From Schmidtea polychroa (Eukaryota): 64,000 bases of DNA. Below, in pieces: positions 1-64,000 of this stretch. The notes under the pieces are model-generated. The model made no database searches, was not told the DNA's origin, and was given only the letters and a program-made list of their open reading frames with translations. Both the position numbers and the translations under genes were made by a program. Positions within the stretch are counted from its first letter, which is position 1. Every line of letters starts with the position of its first letter. The stretch spans positions 5,210,001-5,274,000 of the forward strand of contig CM097885.1 in the NCBI GenBank assembly GCA_044892525.1, given 5' to 3'.

Positions 1-499
1 TTTATCAGTTTAAATGTAATGGGTGTAATGTCACATACATTGGAGAGGATTCCCGTCATCTCTGTATTCGAGCTCGATAGCATTGTAAACCGAAGGCTTT
101 GACCCATATTGGTGAGCACAATAAGGGCTGTAAGATTAAAATAGGTATGTCTGATTTTAAAATTTTATTAAAAAATTTTGATAATTATTGGGAACGTGTG
201 ATTTGTGAGGCGTTGTTGATAAAATCATTGAATCCGAAAATTAATGTGCAGAATGCAGTGAATACTTGTATTTTAAATGTTTTTAAATAATTTTTTTTCT
301 TGTATATTGCATGTATTGATTGTTGTGTTAAATTAAATAATTAATAAAATTTTTTAAATTATTAAATATAAAAGTTTTTATAAAATTAATAAATTTGTAT
401 AAAATCCTTAATTTACATAGTTATTATATCCCACCTGATGATGACAGGAAAACTGTCGAAATATATCGTGAAAAGAATGTTTGATTGGCGTTATCTTAT

Positions 500-505
<6 letters not shown>
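1..505 (+). mobile_element. Penelope-like retroelement 3' end: GIY-YIG endonuclease tail (stop at 290), AT-rich 3' UTR and hammerhead; runs off the left edge
   Basis: Translates YQFKCNGCNVTYIGEDSRHLC..HIGEHNKGC..ERVICEALLIKSLNPKINVQ, the PLE GIY-YIG motif set. Near-identical to 32355-32837 plus 33971-34049. A TAG near 78-80 interrupts the frame. Confidence 0.9.
432..470 (+). ncRNA. minimal type I hammerhead ribozyme
   Basis: cac-CTGATGA-t-GACAG gaaaa CTGTC-GAAA-tata-TC-gtg: both catalytic boxes, 5-bp stem II, palindromic short stem III, stem I cac/gtg. Lies in a Penelope 3' UTR. Confidence 0.85.
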
Positions 506-782
<277 letters not shown>

Positions 783-1570
783 TGTAATGGAATATATTTG
801 TTCTTGCGTAATTAATTATATAGTTCCAATAATAATATGATTCGCTGTTTGGGAAATTAATAAATGGAAGCATATTCCGGTTTATTTAAAGCCTCAACGA
901 ATGTTTATTGAGCTTCACAGTTTCACAATTTATTTCACACAAAATAATTCAATTTTGTTTCAGCTGTAAATATTTGTTGCTGACAATTATGGAAAACTGC
1001 AATTAATGGATAGGCAATCACAATCAACTAACTGTGTGCAAATACCATAGCGCAGATTTCCTAAAAGTGACGATTAATAGCTGTCTCGATTAATATTTAA
1101 AGGTCCCGTTTTCTCGCTACGTCCCTTAATGCACCAATCATATTCCAAATTTAGTGAGTAATCCCACAGAAATCCCTCCGGATGAAAGAGAGCAATCAAG
1201 GCCCATCGCCCGGTGTCATTCCAGCTCATCACCTTATACCGGTTGGCCAGGGCAAGCATGCCTCTTGTGGCGGCGCCTCTCATAGATTTGTGCGTGCCTT
1301 ACCCGGTTCCAGCAGTTCACAAGCTCAAGAGGCGAAATTAATGCGGGAAGGCGAGCGGCAGCGGTTACCGCATTGGCCCAGCCCTGTGACACCATTTACC
1401 CCCCCCCCCCGGAAGTTACTGTGGAACTGCCTGACGACGCCATATTGGCAGATATTGAGCGAAATGGCTGGTGAAGCCTTGTGAACATCTGAGACAATTC
1501 AAACCCACGCGTGACTGTTTATCTAGAACGTAAGACCTCCTAACGGCACTCGAGGACCCGTTAGAAACTT

Positions 1571-1604
1571 AGGGGGGAGGGAGGGAGGGAGGGAGGGAGG
1601 GAGA
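1571..1604 (+). repeat. (GGGA)n tract, potential G-quadruplex
   Basis: aggggggagggagggagggagggagggagggagag. Confidence 0.7.
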
Positions 1605-1928
1605 GTAGTTGTAAGACAGCAGCTCACATGCCTTTTAATTTTCAACGACAATGTACAGTACCAACATGACAGTTGTCATGGACACACAGATCGAAATATC
1701 ACAGTCATTGGCGTGTGTTTGATCGCGTTGAATTGCCGCTACCAGCTGTAGGGAGAGCAAATCAATATGCATTATACGAATTATATCCAGAACATTGATA
1801 AAACTCATTGACAGCCCCTTATTAATACCTGCTTTCCCCAGGTTCCAGTTTCGATCATCAAATCACAAATATCCGCATTTATAATCATTTAGTAGCTTCA
1901 TAATAATAATAATTATTATTAACATCAC

Positions 1929-2515
1929 CTCGGCGAGCTATAGAAATCCGCTCCTTCAACAACAACAACTTCCTTCTTATCCTTTATCACAACGATTGTG
2001 TTTCTAACATCTTTCTCATTATTGTGATCTTCACGAACGATAAAAATTGCATTCGATTTACCACAGAAATATCCATTTGCATATCGGCAATTATCAGATT
2101 GAGACAATTTTTCTGGGAAATTCATTGGTAGTTTCTAATAAGCAAGTAATTAATCCGAGTATTTATTTACTCGAATTTTCTTTACCTGCATATACAAATG
2201 TTGATCGTATTCGTTGGAGAAATAAACGATTTTGTTATAAACAAATAAATCAGCTCCACCATATTCATGGACTCTTGTTTTTGCTGAAAAGGAATTAGGT
2301 GTCCAAGTTTCATTTAATGATTGCTTATCTGCTAGATTCCTAGAAACAATAACACTTCTACCATTTTCAGTTGGCCTCATTTCAATAAAGTAAATGGTCA
2401 TATTTTTGTTGTTTTCATTTTGATCCAAGCAAAGATAAGTATAATCCAGTCTATCCATTAACATGATCGATGATGTAATAGGTGATATCCATGAACCAAA
2501 TTGTCTTTCCTTCAT
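1929..2515 (-). CDS. S9 / prolyl oligopeptidase-family peptidase, first two exons (2515-2186, 2134-1929); remainder not found
   Basis: Motifs FGSWISPIT, EMRPTENGRSVIV, KTRVHEYGG, RYANG, GADFYSSPR. A 51-nt GT-AG intron joins the two ORFs in phase 0. Confidence 0.8.
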
Positions 2516-3329
2516 TGATGATAATATTTTGGAAACTTTTAAAACAATTAAAGTAAAGCTAAATTCAGCGTAATTTATTTACATGAAAATAAATTAAACA
2601 ATTTGAATTTATCATATAAATTAATATATTATATAAACAAATAGAATTTCAACTTTTAATGCGTAATTTTATATATTAGCGTTTGTTATGGCTTTCAATA
2701 ATTAAAAATTTTAAAGATATTAAAGATTTAAATTTCCTAATACGATTTAGTTCATTTTGAAAAATTTATACGGGATAGTTTATAATATATTGCTTTAAAC
2801 AGCCCCATCTCTAACTCTAGTGTTTGGTTACGAGTAAAGAAAATTACATACCAGTACTCATTAATATCCTAGCTACCCTGATGCTGTTCATATGTCGCCA
2901 TCTTCCTCTTCGCAACTCCGCACATTTATAGATTATCACTAAATGCCAATCGCAAACGACGTTGATACTGCCCTTTATGGTAAGTTGTTAGAAAGATTTG
3001 AGCGCAGTTTAAAGGACTGTTGATACTCATACGTGCTCCCAGGTTAACGGGCTTGTTATATAAGGTGTAATACTTTACTTTCTATTGTTACTTTCGTAAT
3101 TATGCTGAGTTTACCTAAAACGGTATTGTTTAATTTTCATTGACGATTATGGAACCAAAGGTGATATTTGTTTTTGCATACGATCAGCAATACCAGGATA
3201 TATTGTCAAACAACTTGATAAAACTGTATTGCTATGTAAATATTTATGAATATCAAGTTGTTATAAGTGGCATCACAAATACAAACAGTTTTCTTTCCCA
3301 AGAAATATTATTAAAACAAAGCTTCTGGA

Positions 3330-3730
3330 CATCAGAATCTTTCAAACCCAATGATAAAAACTTGATCATCGGGAGTTCATATTTCTTTTCAAGCACCGAA
3401 GAATAAAGCATTTTGCATTTCTTTGTTCAAAATCAAGGGTAATGTAATACAAATTTTCTACAATATCTCGAGTAATTTCTCTTTCCGAAGTAATTGTAAA
3501 ACAGCATCCTGTCAGTCATAATTTTTATTAGATAATCAATTAGGTCTCTTTCCCCTAAATCAGTTCTAAAAATAGCATGAGATAGAGCGTATCCTATATA
3601 AATTGACATTGTATATGGCACATCATCTCCGGAATCTTTTATAGGCTGAGCTTGATCATCAATTTCATTGTCAACACTGACGAAACAGTATCCATTATCA
3701 ATAACCAATGCGACATTCTTATTCATCCAC
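3330..3730 (-). pseudogene. degenerate actin pseudogene with internal deletion and frameshifts
   Basis: [50 protein letters not shown], then [21 protein letters not shown] in another frame; matches actin [39 protein letters not shown]. Confidence 0.85.
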
Positions 3731-6700
3731 GTTGTAACAAAATATTTAAAAGTAAAAGAAAAGAAATCCATTAATCAAAACTATTATTTTAAGTCTCCAA
3801 ATTCGACTTTTTCAAACCAAATGCAACAAAATACAAAAAATTTCAGAAACGATTGATCCAAAATATAAAGTCCAATTAGAAAACCTCTAACATTTGAAAC
3901 ATAAAAAATAGTTTTTATCGCGTCTGTGTGCCATTCAAACAGAGAAACCGAAAAAAATAATCAAATGCAGAGACACGATACATAAATTAACCATATTACT
4001 AAATTATCCACTCATTTGGTTTTTGAAACCTTGACTTTTTAAAATAAGATTCAACTTCAGAAAACGAAATATCGTAATCCAAATATACGAGATCTGTAGT
4101 TTTTTTTGTCAGTCTTCAATATGATTTAGGGTTAAGTGAAGTAAGAAAAAGATAATCAAAACCATAAATTTGAAAATTTCTATAATTTTGAAAACGCTTA
4201 TCTATATTTACAAAAAGAATAAATTATTGATTTACGCCGGAAATTTATACGTTAATTTAATTCAAATAATTCTCACCGATCCCTTCAAAATCTATTCACC
4301 GTCTCATATACAAAGATTACTTCAAGGACGAACTTTGCGTTTTCATTTCTAATATTATTAAATAATCATCACAAAGTTCGTTCTAATAACCAGGGAATCT
4401 TAAAATGTTCATGAAATGTCTTTTAGAAAGCTGCTATATGTTAGTGTTATCAAAATGAAATCTTTATATCGCTTAAGTCAAGAGCAATTGAAGAAAATTG
4501 CCTTAAATTTAAAATTTTAAAATCGAATTTCCATCGACGAATACTAAATTTTGTTTTCTTCTGTTTGAACGTAAAATGCTTTGCTTTTAGTTTGTCATAT
4601 ATGTTAATATATTTTATAAATATTTTCTTTGCACTAGGTAACAAAATTTGTGTTGTCATATTTTTCCTTTTAACTCTTTGCTACAAGAACAAATGAGATA
4701 AGTATGTGAATTTCTTAATTAAAACAAAATAATTATAGTACAATAGTCATGAAGGCGTTTAGGAAGGTGTCGATTTAACATCTACAATTGCCCCTAACAC
4801 ATTTAAAAATAAAATGGCACACCCCTAAGGGACCAACACAATGAATAATATTATAAATAAAATAACGTAAGGAAAGCCGAAAAGTGGATTGAGATAGCAC
4901 TCTGGAACTTTGAAAAAAGAAAAAAATTGAGAATTGAAAAGTGAATAAAAGAAATCAGACAAGAAAGCAGAATAAATAACATTGCTGATTAATAATAGCA
5001 AAATGGAAATCCAAATTATAAAGAAATAAGAAAAATTCATATATTGACAGCCCGAAAGAGATATTAGGAATACAATAAGAGGGAACGACGAAAAAGGGCA
5101 AAACAAGTCAGGTCTTGCTAAATGTCAGTGATAACACAAAAGCTAAACAAATTATGGAAGCAGGAATGAAAAAAATGAATTATCACAAATATCAGACTAT
5201 AAAAGCAAATGGTCGAGGAAAATTAATGAAATTAGAAAGAGAAAAATTTGGAAGTAAACAGAGCGATAAAATTGAGTCCAATAAGAAAACTACGCCTGAG
5301 TAAAGCAAATACGACGGATTACGTATGTTTTTTTCCTTGAAAAAATTTATAAAACCTAGAAAAAATATATAATATATATAATATCTCAAAACATTAGATT
5401 TTTGTCTTTTTGATGACTCCCTGAAATATAGAAGTACTATACAAACCATCATACGAACACAACGCCGACATATTATGCATTTCATAGTAACAATATTTTA
5501 CAAGAACAATCTCAAAATGAAGTTCGACCAGCCATAAAATGATGCTGGCAGAAAATATTCGACAGTATGCGTTTCATACGGTAAAATATATGCCCTAGAC
5601 ACACGGAGACAATTTGTGTAATCTGTTCGGAAGATCAAAATGTAGAGTGATTTTTTATATTTTTTATGTATAGTTATAAGTATCTTGATGTTTAAAGGTA
5701 AAGAATGCTTGGAATTTGAAATTTCTTGTTATTTTGTAAGAGTTTAAATTTTGTTATTTGATAAATTTAAACTCGAATTGCTAAAAATGACGAAATAATA
5801 ATTATGGTATGAAAATTATTTTTTTCCCAAATGTTTTGGCGCCTCCTCTAGCCATAGGCTGCACCTCCCCGGTTGGAAACCACTGAATTATAATCGATAA
5901 TAATCCGAGAACCCCTAACATTTTGCACATTATATATATATATGCAATAAATCAATGAAATTATTAAGAGACTTACTTTGCATGGATTATCGATCCTGAA
6001 ATAAATATAAATAAAATCAATAAAAATAGAAAATAAACAAGGAATTTAATTTCATTGTAGCAACACGAAATCAATATTCCAATGATGCAATGTGCAACCT
6101 GAAAAATATCAATATTTCCTCAACAGAATAATCAATATGTATTTCATTAAAATCAAAAAACTGCAAGGATAAATAAGACTAACACATCTGAGCAAGCGAA
6201 TTCTAACTCTATGAAGATTTATTATTGGAATTGTTACTGATAAATAAGCCATTGACGAGACTGCTGGCTGAGTATAGCAATGACTTGGAACCTTTTTTAT
6301 TGCTTTTATCGACAATTGCTGACATTTCTTGATCATAAAGCCGATTGAAATGAAAATAAAGTTTCTCTAGCTTTTCTATTCGCTGACAAATCTTTTGTTG
6401 GAGAATATCTCTGACAATTAGCCAATGGTAAATGCAAGCAATCAGATAAAAGGAATTGAAAATCATATATACCCATTTGCACAATATTAATCAAAATTTT
6501 GGTCTTTTATTTAACACGACATTTCAGAACAGGCTTTTTCAAAGCGATTGTTGATCAATTTTAACATTCATTATATCCAAGTATTTAATCGAATTTATTA
6601 TTTTTATTGATTATAAAATAAATTTTGAAAATCTATAAATTTTAAATCAAAACAATAATTTTCAATCAATTTTATTAATTCAATAATTTTGATTTATGAT

Positions 6701-7231
6701 TTTTGTTAAATTGGTGTTTTTTTAATCTTCTAGCTTTTATTAATCCTTCTATTTAATCTATTTGCTAGGATCGGTGTTGGAACGACAATTTTACATGAAC
6801 GACTAACTAAACTCTAATTTCCTCTTCCACCATTTAGACATTAAATCCTTAAATTCTAACGAACTAACGTAAAATATATTAAATTTCTCCTGTATACATT
6901 ATTGCCGCTAATTTTCCTTTGTAAAAACCGACCTAAAATTCGTGTTAAATAATTGATTTTAATGATTTTAAATATATAATTTTATTGGAATAGATTTTAT
7001 AATAAATTTGAAAAATAATTAATAAATCAATTTTGTATTTTCAATTGAATGATTTTTGTTCATTTTTAAAACTTGTATAGGGTGGCTTTTGGTTTAATTT
7101 TAATTTATTTACACTAATACAAACAAAACTCTTTTTCAATATTTTAAATTAATTTTAAAATAAGGCAAAATGGAAATGGAAAAATCAAGAAATTAAAAAA
7201 TCATTCAATGAAACTAAATTGATCAAGAAAA

Positions 7232-9274
7232 TGTTGGGGGAAGTCTGAGATCAGATTTATGTTATAAATAAATCAAAATATTGATTTATAAAATGTAAGG
7301 AAATTAGGATAAAGAAAATGGGGGAAATTTAATAACAGAAAAGATTTTACTGATTGAATAATTGGAAGAGAAAAAGTCAATAAGACATAAAAGACTTTGT
7401 AAAACGATTCACAAGGCCAAAATCAGAACAGGAAAAACAGTCATGTTGAAAAATCAGAATTTATATATTACTGACAAATTGTAAGTAAAATATTAAGTTA
7501 ATTTCTTTATAAAAATAATAAAAAATTGATTTTAAATTAATTTAAAAAAAGAATCAAAGAAAACTTAATATTCTACTTATAATTTGAAAGTAATATACAT
7601 TCGGTAATAATTTAATTTACTTGATATAAGATATATTACTTACAGATTATCAGTAAAATATTAAAAAGAAAATCGCTTAATAATCTACTTATAATTTGTC
7701 AGTAATATAATGATATAAATCCAATAAAAATGAAATTTATTTAATAAAAAATATATTACTGATAAATTATAAGATATAGAATCAAAAATATTTACATTAA
7801 AAATGGGCAATATTGATAATTTCAAATGGTAAATTTTTTAAATAGATTTTTTTAGGACAATAAAGTTTACTTATAATTTATAAGTAATATATATTCAATA
7901 ATAATTTTATTTATTATATATTACTGACAAATTATAAGTAGAAAATCGAGTCCATCCTCATCTCTAGGACTCTGTTATGTGATCGAGGATGTTAAATGGA
8001 ACCAATAAGATGTAAATAAATTATCAATCAAGGATCTTGATGCAGTTAATTTAGTGAAAAGGAAAAGAAAATTAACTTTATATTTTACTTATAATTTATC
8101 AGTAACATAAATCGAAAAATAATTTGAATTTATGTATTACTGACAAATTGTAAGTAAAATATTAATTTAATTTCTTTTCATAATTAGCATTTTATAAAAA
8201 AAATAAATCAATAATTTTAAATCATTAATTAAAAAAAAAGAATCAAAAATAAACTTAAAATTTTACTTATAATTTGAAAGTAATATATATTCGGTAATAA
8301 TTTAATTTACTTGATATAAGATATATTACTAACAGATTATCAGTAAAATATTAAGTTATTTATAAAAAAGAAAATCGTCTAATAATCTACTTATAATTTG
8401 TCAGTAATATAAATGATATAAATCCAATAAAAATGAAATTTATTTAATATAAAATATATTACTGATAAATTATATTGATAATTTCAAATGGTGAATTTTT
8501 TAAAAAGAATTTTAGGAAAATAAAGCTTACTTATAATTTATCAGTAATATATATTCAATAATAATTTTATTTATTTATTATATATTACTGACAAATTATA
8601 AGTAGAAAATCGAGTCCGTGATTCTCTCTAGGCCTCTGTTATGTGTTATCGAGGGTACCGATAAGAGGTAAATAAATAGAATCAGTGAGTGAAATACGGG
8701 CGCAAAAAGTAGGTAATCGATAAGAAAGTGAAGAAATTTCGAAAAACTTACTCATGATTGAACTGTGATCCTGAAACAAAAATTTAGTTGAGAAATCGAT
8801 AGGAAAATCATAAAGTGAAACCTTGACAATGATTTGCGTTTCGATTAAGGATTTGATAGCTAATGGGAAGGAGTCAAAGTTAAAGCACGAGTGATTGTAA
8901 AAAGGTGAGAAACTTACACGTAATTAACGGAAGTTGTGTGATCCACGGAAATTTTATTGAGGAAACAAAATGTAAATTTGATTATTTCTTCTCCGGCTTC
9001 CAATCGGAGCTTGGTTTGATGGCCGAAAAGATACCAATCATATGCCAGGGTGAGGTAGAGTATTTGTTTGGCATTCAAACTTTGGTGAATGAATCCGTCT
9101 GCCCATAGCATGCAACGGATCAGACTTGTAAAGAGTGGTGTTCGATCCCAACCGGAAATGCAATGAATGAGTACGGAATAATCGTCTTAAAAATTATTCT
9201 ATTCATTATACCACTGTGATGTAATCATATTAAGATGATTAGTGGGTCTGGCTCCTGTATTACGCATCCCAACA
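7232..9274 (+). mobile_element. possible 2-kb LTR-like unit (TGTTGGG...CCCAACA) containing a palindromic-motif array
   Basis: Termini match the other LTR-like units in the window, but no TSD (AAAA vs TTCT). Confidence 0.4.
7466..8680. repeat. array of about 15 quasi-palindromic 25-bp motifs in alternating orientation, organised as a ~670-bp duplication
   Basis: TATTACTGACAAATTATAAGTA alternates with its reverse complement; 7466-8030 is similar to 8135-8680. Confidence 0.85.
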
Positions 9275-9781
9275 TTCTATTGCCCACAAAGCAATCATGA
9301 ATTCATATAAATTGTGAATTTATTGTATTATTCATATTAATATTGACACAAATAATATAATTAATTATATTGACTTAAATTTCGATATTATTTATAGCAA
9401 TATTGATTCAAATATTATAATATTAATGATAATAATAATTCATATAATGATTGAAATTTTCTTAATTTTGATATTTTAATTACTTTCGTTGTAATTGTAA
9501 TTGAATAATTTCATTTTCAAATATTTATTATTCTATGATAAACGATTCTATTTTTAGAAATTAATAACAATAATAATATTAAAATTTATATTTATTTTAT
9601 AGTGAAATAGAATAAAAAAGGGATGACGCTATCAAAGAAATAATAATAATGCATAAAATGAATAAATGATGGGCTGTTGAGGAAACCGTATAAGATTATT
9701 ATAAACAGAATAAGTGGAATGTTGATGAATAAACAGTCGAATTGACTATTTGCAATTGCTTAACAAAATTATTATTATTAT

Positions 9782-9860
<79 letters not shown>

Positions 9861-9864
9861 TTAG

Positions 9865-11425
9865 AATTTTATAACACACACCTTTAATAATTTTCTTTTT
9901 GATATATGAAAATTAAAACCGTACATTCAAATTACGGAAAGCTAGAATGTTTATTCAAAATATTGATCAGGCAGATAAAGGCTGCTATTTCCAATTAAAT
10001 TGGAATCTTGAATGCCCTGACCCAGGGGCTCATCAATACCTTCATGTATGTCAATATAGCCCGGTTTTGAAAATCCAGAAATCATCGTAGCATGAGACAG
10101 CTGCTCCCAGGCAGAGTCAACCCAATCAATCAAAACATCTCTTTGGGTAACTTTTGCTTTGAATATGCCTTCATTTGCTTCCATATCCGTTCTTAATTTT
10201 TCAGACCACATTGTTCTTAGGTGCGATTTAAACGGTTTATTCCAGCTAACATGTGCAGGCTGGCAAACTGATGTAAAACCAGATGGAATCTTCATCAATG
10301 TAATATTAAGGATATTTGCAGCGGCTAAAACATCGCTTGTCCAGTGTGCTGTAAAGTCATCCAATAATAAAATCTTTGGCTTCTCCACATTGTCGGAAAA
10401 ATTATGATAAAGCCAGATAACCATCATATCGCTTGTAAACCAGCCATTTTGGTTGCAATATATTTGAGTCGTGCTGGTTTTCCAGACACAACTACCAAAT
10501 CCATGTTGATTAATTCTATCCTGCAACGATGATGCCTCCACAACTGATTGTTTACCCTTAAATATTACAAAAGGTGGTTTTTTCTGTCCCTTAGAAGATC
10601 CCAGCAATAATACTGATATCCTCTCTTTTTCTTTCCCAGCTGTTCGTATGAATATTGTCTTGGAACCTATTTTATCTAAGGTTTTTCCCGGGATTGTTTC
10701 ATAATTAACAGCCGTTTGGTCGGCATTCCAAACACAATCTACATTTAATTCAATCATTTTTTGTCGGACGTCTAATGCAAACTGAGTGGCTACCGGATTT
10801 GGAAGGACTATGGATGTTTGTCCTTGATGAGATTTGGCTCTGAGTGACAAGCCATATCTTTTCTTAAAGGTTTTTAGCCACCCAGTGCTTGCTAAGAAAT
10901 TATTAACATCGGTTTGTCTGCACGATAGGCGAGCTTTAGTACGAAGTATACTGTCGGTTACGGGGGCACCATTTTGGCGCAGGGTTCGGACCCAGAAAAT
11001 AAGTTCGTCTTCGACTTCAGATGAAAGACTCGAGGAAGTTCCTAGTGGTCGGATCTTTTTCAATTTCTTGACCCTATTCATATTCCCAAGTTTTGTTATT
11101 CGGTCTTTATTTTTTCTCCATTGATATATTAACTGTCTTTTGGCTTCACGAGCTGGCGATGATGACTTTAGATCAGGCCAAAATTTGGTAACTGTCTGTG
11201 ACGCACCATTTACATCATAGAAATCCAACACATTCTTTTTAAATTGTATCGTATATGCAGTTCTCATATGTGTTACTTCTACTGTGTGGAATCCTTTTGT
11301 AGAAATGCGCCCAGATGCATTCTTCTTACCCACCATGTTGGGTTTAAAAGTTGAGTGTTTTTAAAAATTAAAAAAGTATTGAACGATAATATTAAAGCCT
11401 GTGTGTTATAAGAAAATAAATACGG
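9865..11425 (-). mobile_element. pogo/Tc2-like DNA transposon embedded in (TAT)n
   Basis: Inverted ends TTATAACACACA..TTTAAT (9869-9888) and ATTAAAG..TGTGTGTTATAA (11391-11411). Right end TACGG followed by TA. Left tip is eroded into the microsatellite. Confidence 0.85.
9951..11336 (-). CDS. pogo-family transposase (CENP-B-type HTH + DDE_1), third catalytic Asp replaced by His
   Basis: 461-aa open frame: VEDELIFWV..FLASTGWLKTFKKRYGLSLR, WNADQT, LLLDDFTAH, CQPAHVSWNKPFK. Confidence 0.93.
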   Translation of the reverse strand: MVGKKNASGRISTKGFHTVEVTHMRTAYTIQFKKNVLDFYDVNGASQTVTKFWPDLKSSSPAREAKRQLIYQWRKNKDRITKLGNMNRVKKLKKIRPLGTSSSLSSEVEDELIFWVRTLRQNGAPVTDSILRTKARLSCRQTDVNNFLASTGWLKTFKKRYGLSLRAKSHQGQTSIVLPNPVATQFALDVRQKMIELNVDCVWNADQTAVNYETIPGKTLDKIGSKTIFIRTAGKEKERISVLLLGSSKGQKKPPFVIFKGKQSVVEASSLQDRINQHGFGSCVWKTSTTQIYCNQNGWFTSDMMVIWLYHNFSDNVEKPKILLLDDFTAHWTSDVLAAANILNITLMKIPSGFTSVCQPAHVSWNKPFKSHLRTMWSEKLRTDMEANEGIFKAKVTQRDVLIDWVDSAWEQLSHATMISGFSKPGYIDIHEGIDEPLGQGIQDSNLIGNSSLYLPDQYFE

Positions 11426-12960
<1,535 letters not shown>

Positions 12961-13663
12961 GTGTCATAAAAAAACGCAAGACAAATATTTGCAATCGACA
13001 TAAATATCCGGGCCAGAATGATAACAAATAAATAGTAACACAAAAAAAGAAATTCCAATCGAATCGTTGCTAAGTCAAACGAACAATTGAAACGTCTAAG
13101 ATAATATTTTAGGAATTCTACCAGAGAAGATTTGAGAACAAAGATAAGGAGGAACGATAAGCATTACGAGAATTATTACGATGTTTGTAGGGGTTGTTGA
13201 CAATTTAGGCCAATCGCAATGAAGTTACAGAGAAATAAAAGGTTAAGGCAATTTCACAAAGCTAGATAACTGATATCGAAAGTGCATTAAGATAAAAAGA
13301 ATTTCCTGATTTCTTACCTCATTCAATAATAAATGGTAATGGGTTCCCTCCAGAATGCGATTAGTTCAAGATTTCCAACTATGGAAATGCAGTCGAAATC
13401 AAGAAATCTTGATGAAGCGATACTCCGGACAAGTTGTGATGATTGATGTGAGAAGTGAGGTAAGGAAACAAACGAATTATTGCCCATAGATGTCTCGCAA
13501 AAGAAAATTTCCAGGCAAATATCCCATATTGATATTATATAAGGCTAGAAGGAATCATGCTCAACACATGACAATATTGTGCATTATGTAATACTAATAA
13601 TATCATCCTACCTATGACGCATTTATGTATTAGTTGTATTACAGATTTATAATATAGTGACGG

Positions 13664-14279
13664 CAGGTACGCAGCCAGGATTTAAGGGCCGTTCATTTTC
13701 AATATATAATACATGAGAACATCAAAACATTAAGGGGGTTAAATTCATTGTAATTACTACAAAGTTATTCGTTTCCAGTTAATAATTTAGATAACTTCAC
13801 TCATTAACATTTGGCAATTGTCATAATAAATTTAATGACTTTTACGGTTTTTTTGGGGAGGCTGAAGCCAGAACGCATGATTGGAAGCATTTAGATCCAG
13901 ATCCATGGATTATCAAGGATATAAGTTATCAAATGCGAACGAATTTTGAATTGAGCAACAGACTGCAAAGAAACCGATTCTCGTTTATCGTACCTACGTC
14001 AGAATACCGATGCACGTGCTACGCGATGGGGATTCCCCATATTCCGAACGGCTTTAACACAGAACACAACACACGCTACTATTCTGCATTTCTTTTTTCA
14101 AATACAAAATCACATTTCTCGAGAGAAATAGAGCTAGTGGCATAGAGAACATGAACAAAGAAACGAAAGACGAATACGTGCTTTTTCCTACACAGTTTTT
14201 TTAATACACATATTTATATCTATTAAAACATTTTTGTATTTTCATTTGCCATGCCTGCCATACCCTAGTTACGCCTCTG
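13664..14279. mobile_element. non-autonomous hAT-like element
   Basis: Imperfect TIRs CAGGTACGCAGCCAGG and CCCTAGTTACGCCTCTG. Confidence 0.45.
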
Positions 14280-14409
14280 GATATAACATGAGACAGGGTG
14301 TTTTAGGGTAACTTTAGGAAACTTCAGCATCATCATAATATCGTATTTAATAAATGTATATAAATTGTGATAAACTTAACGATTATATTCACAAATAAAT
14401 ATGTAGATA

Positions 14410-15450
14410 AATTGGATTGAATTATATGATAAATGGATTGAATTATATGATAAATGGATTGAATTATATGACAAATGGATTAAATTATATGACAAATGGA
14501 TTAAATTATATGATAAATGGATTAAATTATATGATAAAGGGATTGCATTATATGATAAATGGATTAAATTATATGATAAATGGATTAGATTATATGATAA
14601 CTGGATTAGATTATATGATAAATGGATTAAATTATATGACAAATGGATTGAATTATATGATAAAGGGATTGCATTATATGACAAATGGATTGAATTATAT
14701 GATAAATGGATTAAATTATATGATAAAGGGATTGCATTATATGACAAATGGATTGAATTATATGATAAATGGATTAAATTATATGATAAAGGGATTGCAT
14801 TATATGATAAATGGATTAAATTATATGACAAATGGATTGAATTATATGATAAATGGATTAAATTATATGATAAATGGATTAAATTATATGATAAATGGAT
14901 TAAATTATATGATAACTGGATTAGATTATATGATAAATGGATTAAATTATATGACAAATGGATTGAATTATATGATAAAGGGATTGCATTATATGACAAA
15001 TGGATTGAATTATATGATAAATGGATTAAATTATATGATAAAGGGATTGCATTATATGACAAATGGATTGAATTATATGATAAATGGATTAAATTATATG
15101 ATAAAGGGATTGCATTATATGATAAAGGGATTGCATTATATGATAAAGGGATTGCATTATATGATAAATGGATTAAATTATATGATAAATGGATTAAATT
15201 ATAAGACAAATGGATTAAATTATATGACAAATGGATTGAATTATATGATAAATGGATTAAATTATATGATAAATGGATTAAATTATATGATAAATGGATT
15301 AAATTATATGATAAAGGGATTGCATTATATGATAAATGGATTAAATTATATGATAAATGGATTAAATTATATGATAAAGGGATTGCATTATATGACAAAT
15401 GGATTGAATTATATGATAAATGGATTAAATTTTATGATAAATGGATATAA
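14410..15450. repeat. 21-bp minisatellite, about 49 copies
   Basis: Consensus TTATATGATAAATGGATTAAA with a few recurring variants (GACA, AGGGATTGCA, ACTGGATTAGA). Confidence 0.98.
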
Positions 15451-16679
15451 ATAAATATTGAATTATTCAAAATTAAAATCAGTGAGTATTTAAGCAATGA
15501 ACAATTAAAATAAGTTTAATAAGGCGTTTATTCCCACCGGCATTGAATTTTATCCATTATGTTGGTCTGGAATATGATGGACCGCAAATAAATATAATAT
15601 AATATAACCAATTTATCATCGGTGGCTATAATTGAAAAATAACTTCACCTTCGACAATGATTCCGATGATGAGTTTCAGATAATTTGTAGTGAGCACCGT
15701 AAGATCCCATTTCTATATAGAAATAAAACCGATAAATAATTTCCTACTCTTGTGCTCACCTTATATTCCTCCCATTTAATGAGATTTGTCATGGTCGGCC
15801 TGAAAGACAGAGGAACTTGTAAACTGGAATCTATTTCTGCCTGTGAACGAGGAATAAATCAACGTAATTTATCGGGAGAAAGAAAAACTATCACGTTATC
15901 CCAATCGAAATACATATCCTTCATCAGATAACCCGAAGACCGCCATTCATTAAAGAATTCACATCCGGGATAAGGTAAACTGATAACATGGAACTCTTTG
16001 TATCGATTGTGTCGATCGACTTTTTCCGAGGAACTCATTCTGAAATCGCCAATGGATAATAGAGAAGAGTAAGTGAAGAGAAAGAAAGATATATGAAGAT
16101 ATAAACGAGTTGGAAATGAAGTTGTCAAGACAATTTATAAAGTTCCCTAAAATATGGATTTGTTCGAGAAATTATTATCTTTCAATTTCTGACATTCAAT
16201 TGGATCATTACGTAGGCTCCCTATAATGAGGACGAACGGATAAAGTAACATATATCTGAATGGGGTTGGTAGATATTAATGCTTATCGGGAAAAGCTTCA
16301 GTCCTATTGTCATTATAAATCCCCCAAAAAATTAAATTTGCTGATAAATATTGACAACACAACTTACAAGGTCATTCATAAACTAAGCATAAATATCAGT
16401 CTCCCTAGGATTAGTAAAGAATGTAAAAACGTTTCCGAGATTAAATGGAATGTCTAGGTGGACCAAAAAATGGCAATTTATTAAGACAAATTACGGTAAG
16501 AAATTCCAAGGTTAAATGTGACCGTTTTATCATTAAATCTGACCTTTGATAAACACATTTAATATATCGATATAGTGATTGTTTAGTATTGTAGATTTTA
16601 TAATTAATCAATTCTCGTCAATAATAAAATAGATAATAAATAAAAAATGAATTATTATTGACCGGGTAAATGTCAATAG

Positions 16680-16870
16680 ATATGTGTATTGGTATTCCTG
16701 GGACAGTCAATGGCGTGTCTATGCGTACCCCCTGCTATATGCCTCCATTTGCGATCAACACCCAGTTGAATCCCAAAATCGCCCATCTACCTATCAAATC
16801 CCCTTTGCCTGTGGGATTATTATGGAACTGGAAACTATTGCATGTGCGTAAGGGAAATTTTGTCACTATG
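16680..16870 (-). mobile_element. degenerate Gypsy-like RNase H remnant
   Basis: Broken frames give GRWAIL and KWRHIAG, resembling the end of LTR-retrotransposon RNase H. Confidence 0.35.
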
Positions 16871-17107
16871 TTCTTTTAATATCTCTCCATTTTGACGCTT
16901 TCACTGAAATCTTAATTCTTGCTGAATTATTCTATGTAATGATTCTATTTACATTGCCTTGCCTCAATCTTTAAATCTCCTATATTATCATCGCTGATAG
17001 AGTTTCAGAAATCATTACAATCGCTTTGGTTTCGTAGCTTAGATTTCAAATGATTAGTTTTTTGATAAGCTTCATACATTTCTCTCTTATTCATCACTAT
17101 TTTATAG

Positions 17108-17335
17108 GCATCGATTAAATAATAATTATTATTATTCAGCATCGATTAAATAATAATTATTATTATTCAGCATCGATTAAATAATAATTATTATTATTCA
17201 GCATCGATTAAATAATAATAATTATTATTATTCAGCATCGATTAAATAATAATTATTATTATTCAGCATCGATTAAATAATAATAATTATTCAACATTGA
17301 TTAAATAATAATAATAATTATTCAACATTGATTAA
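17108..17335. repeat. ~31-bp tandem repeat, about 7 copies
   Basis: GCATCGATTAAATAATAATTATTATTATTCA repeated; the last copies are degenerate. Confidence 0.95.
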
Positions 17336-17589
17336 ATTAAAATAATAACAATTAATCGGGGCGGTTAAATTAACGCAAAATGCTTACAACATTGACCCGG
17401 ATTGAATAATTTTAAAAATTAACCGCAAATGTCGAAATTAGGAAAAGTTTCAAAATATTATGGAGTAGTCGAAATGAAATCTTTCGCTTCCATTAAGAAC
17501 CAAATTATCTCTAAATTTAAGATTTCGAATTTTGTTTTCTTTCGACTCACTTAGCATTATGCACGTTTTGTAATTTTGTTATTTTTTCC

Positions 17590-18205
17590 GTGTTTCGTTT
17601 AATTGGAGTAATTTTGGTTTAAATTAAGTGCCTTTTTGAATTTGATTTAGATTAATCGACTTTTTGCCATAACTTTGTCAATTTTAGTATATTTTTTTGG
17701 TTTAAGTGAAGGGATTTTATGTAAAATTTATAAATTTCAATTTGAGATAATTTTTATTTTGTTTAAATGGAACGTGTTTTTTGATTTTTTTTGTTTAAGT
17801 GCTTTTAAATGAAATCTATGAATATCAATTTAAAATTATTTTTATTCTGTTTTAATGAGTTTATTTTTGTTTAAATTAAGTGATTTTTCATTTTTTTTGT
17901 TTAAGTGAAGTGATTTTATGTAAATTTGAGATTAGTTTAATTTTTTTAAATGGACTAACTTTTGTTTAAATTAAGCGATTTTTGATCCTTTTTGTTTAAA
18001 TGAAGCGAGTTTTTGATTTTTTTTGTTTAAATGAAGTGATTTTATATAAAGTCTATGTAAATTTGAGATTAATGTTATTTTGTTTAAATAGAGCGTGTTT
18101 TTTGATTTTTTTTTGTTTAAGTGAATTAATTTTGTTCTATTGATATGTCAGTGCTCTTGGTTAAATGAAGTGTTTCCAGTAATATATATATATATATATA
18201 TATAT
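17590..18205. repeat. degenerate T-rich subrepeat array ending at (TA)n, probably a non-autonomous transposon
   Basis: More than ten copies of TTTTGTTTAA(A/G)TGAA-like motifs; (TA)n at 18182-18204. Confidence 0.55.
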
Positions 18206-18384
18206 GATTTCAAGTTGACATTGTGGAGGCTGTGAGGAAGTTACTGGGGTCCTAATTTCTATCTAGTTCGAGTTGGTTATTGTATGTTTAAAACCGAATT
18301 TCAGCGCCAGGACTACAGATAGCAGAAAAGAGAAAGAAAAGACCAGAAAAAAGAAGACAGATAATCAATAAAAAGAATATTTAC

Positions 18385-18870
18385 GGCAGTCCAAACATCA
18401 TTTTCTTTTTCTCGAGCATTAAATCAAAAATGTATTTGATTTTGAAATTTTCCAACAAAGTTTTGTCGTCGCCTCTGATTTGATCGAACGCTTCCTTGCT
18501 ATTATAATATAAGATTGAGATGAGAATGAGATGAAATATATGCTCAAGGCATCTAATTTATGTTACCCGGTAGATTTAGTGCTATTCGAGCCAGTAGACA
18601 GCTCCGATCCACCAAATACCGATGTGAAATACTGACGGCCGTAAATTTCAAACGTGCCGCTGAGAGTGCTTGATCGACACAAGAACTAGAGATCAAACAA
18701 AGAGATCATGGAAAAAACGACACGAGAATAATAAAAAATAACTTTGCCTTTGAAAGAGAACGTTGGAACTGCGAAACGGTTCCTACAGCGCGCATTGATA
18801 GACTTGGTGATGCTTTGCATGAAAATGTTATTGGTGGTTAATATCGATGATCTTGAACTTGAATTTTTCT
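18385..18870 (-). other. possible spliced coding exons of unknown product
   Basis: Three GC-richer blocks separated by ~55-65 nt segments with GT..polypyrimidine-AG ends; no recognisable domain. Confidence 0.3.
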
Positions 18871-19049
18871 CAAATATATTTTCAATAAATAATAAATTTT
18901 TACTCTTCTTCTGGTGAGATTTTTTGATAAGGAAGAAATATTTTTGGAGGATAATGAGGACATAATATTTCGGTGTAGTTATCAATCACCTGAATATTGT
19001 CACAAATATTCAACAGTTTATGGTTTCATTGGCAATATATGATAACAAA

Positions 19050-19075
19050 TAAATAATAATTATAAATAAATAAAT

Positions 19076-19174
<99 letters not shown>

Positions 19175-19254
19175 TTAAAAATAAATAATAATAAATTAAA
19201 ATGAATATTAATCAAAATAAATAATAAAAATTATAATAATAAATAACAATAAAG

Positions 19255-19287
<33 letters not shown>

Positions 19288-19458
19288 TAAAAAATACTAA
19301 AAATATTAATATTAATAAAAATAACTAATAATAAATAACAATAAATATTATTAATAATAATAAATAATAATAATAATAGTATTATTAATAATAATAAATA
19401 ATAAAAAATATTAATTAAAATAATAATTAATACAATTATAAATAAATTTTATTAATAA

Positions 19459-19490
<32 letters not shown>

Positions 19491-19890
19491 TAATAATAAA
19501 TAATAATAAAAAATATTAATAAAAATAATAATTAATACAATAATTATAAATAAATTTTATTAATAAAATAATAATAATAAATATTAAAATGAACTAAAAT
19601 TAAATAAAAATAAATATTATTAATAATAATAATAAATATTACAAATAATTAATAATAAATTAAATATTAATAAAAATAATAATTAATACAAAAATTTAAA
19701 AAAAAATTTTTAATAAAATAATAAATATTAAAAATAATTAATAATAAATAAAAATAAATAATAACAATAATAATAATAAATAATAAAAATTATTAATAAT
19801 AATAATAAATATTAAAAATAAATAATAATAAATTAAAATGAATATTAATCAAAATAAATAATAAAAATTATAATAATAAATAACAATAAA

Positions 19891-19957
<67 letters not shown>

Positions 19958-20128
19958 TAAAAAATACTAAAAATATTAATATTAATAAAAATAACTAATA
20001 ATAAATAACAATAAATATTATTAATAATAATAAATAATAATAATAATAGTATTATTAATAATAATAAATAATAAAAAATATTAATTAAAATAATAATTAA
20101 TACAATTATAAATAAATTTTATTAATAA

Positions 20129-20163
<35 letters not shown>

Positions 20164-22070
20164 TAATAATAAATAATAATAAAAAATATTAATAAAAATA
20201 ATAATTAATACAATAATTATAAATAAATTTTATTAATAAAATAATAATAATAAATATTAAAATGAACTAAAATTAAATAAAAATAAATATTATTAATAAT
20301 AATAATAAATATTACAAATAATTAATAATAAATAAAATATTAATAAAAATAATAATTAATACAAAAATTTTAAAAAAAATTTTTAATAAAATAATAAATA
20401 TTAAAAATAATTAATAATAAATAAAAATAAATAATAACAATAATAATAATAAATAATAAAAATTATTAATAATAATAATAAATATTAAAAATAAATAATA
20501 ATAAATTAAAATGAATATTAATCAAAATAAATAATAAAAATTATAATAATAAATAACAATAAATAATAATAATAAAAAAAAATAATAATAATAATAATAA
20601 TAAATAATAAAAAAAACTAAAAATATTAATATTAATAAAAATAATTAAAAATATTAATAAAAATAACTAATAATAAATAACAATAAATATTATTAATAAT
20701 AATAAATAATAATAATAATAGTATTATTAATAATAATAAATAATAAAAAATATTAATTAAAATAATAATTAATACAATTATAAATAAATTTTATTAATAA
20801 AATAATAATAATAATAATAATAATAAATAATAATAAAAAATATTAATAAAAATAATAATTAATACAATAATTATAAATAAATCTTATTAATAAAATAATA
20901 ATAATAAATATTACAAATAATTAATAATAAATAAAATATTAATAAAAATAATAATTAATACAAAAATTTTAAAAAAAATTTTTAATAAAATAATAAATAT
21001 TAAAAATAATTAATAATAAATAAAAATAAATAATAACAATAATAATAATAAATAATAAAAATTAATAATAATAATAATAAATATTAAAAATAAATAATAA
21101 TAAATTAAAATGAATATTAATCAAAATAAATAATAAAAATTATAATAATAAATAACAATAAATAATAATAATAAAAAATAATAATAATAATAATAATAAA
21201 TAATAAAAAAAACTAAAAATATTAATATTAATAAAAATAATTAAAAATATTAATAAAAATAACTAATAATAAATAACAATAAATATTATTAATAATAATA
21301 AATAATAATAATAATAGTATTATTAATAATAATAAATAATAAAAAATATTAATTAAAATAATAATTAATACAATTATAAATAAATTTTATTAATAAAATA
21401 ATAATAATAATAATAATAAATAATAATAAAAAATATTAATAAAAATAATAATTAATACAATAATTATAAATAAATTTTATTAATAAAATAATAAATATTA
21501 CAAATAATTAATAATAAATAAAATATTAATAAAAATAATAATTAATACAAAAATTTTAAAAAAAATTTTTAATAAAATAATAATAAATATTAAAAATAAT
21601 TAATAATAAATAAAAATAAATAATAACAATAATAATAATAAATAATAAAAATTATTAATAAAAATAATAAATATTAAAAATAAATAATAATAAATAATAA
21701 AAATATTAATAAAAATTATAATAATAAATAACAATAAACATTAATAAAAATTATAATTAACACAATAATAATATATAAATTTTATAAATAAAATAAGAAT
21801 AATAAATATTAAAAATAACTAATAATAAATAACAATAAATATTACTCAAAATAAATAATAACAATAATAATAATAAATAATAAAAATTATTAATAAAAAT
21901 TATAATTAATACAATAATTATTGTATTAAAATAATAATAATAAATATTAAAAATAATTAATAATAAATAATAAAAAATATTAATAAAAATAATAATAAAA
22001 AATAAAACTAAATAATAAAAATTATAATAATAAATAACAATTGTAAATAATAATTATAAAATAATAGTAA
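19050..22070. repeat. nearly pure A/T (AAT-derived) satellite with ~600-670 bp higher-order units
   Basis: Marker AAATGAATATTAATCAAAAT recurs near 19199, 19836, 20509 and 21108. Confidence 0.93.
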
Positions 22071-22103
22071 AGTGAATGATTTCTTGGTAGCAGCATTAAT
22101 TAA

Positions 22104-22251
22104 ATTTTAAACAATTAAATGATAATTTAAGCCTTCTGCTGCGAATAATGTATTTAATAAAAATGAAAAAAAAATTACAACTATAAGATAGGCTTTTCAA
22201 TTTTTATTATTTGCAGCAAAAGGCTTAAATTATCATTTATTTGTTTAAAAT
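22104..22251. repeat. inverted repeat / MITE-like hairpin with ~46-bp arms
   Basis: ATTTTAAACAATTAAATGATAATTTAAGCCTTCTGCTGCGAATAAT is mirrored at 22206-22251. Confidence 0.85.
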
Positions 22252-24445
22252 AATAAAAATAAACATGAAAAATAATTAATAATAAAAGCAATAGAAAATA
22301 AATAAATTATAATTAATAAATAATATTTTAATAATAATAATTATAATAAATAACAATAAATATTAATAGTAAAAATAAAAATAAATGGTAATAATCAATA
22401 AATATTAACAATCAAAATAATTATAGTAAATAGCAATAAATTATTTTAAATAAATTGTAATATTAATAATAAAAAATTATTTATAAATTTTAATAAAATT
22501 CTAATTCCTTCCCAATCAATAATATCCATCCTCTTTGTCAGCTGGATTATATGTAACATGTAAATTGGGAAATTCCTAACCGTCAGCTGTTCCTAAGCGA
22601 GATTGTTTGAAAAGTAATTTGCAAGATTTCATAATCCTCCGAAACGTTAAATATTGCACAAAATACACAATAATTATTGTCAATGCTAAAGGTCAACAGC
22701 ATCACTAAATCTACACTACTGGGATTATCGGTTACTAAGTATTTCAATTTCATTTAGCTTAATATTGTTACAAATTCGATTGTAATATTAGATAATAATT
22801 TTTTAATTACATTCAATAATTAGATTTGAAGTTTAAATAAGAATTTTGATTTTTTTAAATCAATTTAGAGAATTTTTATTGTAAAATTCATGAAATTTAT
22901 ACAATAATAAAAAGAATTACTTGCAATATATAATCTTCCGAAAATAAATCTTCACAAATTTGATTTATTCGCAAAATTTCCTAATTATAAATTAATACAA
23001 AAAAAAATTGTAGATAAGATAATTTTAAGTATTACACTTCTTTTTTTAGTGAAAACTTTTTCATTGTAATTTCCATGTTTCATTATTTTAAAAAGATTTA
23101 TTAGGTAACTCTCGAGAAATGAACTTATTGAATCAGCCATAATTGTAAGTATAAGATTAAGTTAAAATTTTATGATCTGACAGATTTTTAATTAACTTAA
23201 TCAAAATATGTTAAATGAAACCTGAAAGTTTTTTTACTAATAAATTAAATTATTTATAAGAATAAATTATCAAATTTGAATTTAGAATGATAAAGTGAAT
23301 AAGCATTATTAAAACACTACCTAAAAATAAAAAAAATATTTAGTGTTTCATTTTTAAATGAAATCAGTATTTGTTAATTATATATATTCGAATTTTTTTT
23401 CAATTTAAAATTAAAATGGTTTAAATTTAAGTATGCGCTTCAATTTGTCTTTTTGTCTTTAAATAAAGCTGAATAAAGTCTTTGAACATTTCTGGCGTTA
23501 TCTGAAATATAACCTCATTCAATACGAAAATATTTCTTGTGTCATGGACATAAAAATTTCACTGTTGATGGAATATAACTGTTTTTAAAAAATATGATTT
23601 TGATTCTTGAAAATGGAAATGAAAGAAAATCTATAACTGCTATGTTTAATTTTTGGATACGATAAAATGCTTAATTTGATAAAAAAGACTGATAGTAAAT
23701 GAAAGCCCCAATATCAAATAAAATGACAAATAACATAATGATTATAAAGTTATGCTACTCTTTGTAAGGGGTTTGTCGTTTTAATAAGATTAAATCTCTT
23801 TTAGATTTTAAATCAACATTGTACACTGGCTCCTTTAAAAGTATAAAACGTCAAGACTCACCGCAATGTAAATTATTTGATAATTATTTACAACATAAAG
23901 AAATCAAAATATGTATTAAAAGATCGCGAATTAGGTGTCGGTCATAGGGCAATTGTAATACATAGGTATAAAGAAAATTAATCTATAAAATTTTTTAACT
24001 TCTTAGTGCGATAAAGAATGAGAAACAAAATAACCATTTTGGTAAAGAATAAGTGAGGACACAAATAAATACAAAATATTGCATTATTTTGTTTTGAAAT
24101 AAATCAAAATTGTAATTAATTGTTTAATATTTTAAAATATGATGAAAATAAGTCAAAAACTTTCCAAAATTAATAAGGCAAGGGGAGGGGTAAAGATAAT
24201 TAATTATCCAAACCATTCAATAAATTAATTGACTTTATGAATTAAATTTAATTATAATAAAAGTAAATTTTGAATGTTTAAAAGAATATGAAATTCAAAA
24301 ATTTAAACAAAAAGAAAAGTAGAAAAAATAATTCTTTTTATTTGTAACTAATAAAAATAAAAACACAATATTAGATTATCTATAATTAAATAAAGTGTTA
24401 AATTTAGTTTTAATATTTAATTTTGTTATATAATTAGTTACAAAC

Positions 24446-26065
24446 ATGCCACCGAAATTTCTTACGAAATCCGAAAGAAAAATAGTTCAAGAAGCAGAAG
24501 ACCGCGAATTGATCGGTTGTATCAAACTTAGCCATAAGTTTGTCAATAAAACCGAAGATCAAAGCGCACCAATGACATCTTTCGCAATTGAAGATTTGAA
24601 CATGACAATCCTTGAAAAGGATTTGTTCAGAAATTCATCAATCACTATTGAACAAGGCAAAAGATATGGTCTTATTGGAGGTAATGGGTCAGGAAAATCT
24701 ATCCTATTCAAAGCTATGCAGATGGGCTTATTCGACTTCCCAAAAGATTACACGATTGGAATTGTCGAAGAAGAATGTCTTGCTGATGGAACTAAAGTAG
24801 TTGAATGTTTCGTTCCTAAAGCCGAAGTAGATGATTTCATGATTACATTTGCCGATGTAAAAAGTAGAGCTGTCAATAAAAAAAATAAGGACATTGAAGT
24901 CCCAAAATTATTAACTGTCTTAGACGGTATGGGTTTCACTCCTGAAAAAATGACTGATCACGTTGGTAATTTATCTGGTGGTTGGAGAATGAAGATTAGT
25001 TTAGCCACTGTTCTGATGGCGGAACCAGATCTTTTACTTTTAGATGAGCCAACTAACATGTTGGACGATAGAACTATTCAATGGTTGTCGGGATTTTTAA
25101 AAGAATGGAAGACTAATTTGTTTTTCATTTCTCACGACAGAGGATTTTTATCAAACGTTGCAACTGATTTATTATCGATTGAAAATAAAACTGTCGTACA
25201 TTATGCTTGCAAATACTACGAATGGTTGAGGAATCAAGAACTCGACAGAGAAAATGTTCGTAAACAAATTGAAGAACAAAAGGCATTAAAAGCTGAAATG
25301 ATGGAGTACATTAAAAAGTTCGAAAAGACAAAAAAGAAAGAAGTCGCTGCTAAAAGACTGGCTATTAAAAATCTTCCCGTAATTGATGAGAGTATTCTAG
25401 AACCGAGAGAAATCTGGAGATTTCCCGCTTGCTTGAAAATCAAGTGCGCTACAATTGAAACGAATGAAATGGGTTTCAGTTACTCGCATACCAAAGAAAT
25501 TTTAAGAAACATAACTTTGCGTGTTGAACCAGATTCTAAAATCTGCATTCTCGGAGACAACGGTTGCGGTAAAACTACTCTGTTGAAGTTATTCATGAAG
25601 ATCCTCAAACCCTCAAATGGAAACATGTTCTTGAATGATAAAACAAATGTCGGCTACTTCAGCCAGCATTACGTCGACCATTTGGAAATGGATAAATCAG
25701 CCATTGAAATTATGCAAATGAGAATCCCGAACTGCAAACTCGAAACTTATCAAAATCATTTGGTAAAATTCGGAATCACAAGTGAGGATTGGAACATTCC
25801 CGTTAGATGTTTATCATCGGGACAAAAGTCAAGAGTAGCTTTCTCAATCATTTATATGCAAAAGCCAAACTTTTTGATTTTTGACGAACCTACCAGTCAT
25901 TTGGATAAAGATGGAACTGAAGCTTTGGAAGATGCTTTGAGGAAATTCAAAGGAGGGGTCATTATTGTTACTCACGACGGCCGTTTGATGACAAACGTTT
26001 GTAACGATTTATGGTACATCCAGAACAGAACTCTATCAACTATTAAGGATGGTTGTTTGATGTAA
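24446..26065 (+). CDS. ABC-F family ATPase (two NBDs, no transmembrane domain), intronless
   Basis: GGNGSGKS / LSGGW / LLLLDEPTN / ISHDR, linker, then GDNGCGKT / LSSGQ / LIFDEPTSH / VTHD. AATAAA at about 26095. Confidence 0.95.
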   Translation: MPPKFLTKSERKIVQEAEDRELIGCIKLSHKFVNKTEDQSAPMTSFAIEDLNMTILEKDLFRNSSITIEQGKRYGLIGGNGSGKSILFKAMQMGLFDFPKDYTIGIVEEECLADGTKVVECFVPKAEVDDFMITFADVKSRAVNKKNKDIEVPKLLTVLDGMGFTPEKMTDHVGNLSGGWRMKISLATVLMAEPDLLLLDEPTNMLDDRTIQWLSGFLKEWKTNLFFISHDRGFLSNVATDLLSIENKTVVHYACKYYEWLRNQELDRENVRKQIEEQKALKAEMMEYIKKFEKTKKKEVAAKRLAIKNLPVIDESILEPREIWRFPACLKIKCATIETNEMGFSYSHTKEILRNITLRVEPDSKICILGDNGCGKTTLLKLFMKILKPSNGNMFLNDKTNVGYFSQHYVDHLEMDKSAIEIMQMRIPNCKLETYQNHLVKFGITSEDWNIPVRCLSSGQKSRVAFSIIYMQKPNFLIFDEPTSHLDKDGTEALEDALRKFKGGVIIVTHDGRLMTNVCNDLWYIQNRTLSTIKDGCLM

Positions 26066-26899
26066 ATAGGTCTTAGATTTATTTATCACGGACTAATAAA
26101 ATTATTATTCAATTCGTTGTTTTTGCGTATTATCAGATTTGTTTGTAATTAATTATCAATTTGTCGTATGATTGTGTAACATCCTATGTCTTTTGGTTCA
26201 ATTACGTAATTTTCCACGTCATTAAATTCACGTGTTACATAAGAATTTTATATCTGGTATTCAGGCACAAAGATATATAGCATTTTAGACCCCTCATATC
26301 CCACAGATGAATAAATATATATTTAAATTTTAGAAATCACTTCTAAATAGTAAATTGTATAAAAGTTATTTAATATAAAAAAATAAATGTACAAAGCTTT
26401 GCATTAATTCATTTTTAACAGTTTATGGAAAATTATTAGAAAAATAAAATGTTTGGTAAAGTGATTGGTAAATCCACGCGAACCAATCACAGTTGACTTG
26501 TTGAAATCTCAAATATTGCTATTTGAAACTTACGGGGTGATTATAAGTAATATATTAATCAAAAAGTTAATTTTTTTTTTAAATATATTTCAAAAAAATT
26601 CACTTTTTACAATTTTCTTTTATGAATAATCGAATATAACCTATGAAAAGAAATTTATTTAATTTGTCATTAAAGTTCCACTGTCTGGGTTTTAATGAAT
26701 ATTTGAGATATTCGATTTTTCTTATCGCAAGAATTTGTTTGTGAAAATAATTTATTCACCTTTATTTATTTTATTGAGCTCAAACTTTCAATAAATAAGA
26801 ATCATTCATAATTAAAAATAAACATTCAAATATAATATAAAATACCCATGAATGTTAATTCGGTATATCACAATAAAATAGTCAAGATAAAAATTGTCT

Positions 26900-27900
26900 A
26901 TGGTTACACGATGAATTGAAGGGTTATTATTTGAGATTGATAAAGGTTTGATGCAGTTGAATTGGATTTGAGATGGTTGGATGTTTTCATTTCTCTGTAT
27001 GAGTTTGACATGTTGAATGTGTCGATGGAGTAAGTTAATCTACCCTCATCGTCCAACATTCCTCCCAAGGAATTCCTGAACCCTTTCTTTATCACCAGAT
27101 TCAGGGTTTGTCCTCCTCAGCTTGTCTGACACAATGGTTACAGAGATTCTTTACTGTGATGATTTTTTTTGTTTTCATCGATGATAAAATATGAATCTTC
27201 TGGCATTATATCGATGTTAGGTTGGCGTCCAATTTCCTCTTCCATTGTTAATGTTGCCATTGCTTGATGTTCTGTTTGGTTGATATCTTCTAGCATTCAT
27301 ATCTCCATTTCTGTTATATTGCTTGTACTGGTATTGATATCTACTTAATCATCAAATGAGAAGTATTCTCTGGATCTTGGCCACAATTGTTCAATGATAT
27401 ATCTCTGGTTCCTTTTTTATTTCTGACTACGTTCTAGTTGGTGCTTTCTCTTCGCTTATAAAGATAAGGTCGTCGTCGCAATCGTTTATCAGTTCTTCAA
27501 CGAAGCTTTTCCTCAGTTTTATTTCACCCATTTCTATGTCTAAATCTTCGTCTACACTTTCTGATCCATCTTCGGATATTTTTATTGGTTGGCTTTAGGT
27601 TTTGTGTGCTTTGCCCATAAATTCATCGATGCCCCATTTGACCACTTCTTCCTATTTGTTTTCCAATATACTTTATATTACTTTTACGATACTTGTTGTT
27701 ACTGCAGCCGAGAAGGGTTTGAGGGTGTCATTTAATCTTTTGTCTTTGCACCATTTTTATGGTAGTTTATTACTTGGTAATTCAAGTTTGATATTTTAAT
27801 CTTTTTTTACAGATGGACCATGACTTTGTCGCCTGACATCTCTCTTATTCCCATAACATTGTCAAGACCTATTGCCAAAGTTTTTAATTTATCCACGATC
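26900..27900 (-). mobile_element. decayed LTR retrotransposon 3' end with polypurine tract and start of the 3' LTR
   Basis: Minus strand GGGAGGAA is immediately followed by TGTTGG at 27058; upstream frames are broken. Confidence 0.45.
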
Positions 27901-27952
27901 TCGAGCACTATTATTATAGTAGGAATTATGGGATAATCGAAATTGGGAGTAT

Positions 27953-27988
27953 TATGAGGTATTTTCTCGCTTATGTATTTGTACGTTA

Positions 27989-28031
<43 letters not shown>

Positions 28032-28064
28032 CGTACAAATACATAAGCGAGAAAATACCTCATA
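27953..28064. repeat. near-perfect 112-bp palindrome centred on (TA)n
   Basis: TATGAGGTATTTTCTCGCTTATGTATTTGTACGT-(TA)n-ACGTACAAATACATAAGCGAGAAAATACCTCATA. Confidence 0.95.
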
Positions 28065-28634
28065 TTGTGAGGAGGTTTGTAGAGCCCAGCCAAGTCACCA
28101 GTAAATGAACTGTCTCGGGACAGCTGGGGTGAATGTGTGTAGAGTAATATACAATAGATTAATAATGATATAAAGATTATGATAAAATAATAACTAAGTT
28201 CAACTAACAAAAAATATTGTAGGACCTGATTTAACTGGAATATCGTTAACTTAGACCAAACTTAGAATATCTATGTTGGTAGTCGCTTGATCAAAGGGAT
28301 TTATTATGTCTGGATTGATATCGATGGGTTACGATCAAAATCGTATATGATTGTTTCGTTGTATTAGAATTGAATTTAGTATATTTAGTTATTGATCGCT
28401 TAGTCAGTGATTGATCAAAATTGCTTGATTGTAATTGAGAATACACGGAATCATCTTATTAAATTTGGATTCGACTTTGAATATTTTCTCTGCTTCTAGT
28501 TTTCCTTTATTATTCTTTTGATTGTTCGAGTTTACAAACTTCTATTATTATTTCCTTAGAATATTCTTTATCGATTCTTTTGAATTTTTTATTATTTTTC
28601 CGATTTGTGATTTTTACTATAGCGATAATTTACT

Positions 28635-28975
28635 TTAGTAAATTAGTTTTTTTAAACATTTTGTTTCACAAACGTTAAGGACACAGAAATGATAGTAAAA
28701 ACAAATCTGGGCCGCCACCTCTTGGTCGATCTTCTTCAGGTGGAGTTGGATTTCTAATTTCCGGATTTGGAAACGGAGTGCCTTGATCTCGATTTGGTGT
28801 TGAGCGCTCTGTAGTTGTAGCTGCTGGATCAGCTTCGGGCGCTTTTGCATATCCGTGGGGCTGAACCCTGTGGCTTCCAGTTCCCGGCACCGTCACTTGA
28901 ATTTGGCTATACGGACCTGTAACTTTTCCACTTGTTGTTGAGCCTGCTCATAATCCTTGCGCATGTTTTCCATCA
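28635..28975 (-). pseudogene. diverged coiled-coil ORF homologous to the ORFs at 37550-38295 and 51085-51827; one in-frame stop
   Basis: EKLQVRIAKFK*RCRELEATGFSPTDMQK aligns with KDLQAQIGRYKRKIDELEGTWFSPAQMKE. Confidence 0.65.
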
Positions 28976-29499
28976 GTTTTAATATTAAGTGATATAATAT
29001 TTCAAGATATTTCGTAACGGCATGATACGGAGGTTGGTAGTTCCAATCTATTGCATTCTCTTTAGGTTTATTGATGTTCCTCTTATAACGTACTCCCTTA
29101 CCTAAATGCCGAAGAGGTCATTTCAATATATTAATTTTGTAAGTTGTCATTATAAAGATAAGCTGGGTGGGGATTCATTCAGTTTTTGAAATATTTATTG
29201 ATCCAAATTTCCCATTATTTATTAGGCATGTTTAGTGAAGAAGAAATTTATGCCAACCCTTGTTCGAAGGCTTTCTCCTTATTAATAATGCCAATAGAAA
29301 TCATTAAATCAATTTTCTAAATAATAAAGATTGTATTCATCAAACCAATAAACAATCATTACAACTGTAAAAAGACACATGTCGTAAAAGAAATTTAAAT
29401 AAAACCAGTTGGGTCACGATGGGGTAGGTATAAATACACAAAGATCCTGCTTCAAACTGCAACTAATTAAAAGTCTAAAATTTCTCAGGCGAGAAGGAT

Positions 29500-30420
29500 T
29501 AAGAGAAGCGGATATGACGAGTGAAGCATCTGCTCGCGAGCTCAGTCTTTTGGGACTACTTTTCGGGGTCGTCCCCGTTTTCTAGGAGTGTCCGGTTGAG
29601 GTGGTTGGACTGGTGTCGGGTTGGTAATCGCTCGATCCGGGCCAATTTGGATACCCGTCATCCAGTCAGCCTCGATGCCATGGAGGGCATCTCCAGCCGG
29701 TGCCGGTTATATTGGAGTCAAATTTTATACTTAGTCTCTTTACTTCCCTTAACTGGGTTTCAGTAGTATACTCTTCGCTGACGCCCTGGTTATGGACTTG
29801 GACTTGACCCTTCATTTAGATTTTCTAGGGTCGGTTCCTTTTACTTTCACCCGAACTATCCTGGGTGGTATTTGTCCTTCTCTGGGGTTCGTTGGAAGAG
29901 ACTGATTCTGGTTGTAAGGTGTTGATTTAATTTTTTTATGTAATTGATGAGCGTAATGGTTTCATTTACCTTTTCTATGTGATTTGTCTAAGAAGATGTA
30001 CGATTGGGAAATTTGATGATTCTCAGACGATGGTTCCCGTCTTGGCGAGTACTAGGTTCATGGTACTGCTCATTGTTGATCTAAACTTGTATTCCTCAAA
30101 TGTAGATGTGATTATTATGCCAAATAATATGTGCCCTGCCTTTTGTTTTGTTATATAAATTGGTGCAAGTAAAGAGTTTAATTATATTTGAAATTTTCCA
30201 CTAACCAAAGGTGTTATAATTTGTCGTTTCTCTCTTTCCCTAAACAGATTTTCGGGTGGTATGGTCGGAATTTGGCGACCTGCAGCGATGGTTAGAGTCG
30301 GGTCACGGTTTATCAAGCCTACGACGATGGGATTGACGAAAAGTTAGGTTTTCTTACATAGAGGGGTTCCTCTGGTGTTATTGATAGAACGGCTGTGATT
30401 GGATGGAATTTGGGAGGTGG
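29500..30420 (-). mobile_element. decayed retroelement-like internal sequence
   Basis: GC-richer, multiply interrupted frames among LTR relics; family not determinable. Confidence 0.3.
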
Positions 30421-30428
30421 GTGTAAGG

Positions 30429-31514
30429 CAGTGGTTCTCAACCCGTGTTCCGCGAAAAAAATGACATTTTATCTTTAAATTTGCATTTAAGATACAAATC
30501 ATCAAAAACCTCAATTAATTTTTTCATGAGATGATTCAATAAGAAAGCCGTTACACAGATATATAAACATACAAATATAAAAGTGTTTTTTTTGCTTGCT
30601 ATTGTTGCGCGTGGAATTTTCTTTGCTTATAAGAAGGCATTGTTTACGTTTACGACAAATTTATTGCGTTGGGTTTTTAATGGAAAGTCGGCTATCTCTC
30701 TGACTCCTCATGTTCTTATTCAGCTAAATAACTCAAACCCAACACAGAATAATTTTTATTAAATCTTTATCACAATTACAATTTGTCACTATTTGCACAT
30801 TTCTCTCTCTGATAATTTCCACTCGAGAAGGTAGAAAAACCCAAGGGGTGATCACCTTTCTGGTTCGAGTCTTACTATATTTCTCCTTCAAATTATTGAT
30901 CGCCGGACTGTACTTCTTTGTTTTCTTTTTTCTCTCTTAGTCCAAATGGCGGCTTGTTCACTCCTGAGCTTTCTTTTTATACATAAGAGGCCAATTATTT
31001 AGAAAATTGCGCTAAATTATCCTAAATCAATAATGTTGGGTTTCTAATTTGTTTACCTTTGATTAGGGCTCAAAATATTCCTGTTTTTATCTCACTTCTC
31101 GGGTCTCACTGCGAATCGGGTTTCCCATGGGCTCGGGCTTCCTATTGGCTCGGGGTTTCCATTACCGATCAATTAATTTTAATTAATTTGTTTTTTCGGA
31201 TTAACTTTCCCTGTGAACACCTTATTAATTTTTTATTATAATTTCTGAACTCGTCTATCAATTTGGCGTTCAACCATACCCGATACTCCGGTTTAATATT
31301 GAGTTTTGATTTTAATTAATTTTCCACTTTTATTGCTTTTACCCATTTTTGTTATGCTTTCGTATTATATATGAATTTTTGGTTTTTGCGCTAACCCCAA
31401 CAATAGTAATTTGCGATTGGTCACTCATTGTGGGCAAGTATTTTTTTCAGTGTTCCAAGTATAAAAAATCATGTGAATGGTGTTCCGCGCTTTTATATTA
31501 ATTGAGAACCACTA
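30429..31514. mobile_element. non-autonomous hAT (Buster/Charlie-type) element carrying a nested solo LTR
   Basis: Ends CAGTGGTTCTCAA and TTGAGAACCACTA, subterminal GTGTTCCGCG at both ends, imperfect 8-bp TSD GTGTAAGG/GAGTAAAG with central TA. Confidence 0.75.
30667..31402 (-). mobile_element. solo LTR
   Basis: (C)GTTGGG...CCCCAACA with flanks ATTG/ATAG. Shares the GCTCGGG..TTTCCATTA.C..AATTAATT motif with the LTR at 48887-49837. Confidence 0.7.
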
Positions 31515-32837
31515 GAGTAAAGGGTATTTCGTAATCGATATTTATCTGACGATCATCAGGTCAATGGGGGAGGGAGGGGTGTTACTAAAAATAAGGCTTA
31601 TTATTCCTCCAGATTTTATTGGATTTGTAGGGTTTTTGATACTAAACCTAGTAACATAATTGGGCATAGGATTATTAATTACAATACTAGATAATAAAAT
31701 TTGAATGAACATACTAAGTGTGATGTCATTAATACAATAAATCTTGACAATAATAAAATATAAATAAACATAATAATCCAATGAGACTTTTATTTGGTAA
31801 AGCAAATTGTAATTGTAGAGTTACGGAAATAGTAGACTTCCCCCTAATACGTATGATAACTGGAATAATCCAGAATACTCTTGTAAAGGGTGACCGGTTA
31901 ATGAACCTACCAGTCGTCATTCTAGTGATGATATAGTGATTAATGATGCGTAAATGTTGCAGTAATAATACTAGAAACGGTTATTCAAAATCCTTTTTAG
32001 TAATTATGGTGAAAGAGACTGTTGACAAATTTATTAAAAATCCTAAGGATCCATGTTTGAGAAAATCTGGTTGTGATCTTGTTGAGATGTGTGAGTCTGA
32101 TGAGTTAAAATCTGGGTGTGATTTTGTTGAAGTGTGTGAGTCTGATGAGTTAAATAAATTAAATAGTGTGAGCAAGGATGATGAGCCTAAATTTGTGCTA
32201 GTATTGCGTACTCAGAAGGTTTTAAGGATTTTTAAGTGAAGATAAGAAAGCAGTTAGGGAATTTAAACTATAGGATAATGTCAACTTTATGGAAAGTACG
32301 CAATATGTTTATTAATAAGTCAAAAACTCCGGTTGAATTGTGTTCCGATCTCGTTTATCAGTTTACATGTAATGGGTGTAATGCCACATACATTGGAGAG
32401 GCTTCCCGTCATCTCTGTATTCGAGCTCGAGAACATTGTAGACCGAAGGCTTTGACCCATATTGGTGAGCACAATAAGGGCTGTAAGATTAAAATAGGTA
32501 TGTCTGATTTTAAAATTTTAATAAAAAATTTCGATAATTATTGGGAACGTGTGATTTGTGAGGCGTTGTTGATAAAATCATTGAATCCAAAAATTAATGT
32601 GCAGAATGCAGTAAATACTTGTGTGTTGAGTGTTTTTAAATAAGTTTTTAAATAGGTTTTTTATATTGTATGTATTGATTGTTGTATTAAATTAAATAAT
32701 TACTAAAAATTTTTTAAATTATTAAATTAAATTTTAAATGTTTAAATTTAAAAAAAAAATAATATATTTTTTTTATAAAATAAAAATTTTTTTTATATAT
32801 AATTAATAAATTTGTTTCAAATCCTTAATTTACATAG

Positions 32838-33945
32838 CTCATGAATCGTGAGCAACGTAATTATTTATTTGATTTCTTGCGTCCTCAGCACAATATGTTC
32901 AGTTATTTCACCAAACTTGTTGAACAATTTACCAAAATTTTGTTACCTCCAAATGATATCATTGAAAAACTTAATAAAGAATCTAAAAGCCCAGAAATAT
33001 TCATGAAAAATTGTAAATATCGTGTATCCTGGGATCGGTATCAGGAAAGGCAGCGTAAAAAGGAAATGGAGGCTGAAGACAAAGAAAGGGTTGCTTATGG
33101 ACAAATTGATTGGTATGATTTTTTTGTTGTGGAAATGGTAGATTATCAACCTAATGAAGTTGGAAACTTTCCCCCACCTACAATTCCAGAAGAGGTTGGA
33201 GCAAGAGCGATTGCTGAAGAAAGAGGAGAACAAGTTGTTAATAAGTGGATTGAGGATAATAAAACACAACAAGAAGAAGAAGTTGAGGAGGAAGAAGAGG
33301 AAGAAATTGAAGAAGAGAAAATTCGTCAAACTGGTGTTCATGGTGATAAGGAAAACGATGACATGGAAGTGGAAGACATGGAGGTGAGTGATGAAGAGGA
33401 AGATTCAATCCCTGCTCCTCCTCCACCAATGCCGCTTGGTTCAACTGGAACATTCAAACAGCCTGTTAGCGATGCAGCTAGAACAAATCTCATCAAACCG
33501 GAAGAAGTCCTCATTAAACCTTACGATCCGAAATCGAAATCTAAGAAACAAAATGATGAAGTAATTTATTTTCATTTTACTATGTTCCGTTTTTCAATTA
33601 TTCCAATGATATTTGCTTGTTTATTTGTCCGTTTCCATCCAGGTATTCCTGATCTCACCACTCGGCGATAACAAGAAGATCACGACGAGCCAAGCCAATC
33701 AGCACACTCTTGTCGGCCTATTGAATCCCTCGTGGCGAGAGCACCGAGACCGCAACACCAAGAACAAATCGCAAGAGGACACGCCGTTCACATCGGGCCC
33801 GAATGTCGATTACAATCTGAAAATGATGGCGGAGCGTCGAACGGATATATTCGGTATCGAGGAAACCGTAATCGGGCGGAAGGTAGGAGAGGAGGACGCT
33901 AAGAAGGGTGAGAAATATATCTGGGACGGTCACGCCGCGACACAG
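32838..33945 (+). pseudogene. SF3A1: internal fragment of splicing factor 3A subunit 1 (end of second SURP domain through Prp21-like region), one intron at 33561-33642
   Basis: LMNREQRNYLFDFLRPQH..YFTKLVEQFTKILLPP, AYGQIDWYDFFVVE, GNFPPPT, LISP, MAERRTDIFGIEETVIGRKVGEE, WDGH. Phase-0 GT-AG intron. N-terminal SURP1 and C-terminal ubiquitin-like domain not seen. Confidence 0.9.
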
Positions 33946-33975
33946 GAACCATTAATCTCTAGGCAATCCGATATC

Positions 33976-34016
33976 TCACCTGATGATGACAGGAAAACTG
34001 TCGAAATTAATCGTGA
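33976..34016 (+). ncRNA. minimal type I hammerhead ribozyme (second copy)
   Basis: tcac-CTGATGA-t-GACAG gaaaa CTGTC-GAAA-ttaa-TC-gtga. Confidence 0.85.
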
Positions 34017-34443
34017 AAAGAATGTTTGATTGGCGTTATCTTATAATTAAATCATTGCCATGTATGTTTAACTATTTAAACTATTTTAACTATTTAAAGA
34101 AATTAAAAAAATATAATAAATTAAAAAGTAATAATTAGAATAATATAGAAAAATTTAAAAAAATAGGATTTGAAAATCAAAATTGACACATTTATTGAAA
34201 TATTTAAATAACATATATAAGTGGTTATTGGAGGCTTTATTTAGAATATTTTCAAATATTTTATTACGCTTCTAGAAGCTAATTATAGAAGCTGTATAAA
34301 AAAAATTTAAAAATTTTTAGTTCGTGTCATTTCGAATTTATAAATGTAATTAAAAATTTTAAAAGTTTTTAGTAAAACAAATGAGAATTAAGAGAAAGGA
34401 AATAAAAGAAAGATTGAAAGGTATTTTGGGAAGAACATTGCTA

Positions 34444-34771
<328 letters not shown>

Positions 34772-35139
34772 TCAAAAATCCCAGGCTTTATCATTTATTT
34801 TATAATACAATATGACAATCCAACTAAAACCTTACATTCTAAAATTTTGAATCTTAATTTGTATCAATTTTGATGGCGATTTTTTTATTTATTTTGTTTT
34901 CTAATTTTTATATTTTTAATTAATTTCACCACCATAATGAATATAGGCGTTTTCAAAAATATTCTTTGTTGTTTCAGAGATTTTACTAAATAATTCCTAT
35001 TTAATTAAATCCTTATGTCATTTCAGGTAAGTTTTTTGCTAATTTAATTCTTAAATTTTTATCTTTTTGTTAATTTCCACTAACTACTTGGATGCAATGA
35101 AGAATTTCACATTTTTATAAAATATTCTAGTTTTCTACC

Positions 35140-35340
35140 ATAGATCTGTCATGGTAGATCTAAGTTTGATAAATCTAAAATTTTGAAAGAATACATTGTT
35201 CTATTTATCTATCTGTCAAATTTCAGCTCGATCCTATCACAGGAAGTGAATCAATTTACCGCCGCAAGATTTACGTAGCCTATACAAACATTCAAACATT
35301 CAAACATACATACATAGTGAAGTTAATATAGAGAGTTTGA
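35140..35340 (+). mobile_element. Helentron-associated (HINE/DINE-like) short element
   Basis: AAATTTCAGCTCGATCCTATCACAGGAAGT, an internal CAAA/CATA microsatellite, then GTGAAGTTAATATA. Confidence 0.45.
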
Positions 35341-35519
35341 AAAAAGTAGTTTTTTCTCTTCTCGTTTTATTCCGCGACGCCTTAAATGAATTAAATGAAT
35401 TCAGTAAAAGATATTTTATTAAATAATTAATTATTTATTGATTGATGAATTAATTAATCAACAATAAAAATGTTGACAAATCTCATGTCGATGAGAAGCT
35501 GTATTGAACAGTAACCTTT

Positions 35520-38500
35520 ATGAATCTCAATACCTTGAACATTAATGAAGGATGGCCGACCCAGTCTCAGTTCTATTATAATAATTTGAAAACAAATAAT
35601 GGTAATTATGATAATTTCTCCATTGATAACAACACAAAAAATAATAATTATGATGCTGGACATTCACCTAGCATCTTCAACTATCCCTGCGACAATGACC
35701 CACCATCCGAGGCATTTTACAACAGGAAGTATCAGCCAGTCGATCAAGAAATCGAGGAATACACCGTCAATGATAAAAAATCAAAACAATATTCGACAAC
35801 TTTTAACGCTGACCCGAACTTTTGCGCTCTGGACACGTGTAATTCGAACTGCCCGATAAGTTCCCGGAACTCTTACATTGCCAATTATGGAAATTATCCC
35901 ATAACCTCAGGAACTTCCCAACATTCTCGAAATTCTTCTATAAATGAAAACTTCGGAGATAAGAAATTTATTTCTGAAATCCACATCAACATTAAGGAAC
36001 CTTGTCTTGGAGAGGTTGACAATAGATCTACGAGCAACTTGTATTCGAAATTCCCAAACGATTTTACGAGTTTCTCTAAGATTCCCGATAATAACAACCA
36101 CCAAACGGGTTATCACATCTCAAATTTTGAAACATTTATTTCCAATCAACACAACGAAATTGAAATTCCTATAAGGAGTCGAACGGTACTATCAGAGCTT
36201 AGGTCATCCTCACAAAGTCCAAACCGGAAACGCGAATGTCATCATTCGGAAAAGTTCATTTATCTTGGGTGTGATGCGCAATTGACTCCTCAAATTTCTG
36301 ACGGAAATAACGATATAAATAGCTACAATTCGCAATTTTTTTATGATAAAAACCTTCAAAAACCTCTCTATACTCGTTCTAGGTGTTCCGATATCAATGA
36401 CGATTTGAAATCCTTTTCAACAAAATCAGTTCAAACTTCCAGAAAAATAGATTGCATTTTCAAGTCCACCTGTGATCGTTCAATGGTAACCGATGTTGTG
36501 GAAGAGGTGAACCAAAAATCCAAAGAGGTTACTTTAAACTAAATTTCGATAGTATATTTAGGATTTAGGGGTTTTATATTCAAACGGTAAATTATAACTT
36601 CTAGTCGGATAAGGATTTTTTACATTTAATGAACTTCGGTTTAAAAACGGTTATTAATTTTTACTTTATCTCGCACTTCATATGTTCACCTCTTACCCTA
36701 ATGAAAACTCCCAACAAAATATTAATTTATTATCGATATCTCAATTTGACAAGATCTAATTATAATGAATTACAACTTCACCACAATTTGATAAACCACA
36801 AATAATTTGCATTCTTGATCACAAGGCTTGTCACTTGGAGGAGCGTTTCTATAATTACGTGACGCAGCTTTTGACACCCGATTTCAGTGAATTCTCTTTA
36901 ACAAAACGTTATTGTCTTTGAGAGAGAGTGAGAGATGACCTCAGAACATATATGCCCCACTAGGTATAGAATTGAATATCCCATTTTTTGAAATCCTCCT
37001 GGGATCCATGTGCTGGGGTACCACTCGGTTGAATCCGTTCACGTTAACTCTTCTCTCTAAGGGATGATTGTCCAATTGCGCTAAATAACCACTCATCCTT
37101 CAACTCCGAGCAGGACCCTGCACAACCTATCCTCCAACATAGTGCCCGTGAATTGCTTCACGTTGGAACTGCACTATGCCGGCGAGACGCCAGTAAGCAG
37201 GTGAGCCCCTTCCTTAGGACTACTCCTTACGGAGGCCTCGACTTCCCATTCACGACTGCCGATAGAAGGGCTTACGTCCATTCACATTACACAACCGTTT
37301 ATCCGAATTTCGTTAAATGCAAAATGGGGATTATTTACTAGATCTCGAAGACTTTCAGCTCATCACACTTAATCAAAGTCAGACTACTCATGAGAGAAAA
37401 CGCATAAAACAACAAAATTTTTTGATTTCAATATTATGACACAGAAATTCAACTATACACATTACGATGTACTTCAAAGGAAAAGAAAAGCACCACAACA
37501 AATGTAGATGGAATTGTCGGTAATCACTATGAACGTTCACCGCGGTTTCTCATTTCTCCCCTTCGGTGTCGGCGAGTAATTCGTCCAAATCAAAGAACTC
37601 GGAGGTATTTTCCTCCCATGTCACGACAGCTGCTGAGATAATTCGTGCTGGGGGCCCTGTAGTTAGGTCTATGGATACGTGAGAACTACCGACGTTGGTT
37701 GGATTTTCCGTTGAGGGGTCGTTCGACTTCGTTGATGCGCGCTCGCGCTGCCTCTTCTTGCGCTCGGCACGTGACAGCTGTCGACGCTTGGGTTTTGAAG
37801 CTGTAGAGTTGTTCAGCGATGCGACAGACGTAGATGCGACATTAGGTTGCGCTTTACTAGTTCCCGTAAAAATAACATCCAGACGTTTCGGTGAAAGTTC
37901 AGTTTCCACGTACTCACGACAAGATCGTTTAAACGGAGATGAGGACTTTGAGGTGTCATGGTGCACTGGGAATAAATTGTCATTTTCGTTTATAGGAATC
38001 TGCACGATCTTCTTAGTTGTTGTGGCTTGTATATATACCTTATGTAGAGCTTCGGATTGCTCTTTAATCAGGCTTCGTTGGGAGCGGCTCTCGGAGATTA
38101 GAGCGTCCCGACAATGCTCGCTGCGATAGAGTTTCTTCTGAGTTTCTTTCATTTGAGCAGGACTAAACCATGTCCCTCTAGCTCGTCTATTTTCCTCTTA
38201 TAACGCCCTATCTGAGCTTGAAGATCCTTGATTACTACATTCTTGTCGGAACAAGAAAAGCAAGGTTTGAGGACTGGTCTTGTATTTGGTATCATATCTG
38301 ATTGCTATAAAGAAAACAAGGCTAAAATAAATCAACTAATTTATGAAGTCCTCATTCCGACTCAATCATTCCTTAACTAAGACAGATATTCCTACAGTGA
38401 AGAAATGAGATTGATTTAACAAGAGAAATGTTTCCAGTCTAACAACCTTTGGGTTCCATCCGAATTAATTATCCTCAAGCAAATTAGCGGGTCATGTATG

Positions 38501-41500
38501 ACTTTACCTTACAGGGCAGTGCATTATAGTTAAGAAATGGAATTTCGATGTTCGAGTATGACTATTCATAAAGATTTGGTAGAAGGTTAATGACATTCCG
38601 CAAATTCCAGAAAATTAGATATTACAATTACTTTACCAAAAGGAAAATTATTCATTACGCAAAATTTAATAGCGTCCGCAGTTTAACCCATTTTAATTAA
38701 TTACTTAACATAATTGTTAAATAAAAATTCAAAAGTTAGAATTGACATATGTAATTATCCTCATTCGGTTATCCGCAGCTTGTGTGAGTTTCTCGGTGGT
38801 CGATGATTTTTTTATCTAGTCATTGGAGATTACAGGCTACGCGCCGGGTGAATTTCTATGTGAAATCGTTTGCTGTGCCTTCACCTGCTGCTGAGTCGCA
38901 TCACAAAAATCATCTAATGGGTGCTACTCGTGGAAAATTCTCACGTAATCACATTCCATAATCACTGTATTAGCACTACTGTGTACCGACATATGGATTC
39001 ACTGCTTGTAATCCGTATCTTTGCATTTTACACATTTTTACCTCATGGAAATTCAGTGAGCATTCTGGGTTAGAGTCTCTACTAGTACATTATACTGTGC
39101 AAATTTTGATCTTATGTGGAAAATTGAAACTTCAAATCCGTTCTTGTCGCTCTGGTTGGATACATTATTTCTGCGGACAATTTATCAAGCTATTCCGGGT
39201 GTCTTTACGAATCTCAACACGTTGACGGCTACCATTTTGGACGTGGAACAAAGGAAATCTCCTATACTATGACTCAAAATACCGGTGTTTCAAAAAAAAA
39301 AAAACAAACAATTTTCCTCTTGTGATTAAATAAAAGATTTCATGAATATATCGTTTTGTCTCTCAGTTGAACTTTTATGATCGTGCGGTATCCTATTTTA
39401 TAGTAATGCTATGGTCAGAGTAAATATTCTAAAACTAATTTCGTTATTGAAACTGAGTGTGAGTGGTAGGTGCGAGCGAGAAAATGATTTGCAGATAGAT
39501 GATGAGTATTTTATTAACGATATTCCAATGATAATGAAGTTTTTAGCTACGAGTACTATGAAGTGGTTGCAGAAGTGAAAATTTTTTAGACTCACTCAGT
39601 CATTATGAAGCGCATAACTCATTTTCTCTCGATCTTAAGATACCAATTTTCACTTTACCGTCTTACTCGAATTTTAAGTCGCCTTCAGCGATTGGACCCG
39701 TGAAGAAACCTTCACATTTCGGCCCAATCTAGCTGCGTGATTGAAAAACTCCATGTCCACAGGCTGAGCTCCCGAAGGCACCTCACACCATGACATGAAG
39801 TATCTCAACTCCACGTTGCTCATCAAGTTAAAAGCATGAAACAACAAATCATGAAAATCAAATCATAAAACTTTGCAATAAATCATTTATTATTATTAAA
39901 TACTTTTAGACATTCGAAAATTTTATTGTTACGACGGATCAAATGAAAAGAACGAATGTTAACCTCAAAATTTTAGTTATTCATTAAATAAATATAATTA
40001 CCATTAACTTGTAAAACAAACAAAGTAAAATAAAATCTCCTTACTATCGAGTTAAGTAATTAGGCTGAATCGAAAATTCTCGCTGTGTCCAGTAAATGAA
40101 TTGTCTAATTCGAAATTAGTTGTTCCGTGTGCTAGTTGATGAGTATACTGTAATCGATTTTGTTCTCCGGTAAGTTGTTGTTGTCCACTAGTGTATTTCC
40201 TGATTGAATATCTTGATTTATCGTGTTGGATCTATAGTAGGTTGAAATTAACATTAAACAAATTTTGAACTCGGCTTACCTATAGTAGGTTGAAATTAAC
40301 ATTAACTTAAGTGAGTTTTACATTCCCTTATATAGTAATTTGGCGTTTATGCGGACCAATCAAAATTGAGTACCGCTTATTTTAATTAATTTAATTTCTT
40401 TTTCCTGTTTTTGATTATATCTTCTTGCTTTTCTTATTTTTCTTATATTTTTTATTTATTCTTTTAATTTCTTCAATATTTATTACATTTTACATCATTT
40501 TGTCTGTTAATCTATTTCCTATTTTTAATTTTCTTATTTTATTATTTTGTTTTAATTCTTATTTTTTGAATTATTGTTTTTCTTATTTCTTATTCTGTTT
40601 TATTCTTAAATTGTTTATTTTATTCTTATTTTCTTTACTATCTTATTTGTCCTATTTTTCTTATTTTTCAACAATTACGTTTTCGACTCAGCCCAACACA
40701 TGTGTCCCACTAGGCGCGACAGGGTTACCTATATATAAACATATTTCACATCAGTTGAAAATTTATTATATTTTTGAGTGATAAAATCAAAATGTTTTTT
40801 ACTCATTTATTGTTTCATGTTCTGTAGGAGTCGAAAGAAAAGCCAAATAAAATACTTGTGGAGGAGGAAAATTCTGAAAATTCAGCCTCACCAGAATCGG
40901 AAAATGAAAGTTTATCATCGGAACATTTTTCAGAAATAAAATACCAAAAATATCAAATTCGAATAGAAAAGTCAGAAAATGTCAAACATGTAAGCCCGGT
41001 TGAGAAAAAGTTACCAAAGCCAAACACAAAAGGCCCCGTGAAAAATGTTTATCAACATGTCGAGGACGCGAACCAAGACACCTTTGCTGGAAGTTATTCA
41101 GAGTCATTTTCAGAATCGAATGAGCTTAACGAATTGCCTGTAAAGGACAAACCAATAATTATTGAAAAACCAAAAGAAGAACCGCTGAAAATTCTTTCGA
41201 ATAAAATAGACATAAAAAAACCTGCAACCATTAAAACAAACGTCGCAGTTGGAAGTAATAAGTCAATCCAAAAAAATAAACCAAGAAAAGGCTTTTCCGA
41301 ACGAAAGGATACTTTAAAGAATAAGGAGAAAAACTGTTGTTTTAATGAGGCGAAACAAAATCATGTTAGTCGGGAAGATACAGAAAGACACTCTTTCGAA
41401 ATTCAGTGTTTACTTGATAACCTTAACACCCACCTTCAGAATACAGTCAACTCTCACAATAAACCTTCAAAGACGAGCTCGTCGAAATTACAAAACAATC

Positions 41501-42150
41501 AATTCACTAATATCGGATCCTTTTGGGATAACCCTCTTAATCCAGAAACTACAAGATCCCTACTTTTAGGGCGACAAATGACACCAAAGGTTTCCGAGCC
41601 TCGTCGACAGAAATCTATCAATCCTGAAATTCAAGCTCTTTTCGAATCATTGGACAAATCAAACAATCAAGATAAAATTGACATGCAAAGGATGAATCAG
41701 AAAAAGTCTCCAAGTATTGACATGAATATGAGAAATCAAAAACTACATAACATGTCTATAGGAGAGAATCATTTGGTAAAAGTAAATGGAGACGGACTTG
41801 GTTCCATTGACAATTTGCATGACTCACGATTTCCTCAAAACCTAAAATTTCAAAAGTCATTTGACCTGAGTCCGTATGATGAGTTGGTAAAATCCCACCT
41901 GAATGCTTCTGACAGACGGATCAAATCAGTGGCTGCTAAGAACGGTTGTCGAATCGTAATTGACGGTCCGATCAGTCTTGTCGATCCAACTACCACCTGT
42001 CAAGCAATCAGAAACAAAATAGCCTATCGCTGTGCAGTTGGTGGCCCATCAAAAGACCGTCTGGATAAATGTTTAAACTATTTGAAGGAAACCTTTCCAA
42101 ATACTTGTTTGAGATTACACAGTAGAAACAATCTCGGAATCAAGAACTGA
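35520..42150 (+). CDS. two-exon gene (35520-36527, 40828-42150), ~775 aa, mostly low complexity with a possible KH-like C-terminal domain
   Basis: Two long ORFs with compatible phase-0 donor (GAG|GTTACT, or alternatively GAG|GTGAAC at 36506) and acceptor (CTGTAG|GAG). AATAAA near 42286. Joining them into one gene is inference. Confidence 0.6.
37550..38295 (-). pseudogene. element-borne ORF of unknown family (CxxC, coiled coil, basic tract, acidic tail); one frameshift near 38175
   Basis: MIPNTRPVLKPCFSCSDKN..ELEG/TWFSPAQMKE..EHC..NLFPVHH..RAERKKRQRER..FFDLDELLA; homologous to 51085-51827. Confidence 0.75.
39957..40698 (-). mobile_element. probable solo LTR
   Basis: Right end GCCCAACA, minus-strand CTATATAAGG near 40326-40335, T-rich block as in the other LTRs. 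Left boundary and TSD uncertain. Confidence 0.55.
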
Positions 42151-42717
42151 CCCCCAAGATAACATATGTAATGTACAGACCAATTTTACCATGTATTGTA
42201 TTGCTACACTGAAAACGTTCAATCAGAAATCAAACCTCGTGTCATTTTTGTTGAAAATATTTACAACAATCATTCTATTTTTCAAAATAAAAGCATTTTA
42301 AAATTGATTTCTTTGTGTAACTTTTTAAAATTTTAAAATTTAAACATTTTTTGTAACGATTATGAAGGAATTGTAATACAAGAACATTAACACTAAGTCA
42401 GGGTTGTCAACCTTTCGAAAATTTTTGACCCGGACATTTGAGTAAAAATATATTTTTGGAACACGAAAAAAAAATTATTGGAACACAAAATCAAGTTTTT
42501 ATTATTACAATTAAAATAACATACAAAATCGATTGCTTCTTAAAAAACAGGAAAATATTTTGTAAAGACAATGTAAATTTTTTCCAATTTCACCACTGAT
42601 TATTTTTTCCATTGAATTTATTACAAAGAGAATTTGAAGACTATAAATAAAGACTATATATCGATGTTTGTTGATACTCACGAATTTTCGGCACTGCCTT
42701 TCACTTGAAAAAGCTAC

Positions 42718-44108
42718 TAAGGCATCCAGTACCGGACCATTTTTACAGAACCGGGATTTCGGTACTGAATTTTTTTGGTGCCGGGATCCCGGTGCCAGCA
42801 AATTGATAGTCAATTTTTTGTTTATTTATTCATTTAGCTTCCGTCTTGAAATATTCTCTTAATAAGATCAAAATGTCTGTGCTTTTAACACTTAAAGATG
42901 ATTTGATTTTGGTCACCGTTTTTCCGCATCCTGAAAACACTCGTTCTGGTTCTATACGTGTAGGTGGTATTGAATTCAAATTTTCGTAACAGCTCTCAAG
43001 ATTAACTCCACGTTTACCTTCGACTTCGAAAATCGCCAATTCTTTTTTCACAATGTTTGTTACATCTATTGCTGTTCGTGATTTGGTAATTATTTTGGAC
43101 TTCATTTCCTTATCGATGGCTCTGGCGAGCTTCTCTTGCATGAACAACTGCGATTAGACTTCTCCTTCAGCTGCCTTACTGTCTGATTCGGATTCAAATG
43201 ACTCATTGTGATAAATTAGCTTTGTCAGACCAGTAACCATAGAAACAATAGTCGCTTTGTTTAGACGTTCAAAATTTAGGAGAGGATTTAACTCCAATTC
43301 AGCATAATTTTGGTTGCCTTAGTGCAGATATTGAAGCAAACTTGAAACTTTCGTTTGCCGTTGATTCGATCGACGTGACAGTGTTTCCCTCAGCCGAACG
43401 GCAAGTAACTGCTACCCAAATTATTTATCATGAATGAGATCGTTGTGTCAGCTGACAACAGTGTTGCGTCACGACGACAAAGTGCTTCGACAGCTAACCA
43501 GAATTACAACTTCACCACAATTCGATACTGATTCAAGTGTTGTTACTAAATTTTGAATCATGTTCAGTTTTTCTTCAAATGAAGTACTTGAACCAAAATC
43601 AATCAATGATTTTAAAATGCAGTTTTTAACTTTTTGGAAACTTTCCAGCATAGAAAGAAGAGTGTTCCATCGTATCTTTACATCAATCATCAACTGAATT
43701 TCTTAAATTAAATAATATTCTTCCTGTCAAATTGATTAAATTTTTACATACCCTTTCTCCAAACAATCAAAAGACAGGCAATTTAAACCATTAATAAAAT
43801 TGAATAAATTAATAAATATTAAACTTCACACTCTCATAAATGGTGAGTCATCCACTGATGCACACACCAACGTGTATTATAGAAACTTATATTTCGGATT
43901 TAGGTGTATTCAAGAGTATCCATGTCCATTTTTCACTCTCATGTCATTCATTTAGGAAGTTTCATTCTCATTTGCCGAAATCGAATTGGCTACGCATTAT
44001 GCAAATAAAATGAATTAAAAATTGGTACCAAATTCCGGTATTCTGATAATCTTAATCCCAGGATTTCGGTACCAAAGAAATTCCGGGATCCCGGGATTGA
44101 ATGCCTTA
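42718..44108 (-). mobile_element. internally deleted hAT transposon with transposase remnants
   Basis: TIRs TAAGGCATCCAGTACCGG and CCGGGATTGAATGCCTTA, subterminal CCGGGAT repeats, TSD AAAGCTAC/GATGCTAC. Peptides IDVKIRWNTLLSMLE and SIPPTRIEPERVFS. Confidence 0.9.
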
Positions 44109-44991
44109 GATGCTACTGTTATTGATTTTCTTTCAAGGTATGCATGTCCAAATAATATAATTTTTTTAATAAATGCATTTCAAAATCAACTAAAAATCCA
44201 CTTGGATATACTCAACAATGCTGAGATGAATTACGAGTTAAAACAGATATTTTTAGTAAAGAGGGAGTCATAGTTTATAAACAAAGCTGAAATAAACTAA
44301 ATAATTAGTCATGTTTCTAAAAACTGGTGTTGAACCAAATTTGACAAAATTCATGTCAAACCCCAAATTGAGAAAACTTAAAAGAATATTGAAAAAGAAA
44401 AAACCAATTCCACCAAATACCAGTTATACAACTTCGAAAAGCTTATTATCAAAGACTTTCCACCCTCAAATCTCATTTCACTTCATTTAAAACCAAAATC
44501 GGTCAAAAAATATGTCAAATTTGTGAAAAAGATCAAACATCATTGAAAATTTTAATTTTTAACTGCATTGCTAAAGGCACCAAGCATAAAAAGAATGTAC
44601 AATCATTCATAAATTTTGCTATTGATGATTTGCTAGATATTTCAGTTAATGTTTTTCAAAGGAAAAATTATAATCAGTAAATCTAAAAAAGTTGTGTTGA
44701 AAAAGCACAATAAACCTCATAAATTTGAAAAATCGGTGTTTTGTTCTGTTAGTTGTTGTCGCGTCTGTGTGCGCGTTGCTGAAGTTTTGACTGGTTGGGT
44801 GCTGTGTGCGCATACAGACGTAAGGTTCTCGAAATTAAATCGATTCTTCTGGAATTTTTATTTTAGTGTTTGGAGTTTTCGAGTTTTGTCTTGTTCAAGT
44901 GGATTTATGGTCAATTCAAACTGTGGTATAATAAACGTCTTTTATTCGTTTGAATTAGGTTCTTTTTAATTCAAATTTTTGGTAACAAAAT

Positions 44992-45090
44992 TTGGAAAAA
45001 GATATTACTGTCCCAGTAATTGATAGTGGATTGGGAATTTGCAAAGCTGATCGAGTTAGAATGACAATTTATCATGTTTTTCGGAGTACT
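44992..45090 (+). pseudogene. actin N-terminal fragment
   Basis: EKDITVPVIDSGLGICKA resembles actin DDDIAALVVDNGSGMCKA. Confidence 0.5.
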
Positions 45091-45374
45091 ATGGTGTACA
45101 TTCAAAGCCAACATCATCATTATAAAATGCTCTCATATTTATTTGCAATTACTCAGAGATATCTTTGCGAACGGATTGGAAGAATCTTCGATGATAATTT
45201 ATCTATCGGAAAATGATGAAAAATATTTTATAAAAAAGAAAAAGGGTTTATCACTGCATCGGTAGTATTGACATTTTTATTGCTTTGCAGAGCTGGATTA
45301 TTAGGAGCACCAAGATAATAAACGATATGTCAATAATTTCCTAATTTTAATTTAAATTTCAAACCTTCTTGTTG

Positions 45375-45670
45375 TAATTAAGAAGATATGTACAAATCCA
45401 AAAGATGAATCCGGTTTCGGTGGAGTCGAAAAACTAAAGAAAAGATTTGCATAAAAAGAGACACAAAAGTGGTTATCGGAACAGCCAGCATGCAATTTAA
45501 ATAAACCAATGTTAAAACGATTTCCAAAAAGAACATATAAGACCTTCGTTATTGATGATTTGTGACAAAATAATTTGATGAAAATTATTCCATATTCGAA
45601 AATAAAGAAGAGGTACAAATATATTTTGACATGTTTAAATGTTTTAAGTTGATATCCACGAGGTATTCAT
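45375..45670 (+). mobile_element. decayed Maverick/Polinton-type integrase fragment
   Basis: TNPKDESGFGGVEKL..QKWLSEQPA.NLNKP..KRFPKR....IDDL*Q..KYILTC, with stops and frameshifts. Confidence 0.7.
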
Positions 45671-46560
45671 CCATAATAAAAAATGTAAATGTATATGCAA
45701 GCAATTTTCAGCCTTTAAAATATTATTAAAACTACGATATTATTTTTATCTTTTAATATATTAATATATTTTTTGCACTCCATTCATTGGGATATTTTTG
45801 TAGATTACAAAAAATATCAGATAAATATCATTATTATATTACAAATGGTTTAACAAATAAAAGATTTGGGGTACAAATGCACCCCACTTAGGTGCGTGAA
45901 AATTAAAGTGCTCATCGTTCAGTATTACATTAAAATCTATTGAAAAAGCAAGAAGATTAGGTTTTCCTAATTTAATTAATTTCAAATCTTAATTTAATTT
46001 AAAAACCAATATTTATAATATGTTTGTTTATCTACATCAAAAAACATATTTAAAATATTGAAATTTCAAAAGTAAGAGGAAATAATTATTATTTATAATG
46101 ATGATTTATGAATGTTGAAAAACTTTGAAATATTTTAATAATTTCACAATAAAATATTTAATTGATTTATTTTCATAATTATTGATTTGAAACTTATTCG
46201 AATATGACAAAATATTTCAATTTTTAACAATTTCACAGATATTAATATTTTATTTATTTATTTATTTTACTACAAATTTTCACTTTCCCGATAATCCAAT
46301 TGTGGATCACTCCCAATATTTATAACCATAACGAGATCATTAGATCAAAGGCCAAAACCCCACAATTCCTGAATACTAATAACCCGTTTAGCGTTACCCA
46401 GTAAAATTTTATTCAAATCTTTGTTTATCTACATCAAAATACAAATTATAAATATTGAAATTGTAAACGTCAGAGGAAATAATTAATATAATAAGTATGA
46501 TTTATGATTTATGTTGTAAAATGTTGAAATATTTTGATAATTTTGTTAATTTTAGATAAA

Positions 46561-47991
46561 ATGTTTGCAAGCGTATGGGAAATGATGAAGAGGAATAAAT
46601 TTGAATTTGATAATGAAATCAGCAGTGAATTGATGTGCAGAATTTGCAAATGTTTAATGATAAAAGCTTGCCATGCTCCTTGCGGGTGTCGCTTTTGCTC
46701 TGATTGCATTGAGCATTATTTGGTTGGAAAAGATAAATTCTGTCCAGGAGCAGCAAAACATTGTGGAAAAAAAATGATAAATTTCAATAAGGATGTTTCT
46801 GAAGATCATGCGATCAATCTAAGGATTTCAGAAGTAATAGTGAAATGCCCAATGAAAAATTGTGAATTCAAAGATGAATTAGAGGTGATGGAGAGCCACA
46901 TGAGAGCATGCAACAAGCAGCCAATCAGGTGCCCGTTCAATAGGATTGGATGCGAAATGAATGATGTAGAGAAGGACGAAATGAAAGTCCATCTTAATGA
47001 GAACAATGATGGCCATAGCAAATTACTGATTGATCAAATCAGCAATTTGTGCAATGAGATGCAGGCAATGAGTGAGGAGAATGCCAAATTGCGGAAGGAA
47101 ATTATCAATATCAATGTAAAATTTTATTTATAATTAATTTAATTGATATTTGTGATTGTAGGTGAAATTGTGCAATATTGAAAGGAAAGAGGCGGAGAAC
47201 AGAGCAGAAATAGAAGAACTGAATGAGGAAATGGTGGCAGTGAAGAATGAGAATCGCTCATTGAGAATGGAGATGGAGACAAATATTGGATCGATCAATC
47301 TAGTTTGATTATTGATTTGATTTGTTATTGAATTTTTATTGATGCAAAGCAGATCAGACAGCAAATTGAGGTGATTGAATCAAATTGTCAACAGCAAATT
47401 GATGAGATGAAAGAGAATTGCGAGCAGCGGCTGCAACTGGAGAATGAAAAGGTGATTTATTGATTTATTGAAATACTTGAATTTGAGATTCAGTTGCAGC
47501 TTGAAATGGCGAAATGCGCCAATGAAATTCGGCTGATTGAAATAAAATTAGGAAATGAAGATTTTATAAATAACGGATTTTTTGAATGGGAAATTGATAA
47601 ATTATCACAACAAGAGAGAAATGAATGGATTTACAGCAAGGTATTTTATTCCGGGACAATCGGTTACAAAATGTGCTTGGCGGTGAAGTTTTGGCCAGGA
47701 GATGTAATTGGTGTTTGTTTTCAATTGGTGCGCGGAGAATTCGATGCTAAATTAGCATGGCCATTCAAATTTTGTGTGACAATTAATTTGATTGATCCAG
47801 GAAATGGAAACTGTTTTTTCAGTAGATTTAAAAAATATTCAGATAGTCCTAATGACCCCCGATGGAGTAAACCATCAAATGACAGAAATGATCCAATTTG
47901 CATTTATGATGATATCTCAATCAATTCAGCTGCTGCCAAAAATGATAAGTTGGTGCTCAAATGTAAAATTGAAAAGTTTAGAGACATTTAA
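46561..47991 (+). CDS. TRAF-family protein (RING, TRAF zinc finger, coiled coil, MATH); exons 46561-47115, 47162-47302, 47353-47451, 47494-47991
   Basis: CRIC..CGCRFCSDC..CP, CPMKNC..HMRAC, CPFNRIGC, FYSGTIGYKMCL, GEFDAKLAWPF. Three 42-50 nt phase-0 GT-AG introns. Start may instead be 46582. Confidence 0.93.
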
Positions 47992-48578
47992 ACAAATATT
48001 TGAATAAAAAATTAATTTATTTGTGCTATTAATTTGTTTTTATTATTTGCCTTATGTTGCTGGATAAACTTGTCTCAGTTCAGATGTTAAATTTATCATT
48101 TATTTATATTAATAAATTTTACTTATAAATTGCGCTGAATAAATTTGATTGGATAATTGATAAAATTATCAAATTTGTGAAACTACTCAATGTGAAATAA
48201 GAATTGCAACCGGTGCCATGTACAGTTATGCAAATTAGATGTAATCAATGCAGTGCTATTTTGGGTTTATTGTATTAATGGTGTAGCAGCCAATTATATT
48301 GTAAATTTCCACTTGACATTTATGATCAACGTTCTGATTGGGTTATTCAATTGTAGGATCTATTCAACAAGGAATAAGTTTACTGATGCATGGCTGATCC
48401 ATATTGTTGATTAGATGCCATTGCCGGTTATGAACTGATTGGAGCATTATTGATGCTATGGAATAGTTGTAAACGCATTTAATATTAATATCAAATTGAA
48501 TTATTTAATGAATATTGTGGAAAATTTAATGATATATTTTAATGCAAATTACCCACTGCTCAATTTAGCAATTCCAAT

Positions 48579-48779
48579 CAAGGACGTAGCTAGGGACATA
48601 CGGGGCATTTGCTCACGCCCCAAAAAATTATAGATTTTCAAATATAAATTAAGGTACCAAAAAGTTGAAGAAATTAAAATTAAATCGACTTCTGCTGTAG
48701 ATACATTAGCAATATGTGATCCAATTTCAAATATTTTTGACCCCCCCCCCCCCAAGTTGAAATCCTGGCTACATTCCTG
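48579..48779. mobile_element. small hAT-like MITE
   Basis: Ends CAAGGACGTAGCTAGG and CCTGGCTACATTCCTG. Confidence 0.5.
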
Positions 48780-48886
48780 CCTGAAGTCATATTTAAAAAA
48801 TACCATGAATAAAAAAGTTTTGGCTTTGTTATATATTCAAGACATTAAAATAAGTCCAGATGAAATAATTTCTGAATTAATGAAGG

Positions 48887-49837
48887 TGTTGGGTTTTATG
48901 ATATCAAAATCAACCGTTGGTTACTCTGACTCCACGTGTTCCAAAATCAATAAACACAAACTCCCAACGTATATTTGTTTTATAGCAATTCATATCTCTC
49001 AAGAATTAATCACACTGTTGGTTAAACACAATTCTCACACAATTTCAGATCGGACTCCGCTCTGAAGGTCTCAACCTTGTACGATTTAAAATTAAGTTTC
49101 ACCTTTTGCTTGATTCCGCTCTCTGATTCGAACTCTTTTAATATTCCATTCCGACTCCTCGATTCCTCTTATAATTATTTTCTTCTTTTATTTTATTCCT
49201 CGAAATCCTAGCGTCCATTTCTTCTTCCCTACAGGCTACCGCCGATTATGTGAATTTTGAGTTTCCTTATATAGTCCCATAACCGTTATAATTGCCCCAT
49301 TTTTTACCTAATTGGTTTTGACTTCTTTAGTTATCATTCCCTAATTGGCTATTTCTGTTGAACCTCTTCGTAATTCCCCTTCTTTTGTTTACCCTCGTTT
49401 ATCCGGTTGTTCGGATAATTGCCCTCTGAATTCCTCGTTTGTTTACCCTTCCAAATTGCCGTGCTCGGGTTTTCTTCATCGCTCGGGTTTTCCATTAGCC
49501 AATTAATTAATTAATTAATATTTTAAGTTTTTCCACATTTGTCTGTTTTACGACCCTTTCTACACATTTTCTAACAATTTCTTGCTCACTGTCTTCTTCA
49601 CCATCCCCTAATCTACCCCTCTCCCGTTTTCCAGCTTCAATTTCGATAACTTTTCACTTTACTCCACTTCCTCAGTTTTGCGCTTTTTTCCATTTCATGT
49701 CTGATTGTACCCTTTTATAGTTCTATTTTTATCATATCTTTCTTTGCCATTGCTTCTCTGCTTGACCGCCATTCAATTTCAGCCTTCCTTTTAATCTGAA
49801 CTATATAATTTAATAATTTACTTTTAAAACCTCAACA
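48887..49837 (-). mobile_element. solo LTR (951 bp) inserted in a hAT transposase C-terminal remnant
   Basis: TGTTGGG...CCTCAACA with perfect TSD AAGG; minus-strand CTATATAAGG. The flanks join to LALLYIQDIKISPDEIISELMK/GQRRINI. Confidence 0.88.
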
Positions 49838-50207
49838 AAGGGACAAAGGCGAATTAATATTATATTGTAATATATTCTATGTAATATACATTTTTAATAA
49901 TTAATAATAAATTTGTTGATTATCTTAAAATATTTTCTATTTTTCGGTGTCAACTTTTAACATTGCTCAATGAATTACAATAATTCTGCCCCCCCCCCCT
50001 CAAGCTGAAATACTGTCTAAGTTCCTGCTTCCAGTTATTTTTATCAGAAAAGGATTTAAAGACTTTCAGGGAATTTTTACAAGTTTTGATAATATGTTTG
50101 ATAATAGTTTTTAATGATATTGAGGAATTTTGATTCATTATTTATCTGTAAATTAAATGTTATAATAAAATAGATATTAACTTTATTCATGTCTTTCAAT
50201 ATTTTAG

Positions 50208-52300
50208 TGTTGGGCTAAATCTCGAAGATTTAAATGTTGATTAAAGTTGAATGAGAGAGGGAACCACATAAAAATAAAATAAATAAGTAAAGGTAACCCT
50301 AACCAAAATCTAAGCAACATAACGATAAACCAAAGAAATCGAAATAAATAATAAAATAATAAAAATCACTAGAAGAAGGAATAATTATAGGAAATAAGGT
50401 ACCCGTAATTAGCGACCCGTAACAACATAGGAAATCACAGGGAACACTCTGACCGCATGGTACCATCGATTCTAACTATACCCAAAATTTCACTGTAAAT
50501 CTTAATAATAATATGATCAACTTTCTGTATCTCTTCGGCGCAACAAATTACGCCTCCTAATATCGAGAAAGTAAAATTATAAATTATTAAATGGGTTATT
50601 ATTTGTTTTCCGACTTTATCTATTTTGTCTCGGTCAAATCCCACCCAATCCCTCCTTTATTCAGTCGACAAGGAAAGAAATTACATTATATTACGGAGTT
50701 AAGACGTATCTCATAACCCTAGTACGACTCCTGTATGGGTATAATTGAGGAGCGGAGGAATCACTGAACCAATTCTCAATGAATGAGAATAGATGGGATA
50801 CGGGTGCTAGCAAATGGGTATTTGTAATTTTCCCCCACTAATCCCGATTTGAAATTAATTCCAGACCGATTGTTAGACTACGAGATGTCTGCAGGAAAAC
50901 GCCCAGAATGAATGTGATTTTTGCGTGACGGCTCTATGTAATAGTTCCCTGAGAGATTTGCAACATTTCTTTTCGCTTAAAGCTGAAAAACTACTAACGC
51001 AATTTCATGAATATATCTGACCTCACTCGTATGCCTGAATATTCATTACCGACTGTGATGGGGAATTTTCTTTTATTTGTAGGGATGTCAGTACCCAGCA
51101 CTCCCAGTAAAGAACTCCAACCCTGCTTTTCTTGTGCCGACAAGAATGAGGATATCAGGAAGTTACACGCGTATATCGGGGCTCTCAAAAAACGTATCGA
51201 TACGTATGAAGGCACGTGGTTCTCCCCGTCACCGATGAAGGAAGAGTGGACAAAGATCCTAAGATTGGAGCACTGCCTTCTGGAGGAAAGCAGGTGCCTG
51301 CGGCTGACAATTAAAGCCCAAGGTGTACACGGAGGCCGAAATTCTAAAACGAGTTCGAGAATATCCGATCCGGGATGGAACTAACGTGTTCCCGATTCAT
51401 CACCAAGCCAATGGAGAGTCACTAACATCGACTAGTTGCGCAGGACAGGGGCCTCAACTGCCGCCCCTTCCCGAACCTGTCCTGTCGAGCTCCATGCATA
51501 CTTCCAGCGTTCCACCCATCTATATCCCGAGTGCAACTCTTCCTCTGTCGAATCTGCAATCCACCACTGCGAACACGTCGGCTCCACGAAAGCGAAAACG
51601 GCCAACGCGATCCAAAAAGAATTAGAAGCGCCGAGACGCCATCTCTGTCGACTGCTCAGTCGACCATCAAGGAAATCTCTCAAACTCATTCCCTGCCAAC
51701 GAAGGAGATATTCCGCCTTGTTCCACCAGAGGGGACGAGATTCCTGGAGGATCGCCAACTTTCCGTGGATATCGATGCTATGTTGGCCGAAAGGGAAGTT
51801 TTCCCAGAACCACGATTCACGTTGTAAATACCCAATTTCAGTCAACCATTTGTGAACTCTCGTCCAATTATAATTGTGTTTTCTGTTTAATACATTGAGT
51901 AGGATCGAGTTGAGTGTGTCATTGTTCTAAGTTAATTACAATAAAGTTTTAAGTGTGTTTAATTGAGGCTACGGTTTGATGTAAGTTTGGCGCGCGATTA
52001 CCGAGAGGTGCAATCATTAGCGAGGTCATCCCCTTGGACCAGGGTCGTATCGATGGTATGCTTGAACCAGGGTAGGTCCTTCTACGGTACCGTTGAACCC
52101 GAACGGCGAGTTTACTAAGAGTAGTTCTAAGGTAGGAGCTCACCTGTTGGTAAATTCCGACCTATGTGCGCAGTAGTAACGTGTTACATCACCACGGGCA
52201 CACATAAGGGAGATTAGTTACGTATCATCTTGGACACCCAGGGAACTACATGCTGAGCAGATGGGGATAGATTTACCTTATTTTTTCCGGGTATCCAACA
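50208..52300 (+). mobile_element. 2093-bp LTR-like insertion carrying an internal ORF
   Basis: TGTTGG...CCAACA with perfect 4-bp TSD TTAG; no gag, pol or transposase motifs seen inside. Confidence 0.85.
51085..51827 (+). pseudogene. LTR-borne ORF of unknown family, two frameshifts
   Basis: MSVPSTPSKELQPCFSCADKN..YEGTWFSPSPMKE..EHC../..NVFPIHH..PRKRKRPTRSKK/..VDIDAMLAERE. Confidence 0.75.
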
Positions 52301-53999
52301 TTAGGAATATTATTGTGAGTCATTAAACTTTTTCCGCATTTAGAATGTAATTATCACATGCATGAGAAAATTTATTTTCAGTAATAAATCAACCTAAAAA
52401 TGTAAAAAGAATATTCTCTTCATCGTTTACTTTTCCTCCTCTAAAAGTATTTCTGTTCCTGGATTCTTCTATTTAGAAGTATTTCCACCTTTTGAATAAA
52501 TTTATGTTTAAATGAGTAAAAGTAAAAATAAATGACCAACAACTCCATAATTGAACATAGAAACACAACTAATCATATCAATAGGACAGAAACCTCGGAA
52601 TCTCACTCTATCTCATCCAGTACCCAACACAACGCGTATGATAAAAAATAAATTGTAAAAAAAATGTAATGAGCCTGCTGTACCAAATGGATATTTTGTC
52701 AAACTTCCTCGCTAAAAATGTTTTCTTTTTGATGTCAGAAATTTCGATCGATTTAAAATTTTTATAGGTCATTCGATTAACAAACAGTTCTTCAACAGAA
52801 TTCATGAAACTCCTTCCCAGAAAAAAATCAATAGCGTTAATTTTTATAATTTTTCAAAATTCTTCTAGGCCGGTTTCAAAATTTTATAGCTCATTCGATT
52901 CGCAACAGCTTCTTATCGGTTTTGAATGATAATTTTATAATTCTTAATTTGAAAAATCTTTCTAAAAAGTTAAATAAAAAATATTTCACTTTACAATTTA
53001 ATACATTTAAAACAACAACAATCCACATCCCGACACAATATACCATCCAAACTATTATAAAATATTCAAAACACAAGCGTTCACATTTTGCACATTATTT
53101 TTCAAATCCAATGACATCCGTAACATTGGTGAAATATTACAGAAAATTTGTGAATGGATTTTTAGTGAACAGCTCATATAAAGATCCTATAATGCAAAAA
53201 TAGGTTTATTTAGTACTATGACATTTGGTAAAATGACTACGAGAGATTCATCTAAGCGTATAACTTCTGTAATTTTCGTGCAAATTATAGAAAAGAAAAC
53301 TTATTCATAAAAGTTAAGATTAGAAATTCATTACCAAACAATTTGCTCAACCCTACTCAATCAAATGCACTGTTTGGGAATCTTGTCAACCCAATATCAC
53401 AAATATTGAAAACAGGTGACGTTAGAGCTATCGCGGCTAAAACATTTATTAAGTCATCAACAATTGGACAAATTCAACATCTACTGAGCATACAAAATCT
53501 GTAGATTCCAAACCTCTAATTTCTTATCTTGCCAATTTTTAAAGCTTGGGAAAATGTCTGATGACAATGTGCATATTTCCATTTAATCTCCTGTGTTTTA
53601 AGGAGTGCCATGTATCACAATGTGCATTTCGTATATTTTCCAAAATTCTGTAATGTTTGAAAAGAGCCAGAAAAAGAATAAAGATGGCAAAATTTATTTA
53701 AATATGGTGAATAAAATTTAATTTATTTGTTTCATTATGGATGGGCTTTTCCATAATCGACTGGATCAGGGCTAATTGTTCTAAGTCGGCCAACACTGCA
53801 AGTAAAACATATTATCCTCTAGTACTTTCATCATAATGAGCACAATTTCTTTCTAATTGTAAATCTCTGTGATTATTGCTGGTTAGATAATCCAATGTTC
53901 ATCAAAAATCCTCTATTAAAACTTTGCGTCAGTCGTACTATCTCACCTTTGGTATCAAATAAATTAAAAATTTCAATTGATTCATTGCATGCAATCTTG

Positions 54000-54450
54000 C
54001 ATTTTTTTAAATAAATAATTCCCACTGTTTTTATTTCATCCCGGAAGTGCAAGTTTTCAAACACCTCAAAACATGCGTTTACTGCCGCTTCTAGCTCATT
54101 GTTGAACGAAAATATTAGTTGCCCATTAAACCTTTCTTTTTAAGTTCGAAAACAAACAAAACTCCAATGGTAGCAAATCATGTAGAAAGGATGAGCATGT
54201 TAGGAAATCATATTTATGGTCTTGCAATAATGCTTGTACACGGGTATACATTATCCCGATAAAAAATTATGTTTTCCACGATTATTTTAAATTCCCTTGG
54301 TACAGAAGTTTAATACTCGATTTTTTTCGTGCACTTTATCGATGATTTCTGATATCATAAACGTTTTAGGATAGCCATTTCTGGGATCATCTTCTAAACT
54401 CTCATATAAATTTTTCATACCTTTTATTTACAGTTATAAACGAAAGTGTT
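54000..54450 (-). mobile_element. decayed mariner transposase remnant
   Basis: Broken frames give DNVYP, DLLPLEFCLFSNLK and ELEAAVNACFE..HFRDEIK, resembling HDNARPH / DLAPSDFHLF. Confidence 0.55.
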
Positions 54451-54665
54451 AAATTTCCACCGTTGAAATTTAATGGAAAATATTACAAGGACGATTTCCA
54501 AAATGAACTCTTTCAATTAATAATTTATGACAAACTATTTGTTAAAATGATATGAAATTCGGCAATTATTTAAAATTCAGATGTGCAAATATAACGCGAT
54601 AAAACCTTGAGATATACTACTGACATTCAATGATGATAAAATAATTATCAGTTAGTAGTAGGTAG

Positions 54666-54897
54666 ATGTGAACCCCGTACGCCACCATTAGTTACCACGC
54701 ACTGGTTAGCAACAAAGGCCCCTACCTTTTTTTCAAGGTCAAGTCACGATTATTGATTTTAAAGTGCATTTATCGATTTTTAAATGCAAAATTTTCAAAT
54801 TACAAATTTGAGTATTGATTTAAATGTGCAATTATTGTATAAAAAGTGCAAATATTGATTTAAAAGTGAATTTTTACTTTTTTGTTTTATCTCACTG
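54666..54897. repeat. dispersed ~240-bp repeat, second copy at about 59027-59278
   Basis: Both start ATGTGA.CCCC.TACGCCACCATTAGTTACC and share ATTGATTTAAA subrepeats. Confidence 0.85.
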
Positions 54898-55391
54898 TAG
54901 GGCGGGAGTTTGAGATTTTCAAAATATTATTTCGACTAAAATATAGAGGATGACGTCACCTACATCTTTACTGACCACAACATTTTTGTATCTCTTCAAG
55001 ATATTTCTGACGATAAATTAAAATTTTTCAAAGAGAAACTTGATTAGAAAAAGATTTTTTGAGATATTTGGAAATTTTCTTTTTGTAAAATATGGAGAAT
55101 TACAAGCCCTACAACTTTACTGGCCACGACTTGTTCAAATATTTATTGGAAAATGGTCCAAAATACAAAAAACCAAATATTTTGTACCTTAAATGGCGCT
55201 AGGTTCCAGAACCTTATCATGCAAGTCTCTAAATTTTACTTTGTAAAATGTTAGACCTTTGAGTAAAGTACATTTTTGTTGAATAACTGATTAAAGCAGC
55301 GGCAATGAATAAGTCAACAAATTTATATTTCATAAGAAAAAAATAATTTCAATCAAAGATAATCGAGGCAGATAGAAAGATCGGGTGCATT

Positions 55392-58300
55392 TCATCTCGG
55401 TACGGCTTCATCCCACGGTCCATGGATGTTACTGATTATATAAATATATATATAGTTATAGATATGCGTTAGTTACTGACTAAAGATAAGCGAAAAAATA
55501 TCAATTTACTTTTTCAACCGTTGCATCCGAATGAAAATCAAAGGACAAATAAAGTTGATCCCAACAGCAAGCAAAACGAAACAAACCGTCACAAAGGTCG
55601 ACAGCCAGTACCAGAGGCACAGAAAACAGATTAAACTCAGAATAATTGTCATTGAGATTTGTAAATGCGGATAAAACGTTTTCTAGTGGCAATGCAATTA
55701 AAATATAGAAATCATTTGAGAAATAAAAATTGTTTATTCAATTAATTTTCATAGAAGTTGATGAAGTGCACAAATCTGTTATTGAGTGGTGGAAAAAGTG
55801 AGCAAGTTAGTTATGAAAATACTCAATCCAAATTTTAGTATTAACAATAAAAGTAATATTACAGTTGTTATCCCATTATCCCAAGCTAAACATTTTAAGA
55901 AAAGAATGAATTTAAGATTGTGCAAAAACCAATAGAAAACAATTGCATGTGCTTCGAAGTCAACTTTTCGAAAAAGCGTCTAGATTGCGGAAGATTTAAT
56001 TACAGCAATAAATATTAAAAAGAGAGCTTGAAGACTATAAATCAATAATATCGATGTTTGTTGATACTCACGAATAGAATGACCTTGACCTATTTACTAA
56101 AAATAGAATGACCATGATGAGTCATCGATGACGTCATGCGACCTTGTTGCTAAAAATAGAATGACCTTGGCCTAGTTGCCATGGGGACCACCGTTGCTAT
56201 GGATGAGTCATGCGACCTTGATCTAGTTACCATGGTACCACGGTTGCTATGGGTGAGTCATATGACCTTGATCCAGTTACCACGGTTACTATGGATGAGT
56301 CATCGATGAGTCATATGTCTTTGTTTTGCGCTGAGTCATCGGGGGGGGGGGGGTAGTGCAAAAAAATGACAAAAAACGATGAGTCATGGAGCACACTTCT
56401 CTCTACTTTTGCATTTTGTTTCGTGTAAGAGTGGTGCTGATTTGTGCACTTTTTTCCAGTGTTCGTGATAATTGCTGGTTTTGCTCTTGACGTGTTCGTT
56501 GAGTCATGTTTGGAACGTTCTATATGTTTCGCATATGTGCGATGCGTCACATCTCGTGCAAGTAATTTGGTAAACAATGTTCTTTGAGAAGCAGAAACAT
56601 TTGGTGGAGGATTGGCATATACAATCTCGATGAAATAGGTCTGATTTTAGAAATTTTTGAGACTTACGAAGCTGTGATTTCAAAGGTGCAGCAGTTGTAA
56701 AAATTGTGGGAATATGAACTGGAAACTCCATATTGCGAATGTAAGCTCTGATTGTATTGCATGTCCTATTGTTTAAAAAAGGGAAGTGTAGGTATATTAC
56801 TGGCTTATTGACATGTTCCTCTTGTGTATTATGCCTATTAGAGTTATATTCACTCAAGAAGTATTTTTCTACGAACTCCATTGGGTATCCATTTTGTAAG
56901 AACCGTCAAAAAGTCTACACAGTGGGCACATTCTTCCTTGGGAAATTCGTGTTCCACTCCAACGAAAAATCGCTCTATTAGTAGGAGAGAGAAAAAGAGG
57001 ACAAAACGAAAAAACAAGAAACACTGGAAAACTTTAAAAAAACTTAAACTGTCCATCAACATTCAACTAAATTAATACTTAATTAGATTAAATTTAAAAT
57101 TAAAATATTTTTTAAAATATAAAAAACGATTTTTTATAAAATAAAATATTAAAAAATTAAAAAATAGAATTTAAAATGTAAAAAATAGGAAATATTATTT
57201 GGGTAATTAAAATAAAATATAAATAAAATATAATTAAACCAATAAATTAATTATGAAATAAGAAATAAATTTATTTTTCCCCGCCAATAATTATTAAATG
57301 TAATAATGATCAAATTCATTTGAAAAGGCAGTGCCGAAAATTCGTGAGTGTCAACAAACATCGATATATTATTGATTTATAGTCTTCAAGCTCTCTTTTT
57401 AATATTTATTGCTGCAATTAAATTTTCCACAATCTAGACGCTTTTTCGAAAAGTTGACTTCGAAGCACATGCAATTTTTTTCTATTGATTTTTGCGCAAT
57501 CTCAAATTCATTCTTTTCTTAAAATGTTTAGCTTGGGATAATGGGATAACAACTGTAATATATCATGACGATCTTCCCCCAGGTAATTTATTCATTTATT
57601 ATGTTATTTATCACTTAGATATCCTCAACAATATGCACATTCCAAACTCTTTTCCATAGATGAATATTACAGTAGAATATCAACTTTCTAATAAGCGAAG
57701 ATTAGAAATTAGAGGAAATCAAAAAATTCAAAAAAATTGCCAAAAATTCGTGTTAACTAAACGAAAAATATTAATTTATCATCTGAAATCGAATTGATAT
57801 ATTGAAAAGAAATTATATATAATATTTAATCAATGGTGAAAAAATAAAAAGATTTTACCGATAACAATTTTATCTTGTTTTATTGAAGTAATTTATTGAT
57901 TTTCAATATTATTTACTGAATTAATTTATTATTGATTAAAATTGAATTAGAATAAATTTTTATAGTTTAACTATAAAATCGATCAGACAGAAATTAATTA
58001 GAATTTTTATTTGAAAATTTGCATATTATTGGATATTTGAGAAGGGCTCCAGAAACGCGTGACCCAATAAAAAGAAAGTTTTACTGTATAATTAATGTGC
58101 AAATTTCCTAGAATTTCCTGATCTCGATTTCATTGAAAATTAACTCTAAAAATGAAAATTATTACTTACTTTGATTTTGCAGGTGAAATTTGGTTGCAGG
58201 CCGAAAATGGCCATGGCAGAATTGACCATGACAAATGTATGCCAGAGAGATGGTAGTCGAGACGACAAACAGAGACTGGCCATCAAACCAGCATTGAGAG

Positions 58301-61300
58301 AGAGCGGATTCAATTCTCTATAAATTGTTAAAAGAGAAAGATAAAAAGAAAGAGCCAGAGATCAGACTCACATTTTCCTATTAGCGGAATCGACCGAATT
58401 GTACGTGTGACAAGCCCAGCTGGCAATCAACAGAAAGAGAGTGAGAGCATATATTGTGTCGGTGCTAATTGATGCGGTTAACGTATGCAGCACCGGGCAC
58501 AGAATGACATTGAACACCACGATTGTCGAGCCAATTCGAATTTCCAACCAAACTAGTCACATTAAATGGTGAAAAATTCACAATCAAAATTAAACTTCAT
58601 CTGAAACGGCAATCTAATTGGCAGTTTTTATAATATTATATATAATAGCTTGGAAATGATGACGAGACAGCAGCAATCCTTACTACTTTTGTTACCATTA
58701 CCGAATAGTAAAAAAAAATAAAACAAATTTATGATTTTCTATAGGTGAAATTAACTCGAAACATTTACATATTAACCTTCCTAAGGCCAGGTGGGGTAAT
58801 ATTTCCGCGATAATATTTAACATTACCTTATATTTTATTGAATTAAATCTCCCAATTTTCATCGTATTTAAACCATCTACCATCAATTCTTTTATTTCAT
58901 CTTTATTTAAATCGATGTATTTATTTATGTAAATATTTCACCAAAAACATGATTATATTATATTATATTATATTCATCATAATCATCATTTTCAGTAAAA
59001 ACTTTTGTTTAGTAACATCTTTGTTATGTGAGCCCCTTACGCCACCATTAGTTACCGTGCACTGGTGAGCAACAGAGCCCCTACCACTACCCCCTCTTTT
59101 TTATCAAGTTCAAGTCGCGATTATTGATTTTAAAAAATTTCTATTTTTATTGATTTTTAGGTGCAAATTGTTCAAATTAGAAATTCGAGTATTGATTTAA
59201 ATGTGCAATTATTGATTAAAAAGTGCAAATATTGATTTAAAAGTCAATTTTTACTTTTTTGTTTTATTTTATTTCACTTTCGGTAGGACAGTCCTACAAT
59301 TTGCATATTTGTCCTACGTACTACATGAAAGGGAAATTGAGCCATTTTCCTTTTTAATTTAACAAAAAAAAATTTTAACGAAAATTCAAAGCAAAGGCAT
59401 CTAGATTAAAATATTTCTGACAATTTTTTAAACATGTTTGAATGCATTTGATTTTTACTGATTTATAGTCTTCAAACTCTCTTTTTAATAAATTCATTTG
59501 ATTTTATTTATTTTTATAAAATCAGTTTAATATTAAGTATAAAATAAAGAATTGAAATTATTTTAAGTATTATTTAGAATATCAACTATACTGCTCAAAT
59601 TAGAGTTGCCACACGTCCTACAATTTGGATATTTGTCCTACTTTGAGCCCCTCAACATGTGGCAACCCTATATCCAAAGTTTGTTTTAAATTCTCGATGA
59701 CATACTTCACATTTCTTCATTTCATAATCTCTTTTTCGTTTTACTCCAATACATTTTGAATAATGGAGGTAAAAAAATTTGTAATATATCTAATTCCAAA
59801 ATTTTCACAAAATCTAGAATTGTTGTCGTTTAATTCCTCTTGATTTTAAATGAGAAAAATATCGTGATGGTCTTTGAACGGTTTTTAAACTAATTTTACA
59901 ATTGAATTATTCTGGCACAAATGACATTTTATTTTTCAATGTTTTGTTTATATTTTACACTAAGACCCCTTCGTGGTTATTGATTTTTTTGATTATCATT
60001 TATCGGTTTTCATTTTTGCATTCGTGTGTATGTGTGCATGAACTGGATTCTCGGGTCGATGAGCCACCCCCTAGTTATTCCAAGGGTTATCATTTAATAT
60101 CACTTTGCATCAATTTCATCACAAAAAAGAATCCTGTTTGCATTTTATTGTAAGGAATTTGCTTGGGGTATAAAAAAATAAGATCGCAAATGTCGGAAAA
60201 TATGTAAATCTTATGATAAGTAATGAGTTACTATATTGTTGGGTTATTGAGTTGGTGATAAATTTAAATGTTACTCTGACTCCAAAGCGTGTTTATTAAT
60301 TCACAATTCAACACTCTCGAACACAATAAACTTTATTAATATCCACAGGGAATTGTACAAATCTCAGTTACAAACTATAACCAATTTATCACACAGAACT
60401 TATTTCGACACTACGTGAAGAATAGCTCTTTCTGTAATCACAACAATAATCACCGTCACAATCAATAATCAACCACACAATTTATTTACTCCACTTTTAC
60501 TTTATATTCAATTTTATAAAAGATTCTCGTTGTGATTCTCCTTTTTAACTCTTTTCATCTCTAATTTTGCTCTACTTTTGTCTCTAATTTCGTTTCGTTT
60601 TGTTCTCAACTTCGTTCTGTTTTCGTTCTACTTTTTGTTCTAATTTTGTTCTAATTTTGTTCTGATTTCTCGTCCATCAGTTTTCCTTTATATAGTTGTT
60701 TTGTTTATGGCACTGGCGACATATTTTGTTTTCCTATTTCCATTTCTTCTGCGTTACCCGCTATGTCAGCCTTATCTCTGATAGATGTCGAGATATTTTC
60801 CCTTTTTTTGTTTGACCGCCCTCTCCCAGCAATTACGTTATCACTAGCAGGCTGTCGAGATAAGAATATTGTTGTTTTCCTTTTTTCCTGATTTCAAAAT
60901 TCCATTTCCTTTTTTGCTTTTATTTTCATGTTTGATTCCTTTTATTTCCTTTATCTTTCTCATTTTTAATTTCTTTTTACTTCCGTTTTCTTTTCTGAGT
61001 TCCCATAGATCGTCCCGTTTGTCATGGTGTTCTTCCCCCAGGTAATTTTATTTATAAATTGTTTATTTAGGTATCCTCAACGATATGTAAGAAGACAAGT
61101 AATGTCCATTTTGTAAACATTTGTATTTCATAGAATATTTTATTGAACTAGCAATAACAGTGAAAAAGTATTGGGTTACAAATATACTCCCTAAGTGGGT
61201 AAGAAATTTGAGCCGGCCTTAGGAAGGTTAATAAAATACTTTGTGGAAAATATAAATAAAAAGCGTGAATTAAAAATAGCCCATTATAATTACAGAATTA

Positions 61301-63093
61301 AAAATTTTTATAATTATTATTTATTAATCGATATGAAATTTATCTGAAAATCGACTTCTATCGAATGATAATAAAATTAATTCAATTGTATAAATATATT
61401 AGAAGCTATTTTACAATTTACCCTCCTAAACATTGCCAGAGCGGGAGGAGATTTCCATCGTGTGCGGAAAAACAAGCCAATGAAAATATATCCGCCATAA
61501 GCGCTGAGTAATAACCTTGTCTATGACGAACTTAATAGATTAAAAATTTACAATAACCTTTATTTTAAGTTGACATTTTTTAATTGTTATTTTTTATTAG
61601 TACTTAACTCATTTTGTTCAACCTAATTTATTTTTAGTAATTAATTAATTAATTTAGTCGATAAAATATTGATAATTTATCTTATACAAGTAAAATTCTA
61701 GATGAAATTAATTTTTTTCTGCTACTCAAATAGAATAGTTATTTTTCCAACAACCAGAAAATGATCCACCTGACATCCTTCACCTTGAACCCTTCACCTA
61801 GATCTGCCTGATAAGCATTTCATACCAGCCGTGATTACTAGACATCAAATAAAGGTTCGAATAAGCGATCATTTTAGGGTAAGTAAAAAACGTTTTGCCA
61901 TATTAGATTGAGATTTATTATTGTAAATGTAATTAATTAATAAATAATTTAAATTATTAAATCGTTGATTTATCGATATATTTATATATTAGAAATGAAA
62001 GTAATAATTTTGATTTAATAGTTGTGTAATTTCTCCAGGAGTTCCAATTTCTCTCGAGTTAGACCGTACCGCTTACTTATGGACTTTTACTCGGTGGCAA
62101 TTCATTTTATTAATAGGAGAACATTTTAGGTACGAATTTTTTAAATGTTTCCATCAACATTTTGTAACTTATTTCCTCGGTAAACTTTTGGCGCGTTAAG
62201 AGCAATAATAAATAAGAGGAAACATTAATTCAATAAAGTCGGAGGGGGAGGGAGTCAAAGAACCTCCTAGCAGTAGATGAGAGATACCAAACTGTATGTA
62301 ATTGTAAAATGTTGGTTATAAACAGCTATTTAATGAATTAATAATTCCGCTATATTTATTAATTAAGAAACGGATTAATCAATTAAATTGTGAAGAGAAA
62401 GAGCAAAGGGGTTATGGAAAGGTAACTGCGACAATTTCCATAAAAATACAATAAAAATCATCGAAATGATCCCAAATAACTTCCTGCCATTTATTTACCG
62501 GCAATATACAGAAACTCTTACACTCTTCAATATATAGCCCTCCCCACCTCACCTCCCCGTTATTGACTAAATGAAACATTTTAACTAATAAATTACAATC
62601 AATATATAAATTTAACAATAATAATGAGAATGAATTAATGGGGGAAAATTACCAATTTCATGCCGTTTCAGGTGGAATTTCAATTAACAAATTACACTTA
62701 CAATCATCTAAATGTCCGTCAATTAAAAATATGATAAAATATGCACAAATAATGCAGCAAAATAATAATATAACTAATTTAGAAATGCCTATAATATTTA
62801 AGCTCATAAATATGTATATAAAAACGAATATAATAATCCTAAATGGTAAGTAAAATTGAAATTGTGATCAAAATATTTTACCAACAAAATTGATGATATA
62901 TAGATCCAGCTTCAATAATAGTTTCGTGTAAATTATACTCTTTTACATATACTATCAATTTCAATAATACATAAAATTTAAACCCAGAAAACTTACGATT
63001 AGTTTTCATATTTTTTAAAAATAATGATTCATCTACGTAATTGTCTGGAACATCGAAATTTTCGTATAAAACTTTTCTCCAAATCTTCTTCAT
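55392..63093 (-). CDS. PIGC: phosphatidylinositol N-acetylglucosaminyltransferase subunit C; exons 63093-62997, 62951-62882, 62838-62702, 58552-58372, 58317-58170, 55682-55510, 55431-55392 (281 aa)
   Basis: WRKVLYE..PDNYVD, PVLHTLTASISTDTIYA, LSLNAGLMASLCLSSRL, NIHGPWDEA. All six introns are GT-AG and phase-compatible; exon total is 846 nt. Confidence 0.92.
55862..57555. mobile_element. Tc1/mariner-type foldback MITE with >210-bp TIRs, interrupted by a Penelope fragment
   Basis: 55862-56075 is the reverse complement of 57340-57555; ends TA|CAGTTG...CAACTG|TA. Related pieces lie near 42630-42705 and 59460-59490. Confidence 0.85.
56076..56960 (-). mobile_element. second Penelope-like family fragment (linker + GIY-YIG) with repetitive 3' UTR
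   Basis: NGYPMEFV, YLHFPFL, KNIVYQITCTRCDASHICETYR, followed by KPAI. Confidence 0.8.
59601..59670. mobile_element. 70-bp hAT-type MITE
   Basis: TIRs TAGAGTTGCCACA and TGTGGCAACCCTA; the internal GTCCTACAATTTG..ATTTGTCCTAC also occurs at 59291-59317. Confidence 0.65.
60237..61082 (-). mobile_element. solo LTR (846 bp) in a PIGC intron
   Basis: TGTTGGG...CCTCAAC(G) with TSD ATAT; minus-strand CTATATAAAGG. Shares GTTACTCTGACTCCA with the 48887 LTR. An end fragment recurs at about 57563-57630. Confidence 0.85.
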
Positions 63094-63810
63094 AAAATAT
63101 GTTATAAACTAATAAACTATTTAAATGCTATTTAAACATAAAGTGAAATATAAATCAATTATTTAAATAATTCTAGGTCATCAATGACGTTCTACTGTAA
63201 AGAAACACAATTTTGAAATTTTCTTAATTATGATATTTTAATAATAATTTCGAAATTTCAAAATGCCATATTTATATTTTATAGTAATTTTCATGTAAAA
63301 TTTTAATTGATTTATCATTTTTTGAAAAATTGAAAAATTTTTTGAATTATTTTCAGATACACTAAAACCTCGATTAACGTCGTTTTCGAAGTTACGTTGT
63401 TTTTGAAATTTTGTTATTTCAGAGTTGTGTTTTTAAAATTTCTATTTGGGTTGCTTACATTTCCCATATAATGAACCGAAAGCGCCAACAAGAGGAATAA
63501 ATGTGTCCAAAGTTAAAAATTAGGGATTATCATTTTGTAACAGTCAAAATATCACTAATTTAATATTGGATTATGATTTATTTTTTAGTTGATTAACATA
63601 AAAAAATCACTCAGCACTATTCACAATTCACATATCCACCTTTATATAGTTTATTAATTTAGTCATTTTAATGTAAAGATAGGTTCAATGGAGGAAGATT
63701 AGAAAATGAATTTAATAAAAAGTTGTGTATATATGAATCGTAGGGGTTTTTAAATGTATTAGATTATTAAATGAAATAATAATTAAATTTCAATATTTTA
63801 AAATATCCCA

Positions 63811-63948
<138 letters not shown>

Positions 63949-64000
63949 GTACTTTTATTCGTTAAAACAGTTATCGGGTTCATATGAAAGAAAAATATTT

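What the first reader, a model, noticed from the sequence alone, without database searches (positions are those of the whole stretch)
32820..34049. SF3A1 gene fragment captured inside a Penelope 3' end, directly upstream of its hammerhead ribozyme
Seen: the copy at 1-505 reads AATCCTTAATTTACATAG-ttatt-ATATC.CACCTGATGA. The second copy has the same two flanks but about 1.13 kb of SF3A1 in place of the few intervening bases, so the window holds both empty and filled alleles. The insert is sense-oriented, stop-free after splicing and keeps an 82-nt intron. It has an in-frame ATG (32841) behind the element's TTTACATAG, which resembles a splice acceptor, and its frame reads through the ribozyme to a stop at 34029. 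Known: this part of SF3A1 covers the SF3A3- and SF3A2-binding region but not SURP1 or the U1-contacting ubiquitin-like domain. Inference: capture came from DNA or unspliced RNA, possibly via ACA.AG microhomology. An RNA ended by hammerhead cleavage would carry the cargo, making it mobilisable and possibly encoding a truncated splicing factor.
Basis: partly seen in the sequence, partly recalled or inferred. Interest (0 to 1): 0.85.

Follow-up and report, generated by a model that had tools for sequence, protein, structure and literature searches.

The report
SF3A1 gene piece inside dead Penelope copy
A 1.1-kb, intron-containing piece of a splicing-factor gene was copied once into the short spacer of a truncated Penelope-like retroelement next to its hammerhead motif, and it looks like a one-off repair scar, not a mobile or working gene.

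Summary
Window 32836-33974 (1139 bp) is a gap-free 98.2% copy of part of a complete SF3A1-like gene lying 2.6 Mb away on the same contig, opposite strand. The 82-nt intron is included. It interrupts a 5'-truncated Penelope-like element (PLE) in the ~200-nt spacer between the GIY-YIG ORF and the hammerhead motif.

All 44 other PLE copies listed at this site are uninterrupted. The SF3A1 sequence occurs only twice in the 781-Mb assembly. So this is a single-copy event with no sign of mobilisation.

Both breakpoints are mid-exon in the parent. The junctions show 2-nt (AG) and 4-nt (ATAT) microhomology and a 5-nt loss, with no target duplication and no poly(A).

The best reading is one templated insertion at a single break in a resident, dead PLE copy. 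A DNA template is most likely because the intron is kept. Copying of unspliced pre-mRNA by a reverse transcriptase is the main rival.

The hammerhead is a PLE-type minimal motif, recognised by motif only; Rfam does not call it. Cleavage there would remove the chimeric ORF's stop codon. On the copy's branch there are 7 nonsynonymous and 6 synonymous changes, against 1 and 8 on the parental branches, which suggests relaxed constraint. Expression could not be tested. Interest is modest.

The parts
1..504 (+). PLE copy 1 (3' part, cut by the window start; 5'-truncated in L023): an uninterrupted paralogue showing ACATAG-TTATT-ATATC at the site. Its hammerhead loop reads UAUA.
31976..32835 (+). PLE copy 2, left part. 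It is 5'-truncated and matches positions 1954-2798 of an intact 2771-bp unit. It carries the broken C-terminal ORF with the GIY-YIG region (32236-32643) and the AT-rich pLTR spacer (32644-32835).
   Evidence: (GIY-YIG E 2.2e-4, 21.9 bits against a cut-off of 22.6)
32836..33974 (+). SF3A1-derived block, 1118/1139 identical to G000:C1:2642067-2643205 (- strand). Its first 2 nt (AG) and last 4 nt (ATAT) are shared with the PLE (microhomology).
32841..33560 (+). Exon-1-derived coding part, from the internal Met codon of the parent. It holds the C-terminal 32 of 53 Surp (SURP2) profile positions plus PRP21_like_P, and aligns to human SF3A1 residues 185-373.
33561..33642 (+). Retained 82-nt GT..AG intron. 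It is spliced out in the parental mRNA contig of run X7.
33643..33970 (+). Exon-2-derived coding part, aligning to human SF3A1 residues 410-508.
33971..34078 (+). PLE copy 2, right part: the hammerhead motif plus the first ~92 nt of the PLE ORF (the 'tail'). It matches unit positions 2808-2915. Most genomic copies end at 34078.
   Evidence: (table 7)
33976..34016 (+). Minimal type-I hammerhead motif. Helix I is UCAC (33976-79) paired with GUGA (34013-16). CUGAUGA is at 33980-86, followed by a bulged U at 33987. Helix II is GACAG/CUGUC (33988-92 and 33998-34002). GAAA is at 34003-06. AUUAAU at 34006-11 is a self-complementary helix III. C17 is at 34012, so the predicted cut lies between 34012 and 34013. 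The PLE ORF start codons (33983, 33986) lie inside the core.
   Evidence: features compared with passages of PMC4209133
34027..34029 (+). TGA that ends the chimeric reading frame, 15 nt downstream of the predicted ribozyme cut.

Best explanation
This is a one-off templated insertion. A single break arose in the ~200-nt pLTR spacer of an already resident, 5'-truncated, solo PLE copy. The break lay at AG^TTATT^ATAT, 5 nt upstream of hammerhead helix I and 11-14 nt upstream of the PLE start codons. It was repaired by copying 1133-1139 bp from the SF3A1 gene 2.6 Mb away on the same chromosome. The template was most likely DNA, by microhomology-primed synthesis of the SDSA, alt-EJ or replication template-switch type.

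The result is a dead-on-arrival gene fragment, a partial duplicate pseudogene. By chance it keeps an open frame. It has not been propagated.

Shown: the homology block, the retained intron, the mid-exon breakpoints, the microhomologies, the 5-nt loss, the single copy, and the truncated state of the host element.
Inferred: that the template was DNA, how the break arose, and that the fragment has no function.
For: - The block is 1118/1139 identical without gaps and includes the 82-nt intron.
- Both ends fall inside exons of the parent...GRQFLTQ|LMNREQ inside SURP2, and ...SRQSD|MGGTARG.
- The junctions are seamless, with 2-nt (AG) and 4-nt (ATAT) microhomology. The PLE's TTATT is lost. There is no target duplication and no poly(A).
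- The two junctions lie 5 nt apart in PLE coordinates. A single break explains this automatically.
- The donor is in cis on the same contig.
- The parental sequence right after the block is a G+C-rich palindrome-bearing stretch (GGGGGGAACGGCCCGCGGGG). A copying polymerase could have fallen off there (inference).
- There are only 2 genomic places for the SF3A1 sequence, and 44 of 44 other listed PLE copies are uninterrupted.
- The intron has no cover in the RNA-like run X7, while the spliced parental contig has depth 596. Unspliced template RNA is therefore not abundant (weak).
- On the chimera branch there are 7 nonsynonymous, 6 synonymous and 1 intronic change, against 1 nonsynonymous and 8 synonymous on the two parental branches. 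H->Y and V->F fall in the conserved WHDFVVVE motif.
- An open frame after 13 random exonic changes has probability 0.51.
Against: - The insert lies entirely within the transcribed region, so an RNA template is not excluded.
- It is sense to the PLE. That is a 1-in-2 coincidence under DNA repair but is required under RT template switching.
- The site is in the pLTR of a PLE family that looks active, with open frames of up to 873 aa and at least 3916 first-look candidates. The Anolis PLE enzyme cuts both strands at ATT motifs in its own pLTR (PMC11167929, main text read). Element-made breaks and an element RT are therefore plausible actors.
- With 7 of 13 changes nonsynonymous, the chimera branch is below the neutral expectation of 0.80 (P = 0.03, crude model). 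Either part of that branch predates the copy, or some constraint exists.
- Kilobase-long templated insertions from 2.6 Mb away are rare events. I did not document their frequency in this lineage.
Confidence: 0.6

Rival explanations
1. RNA-templated repair or capture. The break in the pLTR was made by a PLE GIY-YIG nuclease, or arose otherwise. A reverse transcriptase (PLE or other) was primed by the 4-nt ATAT match and copied an unspliced SF3A1 pre-mRNA from an internal site. The cDNA end then joined at AG.
For: - The Anolis PLE enzyme cuts both strands at ATT motifs in its own pLTR and starts reverse transcription internally on RNA without homology to the target (PMC11167929).
- The site here (TAG TTATT ATAT) holds an ATT.
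- Both ends of the insert are internal to the transcript, and the insert lies wholly within transcribed sequence.
- The family has many copies with long open frames.
- The insert is sense to the PLE.
Against: - The intron is retained, whereas the parental RNA contig is spliced and the intron has no cover in X7.
- The PAc enzyme needs an RNA motif in the first 172 nt of its own ORF, and SF3A1 RNA has none known.
- Variants that need two template switches, or a new insertion into a resident pLTR, must return within 5 nt of the departure point or delete the resident hammerhead and tail. These are extra coincidences.
- None of the other 44 copies listed shows such a capture.
Confidence: 0.2
2. One reading: a PLE that has captured SF3A1 exons as cargo, is mobilisable through hammerhead-processed RNA, and encodes a truncated splicing factor.
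For: - The open frame of 368 codons starts at ATG 32841 directly behind a stop.
- The cargo sits where the PLE ORF normally starts, downstream of the pLTR spacer. A pLTR promoter is assumed from the literature scenario and could drive it.
- The hammerhead motif is intact.
Against: - The chimera is a single copy.
- The host copy lacks RT and is solo.
- It keeps only ~92 nt of the next ORF, less than the 172 nt needed by the Anolis enzyme.
- Ribozyme cleavage at 34012 would remove the stop codon at 34027.
- SURP2 is truncated and conserved residues are changed.
- No chimeric RNA contig was seen, although the one RNA-like run that was laid seems to lack the locus.
Confidence: 0.05
3. Assembly artefact: the junctions do not exist in the animal's DNA.
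For: The flanks are a very high-copy repeat. No listed contig bridges the left junction by 31 nt or more.
Against: - The insert differs from the parent at 21 sites, so it is not a mis-joined parental read.
- In runs X1 and X2, both letter sets occur at similar depth in the intron bubble: 54.7 against 49.3, and 186.9 against 158.4.
- In X1 and X2, contigs break exactly at 32836. In X5 and X7, one contig runs through both borders.
- An X2 contig (33727-34000) carries the right junction plus 26 nt of PLE.
- X1 and X2 may be the assembly's own sample, so this support is not independent.
Confidence: 0.03
4. This is the true SF3A1 gene with PLE pieces in its introns.
For: None beyond the presence of two exon pieces and one intron.
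Against: - The complete gene, with two Surp modules and PRP21_like_P, lies at C1:2.64 Mb.
- The spliced contig of X7 continues into that locus's flanks, not into PLE (table 7).
- Homology stops mid-exon on both sides.
Confidence: 0.01

Closest known systems
Templated ('filler') insertions at double-strand breaks and microhomology-mediated template switching (alt-EJ/TMEJ, SDSA, FoSTeS/MMBIR). These are named from my own knowledge; only the listing and abstract of PMC7165422 were seen.
   Same: Seamless junctions with 2-4 nt microhomology. A few bases are lost at the break. The donor is copied rather than moved, lies in cis, and keeps its intron.
   Different: The length (1.1 kb) and the distance (2.6 Mb) are at the upper end of what I recall for such events. 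The break lies in a retroelement's homing region, so the element's own nuclease may have made it.
Penelope/Poseidon-type PLEs with a hammerhead at the pLTR-ORF junction, e.g. PAc of Anolis (PMC11167929) and the min-HHRs of metazoan PLEs (PMC4209133).
   Same: - RT plus GIY-YIG ORF, tandem units, and a short pLTR spacer.
- The hammerhead core overlaps the ORF start. The cut is predicted 27-30 nt after the two ATGs here, against 26 bp in PAc.
- Genomic copies end in a 'tail' ~92 nt into the next ORF; in PAc, RT starts 111-118 nt in.
[quoted passage not shown]
   Different: This copy carries a host gene piece between spacer and hammerhead. Neither paper, in the parts I read, describes this.
Retroelement-mediated gene capture: L1 3' transduction and chimeric retrocopies, Pack-MULE and Helitron capture (recalled, not checked in a paper).
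   Same: A host gene fragment is embedded inside a transposable element in sense orientation.
   Different: There is no sign of propagation (1 copy). The intron is kept, there is no poly(A) or target duplication, and the cargo is internal to a dead, truncated element.
Partial gene duplicates / unprocessed pseudogene fragments.
   Same: An intron-containing partial copy with both ends mid-exon and a raised nonsynonymous share.
   Different: It is very short and precisely bounded, and it lies inside a repeat.

Membership tests
SF3A1 / PRP21 splicing factor (as a gene fragment) | PRP21_like_P domain and Surp modules; similarity to human SF3A1 | tested here: met
   PRP21_like_P E 1.5e-20 and Surp E 2.2e-6 (profile positions 22-53 of 53 only); human SF3A1 residues 185-373 (E 7e-55) and 410-508 (E 8e-26).
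SF3A1 / PRP21 splicing factor (as a complete, working gene) | Two intact SURP modules and a C-terminal ubiquitin-like domain | tested here: not met
   The fragment starts inside SURP2 and ends at the equivalent of human residue ~515 of 793. The complete N-terminal part is at the parental locus. I did not locate the parent's ubiquitin-like exon.
Penelope-like element | A single ORF with RT followed by a GIY-YIG endonuclease | tested here: met
   The family's 873-aa open frame ends in the same GIY-YIG-bearing C-terminus as the window copies. Pfam GIY-YIG on the window copy gives E 2.2e-4, just under the curated cut-off. The RT motif ..YVDDIF.. is seen in copy 1. The RT domain itself was not run against Pfam. 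The window's copy 2 holds only the C-terminal part.
Penelope-like element | Tandem or partial-tandem units giving pLTRs; a 3' 'tail' reaching into the next unit | tested here: met
   Two hammerhead cores lie 2771 nt apart in L036. Pairs of hits 2771 nt apart appear. Most contigs diverge after window position 34078 (table 7).
Hammerhead ribozyme (minimal type I, PLE variant) | Core C3-U4-G5-A6-N7-G8-A9, G12-A13-A14, A15.1-U16.1 and H17 in the right order and spacing | tested here: met
   Read directly at 33980-34012. The 14-nt core was the search key for the 17 distinct copies, so its sameness there is by construction. The bases after it through GAAA and U-C are alike apart from a loop-II change in L008 and the helix-III loop of L023.
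Hammerhead ribozyme (minimal type I, PLE variant) | Helices I and II; a small self-complementary helix III allowing dimers | tested here: met
   - Helix II has 5 bp and helix I has 4 bp here (3 bp in most copies). Both appear in the MFE fold.
- Helix III is AUUAAU. Copy 1, L038 and L040 read AUAUAU. Both forms are self-complementary.
- This matches the passages of PMC4209133.
Hammerhead ribozyme | Match to a curated covariance model (Rfam) | tested here: not met
   There is no hammerhead family at gathering score over the window, nor at E<=10 on 33900-34100. The 2014 paper needed a relaxed descriptor for these motifs.
Hammerhead ribozyme | Self-cleavage | not testable with these tools
   Published PLE min-HHRs cleave weakly, as dimers or with protein help.
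Processed retrocopy (retropseudogene) | Introns lost, poly(A) tail, target-site duplication | tested here: not met
   The intron is kept. There is no poly(A) and no duplication, and 5 nt are lost at the target.
Transduced or captured cargo of an active transposable element | The same element-cargo junctions at more than one locus | tested here: not met
   The cargo has 2 places in the genome, the parent and this copy. In one search, 44 of 44 other listed copies are uninterrupted. That search scores only the best candidates, so it is not exhaustive for the PLE flanks.
Microhomology-mediated templated insertion | Short shared bases at both junctions, a small deletion at the break, and the donor left intact elsewhere | tested here: met
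   AG and ATAT are shared, TTATT is lost, and the donor gene is intact at C1:2.64 Mb.

The most novel reading that the evidence does not exclude
The break was made by the PLE's own GIY-YIG nuclease at its homing site in the pLTR. The PLE reverse transcriptase, which can start internally on RNA, then copied an unspliced SF3A1 pre-mRNA into it. The host exons landed exactly between the pLTR (a putative promoter) and the ORF start with its hammerhead. In a tandem array, such a copy could be transcribed from the element's promoter and carried along. That would be a first documented route of host-exon capture by Penelope-like elements.
Probability: 0.1. Interest if true: 0.7.

Novelty: new member of a known kind. 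Interest (0 to 1): 0.3.

Why it matters
As it stands, this is a clean, datable example of a kilobase-scale templated insertion with both donor and acceptor visible. It lies in the homing region of a very abundant PLE family that appears recently active.

It matters mainly as a lead. If a full scan of all pLTRs in this genome found more host-derived inserts at this site, PLE nuclease and RT activity would be implicated in gene-fragment shuffling. The papers I could search do not describe that.

The side result may be of more lasting use. This family shares with the Anolis PAc element an ORF start inside the hammerhead core and a tail ~92 nt into the next ORF. Its helix III loop also switches between two self-complementary forms.

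Tried and rejected
- **Rfam.** There was no hammerhead hit at gathering score or at E<=10 on 201 nt. The three weak hits (ceN53, DdR5, CRISPR-DR40) look like chance.
- **Expression.** No RNA holder is listed. Of the four runs laid, the RNA-like run X7 shows only the spliced parental mRNA. No contig listed for X5 or X7 carries the chimera's letters or junctions. In both, one contig runs through both homology borders with parental letters. Contigs show presence, not absence, so this is only a hint that those samples lack the insertion. It says nothing on expression.
- **Flank-age asymmetry.** I tested whether the right flank is younger than the left, which would have meant that insert plus hammerhead arrived together. 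The left flank is 92.5% identical to one intact unit, but 96-98% identical to its nearest relatives. The right flank shows 1-6 mismatches in 108 nt. The numbers are too small, so the idea was dropped.
- **A 216-nt insert in another copy's pLTR (L008).** It has terminal inverted repeats and TA flanks, so it is a small DNA transposon and unrelated.
- **Ubiquitin-like exon of the parent.** Seven short downstream ORFs gave no Pfam hit. The exon was not located.
- **Earlier findings of this scan.** Nothing is on record.
- **Literature.** The listings for 'Penelope-like' with 'gene capture' (10 papers) and with 'transduction' and 'chimeric' (10 papers) show no title or abstract on host-gene capture by PLEs. 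Only listings were seen. Subscription journals are not covered.
- **dN/dS.** This was a crude site count without a transition/transversion model. The outgroup letters come from contigs of one run (X5).
Full report
**What is there**

The window is G000:C1:5210001-5274000 of a 781-Mb, AT-rich assembly. At 32836-33974 lies a 1139-bp block. It is 1118/1139 identical, without gaps, to G000:C1:2642067-2643205 on the opposite strand, 2.6 Mb away on the same contig.

The block translates to an SF3A1-like protein:
- Pfam finds PRP21_like_P (E 1.5e-20) and the C-terminal part of a Surp module (profile positions 22-53 of 53) in the first exon piece. It finds the end of PRP21_like_P in the second piece.
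- Against solved structures, the two pieces align to human SF3A1 residues 185-373 and 410-508 of 793.
- Between them lies an 82-nt GT..AG intron (33561-33642), also present in the parent.

The frame opens behind TAG 32835-32837, has an ATG at 32841, and ends at TGA 34027-34029.

**The parent**

The locus at 2.64 Mb carries a long exon with a start codon, two Surp modules (E 9.6e-42, 2 stretches) and PRP21_like_P. The same intron and a further exon follow.

Both ends of the copied block fall inside exons of this gene:
- The left end is within SURP2 (...GRQFLTQ|LMNREQ...).
- The right end is at ...SRQSD|MGGTARG....

In run X7, one 1995-nt contig joins 33562 to 33646. It continues on both sides into the parental flanks, not into PLE sequence (tables 5, 7, 8). 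The parent is therefore the expressed, spliced gene, and the window copy is a fragment of it. I did not find the parent's ubiquitin-like exon.

**The host element**

The left flank (31976-32835) and right flank (33971-34078) match positions 1954-2798 and 2808-2915 of an intact unit of a Penelope-like element.
- The left flank carries the end of the element's ORF with a GIY-YIG region. Pfam gives E 2.2e-4, just under the cut-off.
- About 190 nt of AT-rich spacer follows.
- Copy 1, which ends at window 504, shows the RT motif ..YVDDIF.. further upstream.

The family is very abundant. There are at least 3916 first-look candidates for a 94-aa RT-proximal piece. All 150 scored are at least 92% identical to the query, with open frames of up to 873 aa (three such rows) and one of 1193 aa.

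In a tandem array (L036), two hammerhead cores lie 2771 nt apart. The 873-aa open frame runs through the core (...HLMMTGK...), so the element's start codons sit inside CUGAUGAUGA.

Most contigs of all four runs diverge after window position 34078 (table 7). Genomic copies therefore end ~92 nt into the next unit's ORF.

This is the layout described for the Anolis element PAc (PMC11167929, main text read):
- The hammerhead lies at the pLTR-ORF junction, with the cut 26 bp after the start codon.
- Reverse transcription starts internally, 111-118 nt into the ORF, which produces the 'tail'.
- The enzyme cuts both strands at ATT motifs, including in its own pLTR.

**The hammerhead**

Rfam does not call it. 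Read directly, 33976-34016 has:
- helix I, UCAC paired with GUGA;
- CUGAUGA, followed by a bulged U;
- helix II, GACAG paired with CUGUC;
- GAAA;
- a 6-nt self-complementary AUUAAU;
- C17 at 34012.

The core pattern occurs twice in the window, both times in PLE copies, against 0.21 expected. Helices I and II appear in the MFE fold.

Among the copies printed, the helix III stretch reads either AUUAAU or AUAUAU. Both forms are self-complementary.

These traits are those given for metazoan PLE min-HHRs in the passages of PMC4209133 that I read: a short helix I, an unpaired base at the 5' end of helix II, and a small palindromic helix III. Those ribozymes cleave poorly and probably act as dimers. 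Activity is untested.

**Junctions**

Copy 1 reads ACATAG-TTATT-ATATC. Most other copies read AATGAG-TTATT-ATATC. The interrupted copy reads ACAT-[AG...SF3A1...ATAT]-CTCAC.

The parent reads ...ACCC-AG... on the left and ...GATAT-GGGG... on the right. So:
- AG (2 nt) and ATAT (4 nt) are shared between donor and acceptor.
- TTATT is lost.
- Nothing is added.
- There is no target duplication and no poly(A).

The two junctions are 5 nt apart in element coordinates.

**Copy number**

The SF3A1 part has exactly two places in the assembly (2 candidates, both scored). In one search, by my reading of the table, 44 other places reach the end of the left flank. All 44 continue into the right flank after 5-13 nt. 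That search scores only the best candidates, so it is not exhaustive for the repeat, but for the cargo it is.

**Support from reads**

- In X1 and X2, contigs with the window's letters stop exactly at 32836.
- Both letter sets are present at similar depth in the intron region (54.7 against 49.3, and 186.9 against 158.4).
- An X2 contig (33727-34000) carries the right junction.
- In X5 and X7, a single contig runs through both borders with parental letters.

This fits a real insertion present in one study's samples, which may include the assembly's source. It also gives a weak hint that the insertion is absent elsewhere.

**Age and constraint**

I used the X5 letters as a second parental haplotype.
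- 14 of the 21 differences fall on the chimera's branch: 7 nonsynonymous, 6 synonymous, 1 intronic.
- The two parental branches have 1 nonsynonymous and 8 synonymous changes, plus 1 intronic change and 1 intronic site with three different letters that could not be placed.
- Two chimera changes (H->Y, V->F) hit the WHDFVVVE motif, which is conserved between the parent and human.

The share of nonsynonymous changes is raised, but it is below the crude neutral expectation (P = 0.03). Part of the branch may predate the copy. An intact frame after 13 random exonic changes has probability 0.51, so the open frame is no evidence of function.

The PLE flanks are 96-98% identical to their nearest relatives. 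This is similar to the insert's ~1.2% own-branch divergence, so the order of events cannot be read from divergence.

**Mechanism**

A single break in the spacer, filled by copying the SF3A1 locus and closed through microhomology, explains the following without further assumptions:
- the adjacency of the two junctions;
- the 5-nt loss;
- the mid-exon ends;
- the retained intron;
- the donor left intact in cis.

The G+C-rich palindromic stretch just after the block in the parent is a plausible place for the copying polymerase to fall off (inference).

An RNA template is not excluded, because everything copied is transcribed, and the site is a known kind of PLE nuclease target. It would, however, need a rare unspliced pre-mRNA. 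Models with two template switches during retrotransposition must return within 5 nt of the departure point, which I consider unlikely.

My confidence in each reading:

| Reading | Confidence |
|---|---|
| DNA-templated one-off repair | 0.6 |
| RT-mediated copying of pre-mRNA at a break | 0.2 |
| Misassembly | 0.03 |
| True gene with PLE pieces in introns | about 0.01 |

**Against the 'mobilisable, protein-coding' reading**

- The host copy lacks the RT and stands alone.
- It keeps only ~92 nt of the next ORF, whereas the Anolis enzyme needs the first 172 nt.
- Cleavage at 34012 would remove the stop codon.
- The SF3A1 frame is out of frame with the element's start codons.
- SURP2 is truncated. 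From memory, not checked here, SURP2 is the SF3A3-binding module.

**Verdict**

It is a partial gene duplicate lodged in a dead PLE copy. It is of modest interest as a clean templated-insertion example and as a lead to test whether PLE nuclease sites collect host sequence.

Noticed in passing
L036 (G000:C1:111245001-111252500, reverse strand) and window 33976-34078: In this PLE family the ORF start codons lie inside the hammerhead core (CUGAUGAUGA). Units repeat every 2771 nt, and genomic copies end ~92 nt into the next ORF. This is the same layout as the Anolis PAc element.
   Followed up: partly
window 34006-34011 and 461-466; L038, L039, L040: The helix III stretch of the hammerhead reads AUUAAU in most copies and AUAUAU in others. 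Both forms are self-complementary, as expected if dimer pairing is kept.
   Followed up: partly
window 505-780 and 34400-34800; L038, L039 downstream of the tail: Long (ATT)n/(AAT)n microsatellites directly follow or lie near PLE tails. This fits the ATT cleavage preference reported for the Anolis enzyme.
   Followed up: no
window 32062-32154: There is a ~45-nt tandem duplication inside the PLE ORF (..SGCDLVEMCESDELK SGCDFVEVCESDELN..). It is shared with the nearest relatives of this copy.
   Followed up: partly
window 9951-11360 (-): A 469-aa open frame carries a Tc5 transposase DNA-binding domain and a DDE_1 endonuclease domain (a pogo/Tc5-type DNA transposon).
   Followed up: no
window 24434-26065 (+): A 543-aa single open frame carries two ABC_tran domains and ABC_tran_Xtn (an ABC-F-type ATPase).
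   Followed up: no
window 46528-47991 (+): Two neighbouring open frames carry zf-TRAF and MATH domains (a TRAF-like gene).
   Followed up: no
L008 (G000:C2:177535960-177536175): A 216-nt element with terminal inverted repeats and TA flanks is inserted in another copy's pLTR spacer (a small DNA transposon).
   Followed up: partly
sites 32924, 33176, 33332, 33446 and others: The parental SF3A1 gene differs at about 1% between the assembly and the sample of runs X5 and X7. Nearly all of these changes are synonymous.
   Followed up: partly

Follow-up and report, generated by a model that had tools for sequence, protein, structure and literature searches.

The analysed window, a stretch of 64,000 nucleotides from Schmidtea polychroa, contains a solo long terminal repeat (LTR) of 2,093 bp, a relic of an old lineage of giant Ty3/Gypsy elements of the Burro/GYPSM1-like, endogenous-retrovirus-like type (Table 1). 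The unit begins with TGTTGG (50208–50213) and ends with CCAACA (52295–52300), and the perfect TTAG duplication given for it in the preliminary description is borne out by the letters at 50204–50213 and 52295–52304. As a chance control, all pairings of TGTTGGG with YCCAACA at distances of 300–6000 bp were collected in the window; a matching 4-bp flank was present in one of the 13, namely the unit at 50208–52300. The internal order described earlier is also present as stated: an A-rich stretch (about 50260–50400) within the presumed U3, a TATA-like CTATGTAATA (50933–50942) in the 5' part of the LTR, a polypyrimidine-AG motif separated by 2 nt from the ATG (51085), and AATAAA. The host genome is of a planarian character, with 781 Mb, four large chromosomes and a GC content of about 30 %.

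A DNA search of the host's own genome with the unit as query yielded 1,411 candidates, and the 40 that were scored showed 68–86 % identity. Fewer relatives matched query positions 1–840 than positions 840–2093. Within the window no second copy of this LTR family was found, and internal Burro-like DNA is absent from it. A search of the unit against Rfam gave nothing at E ≤ 1. The locus itself is an ordinary dead solo LTR. As an explanation of the whole we consider it highly probable that this LTR holds a dead copy of an LTR-borne gene, which is intact and selected elsewhere and whose product may be a regulator made from a spliced transcript.

Table 1 Features of the solo LTR and its surroundings (positions refer to the window)
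Feature	Position	Strand	Basis or remark
Left copy of target site duplication (TSD), TTAG	50204..50207	.	letters read directly
Solo LTR, 2,093 bp, old Burro-like giant Ty3/Gypsy lineage	50208..52300	+	TGTTGG / CCAACA ends, TSD
Variable 5' part of LTR, presumed U3	50208..51084	+	fewer relatives match here
Pyrimidine tract and AG, 3' splice-acceptor-like	51066..51082	+	ends 2 nt before ATG 51085
Pseudogene of ~253-codon LTR-borne accessory gene, three frames	51085..51827	+	codon-level alignment with intact L042, L059, L048
AATAAA (51940–51945), then GU-rich GTGTGTTT (51953–51960)	51940..51960	+	probable poly(A) signal with its downstream element (R/U5 boundary)
Most conserved non-coding block of LTR, presumed U5 leader	52024..52262	+	alignment of copies
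Predicted RNA hairpin, arms 52108–52121 and 52144–52157	52108..52157	+	compensatory changes between subfamilies
Right copy of TSD, TTAG	52301..52304	.	letters read directly

The window copy of the accessory gene is a pseudogene, the remains of which are spread over three frame pieces (51085–51384, 51308–51625 and 51600–51827). In comparison to intact relatives it has lost 9 bp in frame after 51276 and 17 bp at each of two places, after 51319 and after 51645; in addition there is a premature TAG at 51623–51625, and the stop codon is displaced. These lesions were scored against natural intact copies. The protein motifs reported earlier, CFSC, EGTWFSP, FPIHH, the basic tract RKRKRPTRSKK and DIDAMLA, can all be recovered from the three pieces. 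The preliminary description had spoken of a frameshifted open reading frame (ORF); the frame is indeed broken, but frameshifts are not the whole of the damage, which includes the in-frame deletion, the TAG and the displaced stop. Since the window copy is dead, with its deletions and its TAG, it is not the working expression cassette for which it had been taken.

The identity of the unit as an LTR follows from its relatives, which share its termini, its ORF and its 3' block and form 99.9 % identical pairs around gag-pol. In one relative element of 30.6 kb two direct repeats of 4,241 bp with this identity lie 26,406 bp apart; they have the ends TGTTGGGCTAAG..CCAACA, and the TSD of the element is ATAC. 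The first 11 nt of the window unit (TGTTGGGCTAA) and its last 6 nt (CCAACA) are the same as those of the 4,241-bp LTRs. Paired copies around gag-pol were found for these relatives; among the sampled copies of the lineage with LTRs of about 2.1 kb, to which the window copy belongs, none was found. In addition, same-strand ORF matches at distances of 23–34 kb formed 11 clusters, and another relative (L020) has the TSD ATAG. In the young 30.6-kb element TGGGGGCTCAGCC, at the place expected of a primer-binding site (PBS), starts 7 nt past the 5' LTR, and upstream of the 3' LTR, where a polypurine tract would lie, the DNA shows no clear richness in purines. In the search for full-length elements of the short-LTR lineage, a PBS-junction pattern, the LTR end followed by TGGGGGCT, had 0 matches.

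The interior of the 30.6-kb element encodes gag with a CCHC motif, a fusion glycoprotein of the rhabdovirus type (Monjiviricetes-type), PR, RT-RNaseH-IN-ankyrin and RING-MATH, and because of this gene content the element is regarded as Burro/GYPSM1-like. Giant Gypsy-like elements of this kind were reportedly described from dugesiid planarians by Jurka in 2007 and by Grohme and colleagues in 2018. According to a review, Burro/GYPSM1 exceeds 30 kb and possesses a CCHC gag, an in-frame rhabdovirus-like env, PR-RT-RH-IN, ankyrin and RING/MATH-TRAF at a very high copy number (PMC6431247); the 30.6-kb element agrees with it in length, domain set and copy number. The window LTR differs from the 4.2-kb Burro-like LTR in being shorter (2.1 kb) and in representing an older, diverged lineage. 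Its nucleotide identity to the young 4,241-bp LTR amounts to 67–76 % and is limited to the start of the ORF and the 3' block (75.6 % over 180 nt in the latter), and its ORF shows 78–80 % amino-acid identity to that of the young element (P0001).

Each of the two 4,241-bp LTRs contains an identical ORF of 253 codons at positions 2946–3704, and the LTRs of this Burro-like group carry a gene of about 253 codons wholly inside the LTR. The gag of the 30.6-kb element is located in the internal region and is separate from this ORF, in line with the earlier view that the product is something other than Gag. At least 6,983 candidate places for the gene exist in the genome. Among the 150 that were scored, 137 are full-length without stops, with amino-acid identities of 74–100 %. 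Selection was estimated from 28 pairs: 16 had a computable dS and gave dN/dS values of 0.04–0.27, and in the other 12 dS was saturated at a dN of 0.18–0.34. One intact member of the family (L069) is only 36 % identical, and five residues (W45, P48, E71, R73 and Q82) are invariant across 20 sequences. Outside the window the gene is intact in very many LTRs of many subfamilies and is under strong purifying selection there.

Among the expression signals around the ORF, the acceptor-like tract abutting the ATG is kept in 21 of the 22 ORF-bearing copies and in all rows (11/11) of the alignment of close relatives, and it is found even in L069. Downstream of the ORF, a hexamer resembling a poly(A) signal (PAS) lies 112–197 nt past the stop in 8/9 copies, followed after 13–16 nt by TGTGT or GTGTT in six of these nine; a seventh (L049) has the GU motif and none of the listed hexamers. 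The 3' block of the window LTR contains GGTAGGT at 52071–52077, which is similar to a 5' splice donor, and GGTAAGT, GATAAGT or GGTAGGT is present in 8/9 copies. The conservation of this motif is, however, weak evidence because the whole surrounding block is conserved. Furthermore, the RNA structure predicted for this block shows changes on both sides in 5 of the 13 pairs of helix 5, and over the whole structure 10 covarying pairs were counted compared to 4.1 ± 1.6 in shuffled alignments, with 10 being reached in 0/500 shuffles; slid controls gave 1–4 pairs. The boundaries of U3, R and U5 were placed from motifs and are to be understood as provisional. Depth peaks over the start of the ORF and the 3' block were seen in short repeat contigs of four runs, none of which is on record as RNA, and are uninterpretable; one of these contigs has a loose end similar to a transposase adapter, and a junction of the U5 block with the start of the ORF was not seen in any of them.

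Taken jointly, the signals lead to a tentative reading, to which we give somewhat less than an even chance, namely that the gene lies in U3, is expressed from a spliced subgenomic mRNA and encodes an oligomeric nuclear regulator. Splicing would link the conserved GTAAGT donor in the U5 of the 5' LTR with the acceptor that adjoins the ATG of the 3' LTR; alternatively, a flatworm spliced leader (SL) may provide the 5' exon. The ORF would then be translated from an mRNA ending at the poly(A) signal 110–200 nt past the stop. In addition, the U5 donor may repress the poly(A) site proximal to the promoter, an effect that is exerted in HIV-1 by the binding of U1. The protein would act on the element itself, either as a transcriptional transactivator or as an RNA-export factor.

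A different mode of expression, put forward in the preliminary description, is a self-contained cassette, in which an LTR promoter upstream of the ORF drives a short mRNA ending at AATAAA and each LTR, even a solo one, constitutes an autonomous gene. The location of the whole ORF inside one LTR and the poly(A) signal 3' of it are in agreement with such a cassette, and TATAAAT about 45–50 nt before the ATG, present in 6/22 copies (L035, L037, L048, L049, L050 and L056), fits an LTR-internal promoter. However, TATAAAT at about −50 is missing from the youngest subfamily (L061) as well as from the lineage of the window, where the copy is broken in any case, and the upstream TATA promoter suggested at about 50934 is not conserved: CTATGTAATA at 50933 has no TATA-like counterpart in 10 relatives. 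What is conserved instead is the pyrimidine tract with AG at the ATG, which argues for expression by splicing rather than from a unit complete with its own promoter, ORF and poly(A) signal. We therefore judge the cassette to be improbable.

The protein was originally assigned to no recognised family, and the database searches have left this unchanged, with no match in Pfam, PDB or fold comparisons that would name one. For the 253-aa protein Pfam gave nothing at E ≤ 0.01, and the three pieces from the window yielded only a sub-threshold match to Trimer_CC. The profile search of the PDB found only a match of the basic tract to mS38 (E 0.0019), a word-based protein search produced 586 candidates of which none was significant, and the best score in the ESM Atlas was 0.85 with no family attached. 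Several candidates were rejected. A zinc finger or a bZIP is not supported by any profile match, and the cysteines of CFSC as well as C64/C74 are not conserved in remote homologues; for bZIP, Pfam matches are missing in the planarian proteins and the bZIP cluster of the ESM Atlas (0.79) is at chance level. HIV Rev (PF00424) was discarded since the planarian proteins gave no REV match; retroviral Gag and known host proteins were set aside because no curated family matched and gag is located elsewhere in the element.

Remote homologues do exist. In a profile search covering 1.84 billion proteins, 12 matches had E values from 1e-10 to 1e-4, the pairwise comparison with a remote homologue showed 35 % identity over 95 aa (E 1e-15), and the reciprocal search from the remote homologues returned 150 matches in the S. 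polychroa genome. The remote homologues stand in chimeric animal gene models, and ten of the 12 are fused to unrelated host domains. The remote homologues possess an arginine-rich run (RRRPNRNRRRRERRR), and one of them gives a sub-threshold match to Pfam REV (E 0.0013, 19.1 bits compared to a cut-off of 22). Their tail differs from the acidic tail of the planarian proteins, which is of the DIDEML or FFDLDEIL type.

Two AlphaFold runs agree on the helices 15–41, 48–98 and 182–213 with a pLDDT of about 90; a further short helix in the tail (residues 242–247) has a low pLDDT. The predicted product accordingly begins with a long antiparallel helical hairpin (about residues 15–100), which is followed by a disordered linker, then by a basic helix (about 176–213) and lastly by a short acidic-hydrophobic tail. 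Foldseek found generic helical hairpins (best E 0.32), and the best Z score in VIA-align, 9.7, is below the value of about 13 needed for helical models. From this domain architecture we infer a possible nuclear regulatory role, either in transactivation or in anti-silencing.

The same architecture could also belong to a structural or assembly protein, for instance a budding or trafficking adaptor that would oligomerise by its hairpin and bind RNA or membrane with its basic helix. PPxY is a late-domain motif of retroviruses, and PPPY occurs in the tail of three remote homologues (P0005, P0008 and P0014); moreover, hairpins of the ESCRT-III type are among the best structural neighbours (Z 8.5–8.9), as generic matches. 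However, these fold matches are below the meaningful level for helical proteins, the planarian proteins have acidic tails instead of a PPxY, and the gene is separate from gag. A structural function is for these reasons considered unlikely, and the nuclear regulator is retained as the working interpretation of the product.

It is very improbable that the unit is something other than an LTR, such as a Ginger-like non-autonomous DNA element or a captured host gene resembling an LTR. The window copy is solitary, unrelated DNA follows all 16 of the 16 copies checked of its own short-LTR lineage (about 2.1 kb), and no intact full-length element with LTRs of this lineage was found in the sampled copies. 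Against this stand the relatives that form near-identical repeats around gag-pol, in an element flanked by a 4-bp TSD. Furthermore, one truncated copy of the old lineage adjoins a RING1-like ORF (49 % amino-acid identity) typical of the internal 5' end, with gag-pol absent from the 6 kb beyond that ORF, and no transposase, no long inverted repeats bounding the copies and no sign of movement independent of reverse transcription were seen. Hardly credible is the proposal that the frame has been kept as cis-regulatory U3 DNA without coding for a protein: constrained regulatory DNA does occur in U3 regions generally, but here dN is 0.06–0.34 against saturated synonymous sites, the constraint tracks the protein domains (median dN/dS of 0.09 in the N-terminal domain, 0.32 in the linker and 0.09 in the C-terminal part), stops are lacking in 137/150 copies and homologues are recognisable at the protein level only.

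A parallel among known systems is sag of MMTV, which encodes a superantigen from within the U3; both LTRs as well as solo LTRs contain it, and it is probably expressed from a spliced mRNA that ends at the poly(A) site of the LTR. Like sag, the planarian gene has its whole ORF in the LTR (2946–3704 of 4,241 bp) upstream of a PAS-like hexamer. However, Sag, which comes from a betaretrovirus, is a membrane glycoprotein of type II, whereas the planarian gene resides in a Gypsy-like element and its protein, for which a helical, basic and partly disordered structure is predicted, shows no sequence relation to Sag (no Pfam match at E ≤ 0.01). Regulators encoded at the 3' end are also known from foamy viruses (Tas/Bel1), HTLV (Tax/Rex) and HIV (Rev), and nef overlaps U3. 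The regulators of complex retroviruses are typically small proteins made from spliced mRNA, with an oligomerisation helix, a basic tract for nuclear localisation or nucleic acid binding and an effector tail that is acidic or rich in leucine. The planarian protein resembles Tas/Bel1, Tax/Rex and Rev in its predicted architecture, with no homology at curated thresholds, and the genes differ in that those of Tas/Bel1, Tax/Rex, Rev and nef lie only partly in the LTR and the planarian gene wholly inside it. Acidic activation motifs of the VP16 type have the form DFDLDML; the planarian tails LPVDIDEMLAEGE and IDFFDLDEILFE are similar to them at the motif level only.

In the passages covered of the review, Burro/GYPSM1 has an internal polyprotein and accessory ORFs, and a gene in the LTR is not mentioned there (PMC6431247). 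Likewise, no description of a gene inside the LTR was found in the texts covered on GYPSM1/Burro. The gene family is moderately novel; the window locus is not. In its most specific form the proposal would be that Burro-type elements encode, entirely in U3, a regulator of a new family acting like Tas/Tax or Rev, the ATG of which is fused to a splice acceptor and the mRNA of which is spliced from the U5 donor or trans-spliced to the SL, and that any of the thousands of intact LTRs might, in a transcribed region, give rise to the protein or capture transcripts of the host. This full version is possible and rather doubtful.

A conserved and selected LTR gene is a candidate controller of transcription, splicing and RNA export of a 30-kb retroelement. 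Burro is among the most abundant and active planarian repeats, and its RNA increases upon knock-down of the nuclear PIWI protein (PMC8532177). On the proposal of a U3 regulator, because acceptor, ORF and poly(A) signal are all located in the LTR, the protein could be produced, or transcripts of the host be trapped, by any intact transcribed LTR, including a solo one. An ORF with a strong acceptor and a poly(A) signal in thousands of copies will contaminate gene models, and the chimeric animal gene models found elsewhere hint at such a trapping of host transcripts.

Two matches to the open reading frame (ORF) of the window unit, 26.4 kb apart in the same genome, are parts of two 4,241-bp direct repeats which are 99.9% identical, with TGTTGGGCTAAG at the left end, CCAACA at the right end and ATAC flanking both sides. 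They are the long terminal repeats (LTRs) of a young full-length element (interior in the table), and both contain an identical intact ORF of 253 codons at LTR positions 2946-3704. The preliminary description had taken the window unit for an LTR that should also occur as pairs around gag-pol, and for a relative of the unit such a pair, enclosing gag to RT-RNaseH-integrase, exists. The assembly comprises 781 Mb, with four very large contigs and about 30% GC. A search there with residues 1-99 of the ORF returned 5,231 candidates; of the 150 scored, most belong to open frames some 253 codons long, and 103 reach at least 240 aa without stop (hand count). The published description of Burro/GYPSM1, giant Gypsy-like planarian elements, fits the young element (PMC6431247), and this element type is already known. 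In L062, the young full-length element (C1:168372001-168382000), the gag-to-env-like frame is broken by in-frame TAA, TAA and TGA codons (L062:2536-2538, 3511-3513 and 5422-5424), three stops being more than expected from four LTR mismatches, and the protease lies in another frame. Read-through may account for the stops, or the lineage may be non-autonomous yet recently copied.

Features of the window unit (window positions) and contents of the young element
Unit	Feature	Position
Window unit	LTR left end TGTTGG	50208
Window unit	TATA-like CTATGTAATA	50933
Window unit	pyrimidine tract and AG	AG 2 nt upstream of ATG 51085
Window ORF	9-bp in-frame deletion	after 51276
Window ORF	17-bp deletion	after 51319
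Window ORF	premature TAG	51623-51625
Window ORF	17-bp deletion	after 51645
Window ORF	displaced stop	
Window unit	AATAAA	51940
Window unit	LTR right end CCAACA	finishing at 52300
Young element	gag with CCHC knuckles	interior
Young element	Monjiviricetes-type fusion glycoprotein	interior
Young element	protease	interior
Young element	RT-RNaseH-integrase, then ankyrin repeats	interior
Young element	RING and RING-MATH/TRAF ORFs	interior

The window unit, A-rich in its 5' part, agrees with the young LTRs in its 11 initial and 6 terminal bases, in the ORF and in a block of 180 nt close to the 3' end (75.6% identity); these common parts identify it as an LTR. As a chance control, each TGTTGGG was paired with each YCCAACA 300-6000 bp downstream across the window. 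Matching 4-bp flanks occur in just one of 13 pairings, the window unit itself with TTAG on either side, which bears out the proposed TGTTGG..CCAACA ends and the TTAG duplication. Since neither a second copy nor Burro-like internal DNA is present in the 64-kb window, the unit is classed as a solo LTR, belonging to a short-LTR lineage that has diverged, and the locus is an ordinary one. Searched as DNA against its own genome, it gave 1,411 candidate matches, 40 of which were scored (68-86% identity). All 16 sampled copies of this old lineage with an identifiable 3' end continue into unrelated DNA, and L020, one of these 16, is a 2,038-bp solo LTR with the target site duplication ATAG. A further, truncated old copy adjoins a RING1-like ORF, 49% identical to the first interior ORF of the young element, with no gag-pol in the next 6 kb. 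In L002 (C2:100401663-100406606), at 86% identity nearest to the window unit among its relatives, another LTR of the same orientation begins 456 bp after the LTR end (L002:3444-3900).

Codon alignment with natural intact relatives mapped the lesions in the table, and the window ORF is a pseudogene; this does not apply to the gene family as such. The protein motifs noted before are present in its coding remnant, spread over three frames. Of the self-contained gene proposed earlier, the real gene of an unrecognised family stands, but the window copy is dead. The full 253-aa query found at least 6,983 candidate places in the genome, and 137 of 150 scored matched end to end without stop (74-100% identity). 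Same-strand ORF matches form 11 clusters with the 23-34 kb spacing expected for LTR pairs, one pair being verified by sequence. On the minus strand of C1:145063312-145163763, four intact LTR ORFs, each 75% identical to the query, follow in a row with 33.2-kb spacing, which would fit a tandem array in which elements have LTRs in common.

Selection was estimated from eight natural full-length copies of different subfamilies; a length of at least 235 aa is found in only 9 of 22 ORF-bearing loci, and the locus L035 was dropped for its frameshifted tail. In the 16 of 28 pairs with computable dS, dN/dS lies between 0.04 and 0.27; dS is saturated in the remaining 12 (dN 0.18-0.34). The median is 0.09 in both the N-terminal 117 columns and the C-terminal part, against 0.32 in the linker. 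As copies mutate neutrally once inserted, constraint on the active lineages is stronger than these values show. Furthermore, the distant copy L069, 36% identical to the young copy, remains intact. Both intact copies and purifying selection, on which the preliminary description depended, are thus found.

In 21/22 copies the ATG is preceded, at a distance of 0-2 nt, by a pyrimidine tract with a terminal YAG; the acceptor-like tract recurs in all 11 rows of the close-relative alignment and in L069, and the sequence upstream of it diverges. The TATA-like motif is not conserved in this alignment, which leaves the idea of a promoter cassette unsupported, and TATAAAT near -50 is restricted to some subfamilies. 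Past the stop, 8/9 copies have a hexamer resembling a polyadenylation signal (112-197 nt), followed 13-16 nt later by a GU-rich motif in 6/9; in a seventh, L049, the GU motif comes behind a variant hexamer outside the list searched for. About 90-145 nt further on, a donor-like GGTAAGT is found in 8/9 copies (GGTAGGT in the window, 52071-52077), inside the non-coding part of the LTR that is conserved best. For this 3' block a hairpin with compensatory changes is predicted; in seven sequences, with the structure taken from the same alignment, 10 pairs covary compared to 4.1 ± 1.6 in shuffles (0/500 reach it) and 1-4 in slid controls. Trans-splicing exists in flatworms. Judged from these sequence signals, a spliced subgenomic mRNA is possible, if somewhat short of probable: in the simplest layout, U3 would hold the gene, R would end at the poly(A) site near 51960, U5 (about 51960-52300) would be a structured leader with the major donor in it, and this donor of the 5' LTR, or a flatworm spliced leader, would be joined to the 3'-LTR acceptor at the ATG.

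Neither the three pieces of the window ORF nor the 253-aa protein matched a Pfam family, no significant match among 5.8 billion clusters came from the word-based search, and the ESM Atlas gave nothing exceeding chance; in the PDB profile search the basic tract alone matched (E 0.0019). Twelve proteins (P0004-P0015; E 1e-10 to 1e-4) from other genomes emerged when 1.84 billion representatives were searched with a profile. Ten of the 12 were checked and are all nameless singleton UniParc entries; ten carry an unrelated animal-type domain above its own Pfam cut-off (SNF transporter, GDC-P, L21, subtilase, CRAL-TRIO, actin, ABC, tyrosine phosphatase, hAT, DAD) and therefore the homologues are probably chimeric gene models. 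Annotation chimeras of this sort are what an ORF carried by a repeat and provided with an acceptor would produce. The remote homologues have the module of the LTR protein in common: in order, GTWxSPE, RL..R[DE]xLIxE[SN]RxQR, QS, FTDxEL and IPxxH, after which come a linker, a stretch rich in arginine and an acidic tail. Because of this module, the pairwise identity of 35% over 95 residues (E 1e-15) and the 150 places in the planarian genome matched by the reverse search, the family extends beyond this genome.

Two AlphaFold runs, on 8 and 20 sequences, agree: helices 15-41 and 48-98 are predicted to pair as a hairpin and 182-213 to form a basic helix (both pLDDT ~90), with residues about 102-174 disordered and a further short helix at 242-247. 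The structures nearest to the model are helical hairpins of a generic kind (best E 0.32 in Foldseek; VIA Z ≤9.7). The acidic-hydrophobic tail reads LPVDIDEMLAEGE, and IDFFDLDEILFE in L069. Small viral nuclear regulators have this layout, in which a putatively oligomerising hairpin is joined by a disordered linker to a basic helix and an acidic tail, and the protein may act as a transactivator or RNA-export factor. A structural or budding factor is a fair rival, to which PPPY in three remote homologues points.

In retroviruses, nef and bel overlap U3, and MMTV sag is a complete accessory gene inside the LTR. The planarian gene resembles sag in lying wholly inside the LTR, an arrangement of a known kind. 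The apparent novelty lies in such an arrangement in a flatworm Gypsy-like element, with a gene from an unrecognised, selected protein family whose intact copies number thousands and which has relatives beyond this genome. A published description of the LTR gene was not found in the literature searched; prior annotation in Grohme et al. 2018, Repbase or supplements is possible.

Elsewhere in the window, direct repeats at 1-372/32354-32731 (the first cut by the window start) and 426-504/33971-34049, 84-96% identical and about 32-33.5 kb apart, could represent either a segmental duplication or the LTRs of a further giant element. The region 20001-22000 (GC 2.4%) and the arrays at about 11300-12900 and 19100-21600 are extremely AT-rich and consist of ATT/AAT-type repeats, and the arrays form mutual long imperfect inverted repeats. 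A 21-bp tandem repeat (14263-15171; 50 copies, 62-100% to the reference, most listed at about 90%) contains ORFs of 265-351 aa, several frames being open on either strand. Finally, 46579-46932 (+), within a 201-aa open frame, weakly matches the RING part of the RING-MATH ORF (26% over 129 aa, E 2e-7) and may belong to a host TRAF-like or RING gene or to an old element fragment.
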